In this document: positions 1 to 15,853 of the stretch, one piece after another | How positions within the stretch are numbered: position 1 is the first letter of the stretch | Layout: each line of letters begins with the position of its first letter | NCBI GenBank assembly: GCA_004524535.1 | Contig: SDNY01000084.1 | Location: 1 to 15,853, forward strand | DNA: 15,853 nt | DNA from: Promethearchaeota archaeon | Lineage (GTDB): Archaea; Asgardarchaeota; Lokiarchaeia; Sigyniarchaeales; SOKP01 | Direction: 5' to 3' | Notes under the pieces: generated by a model | What the model saw: the letters and a program-made list of their open reading frames with translations, nothing else | What the model was told of the DNA's origin: nothing | Databases searched by the model: none | Position numbers and translations under genes: made by a program

Positions 1-548
1 GGGTCGTATAATCCACGCCATATGAAATAAAACAAGGCATCTTGAGGTGCGGCTAACCAAATGATATTAAGTCCTGTAGATATGCATAAGAGAACTATAA
101 ATCCATCTCTATGCTTCATTTTTTTCTCAAAAGGATTTAGAATGCTGATAGATATCGCTAAACATCTAACAGGAACTTGCAGTACCCATTTAAAGAACCA
201 ATACTTTTGAAGTAATCCTGGTGGAACGATACTCCATTTCCATTCTATTAATAAAGGTGGACCTGCCCACCATGAGTGATGTCCCATTGCAACTAGGTCA
301 ACAAAAGAATCTAAAAATAGTAAAATAATTACGGCGAATATTAATTGTTTAAATGTCTTAGTACGTAAAGTTATTATTATTGAAAGAACCACCCATAATA
401 TCTCTGCGTAAGGATAAAGATCCCATGTTTCTCCTTTTCCTATATAATTTATAATAATATTAAAAAGAGCTCCAATTGAAAGTATTATAATATAGACCGA
501 AATTAAGCTATATTGGAAAAGCTTTGAAGATTCTTCTTTTAATTCCAT
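1..548 (-). CDS. Hypothetical multi-pass, Trp-rich membrane protein (3' end runs off the window; absent from the ORF track)
   Basis: Manual translation from ATG at 548 stays open to base 1: MELKEESSKLFQYSLISVYIIILSIGALFNIIINYIG...LDSFVDLVAMGHHSWWAGPPLLIEWEWSIVPPG...IWLAAPQDALFYFIWRGLYD. About 182 codons with several hydrophobic segments. Confidence 0.8.
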   Translation of the reverse strand, partial: MELKEESSKLFQYSLISVYIIILSIGALFNIIINYIGKGETWDLYPYAEILWVVLSIIITLRTKTFKQLIFAVIILLFLDSFVDLVAMGHHSWWAGPPLLIEWKWSIVPPGLLQKYWFFKWVLQVPVRCLAISISILNPFEKKMKHRDGFIVLLCISTGLNIIWLAAPQDALFYFIWRGLYD

Positions 549-606
549 TAATTATAATAATATCATAAAGAATTAAAAAATATATAATAAAATTCTTAAA
601 TTCATT

Positions 607-620
607 CGAAAGTTATATAA
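607..620 (+). promoter_or_regulatory. Putative archaeal BRE-TATA promoter for the ATP-grasp kinase
   Basis: CGAAAG (607-612) directly followed by TTATATAA (613-620), about 27-33 nt upstream of TTG647/ATG653, in the divergent intergenic region. Confidence 0.55.
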
Positions 621-646
621 TAAAAAAGAAAAACATATTTTATTGC

Positions 647-1543
647 TTGACTATGGTTAAAAAATTAGTACTTTCTGCTAAAAGAGAGCACGATGTCATT
701 AAGAAGGTTATTAGGAAACTGAAAGTAGTCCCCGAAATCGAATTAATTCTGCACGATCCTACAGAGGATTTCCTTGATTTGGTAGATATGCAGACTCAAT
801 TTGGAGATGTTGATTTCATCATAACAAAAGTTGCAAGCGATTGTTCAATTGATTTGCTCCATTTTGCCAAACTTTATAATATTCCAACTTTGCATGATGT
901 TGACACTGTTTTACTATGTAAAAACAAGGTTGCACTTGATCAAGCTATAAGAAAAATATTTGATACGCATTCAGATGATTTGGAGGATTTCCTTTTACCA
1001 AGATCATGGACGCAATCTTTACAAAATATTAATAGATTTAAAGAATGGGCTCTTCCACAATTACCTATTGTTATAAAAAGTCATTACCAACACGATAAAT
1101 ACAACCGTTTTAATTTTTTAGTTCAAGAAATAAATGAAATTGACAAATTCTGTAAAATATATTCAAATTTTTTATATTACAATATGTACATTCAAGAATT
1201 CATTGAAAGCGATGGTATAGAGCGAAAAGTTTATGTTGTTGGAGATAAAGTATTTGGAATTAAAAGAGAAAATCCAATTTACATTTTTTTAAGAGATAAG
1301 CCCAATTCTATTGATGTTGAGACTATTGGGAGACAAAATTTTGAAGTAACTATTGATATGCAAAATTTAGCTAAAATTCTTGCGAAAGAATTAAATCTAA
1401 AAATATTTGGCTTTGATTTAGTTAAACCTCTTAATCAACATAAATATTATTTAATTGATTTAAATGATTTTCCTGGTTTTATGGGAATTAAAGATATTGA
1501 TAATGTATTAGCTGATTTTTTAATAACTTACGTAAATCCTTAA
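647..1543 (+). CDS. ATP-grasp fold enzyme (RimK superfamily), ITPK1-like inositol phosphate kinase
   Basis: Motifs LPIVIK, IQEFI, RKVYVVG, IFGFDLV and YLIDLNDFPGF parallel ITPK1 (FPFICK, VQNFI, YKVFVVG, LFGIDII, VIDINAFPGY). It has D-x-N where RimK-type ligases have E-x-N. Start could be ATG653. Confidence 0.75.
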   Translation: MTMVKKLVLSAKREHDVIKKVIRKLKVVPEIELILHDPTEDFLDLVDMQTQFGDVDFIITKVASDCSIDLLHFAKLYNIPTLHDVDTVLLCKNKVALDQAIRKIFDTHSDDLEDFLLPRSWTQSLQNINRFKEWALPQLPIVIKSHYQHDKYNRFNFLVQEINEIDKFCKIYSNFLYYNMYIQEFIESDGIERKVYVVGDKVFGIKRENPIYIFLRDKPNSIDVETIGRQNFEVTIDMQNLAKILAKELNLKIFGFDLVKPLNQHKYYLIDLNDFPGFMGIKDIDNVLADFLITYVNP

Positions 1544-1617
1544 GAGAATATGATCTAGTAAATCTCGAGAAATTATTCAATATTGTAATAAATCATTTTT
1601 ATTTATTTAAAATATCT

Positions 1618-2103
1618 CTAAATTATGCCAAGAGAATTTTGTAATCCTTTCATTAAACAATCTTTTATTTCATCCCGAATTAATCTAAAACCTTCAATTC
1701 CCTTCATTGAAGGATCTTCAATATCTCCGTTTTCACCCGCAAATTCCTTTATAGTAAAAACTGACTTATTATTAATTTCTTCAAACTTAAGAATATCTTC
1801 CTTATGTTTTTCAGTCAGCGTCAATATTAAGTCTGCTTCTTTAATTAATTTCCTATGCTCTTCTTTTTTCAAGTCAATAGATTCAGAAGTATCTGATAAT
1901 TCTATTCCGATCTCTTTCATTACATCTTGCGCATCAATCGATATCAAGCAACCATCTCTTGCATTTGAAGCGATACCTCCAGATTTTACATCGATTTTTA
2001 AATTGTTTTTTGAAAAACAATCTCGTAAAAAACCCTCTGCCATACAACTTCGCGCTACGTTTACACTACATACTACTAACACAGATTTATAAGGAAAATT
2101 CAT
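1618..2103 (-). CDS. Low-molecular-weight phosphatase family protein (LMW-PTP/ArsC fold)
   Basis: N-terminal CX5R loop VVCSVNVARSCMAEG, then VKSGG, ADLILTL and general-acid DIEDP. No resolving Cys pair typical of thioredoxin-coupled arsenate reductases. Confidence 0.9.
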   Translation of the reverse strand: MNFPYKSVLVVCSVNVARSCMAEGFLRDCFSKNNLKIDVKSGGIASNARDGCLISIDAQDVMKEIGIELSDTSESIDLKKEEHRKLIKEADLILTLTEKHKEDILKFEEINNKSVFTIKEFAGENGDIEDPSMKGIEGFRLIRDEIKDCLMKGLQNSLGII

Positions 2104-2141
2104 ATTTAAAAAGTAAAAAGAAGGATATAAAAAAACAATTA

Positions 2142-2822
2142 TTATTTGAAACTATCCTTATTTGCGAATTTTATACCTTTATTGGTCATATTTTCTAAGC
2201 AGTTTGAAATATTCCCTGGAGGAAGATCAATTCCTTTTGTCAAATCCACTATTAAAAATACTTCAAATCCTAAATCAACACCATCTAAAGCAGTATAACA
2301 ACAACAATAGTCTAATGCTAATCCACATATGAAGATCCTTTCCACTCCGAGAGATTTTAATTTTTCTGCTAACTCAGTCTTAGTTTTCTTGTCATTTTCA
2401 AGAAAACCAGAATAGCTATCAATCTCAGGATTCATTCCTTTTTGAATAACTGCGTCCCCAAGATTCTTTTTTAGATTTTTATGAAAATTAGCTCCTTCAG
2501 TATCTTGAACGCAATGGTCAGGCCATAAAACTGGACCAATTGCTCCATCTTCCGTTTGATATGCATCACCCGGATTTTTATCGAGATATTGACTGGCAAA
2601 AGATTTATGATTATTAGGATGCCAATCTTGTGTTAAAATAACCTTACTTTTTTTATTTTTAAAAGTTTCTGCAACATTATTAATATCATCTACTATTAGA
2701 TCGCCATTTTCTACTGGTAAAGCACCACTAGGCATAAAATCATTTTGTAAATCAACAATAAGTAAAGCATCTTTTTCATTAATATTAATATCCTTTTCTA
2801 TCTTTAAATCCTCGATTTTCAT
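2142..2822 (-). CDS. pncA: Nicotinamidase/pyrazinamidase (isochorismatase family)
   Basis: ALLIVDLQNDFMPSGAL, metal ligands in TQDWHP and WPDHCVQ, QKG...DSYSGF, and catalytic Cys in GLALDYC. Confidence 0.93.
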   Translation of the reverse strand: MKIEDLKIEKDININEKDALLIVDLQNDFMPSGALPVENGDLIVDDINNVAETFKNKKSKVILTQDWHPNNHKSFASQYLDKNPGDAYQTEDGAIGPVLWPDHCVQDTEGANFHKNLKKNLGDAVIQKGMNPEIDSYSGFLENDKKTKTELAEKLKSLGVERIFICGLALDYCCCYTALDGVDLGFEVFLIVDLTKGIDLPPGNISNCLENMTNKGIKFANKDSFK

Positions 2823-2908
2823 ACCAATTAACCAAAAAAGAATTAATTTTATTTAGATTAATTAAAAAATTATCAATTTTATAAAATATATTGAAAGTAT
2901 TTATATTT

Positions 2909-3511
2909 TTAACATTTTAAAAGCGTGAGTATACTTATATCAATTTTCCAAGCCCCTATAGCAAAGAAAACTATCCATTCTACAATCGACCACCTAACGA
3001 TAATATAAAAAACAATTAAAGTGGCAGTAAAAAATCCATAATATGCATGGATCTTAGAAAAATTATTTTCTCTTAAAATTATTAAACTAAAGAAGATAAG
3101 AGATAAACATTCACTTACAAAATATACACCAGCTAAACTGGCATGAATTACACCTATTACTAAATTAATAACTGGGAAAAATGCTATCATTGATAAAGCT
3201 ATACACCCTATTACAGATAATTTAACAGCTCGTCTAGTTAATTTCTCATTTTCTTCTCTTAAAATCCGTCCAAGAAAGATATAAAATGGAATGGAAAACA
3301 TACCCATAAGAATTAGGCTAATAAAAAAAAATAATGGTGCTAACCCAGGTCCTATTCCCAGAACACTCACATCATTATTTATCATGTCATACCTTGGAAA
3401 ATTTAGGTATGAAAGAAAAATAAATATTGCACCTAGAGAAACTGACAATAATCCATAGGCCCCTCCGGGTATCTTCAAGAGTTTATCTACAAAATTATTT
3501 ATTTTTTCAAT
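2909..3511 (-). CDS. DUF998-like multi-pass membrane protein, paralogue 2; proposed ATT start at 3511 (ORF track start TTG3478)
   Basis: YDMINNDVSVLG, hydrophobic helices, a conserved His and a C-terminal EW, all shared with the neighbour. Similarity to the neighbour extends upstream of TTG3478: (I)EKINNFVDKLL vs MEIQKKIFDKLL. Confidence 0.7.
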   Translation of the reverse strand: MEKINNFVDKLLKIPGGAYGLLSVSLGAIFIFLSYLNFPRYDMINNDVSVLGIGPGLAPLFFFISLILMGMFSIPFYIFLGRILREENEKLTRRAVKLSVIGCIALSMIAFFPVINLVIGVIHASLAGVYFVSECLSLIFFSLIILRENNFSKIHAYYGFFTATLIVFYIIVRWSIVEWIVFFAIGAWKIDISILTLLKC

Positions 3512-3553
3512 GATATTTTCACTATTTTTTAATAATTTTATAAGAAAATTAGC

Positions 3554-4186
3554 TTAAAGTTTATGATAAATCAAATAAATAGAATTTGCAATTATCCATG
3601 ATATTATGGCAAATGTAGCAATCCATTCAGTAATAGGCAACCATGTAAATAAAATTAGTAGGTATGTTCCAGCAACAATGAATCCCTGGCAAGCGATGAA
3701 TTTTGAATATTTGCCCCCGTTAATGGTAGATCCCATTAACATTAGAATACTAAATGATATTAAATAAAATACTCCAGTTAGAAAAGATAAAAAAGCAAAA
3801 ATTCCATGGGTAACAAAAATAATGTAATTATCTTCAATTGAGGGAAAAATACCAACCAAGATATAAGTAATAATGGAAATTAACGAAAATATAAGAGAGC
3901 TTTTTCTCACGAGTGGATTTACAGTTTCTTTATCAAAAGATCTATAAAGGGCGATATAATACGGAAAACTTAAGATGCCCGAAATTATTAATCCAAGATT
4001 AAAAAATATTCCGGAAGATCCATGGCCTAGTTCGGAGATCATATTTTCAAAAAAATTATAACCTTCTGGAAATAATATCATTGAAATAATATCTCCAGTT
4101 AATACGATAGCACAAGTTAAAAGTCCAAAAATACCTCCAGGGATTAAACTGAGAAGCTTATCAAAAATTTTTTTTTGTATCTCCAT
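3554..4186 (-). CDS. DUF998-like multi-pass membrane protein, paralogue 1
   Basis: YNFFENMISELG...FFNLGLIISG, VGIFP, THGIFA and ITEW motifs; about 6 TM segments. Confidence 0.75.
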   Translation of the reverse strand: MEIQKKIFDKLLSLIPGGIFGLLTCAIVLTGDIISMILFPEGYNFFENMISELGHGSSGIFFNLGLIISGILSFPYYIALYRSFDKETVNPLVRKSSLIFSLISIITYILVGIFPSIEDNYIIFVTHGIFAFLSFLTGVFYLISFSILMLMGSTINGGKYSKFIACQGFIVAGTYLLILFTWLPITEWIATFAIISWIIANSIYLIYHKL

Positions 4187-4212
4187 ATCTATTTGATTTA
4201 GCCAACAATTTT

Positions 4213-5358
4213 TTAATATATTGTAAATCGATGTCTCGCTTGCTCTTGACTTCTAAGGGTTTTCTTTCGGATTTCTTTATCGATTAGCCCTTCAATATGG
4301 CATAAATACTCATATTCATCTTTTATAACTAATGTTATTGCTGTCCCTTTTTTTCTCATTCTCGATGTCCGCCCAATTCTGTGAACATAATTTTCAGGGA
4401 ATTTAGGAATATCATAATTAAAAACATGAGAAATATTCTCTATGTCTAAACCCCGAGCAGCAACATCAGTAGCAATAAGCATATTTATCTTTCGTTCCCT
4501 AAATTCTTTTAAGATTTTTTCTCTCTGAAATTGTGTCAATTTTCCAGAAATTAATCCCATTTTAAAACCAATATTTTTTGATTTTAACCTATTATACAAC
4601 CAACTTCCTGTTTTTTTCGTATTTACAAATACAAGAACACGTTTTGGCTTCTCTACTCTTAAAATCTCTAGAAAACTTTTAAATTTCTGCTCATATCGGT
4701 CAATCATATAATAATATTGTCGAGTACTCTTTACAGTTAAATCATCTCTACTTAAATTTAGAAATTGAAATTTATTTCCAGAGTATTTTTTAACTAAGTT
4801 TCTAATATCATAATCTAAAGTTGCTGAAAATAACATAAATAGATAATTAGTTTTAATTTGATTTAAGATATATTTAACATCTGGTGCGAAGCCCATATCC
4901 CATAATCTGTCTGCTTCGTCTAATACAACAAAATTAATATTATTAAATTTTAGTTTCCTTCTCTTCCATAGATCTATAAGCCTTCCGGGTGTTCCTACAA
5001 TAATATGAACTCCTTGTTCTAATTTATTAATTTGATTGTTAATTGAAACTCCCCCATAAATAGTCATGGACTTAATGTTATTATTTCCTAAATCTTTAAC
5101 AACTTGATTAACCTGTTTCGCAAGTTCTCTAGTGGGAACGATAATTAGAGCTTCATTATTTTTATTTGTTAATTTCTCAATAATTGGAATGATAAAGGCC
5201 AATGTTTTGCCTGTACCTGTCTTAGCTTGAGCCATAACATTTTGTCCCTTTAAAATAAGCGGAATTGCTTTTTCTTGTACAGGGGTAGGATTTATTATCC
5301 CGAGTTTCTTTAAAGCGTTAATATTTTTAGCGCTTATACCTAAATCGTCGAAATTCAA
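4213..5358 (-). CDS. DEAD-box ATP-dependent RNA helicase (core only)
   Basis: Q motif PTPVQ, Walker A AKTGTGKT, PTRELA, GTPGR, DEAD, SAT, TDVAARGLD and HRIGRTSR. TTG start lies 7 nt after a GTGA SD-like motif (5369-5366). Confidence 0.96.
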   Translation of the reverse strand: MNFDDLGISAKNINALKKLGIINPTPVQEKAIPLILKGQNVMAQAKTGTGKTLAFIIPIIEKLTNKNNEALIIVPTRELAKQVNQVVKDLGNNNIKSMTIYGGVSINNQINKLEQGVHIIVGTPGRLIDLWKRRKLKFNNINFVVLDEADRLWDMGFAPDVKYILNQIKTNYLFMLFSATLDYDIRNLVKKYSGNKFQFLNLSRDDLTVKSTRQYYYMIDRYEQKFKSFLEILRVEKPKRVLVFVNTKKTGSWLYNRLKSKNIGFKMGLISGKLTQFQREKILKEFRERKINMLIATDVAARGLDIENISHVFNYDIPKFPENYVHRIGRTSRMRKKGTAITLVIKDEYEYLCHIEGLIDKEIRKKTLRSQEQARHRFTIY

Positions 5359-5587
5359 AATAAAGTCACAAGTATATTTCCTTTTTTAACTCACTATTTT
5401 CATATATTAAAACGCAGTAAGCTAATTAAATTTTAGTGTTATTATTTAAAATTTTATTATTCCCTTTTCAGCATTACGACGATAATCAATTTGATGTAAA
5501 AATTTTGGAAATCTTTTTACGCAATCTTTCCTTATTCTTTTGTAAATATTAGAAAAGTTTTCAAACATTTCAGAAAGAGTGAAAAAA

Positions 5588-5938
5588 ATGAGACCTAAAA
5601 TAAAATTTTATTTATCATTAGCTGTATTACAAATATTTTTAATTTTCATTGTTCTTTTCAGTATAAATGGATTAGTTACATTTGTAGCAGCCCAAGGCGA
5701 AGGTGCAGTTAGTAATCCTGCGACTGCTTCGATGGTAGCAATCTCAGCAGCGATAGCAGTAGGCGCCTCTACATTTTCAAGTGCTTGGGCCTTAAAAACA
5801 GTTGGGACTGCGGCAATCTCTTCTATAACGGAACGTGAAGGAGGGTCAATCGTGATACAGTTTTTAAGTATAGCAATGTGCGAAGCTTTAGCTATTTATG
5901 GATTTATAGTTGCTGTACTGCTATGGACTCTCATTTAG
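5588..5938 (+). CDS. atpK: A/V-type ATPase proteolipid subunit K (c), single hairpin plus N-terminal hydrophobic segment
   Basis: Small-residue-rich helix (AISAAIAVGAS...VGTAAIS) and C-terminal helix IAMCEALAIYGFIVAVLL with the ion-binding Glu (GAA 5882-5884). ATG5588 follows GAGTGA; GTG5579 is an alternative start. Confidence 0.93.
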   Translation: MRPKIKFYLSLAVLQIFLIFIVLFSINGLVTFVAAQGEGAVSNPATASMVAISAAIAVGASTFSSAWALKTVGTAAISSITEREGGSIVIQFLSIAMCEALAIYGFIVAVLLWTLI

Positions 5939-5946
5939 AACACCCA

Positions 5947-5962
5947 TTTTTTTTAAAAAAAA
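5947..5962 (+). terminator. T8A8 palindrome / oligo-T tract after atpK, putative intra-operon terminator
   Basis: TTTTTTTTAAAAAAAA begins 8 nt after the atpK stop. Archaeal intrinsic termination uses oligo-U tracts. Confidence 0.45.
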
Positions 5963-5981
5963 GAATTTTGGTGAATCATTA

Positions 5982-7031
5982 ACGAGTGTAGTCGTCCCTT
6001 CATATTCTTATACTTACATAAAATTAGAATTTTTAAAGCAATTAATAATGGATGATGATGTTCTAAAAAGAGTTAGACTTATAAATGAAATTAAAGAACT
6101 TGTCGATTATATTCGTCCTTATTATCCAAAGATAAAAATTGAAGCATATTCAATTGAAGAAATTGAGAAAGCATTATACCACACTTTTATAAAATTAATT
6201 GGAAAAATTCTCTATTATTCACCATCGAATATGAGACGATTTTTAAGAGATTACCTTTTACAATTTGAGATAATGAATATTAAACAAATTATTCTTGGTA
6301 CAATCGTTGGTATGACTCGAAAAGAAAAATCTAAGGAAGTTAATTTTTTAGTTGAAAGATTGCTTGGAAATGTGGAATTTATAAATAGTTTGATTGACGC
6401 CAATACGTTAGATGAAATTCAATTATTAATGAAAAATACCAGGTACTATAAGGCCGTTAGAGAGGGTATACTTTATTTCAGAAACTATAATGAGGTGTTC
6501 GTATTAGAGTCTTTTTTAGATCAATTATATTATCAGAACCTGATAAAAGAGGAAAAAAGCTTTAACAGAACAGAAAAAAAAATTTTAAATCTCTATATAG
6601 ATTGTATAACTGAAGTTTATAACTTGAATATAATATATAGAAGCCTATTAAATAACATTGACAAGAAACTTGTATCACAGTTTTTAGTAGATAATTATTT
6701 ATTTTTTAATAAAAATGAAATTGGCAATTTAGTACAAATAAATGATATTAATGATTTTATTACAATAATAGTTGAGAGATATAAAGAAATTGATATGCTT
6801 AAGAAGTTCATATCTGAAATAGGTGTCCATAAAGAACATCTATATTGGTGGATTGAAGGATTGTATATTAATTATATTTTTAATAAACTAATACCAAAAA
6901 TAGACAACATTGATTATTCAACAATTTTAGGGATTATAAAAATGATAATTGGGAAACAAAAAGAAATTCAATTTGATATATTACCAAATGTGGTAAAAGT
7001 TATTCATAGGAAATTTGATCTTTTAGAATAA
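5982..7031 (+). CDS. atpC: A/V-type ATPase subunit C (d-like); proposed ACG start at 5982 (ORF track start TTG5910)
   Basis: About 350 aa, helical, operon position. YSYTYIKL N-terminus, YLLQFEIMNIKQII, LESFLDQLYY and EVYNLNIIYR match subunit C patterns. GGTGA (5970-5974) lies 7 nt before ACG. Confidence 0.88.
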   Translation, partial: TSVVVPSYSYTYIKLEFLKQLIMDDDVLKRVRLINEIKELVDYIRPYYPKIKIEAYSIEEIEKALYHTFIKLIGKILYYSPSNMRRFLRDYLLQFEIMNIKQIILGTIVGMTRKEKSKEVNFLVERLLGNVEFINSLIDANTLDEIQLLMKNTRYYKAVREGILYFRNYNEVFVLESFLDQLYYQNLIKEEKSFNRTEKKILNLYIDCITEVYNLNIIYRSLLNNIDKKLVSQFLVDNYLFFNKNEIGNLVQINDINDFITIIVERYKEIDMLKKFISEIGVHKEHLYWWIEGLYINYIFNKLIPKIDNIDYSTILGIIKMIIGKQKEIQFDILPNVVKVIHRKFDLLE

Positions 7032-7045
7032 GGGGTGAATTGATA

Positions 7046-7357
7046 ATGGAAATTTTTAAATGGACAAATGAAATAGAGAAAGTCTATGACGATCTAATTA
7101 CTAATGCTAGAGAAGAAAGTCTTGCTGAAATCAAAGCTTTAAGAAATAATCAAGAAAAAATGAAGGAATTCACACTTAATCAAAAGCAAAATATTGTAAA
7201 TTTAGCATTAAAAGAATTATCAGAAAAAGTTGAGAAAGAGATCACAAGTTTCAAAAACGATTTGAATCAAAAAATCAAAACTATTGAAGACCAGTTTCAA
7301 ATGAGTAAAAATAAAATAATTAAATCTATAACTAAGAAATTAGGATTTGAATTTTAA
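7046..7357 (+). CDS. atpH: A/V-type ATPase peripheral stalk subunit H (G-like)
   Basis: About 103 aa charged coiled coil (EIEKVYDDLITNAREE) inside the operon. ATG7046 lies 7 nt after GGGGTGA (7032-7038); ORF track start is TTG7040. Assignment rests on size, composition and context. Confidence 0.72.
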   Translation: MEIFKWTNEIEKVYDDLITNAREESLAEIKALRNNQEKMKEFTLNQKQNIVNLALKELSEKVEKEITSFKNDLNQKIKTIEDQFQMSKNKIIKSITKKLGFEF

Positions 7358-7689
7358 TGCCAGATCAAGAAATTTATGTTATAGGATATGATGAGATTGT
7401 TCTTCTTCTGGGACTCCTCGGGATTCAGGGCATGGTCCTTGAGAAATCTGACGACTTCATGAAAATCTTTAAAGAACTCATAAATAACCCTTCCATTGGA
7501 ATGATTATTATAGCATTAGATTTACCTTCTGATATTATTGATTATTTGATAAATTTTAAATTAAATAATCGAAGACCTTTTATCTTTTATTTACCAGATA
7601 TTTTCCAAGTAAATATAGAGAAAAACAATGTTTTCTTGAATAAAATTAGTAAAACAATTAGTAAAATTATACAACAAGAAGTTGATTAG
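7357..7689 (+). CDS. atpF: A/V-type ATPase subunit F
   Basis: IYVIGYDEIVLLLGLLGI and IGMIII...PFIFYLP match subunit F; 110 aa; TAATG overlap with the upstream gene. Confidence 0.9.
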   Translation: MPDQEIYVIGYDEIVLLLGLLGIQGMVLEKSDDFMKIFKELINNPSIGMIIIALDLPSDIIDYLINFKLNNRRPFIFYLPDIFQVNIEKNNVFLNKISKTISKIIQQEVD

Positions 7690-8413
7690 AATTTCGGAAG
7701 AAAAAGATTTAAAAGAAAGATTTGGAAATCTAGGATTATATCTAGTTGAAAAAGCTAAAAAAGAAATTAATGAAATTAATCGTCAAACTCTTTTTCAAAA
7801 AGCAGAAATTAGAAAAAGTTATATTGACAGATCTAATGAATCTTCTTTAAGAATCCGCAACCATTTTATTGAGACTTATAAGCAATTTTTAAATAGCAAA
7901 TTATCAAAAACCCTCCTTGATTCAAAAGAAGAAGTCTTAAAGATTAAAAACCAGCTCGTTGAAGAATTGAAAAATTTTATAAAAAATTATTTGAAAGAAA
8001 AAATTGAAGGTAGCTATTCAAATTATATAAATTTCATAATTGAAAAAATTAAAGAAAATAAGAATTTTATTGATAAACCCCCTAAAATTATTATTTTATT
8101 TAATTCTAAAGATTTTAATTATTTTAATGAAAATCCTAATAAATTAAAAAATCTCTTCAAGAATGATATAGAATTTAAAAAAGATCCTCATCAATCAATA
8201 GGTGGATTTAAAGTAATATTAGCCCATGGAGACATTTCTTTTAATTATTCGGTGGATGATATAATAAATGAAAATTTATCTATTATTCAACAAGAATTTT
8301 CAAATATAATTAGTGATTCTGAAATAAAAGAAATTGAAATCAATTTTGAAAATTTTATTCAAAACCAAAAACAAGGCATTAAGCAATATTTGGAAAACTA
8401 TGACAGAATCTAA
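7682..8413 (+). CDS. atpE: A/V-type ATPase peripheral stalk subunit E
   Basis: N-terminal coiled coil, then IIILFNSKD and SIGGFKVI...ISFNYSVD typical of the subunit E head; lies between F and A; extended C-terminus. Confidence 0.87.
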   Translation: MIRISEEKDLKERFGNLGLYLVEKAKKEINEINRQTLFQKAEIRKSYIDRSNESSLRIRNHFIETYKQFLNSKLSKTLLDSKEEVLKIKNQLVEELKNFIKNYLKEKIEGSYSNYINFIIEKIKENKNFIDKPPKIIILFNSKDFNYFNENPNKLKNLFKNDIEFKKDPHQSIGGFKVILAHGDISFNYSVDDIINENLSIIQQEFSNIISDSEIKEIEINFENFIQNQKQGIKQYLENYDRI

Positions 8414-10235
8414 GGATAAGAATTATGGGTATATTGCAGGAATAAGTGGATCTCTGATAACTGTGAAAGGATTAGAGAATGAAATACGGCTTAATGACTT
8501 AATTAAAGTCACAAATCACAATATTATAGGGCAAGTAATTCAAATCTATTCAGATTATATTATAGCACAATGTTTTGAAAACACCAATAATTTAAAACTA
8601 AGAGAGAAGGTTGAAAGTCTTTTTGAACCTTTATCTATGGAGTTAGCTCCAGGATTATTATCTAATATCTTTGATGGGATTCAAAGACCCTTAAAAGCTG
8701 CATTTGAAGATATTGAAAGCGAAGGTTTTTTAGAGAGAGGTTTAACTTTAAAATCTTTATCTCAAACAAATAAGTGGCATTTAGTTCCTAAAAGAAATCT
8801 TAATGAAAAAGTTAGCGGAGGAGATATTATAGGCACTGTGCAAGAAACTCCTTTAATCGAACATAGAATAATGGTACCCTTAGGAATTACTGGAGAATTA
8901 ACTTATATTGCCGAAGAGGGAGAATACACTATTCAGGATGAAATATACAGAGTTAAACAGGATAATATTGAAAAATCTTTTAATATGATTCAGCGTTGGC
9001 CAATTACTAAAAATAGACCATATATTAAAAGAATGATCCCTAAAGAACCATTAATTACAGGAATTCGTGTGATTGATTTATTGTTTCCTGTAGCAAAAGG
9101 AGGTACTGTTGCTGTTCCTGGGGGATTCGGATCTGGAAAAACTGTAACTCAACAATCGCTGGCAAAATGGTCTAATGCAGATGTTATTGTATATATTGGT
9201 TGTGGTGAGCGAGGAAATGAAATTGCCGATGTTTTAAAACAGTTCTCTGAAATAATAGATCCAAAAAGTGGTAGACCCTTATTAGAGCGTATTGTTCTTA
9301 TTGCAAATACTTCAAATATGCCAGTCTCTGCTCGTGGGGCAAGCATCTTTTCAGGTGTCACTATTGCTGAATATTATAGAGATATGGGTTATGATGTTGC
9401 TGTCCTAGCGGATAGCACCTCGAGATATGCGGAATCACTAAGAGAAATATCTGGTCTCTTGGAAGAAATGCCAGCAGAAGAAGGATATCCCGCATATCTG
9501 CCTTCTAGGCTCTCTAATTTTTATGAAAGAGCTGGCATAGTAAAGACATTTGGAAATGATACATCTAGCAATGTAAAAATTGGCTCATTAACAATTATTG
9601 GATCAGTATCCCCCCCTTCAGGAGATTTTAGTGAACCAGTAACATCAACGACTAGACGATTTGTCCAAGCATTCTGGGCCTTAGATGCGAATTTGGCATA
9701 TTCTAAACACTATCCTGCAATAAATTGGCTTGATTCTTATTCAAACTATCCCGAATATATCTCAGATTGGTGGTTTGAACAAGATATTAATTGGCCAGAG
9801 ATAAATATAGATTGGGAGGAATGCAGAGAACAAATAAATGAAATTTTATCAAAAGAGAATGATCTCAAAAATGTCGTACAATTAATAGGAGAAGAAAACC
9901 TCCCTGAGGATCAACAATTAATATTATTTATAGCAAGATTAATTCGTGAGGGCTTTCTGATTCAAAATGCTTTTGACAATATCGATAATTTTACTGATGT
10001 TAAAAAACTGTTAGGACAAGCAAAAATAATTCTTTTATTATATAAATTGGGCAAAGATTTATTAAAAAACGGTTTTATTGTTGAGGATATTAAAGATTTA
10101 GAAGTTGTAAATAATATATTAAGAATAAGTCAATCGATTGAAAATAATGAGTTTTACAAAATTGAAAAAATAAAAGATAATGTTCTAAGTGAAATTGAAT
10201 CATTAAAACTAAGATTAGGAGGAGTAAAAAGTTAA
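8400..10235 (+). CDS. atpA: A/V-type ATPase catalytic subunit A
   Basis: [19 protein letters not shown]-loop GGFGSGKT (9120-9143), [37 protein letters not shown] and HYPAINW. ATG8400 overlaps the atpE end and is preferred to TTG8334. Confidence 0.98.
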
Positions 10236-10236
10236 A

Positions 10237-11628
10237 ATGAGTATAACTTATAAAAAAATTCAAGAAATTGTTGGACCACTAATATTTCTAAAAAATCAAC
10301 ATGACGTACAATATGGAGAAATCGTAAAAATACATTCTGAAAGTGGAAAAATTCGCACAGGTCAAGTTGTTAAATTGAGTGAAGAATCAATTGTTGTAGA
10401 AGTTTTTGAAGATACAACTGGTATATCTTCTAGAAATTCTGAGATATTATTTACAAAAGATAGTTTTAGGGTAAAAATTTCAAATGATATGTTAGGTCGA
10501 ACATTCAATTCATTAGGTCAATCAATTGATATTAAAACTAGGAAAATTATTGATTCGGAAATTTTAAGTTATACTGAAAGAGATATTAATGGCAAACCAA
10601 TAAATCCATTTGCAAGGGAATATCCCTCAGATGTAATTCAAACTGGAATATCTGTAATGGATGCCTTATTTACATTAATCAGAGGTCAAAAACTCCCTAT
10701 TTTTAGTGGACAGGGTTTACCTCATAATAAACTTGCAGCTCAAATAGTTACTCAAGCAAAAGTTTTGACTGGAGAATCTTTCTTAATAATTTTCTGTGGT
10801 ATTGGAATACTTCAAGATGAGGCAATTTACTTTTTAGACAGATTTAAAGAGAGTGGAAATATTCAGAATATCATTTCCTTTATTAATTTTTCAGATGATC
10901 CAATAATGGAAAGATTAATCGTGCCAAGAATAGCATTAACGACAGCGGAATATTTCGCATTTGAAAAAGGTATGCATGTACTTGTAATTTTAATTAATAT
11001 GACTAATTATGCTGAAGCATTAAGAGAATTGAGTGCGGCTAAAGAAGAGGTTCCAAGTAGGAAAGGATATCCGGGTTACTTATACTCTGATTTAGCCTCA
11101 TTATATGAGAGAACCGGTAAAATTAAAGGTAAGGAAGGTTCTATAACCCAAATTCCTATATTGACTATGCCAAATGATGATATCTCTCATCCAATTCCTG
11201 ATACGACGGGTTATATCACAGAAGGTCAGATTGTTTTGAATCGTAACTTATATAAACGGGGTATCTATCCGCCTTTTGAAGTCTTATCTTCTATCTCCAG
11301 ATTAATGAAAGATTCAATAGGTAAAATAACAACAAGAGAAGATCATGCTGATTTGAGTTCACAATTATTAGCATCATATTCAAAAGCTCTTGAGGTTCGG
11401 GATTTAATCTCAATAGTGGGAGAAGATGGGTTAAATATGGACCAGAAAGTCCTCTTAAAATTCGGTGAATCTTTTGAAAATAAATTTATGAATCAAGGAA
11501 CATCTGAAACTAGAGATTTTAATCAGACATTCAACATTGTATGGGATATTTTATCCAATTTACCGTCTAAATTGTTATTTAGAATTCATCAAAAATTTAT
11601 AGATAAATATTTTAATGGAGTATTATAA
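10237..11628 (+). CDS. atpB: A/V-type ATPase subunit B
   Basis: [60 protein letters not shown] and arginine-finger SRLMKD. Confidence 0.98.
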
Positions 11629-11645
11629 AAAGGTGAAAATATAAA

Positions 11646-12281
11646 ATCAGCTTTAAGAAAATTAAGCCTACGAGAACCAATTTGATGGAATTGCAGAGAA
11701 AAATGATCTTTGCCCAAAGAGGTAAAGAATTTCTTGAATTTAGAAGAGAACAGATAATCAAATTAATCAATGAATATTGGAAAAAGTATCATCTACAACA
11801 AAAAGGTTTTTTCTCTCTGTTTAAAAAACTAATGCTTTTACTAAACGAAACATATAAAGAAATGGGGAAAAAGAATTTTAACATCATAAGTAGCATAAGT
11901 AAAATTCGCCTTGAACCAAAATTTATTTTAAAATATGTAAAGAAGGCAGGTATAATAATTCCCCATATCGAATATGAATTAATACAAGAAAGACACCTTC
12001 CTGCATATAGTTTTGAAATATCTTCGCATTATCTTGATGATTTAATTGTTTTATTGAAAAAATTTATTGAACAGATTATGCGAACAGCAGAAGTTGAAGA
12101 TATTATGCTAAAATTTGCATTTAATTTTAAGAAAATTGATCGAAGAATTAACGCTCTTAAAAATATTATTATTCCAAATCTACAATCAGATATAAAAACT
12201 ATTAAAGATATTTTAGAAGAAATAGAAAGAGAAGAGTATGTTAGATTAAAAATAACTAAAGAAAAAATTCATTTAGGGTAA
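11646..12281 (+). CDS. atpD: A/V-type ATPase central stalk subunit D; proposed ATC start at 11646 (ORF track start TTG11682)
   Basis: Conserved N-terminal KPTR..L..L......A.RG starts upstream of TTG11682; C-terminal RRINALKNIIIP...ILEEIEREEYVRLK; AGGTGA at 11631-11636. Confidence 0.93.
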   Translation: MSFKKIKPTRTNLMELQRKMIFAQRGKEFLEFRREQIIKLINEYWKKYHLQQKGFFSLFKKLMLLLNETYKEMGKKNFNIISSISKIRLEPKFILKYVKKAGIIIPHIEYELIQERHLPAYSFEISSHYLDDLIVLLKKFIEQIMRTAEVEDIMLKFAFNFKKIDRRINALKNIIIPNLQSDIKTIKDILEEIEREEYVRLKITKEKIHLG

Positions 12282-12287
12282 AATTTC

Positions 12288-14588
12288 TTGACTGACAAAA
12301 CGCAAATGAGTTTGATAAAGGTTATCATTAAAAGTAATTATAAAAACCAACTTTTGAGACTACTCTCAAATTTAAATATTGTTCATATTAAATCAAAAAT
12401 GAAAAAGGATTTGAAGGTAATTGAAAAAGATCAACCTTTTGCTGAAAAATTAAAAAATTTAAGGCAATCCTTAGATACTTTATTTAAAAAACTTCGGATA
12501 AGTGAATCTGAAATCCAGGATTTAAGATTTGAAAGAGATGAAAGAATTGAATTTGTAGTAAAAGATTTACAAGAATTGTTAAGTCAAACATTAGAAGAAA
12601 TTAACTTTCTCTATAATCGAATTAATGAATTAGACAAATACATTGTTAGAGCCAAAATTGAATTAGAAAATCTGAATACAATTAAAAGTTGTTATTATTT
12701 TTTAGAAAAGTATAATTTAACTCGCGATAGTCCTATTAATTTTAATCAATTGGTTTTTAAAGTCTATACAACTTTTTCTAAAAATTTAATTAACTTAAAA
12801 ACTCTTTTTGAATTTACCCAATTTCCTAATGTGTATCAAACTTATCCTATCTCAGAAGATCGTATCACTTTTTATATTATTTATCCAAAGGACAGAGAAG
12901 ATGATTTTAGAGAAAGGATCAGTCTCATTCATGCTGAAGAAATACCCATATTAAAGAAATATCTTACTCAGGAAGGAATAAATTTCAATAGAATATCCAA
13001 AGAAATTGATATTATTAAGAATTCGCTATCAAAATATTTAAAGGAGCAAAAACGCATAAGAAATGATTTTCTTTTAAAATTTGCTGCAATACATGAAATT
13101 GTTCAAAATATTGAAGAATATTATTGGGCTTCAAAGCAATTTGAAGAATTACCGTCAGGTCGAGTGGTTCTTAAATTTTTTGTACCAAGCGGTAAAAAGC
13201 AGGAAGTTATTTCATATTTAAAAAAAAATCTAGAAACAAACATTATAATTGAATCGATTGATATCTCTAAAAAAAGAGTATTAAAGGAATCTGAAGAATT
13301 TAAAGAAAAATATAAAAAATTAGAAGCAAAATATCCATCAAAAACAGAAATATCTAATGAAAATGTTCAAGAGATAGAAGAATCAGATTATGAAAAAGAA
13401 GATTTAAGAAAAGAAACTCCTAGAGCTATGCATAATTTCTTTTTATTCAGACCATTTGAAACTTTAACAAAATTATACGGAAGACCATCATATTCGGAAG
13501 TCGATCCAACGCCAGTTTTATTTTTTACTTTTCCTTTATTATTTGGGTTAATGTTTGGAGACATAGGCCATGGTATTTGTTTAGTGATTGCAGGATTAAT
13601 AGGCGCCATTATTTTTAGAAAACGAAAAGGAAGTGATTTATATAATTTTTGTTGGATAATTTTTTGGTGTGGATGGGGCGCTATTTTAATAGGATTTTTT
13701 TATGGTGAATTCTTCGGAATGAATGAAATTTTAATTTTAGGAATTGAATTAAAACCCATTATTATTAAAATCCCTTATTTTGATATTAGTTTCACTCTCC
13801 ATAATCCTTTGGAGAATATTATAACCCTGTTTAAATTTGTAATTTTAATTGGTGTAATTCATATTAATTTAGGCTGGTTTATCCAATTTTTAAACTATTG
13901 GAAACAAAAATATAAGTATCTTGCTCTTTCAGATTCATTATGTAAAATTAGTTTATTAACTGGAGGAACTATTTTAATTTTTATATTTGGATTTGATATT
14001 AATGCTTGGTTTTCTTATCCTTACCCCATATTACTTGTTTTAATTCCCGGACTTTTGCTAATCTTCTTAAAGCCTTTAGGAAGAGTATTTAGCGTCTCAT
14101 ATTTGGAAAAGGATACTTTCGGGGAATTATTAGGGGAAGGTTCATTAGAAACTTTTGAGACGGCATTATCAATTTTGAGCAATGTCGCATCTTATGCAAG
14201 ATTATTAGCATTAGCATTAGCCCATATTGCATTGATGGTTTCAATTCAAGCCATAGTAGGGTTAATTCAAGGTGAGGGAATCGGTTTTCAAATTTTATTT
14301 ATAATTTGTTTAATATTTGGAAATCTGGTAGTTATTTTAATTGAAGGCGTAATGGTCTTTATTAATGCATTAAGACTTCACTTTTATGAGTTCTTTAATA
14401 AATTTTATCAAGGAACGGGTCTATTATTTTTTCCTTTCTTTTTAGATGATGATTATTCAATTATTACATTTAAAATTGAGGCAGAGAAAGATGTTATTTC
14501 CGAAGAAATTGAGAGAGAAATCGAAGCAAAAAAGGCAAAAGAGGAAATAGGCAAAGCTGTAAGCTTCCTCTCTGATAAATTCCTTTAA
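12288..14588 (+). CDS. atpI: A/V-type ATPase membrane subunit I (a)
   Basis: YGRPSYSEVDPT, FGLMFGDIGHG, GFFYGEFFG, essential Arg in SNVASYARLLAL (AGA 14199-14201) and LRLHFYEFFNKFYQG; TTG start. Confidence 0.97.
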   Translation: MTDKTQMSLIKVIIKSNYKNQLLRLLSNLNIVHIKSKMKKDLKVIEKDQPFAEKLKNLRQSLDTLFKKLRISESEIQDLRFERDERIEFVVKDLQELLSQTLEEINFLYNRINELDKYIVRAKIELENLNTIKSCYYFLEKYNLTRDSPINFNQLVFKVYTTFSKNLINLKTLFEFTQFPNVYQTYPISEDRITFYIIYPKDREDDFRERISLIHAEEIPILKKYLTQEGINFNRISKEIDIIKNSLSKYLKEQKRIRNDFLLKFAAIHEIVQNIEEYYWASKQFEELPSGRVVLKFFVPSGKKQEVISYLKKNLETNIIIESIDISKKRVLKESEEFKEKYKKLEAKYPSKTEISNENVQEIEESDYEKEDLRKETPRAMHNFFLFRPFETLTKLYGRPSYSEVDPTPVLFFTFPLLFGLMFGDIGHGICLVIAGLIGAIIFRKRKGSDLYNFCWIIFWCGWGAILIGFFYGEFFGMNEILILGIELKPIIIKIPYFDISFTLHNPLENIITLFKFVILIGVIHINLGWFIQFLNYWKQKYKYLALSDSLCKISLLTGGTILIFIFGFDINAWFSYPYPILLVLIPGLLLIFLKPLGRVFSVSYLEKDTFGELLGEGSLETFETALSILSNVASYARLLALALAHIALMVSIQAIVGLIQGEGIGFQILFIICLIFGNLVVILIEGVMVFINALRLHFYEFFNKFYQGTGLLFFPFFLDDDYSIITFKIEAEKDVISEEIEREIEAKKAKEEIGKAVSFLSDKFL

Positions 14589-14599
14589 ATCTGAAAATC

Positions 14600-14609
14600 T
14601 TTCTTTTTT
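14600..14609 (+). terminator. Putative oligo-T terminator after atpI
   Basis: TTTCTTTTTT starts 11 nt after the atpI stop codon. Confidence 0.4.
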
Positions 14610-14627
14610 AACTCGTAAACTCTTAAA

Positions 14628-15080
14628 ATGACAATAATAGAAGAGAATAATAATAAAGAATTAACTTATAAGAAACTTATTTTAACATCAATATTTCTTT
14701 TTGTCAATATTTTAATTTTGCTTTTCTTATTTTCTCTGTATTTTAAATTCGGAGCAACTCCCATTATAATCTTTTTAATATTTTTATTTGCATTTTTAAT
14801 GCTTTTTACCCCTTTTTTAAGAAGAAAAAGGAAATCCCTTTATTCTAGAATATTTCCAGATAAGAAAAATGCAAAAGAGATGCAGAGAAGACAAAAAGAA
14901 TTTATACGGACAAGAGTTGAGCCGAATCTTCCTCAACAAAAAGAGATAAAATCAGTCGATCTCAAGATCAGACCAATAGGTCGGACTAAACAACTTATAA
15001 AAAAATGTCCAAATTGTGGAATGATCCTTGGAAGTTTTGTTAAAAAATGCCCTGCGTGTGGAAAATCTATAATTGATTGA
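14628..15080 (+). CDS. Hypothetical protein with two TM helices and a C-terminal zinc ribbon
   Basis: Two hydrophobic stretches (LILTSIFLFVNILILLFLFSLYF; IIIFLIFLFAFLMLFTPFL), a basic RRKRK stop-transfer, and CPNC-x10-CPAC at the C-terminus. Confidence 0.85.
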   Translation: MTIIEENNNKELTYKKLILTSIFLFVNILILLFLFSLYFKFGATPIIIFLIFLFAFLMLFTPFLRRKRKSLYSRIFPDKKNAKEMQRRQKEFIRTRVEPNLPQQKEIKSVDLKIRPIGRTKQLIKKCPNCGMILGSFVKKCPACGKSIID

Positions 15081-15103
15081 GTTTGTATCTATATCTTTTT
15101 AAT

Positions 15104-15853
15104 CTAACTTTTAAAGTGCTTTTTAACTAAAAAAATGGTTCCTTTCCATTTATGAGTCATTATACATACTCTTTTAATATCTTTAATTTGTTCTCTGTAA
15201 TAGTCCTCAAAATCTTCTATTAGCGCGTTTAATTTTTTCTTAATAACAGGATTTTCTTCTTCAACAATAAGGACAAATACTACATCTTCAGAACTATTTA
15301 ATTTAAACATGATTTTTCGATCTCCATGATCAATTGTTCTGACTTTTTGTTCCCCTTTTATAATTTCTTTTAACATACTCATCATCCCTATAATACCCCC
15401 AGAAATTATTAATGAATCATTTGAATCTCCCTCTATTAGAAATGGATGATCATATAATAATATACCACTATGGTAAATAACATATAAATGGATTAATTTA
15501 TCATACCAAGTTATCATGGGCAATCTTATAGTTATAGTTCTTGTTTTCTCATCTCTGTCAAATTCCCTTAATAAAACTCCTTGGTGGAGCTTCATAATAT
15601 CGTCCGAATATTGCATTTCGAAGGGATACTCATCATATTTAACTTCGATTTCATGACTTTTTACTTGGATTTTGGCGTACTCATCTTTCTTTTGTAATGA
15701 TATAGATATCTTCTCTTGTTTAGGTGTATTTTTCATTGAGCTAATTAAAAAGTATTCAAAAATCTGTTTAATTCTGCTCTTATCAACTTCAGCGAAAATT
15801 TCTTCTCTTACTTTTAAAGTTATTCCAACTTCCCGGAATTTTAAATTCTCGTA
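15104..15853 (-). CDS. 5'-truncated protein: degenerate HATPase_c (histidine kinase-like) domain fused to a C-terminal longin-like domain
   Basis: The frame is open 39 codons upstream of ATG15736 to the window edge (YENLKFREVGITLKVREEIFAEVDKSRIKQIFEYFLISS-MKNTP). VDKSRIKQIF...MKNTP...KIQVKS...IMKLHQG...TITIRLP follows the HATPase_c pattern. HLYVIYHSGILLY...IISGGIIG...LKEI...IDHGD...VFVLIV resembles Asgard longin-like domains. Confidence 0.75.
   Translation of the reverse strand, partial: YENLKFREVGITLKVREEIFAEVDKSRIKQIFEYFLISSMKNTPKQEKISISLQKKDEYAKIQVKSHEIEVKYDEYPFEMQYSDDIMKLHQGVLLREFDRDEKTRTITIRLPMITWYDKLIHLYVIYHSGILLYDHPFLIEGDSNDSLIISGGIIGMMSMLKEIIKGEQKVRTIDHGDRKIMFKLNSSEDVVFVLIVEEENPVIKKKLNALIEDFEDYYREQIKDIKRVCIMTHKWKGTIFLVKKHFKS

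Follow-up and report, generated by a model that had tools for sequence, protein, structure and literature searches.

Many genes in the Lokiarchaeota-type family studied here are very probably translated from genuine near-cognate start codons, mainly ATT, ATA and ATC and more rarely ACG and CTG, and comparative evidence suggests that the sister family uses such codons at least occasionally. The near-cognate codons are conserved at the start columns of orthologous genes, show a characteristic geometry behind a Shine-Dalgarno (SD) motif and depend on the strength of that motif. The starting point was a window of 15,853 nucleotides (the whole stretch of DNA that was analysed, contig SDNY01000084.1), which was compared with related genomes and complemented by a genome-wide scan. 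Its Asgard affiliation is in line with a relative's protein, at least 90% identical, that is ascribed to a Lokiarchaeota/Promethearchaeota MAG.

Start codons in the ATP synthase operon and a DUF998 gene

The original prediction placed the starts of three genes in the window at near-cognate codons behind (A/G)GTGA motifs, and both the codons and the spacings are as it described. Subunit C of the A/V-type ATPase (atpC, 5982..7031, plus strand; Pfam: PF01992) is read from ACG (5982-5984), 7 nt behind a GGTGA core (5970..5974, plus strand) that is complementary to the 3' end of the 16S rRNA (...GGATCACCTCCT). Subunit D (atpD, 11646..12281, plus strand; PF01813) is read from ATC (11646-11648), 9 nt behind a GGTGA core (11632..11636, plus strand) whose TGA is itself an in-frame stop. 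The second DUF998 paralogue (2909..3511, minus strand; PF06197) is read from ATT (3511-3509), 7 nt behind the SD-like motif AGTGA (3519..3523, minus strand); this motif is GGTGA in close relatives, and run X2 has C at position 3523 of the plus strand, which likewise gives GGTGA. Two canonical sites used to calibrate the 7 nt spacing are also correct, namely GGTGA with ATG7046 in the gene called atpH (7034..7048, plus strand) and TGTGA with TTG5358 in a DEAD-box helicase gene (5356..5370, minus strand). Within the window, the atpD frame contains no ATG, GTG or TTG between the stop TGA of the motif and TTG11682, whereas atpC and the DUF998 paralogue have in-frame alternatives at TTG5910 and, downstream of the ATT, at TTG3478. 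Like TTG7682 upstream in atpE, these alternatives are ruled out solely via relatives.

Orthologue alignments back the near-cognate starts of all three genes at conserved N-termini. At the atpC start column the 21 same-family orthologues, which like all those counted here are kin and hence represent far fewer independent events, show ACG in 16 cases, ATG in four and TTG in one. In twelve of the 16 ACG loci the upstream stop is not followed by any in-frame canonical codon, and two loci read TAA ACG directly; in the sister family (n = 9) the column holds ATG in eight and ATT in one. The atpD column is near-cognate in 17 of 20 same-family loci (ATT 9, ATA 4, ATC 3, ACG 1; the other three have ATG), with eight of the 17 lacking a canonical option, and it is ATG (7) or TTG (2) in nine loci from other families of the order. 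For the DUF998 paralogue, ATT3511 is matched by ATG in four orthologues (L128-L131) and by ATA in two (L126 and L127), and the latter two have CTA at the position of TTG3478.

These alignments bear directly on the possibility that the canonical codons (TTG5910/ATG6048, TTG11682/ATG11685 and TTG3478) are the real starts, and that the similarity upstream of them reflects an erroneous assembly, a gene in decay or sequence that is not translated. Those very codons are the ones chosen in public gene calls. However, the upstream segments of atpC, atpD and the DUF998 paralogue stay in frame and vary synonymously across about 20 genomes, and in relatives the corresponding places hold stops or lack a canonical codon. 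The upstream residues are also needed by solved homologues and Pfam profiles: in an alignment with the solved Thermus subunit D, residues 5-38 of atpD match its residues 2-35, and the N-terminus of the Thermus protein coincides with that of the ATC-started one. The frame of the aIF1 gene (see below) is without any usable canonical codon, and contigs from run X1, at a word depth of ~52, are identical to the window over 3300-12400, a match that is not independent inasmuch as X1 is possibly the assembly's own source. Taken together these observations render the use of the canonical codons highly improbable. We give as little credence to RNA editing that restores AUG. The strict conservation of ACG in atpC (16 of 16 non-canonical cases) is what would be expected of an editing site, such as those of the C-to-U editing at ACG in plant organelles, but a separate chemistry would be required for each of ATT, ATC, ATA and CTG, and we know of no mRNA editing of this kind in archaea. 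Among the sequencing runs that contain the stretch, none is an RNA run.

Near-cognate initiation probably extends to a fourth gene of the window, atpE (subunit E; 7691..8413, plus strand), for which a start at TTG7682 had been proposed. That codon falls within an SD-like stretch, and the start columns of 20 same-family loci (ATT 15, ATC 1, ATG 2, TTG 1, other 1), nine of which are left with no canonical codon by an upstream stop, make ATT7691, 5 nt behind GTTGA (7681-7685), the more likely choice. By profile, the A/V-type ATP synthase is represented by subunits K, C, F, E, A, B, D and I in one co-directional cluster (PF00137, PF01992, PF01990, PF01991, PF00006 twice, PF01813 and PF01496), while the gene called atpH (7046-7357) had no match in the Pfam search. 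Subunit E has about two copies. On the plus strand, atpK (c/K subunit; 5588..5938) starts at ATG5588, 5 nt behind AGTGA (ATG in 18 and TTG in three of 21 orthologues), atpA (8400..10235) at ATG8400 (ATG in 18 of 18 orthologue loci) and atpB (10237..11628) at ATG10237 (ATG 18, GTG 1, TTG 1; n = 20). The atpI gene (a/I subunit; 12288..14588, plus strand) starts at TTG12288, 6 nt behind GGGTAA, and its orthologues mostly have ATG at or near this column. Family-wide, near-cognate codons are kept in C, D and E, ATG is used in A, B and K, and F, H and I mostly have ATG. It is plausible that the weak starts down-tune C, D and E relative to the ATG-started A, B and K, a reading that the start-codon pattern fits in part.

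Near-cognate codons behind GGTGA across the genome

The broader claim of the original prediction, that this lineage makes wide use of SD-positioned near-cognate starts, is borne out by a genome-wide scan and its controls. The scan was confined to ORFs of at least 100 codons with an in-frame stop no more than 15 codons upstream of the site, and with no canonical codon from that stop to the site or within five codons downstream of it. At spacings of 6-7 nt behind GGTGA these strict filters retained 16 ATT and 12 ATA sites as against 23 for ATG. The individual counts for spacings 6 and 7 are 11 and 5 for ATT and 11 and 1 for ATA, where the excess of 6 over 7 is not interpretable because the in-frame-stop requirement favours spacings divisible by 3. 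At most other spacings ATT and ATA counts are 0-3 (up to 4), and the control codons AAA, AAT, TTA and TAT together yield a single site at spacings 6-7, with no peak. Over spacings 4-10 the same genome (G000) has 62 ATG, 19 TTG and 5 GTG sites behind GGTGA, along with 18 ATT, 13 ATA, 3 CTG and 2 ATC. The combined share of ATT and ATA at spacings 6-7 is 28/63 behind GGTGA versus 23/160 behind five one-mismatch motifs (p = 5e-6), and these two spacings hold 28 of the 31 ATT and ATA sites versus 23 of the 62 ATG sites (p = 6e-7). The atpD and aIF1 starts, with a spacing of 9, lie beyond this optimum. The negative control, a single genome of similar composition from another family of the same phylum (G063; GC 31%, 800 kb), has zero ATT and ATA sites with spacings 6-7, as against 38 canonical ones; two further genomes, both small samples, gave 3 near-cognate versus 9 canonical (G031) and 4 versus 4 (G015).

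Of 34 candidates, 12 encode a Pfam domain that is matched from profile positions 1-5 onward and whose start precedes the first canonical codon; these include HisA, FtsZ and four small GTPases. Another 12 candidates have no Pfam family, and the remaining 10 have domains too far downstream to decide. Reading TGA as sense did not rescue the ORFs.

The neighborhoods of these sites are informative with respect to translational coupling, whereby a ribosome leaving an upstream operon gene restarts at any codon that the SD motif puts in the P site, rather than initiating de novo with relaxed codon choice. The atpC, atpD and atpE genes are indeed operon-internal, each beginning 18-43 nt downstream of the preceding gene or overlapping it, and an upstream ORF ends within 30 nt of 9 of 35 genome-wide sites. 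However, such an arrangement is less frequent than at canonical sites (37/86), at 22 of the 35 sites the 100 nt upstream contain no end of a same-strand ORF, and the aIF1 gene is preceded by 400 nt of stop-riddled sequence. Hence, coupling appears to be a quite unlikely explanation for the near-cognate starts.

The initiator tRNA, aIF1 and a proposed mechanism

The 108-codon frame of the aIF1 gene contains no canonical codons other than those at positions 82 and 105. Its start column, which lies behind an imperfect SD, is ATT or ATC in 17 of 18 same-family genomes, and 16 of the 18 have no in-frame canonical codon from the upstream stop to the conserved N-terminus. Elsewhere in the phylum, five of 30 genomes lack a canonical aIF1 start and have ATA or CTG instead. 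The ATC-started protein is collinear with the 102-residue aIF1 of M. jannaschii, and was not found in a collection of 15 billion proteins. At three positions where 30 other Asgard genomes show no variation, it also carries replacements specific to the order.

The one initiator-like tRNA gene identified has a CAT anticodon and a GGG/CCC stem. An altered decoding agent, either a modified C34 on the initiator tRNA or a second initiator, might read AUA, AUU and AUC; the f5C at C34 in mitochondria is a precedent for modified-C34 decoding. In favor of such an agent, 31 of 36 genome-wide sites differ from ATG at the third position only, and the 9-12 tRNAs that ARAGORN finds are an incomplete census. 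On the other hand, the one initiator-like gene found has the CAT anticodon, the first- and second-position mismatches, i.e. CTG and the ACG of atpC and of one atpD, are unexplained by wobble modification, and tRNA modifications are unreadable from DNA. We therefore regard altered decoding as unlikely.

We propose instead that genuine near-cognate initiation proceeds with ordinary components. GGTGA in the mRNA would pair with the 3' end of the 16S rRNA (UCACC) and place the small ribosomal subunit, with the P site then landing 6-7 nt downstream. There the ordinary CAU-anticodon initiator tRNA would be accepted at a codon that it matches at two of three positions, and the perfect SD core and narrow spacing would offset the weak codon. 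Selection may keep weak codons where low or adjustable output is favored, as in the ATPase stalk subunits C, D and E versus the ATG-started A, B and K. In this scheme aIF1 would set the stringency, and its own ATC/ATT start and imperfect SD would result in an infC-like negative feedback. A more tentative extension, which we consider possible though not the likelier outcome, is that in this Lokiarchaeial order aIF1 maintains a low, adjustable stringency while throttling itself via AUU/AUC, and that the dozens of conserved AUU, AUA and ACG starts (among them C, D, E, FtsZ and small GTPases) constitute a regulon that follows its level. If true, Archaea would have their own equivalent of the bacterial infC loop as well as of eukaryotic eIF1 control.

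Comparison with known systems and annotation of Asgard genes

The rare bacterial starts of NCBI table 11 (ATT, ATC, ATA and CTG) involve the same codons with an SD ahead of them. Model bacteria use them in very few genes, whereas here near-cognates account for 28 of the 63 starts with the best GGTGA geometry, and individual genes keep them throughout the family. The infC gene for IF3, which autoregulates via its AUU start codon, resembles the aIF1 gene in that a factor rejecting non-canonical starts is itself made from a conserved one, AUU in infC and ATC/ATT in aIF1 (PMC4705826). The aIF1 of Sulfolobus discriminates against AUU, and the logic predicted for aIF1 is that of infC, in which scarcity of the factor favors initiation at the weak codon of its own gene (PMC4705826). 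However, aIF1 is a homologue of eIF1/SUI1 with a fold unrelated to that of IF3, its feedback is only predicted, and in the Lokiarchaeota-type lineage weak codons reach dozens of ordinary genes too. In eukaryotes, eIF1 restrains its own production by way of a weak start site in poor context, the eIF1/aIF1 family polices codon-anticodon pairing, and ACG, AUU, AUA and CUG are usable (PMC4705826). The starts described here differ in that SD pairing, at a constant spacing of 6-7 nt, specifies them instead of scanning and Kozak context, and in that third-position variants dominate rather than CUG.

Textbook archaeal initiation is likewise SD-led and operon-internal, with aIF1, aIF1A and aIF2; the review describing it lists just AUG, GUG and UUG, and AUU did not turn up when its text was searched for that term (PMC7531240). 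In a ribosome profiling study of Haloferax, ~30% of the putative alternative sites were near-cognate and were set aside (PMC7261190). For the AtubA tubulin gene of a Kariarchaeaceae (Lokiarchaeia) MAG a single 'rare ATT start codon' has been proposed, where the upstream ATT similarly restores the first β-strand and puts the RBS at a plausible distance; it differs in being one 'rare' case within a methods section, without genome-wide or comparative treatment there (PMC13394414).

Archaea are taught as users of AUG, GUG and UUG, whereas here AUU and AUA rival AUG where the SD geometry is best. This lineage represents a natural system for the evolution of start-codon stringency between SD-guided and scanning initiation, and an eIF1 homologue made from a weak codon adds to its value. 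As members of Lokiarchaeia have been brought into culture, this question would be testable. Asgard proteomes come from gene finders that take only ATG, GTG and TTG, and with near-cognate starts in genes such as those for ATP synthase and aIF1 standard gene finders would misplace the starts. Small GTPases account for four of the 12 domain-supported near-cognate sites, which is relevant to the annotation of 'eukaryotic signature' proteins. Structural and evolutionary work on such proteins can inherit truncated N-termini, as the tubulin case shows (PMC13394414). The expectation that gene callers mis-annotate near-cognate starts is realized on this contig, where public calls are truncated or over-extended at these genes: the deposited atpD is 13 residues short, and atpC either has 24 residues too many or lacks 22.

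Probable near-cognate starts in the ATP-synthase operon and a DUF998 gene

The window is the entire contig C4 of a genome of 3.66 Mb in 198 contigs (~30% G+C), and carries an A/V-type ATP-synthase operon on the plus strand, in the order K-C-H-F-E-A-B-D-I, with two DUF998 paralogues and a DEAD-box helicase on the minus strand. Its Asgard placement holds, because a protein with at least 90% identity to atpC is attributed by its source to a Lokiarchaeota/Promethearchaeota MAG, and the genome encodes many Ras-, Arf- and Rag-like GTPases. The original prediction proposed near-cognate start codons behind Shine-Dalgarno (SD) motifs for three genes (the near-cognate codons met in this analysis are ATT, ATA, ATC, ACG and CTG, as opposed to the canonical ATG, GTG and TTG). 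All three lie in the window sequence at the predicted positions and spacings from motif to codon: ATT3511, 7 nt behind AGTGA, for DUF998 paralogue 2 (DUF998-2, minus strand); ACG5982, 7 nt behind GGTGA, for atpC (plus strand); and ATC11646, 9 nt behind GGTGA, for atpD (plus strand). The canonical sites used for calibration are equally as described, namely atpH (GGTGA, 7 nt, ATG7046) and the helicase (TGTGA, 7 nt, TTG5358). The 16S rRNA of this genome ends in ...GGATCACCTCCT, and GGTGA therefore pairs with its UCACC. For spacings of 6-7 nt, the GTG within GGTGA was considered as the true start and rejected, because at these spacings it is out of frame.

Judging from the assemblies, base errors are excluded, more firmly by conservation in about 20 separately assembled genomes than by sequencing run X1, whose Logan contigs show zero differences over 3300-12400 at a word depth of ~52 and which is possibly the assembly's own source. 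In run X2, from an independent sediment sample, position 3523 is C on the plus strand, so that DUF998-2 has a perfect GGTGA there in place of AGTGA; this is also the state in the closest related genomes.

For atpD, 40 relatives were searched and 29 loci with a visible N-terminus were read (one more is cut by a contig end), the start column being the codon that precedes the conserved Ser-Phe-(Lys/Arg)...Lys-Pro-Thr. Among 20 loci of the window's own family (f1) this codon is ATT in nine, ATA in four, ATC in three, ACG in one and ATG in three; the nine loci from two other families of the same order (f2 and f4) have ATG (seven) or TTG (two). Eight of the 17 near-cognate loci lack any canonical codon, with an in-frame stop 1-9 codons upstream, and in six further ones the sole GTG or TTG in frame lies within the SD-like GGTG itself. 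Residues 2-35 of the Thermus subunit D of solved structure align to residues 5-38 of the ATC-started atpD product, so that initiation at TTG11682 or ATG11685 would cost the protein its conserved Lys-Pro-Thr-Arg segment; the public call is a protein of 198 residues from ATG11685.

The start column of atpC, read at 30 loci, precedes Ser-(Val/Ile)-Ile-Val-Pro-Ser-Tyr. It holds ACG at 16, ATG at four and TTG at one of the 21 f1 loci, and ATG at eight of the nine f2 loci. The remaining f2 locus (L054, genome G027) has an ATT, 6 nt behind GGTGA, in the column where the remaining f2 genes for atpC carry ATG, and near-cognate starts are therefore not limited to the window's family. At 12 of the 16 ACG loci no in-frame canonical codon is available past the upstream stop, and two read TAA ACG directly. 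As ACG is one C-to-T transition from ATG and yet persists in a lineage of 30% GC, the pattern suggests that the weak codon is held by selection. A Protein Data Bank search with atpC gave no match at E <= 0.001. Public calls place its start at TTG5910 (373 residues) or ATG6048 (327 residues).

Ten DUF998-2 loci were read. Four orthologues (L128-L131) have ATG at the column of ATT3511, and the two closest have ATA there, behind GGTGA, with CTA at the position of TTG3478. The protein therefore includes the eleven residues that precede TTG3478, the codon at which the public call of 189 residues begins. DUF998 genes occur as tandem arrays of two to four copies in the window (2909-4186, minus strand) and in relatives, and the family is far commoner in f1 (22/23 genomes) than in f2 (2/11).

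For atpE, the start originally predicted at TTG7682 gave way to ATT7691. At 20 f1 loci the ATT7691 column reads ATT in 15, ATC in one, ATG in two, TTG in one and another codon in one; nine loci have an upstream stop that rules out every canonical codon, and TTG7682 itself sits within the SD-like AAGTTGA of the gene. On these sequence comparisons the start is most likely ATT7691. In the segment 7682-7693 relatives carry stops between the two codons, and ATG occupies the ATT column at two loci (L039 and L050). Public calls for atpE are 257 or 243 residues long. The near-cognate-started proteins had no exact match in the protein collection, a weak negative, since the look-up may translate the initial codon as Ile or Thr instead of Met.

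The operon therefore contains three conserved weak starts: ACG in atpC, ATT in atpE and ATT/ATA/ATC in atpD. Elsewhere in the operon ATG predominates in f1: atpK (ATG 18, TTG 3; n=21), atpA (ATG 18/18), atpB (ATG 18, GTG 1, TTG 1; n=20), atpF (ATG 15/19), atpH (ATG 12, TTG 1, ATA 2; n=15) and atpI (mostly ATG, with TTG in the window and one relative). Weak starts had been proposed to down-tune single-copy subunits. In keeping with this idea, C, E and D, all stalk subunits, have weak starts and the high-copy A, B and K retain ATG; subunits F, H and I, however, do not follow the pattern. We accordingly hypothesize no more than that weak starts might tune subunit stoichiometry. The two atpH genes with ATA (L033 in G008 and L034 in G002) show AGGTGA, a 6-nt spacing and an in-frame TGA, without a canonical codon; as the window has ATG, the type of start codon switches among close genomes.

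SD strength and spacing across genomes

To survey the window's genome (G000), both strands were scanned for codons of any kind lying 0-24 nt behind GGTGA, in frames of at least 100 codons with an in-frame stop within 15 codons of the site and without a canonical codon between stop and site or in the five codons downstream. At spacings of 4-10 nt canonical codons comprise ATG 62, TTG 19 and GTG 5, and near-cognate codons ATT 18, ATA 13, CTG 3, ATC 2 and ACG 0. Spacings 6 and 7 hold 11 and five ATT and 11 and one ATA, the filter itself favoring spacings divisible by three because the TGA of the motif then provides the required stop; the control codons AAA, AAT, TTA and TAT number 1, 0, 0 and 0 at these spacings. 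ATT and ATA make up 28/63 of the codons at spacings 6-7 behind GGTGA versus 23/160 behind five one-mismatch motifs (Fisher p = 5e-6), and ATG tolerates weaker motifs well (42 behind AGTGA). These two spacings hold 28/31 near-cognates versus 23/62 ATG (p = 6e-7). Thus, weak codons occur where the SD core is strongest and the spacing tightest.

The 36 near-cognate sites represent 35 distinct ORFs (two sites fall in one ORF) that encode unrelated proteins. Pfam searches with 34 candidates recovered a family at E <= 1e-5 for 22 and none for 12. In 12 of the 22 the first canonical codon comes only after the start of the domain, which is matched from profile positions 1-5 onward; the 12 are HisA, FtsZ, four Ras/Rag-type GTPases, an AsnC-type HTH protein, a POR subunit, Lactamase_B_3 (with a CTG start), DUF4240, Phosphodiest and YdjM. 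The other 10 are uninformative, and none contradicts the near-cognate start. At 22 of the 35 sites the 100 nt upstream contain no end of a same-strand ORF of 80 codons or more, and an upstream ORF end within 30 nt is found at 9/35 near-cognate versus 37/86 canonical sites, i.e. coupling is rarer. Reading TGA as a sense codon was considered as an alternative and rejected: the frame then meets a canonical codon ahead of the next TAA or TAG at just 7/35 sites, and TGA terminates 271/2206 long ORFs. At two of the 35 sites, ignoring the TGA of the SD motif leaves the frame open for 492 and 599 codons upstream; possible explanations are neighboring genes in one frame, or internal sites. The original observation is confirmed, and its core interpretation, namely that near-cognate codons serve as starts when positioned by an SD motif, is very probably correct.

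The scan was repeated on stretches of three other genomes. In 400 kb of G015, from another genus of f1, it recovered four near-cognate and four canonical sites, and in 400 kb of G031 (f2) three and nine; in one G031 site a PemK domain begins at residue 8 and the next canonical codon lies 30 codons in. G063, from another family of the phylum with 31% GC, yielded over 800 kb no ATT or ATA at spacings 6-7, two CTG, and 38 canonical sites at spacings 4-10 (Fisher p = 1.7e-4 for the contrast, using 39 canonical sites including one ATG at spacing 3). This contrast indicates that the near-cognate habit is not a by-product of AT-richness. The habit, strong in f1, also occurs in f2 and is unseen in the single outside genome sampled, whose aIF1 gene starts with ATG. 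The two CTG codons of G063 (L239:597 and L243:10165) lie 6-7 nt behind GGTGA, with none at other spacings, and are possible CTG starts in an otherwise canonical-looking family; Pfam was of no help here.

Near-cognate initiation is already known in principle. The accessible text of one report (PMC13394414) proposes a "rare ATT start codon" for tubulin in a MAG of the Kariarchaeaceae, and that of a Haloferax ribosome profiling study gives ~30% near-cognate putative alternative sites, which were left out of its analysis (PMC7261190). In a review of initiation in archaea (PMC7531240), the accessible text lists AUG, GUG and UUG as start codons and does not contain the term AUU. In the openly accessible full texts of main articles we found no paper that treats AUU, AUA or ACG starts of Asgard archaea systematically, and none that describes a near-cognate aIF1 start. 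Here such starts are frequent, linked to SD strength and conserved gene by gene, and their use reaches the fidelity factor itself, in a lineage near eukaryotes.

The fidelity factor aIF1 and the initiator tRNA

The start-codon fidelity factor aIF1 (SUI1, PF01253) might have been missing from f1; this is ruled out by its presence in 21/23 f1 genomes, and it is found in 10/11 f2 genomes. In the window's genome it is encoded by a 108-codon frame (G000:C174:10556-10882, equivalent to L104:1417-1743) with canonical codons at 82 and 105 only, both TTG. The TGA of AAGGTTGTGA marks where the frame opens, the 400 nt upstream are riddled with stops, and a family-conserved ATC/ATT start lies 9 nt behind the GTGA of AAGGTTGTGA. 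Three codons past the stop, the column ATC/ATT-AAA-GA(C/A) is found in 17/18 f1 genomes (ATT 14, ATC 3), and 16/18 have no canonical option. Read from ATC, the protein is collinear with M. jannaschii aIF1, which has 102 residues. The f2 genes start with TTG, GTG or ATG in 8/10 genomes and have only ATA in two, and both f4 genes start with ATG (2/2). In 12 other families, represented by 30 genomes, a canonical start is present in 25 genomes, whereas in five none precedes the zinc knuckle (ATA 3, CTG 2). The latter loci, from three other Asgard families, show ATA after AGGAGG (L195; L198, L199) or CTG 7 nt after AGGTG (L205, L207). Because a canonical start is absent there too, weak-start aIF1 may have arisen several times.

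The aIF1 sequences of f1 and f2 also differ from those of other Asgard archaea at residues 43, 58 and 64 (own numbering, which begins two residues ahead of the zinc knuckle): the 28 sequences have Phe (28/28), Ala (28/28) and Ser (25/28, with Ala in three), versus Gly (30/30), Leu (30/30) and Cys (26) or Thr (4) in 30 other Asgard genomes. Basic loop 1 is retained in the order. According to the accessible portions of two papers, aIF1 rejects AUU in Sulfolobus, and bacterial infC, the IF3 gene, autoregulates via its AUU start, as eIF1 does via poor context (PMC4705826; PMC6237735). The ATC/ATT start of aIF1 resembles the AUU with which infC begins its own fidelity-factor gene. By this analogy we hypothesize a feedback in which aIF1, whose weak start codon follows an imperfect SD, would limit its own synthesis as infC and eIF1 do, and this self-limitation would keep stringency low.

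The sole initiator-like tRNA found, located by means of a short motif, has a CAT anticodon and three G:C pairs in the stem. As an ARAGORN census finds merely 9-12 tRNAs in this 99%-complete genome, many of its tRNA genes appear to be intron-bearing or unusual. The initiator tRNA gene (AGCGGGG..., CAT; G000:C174, minus strand near 17011) itself appears interrupted downstream of the anticodon stem.
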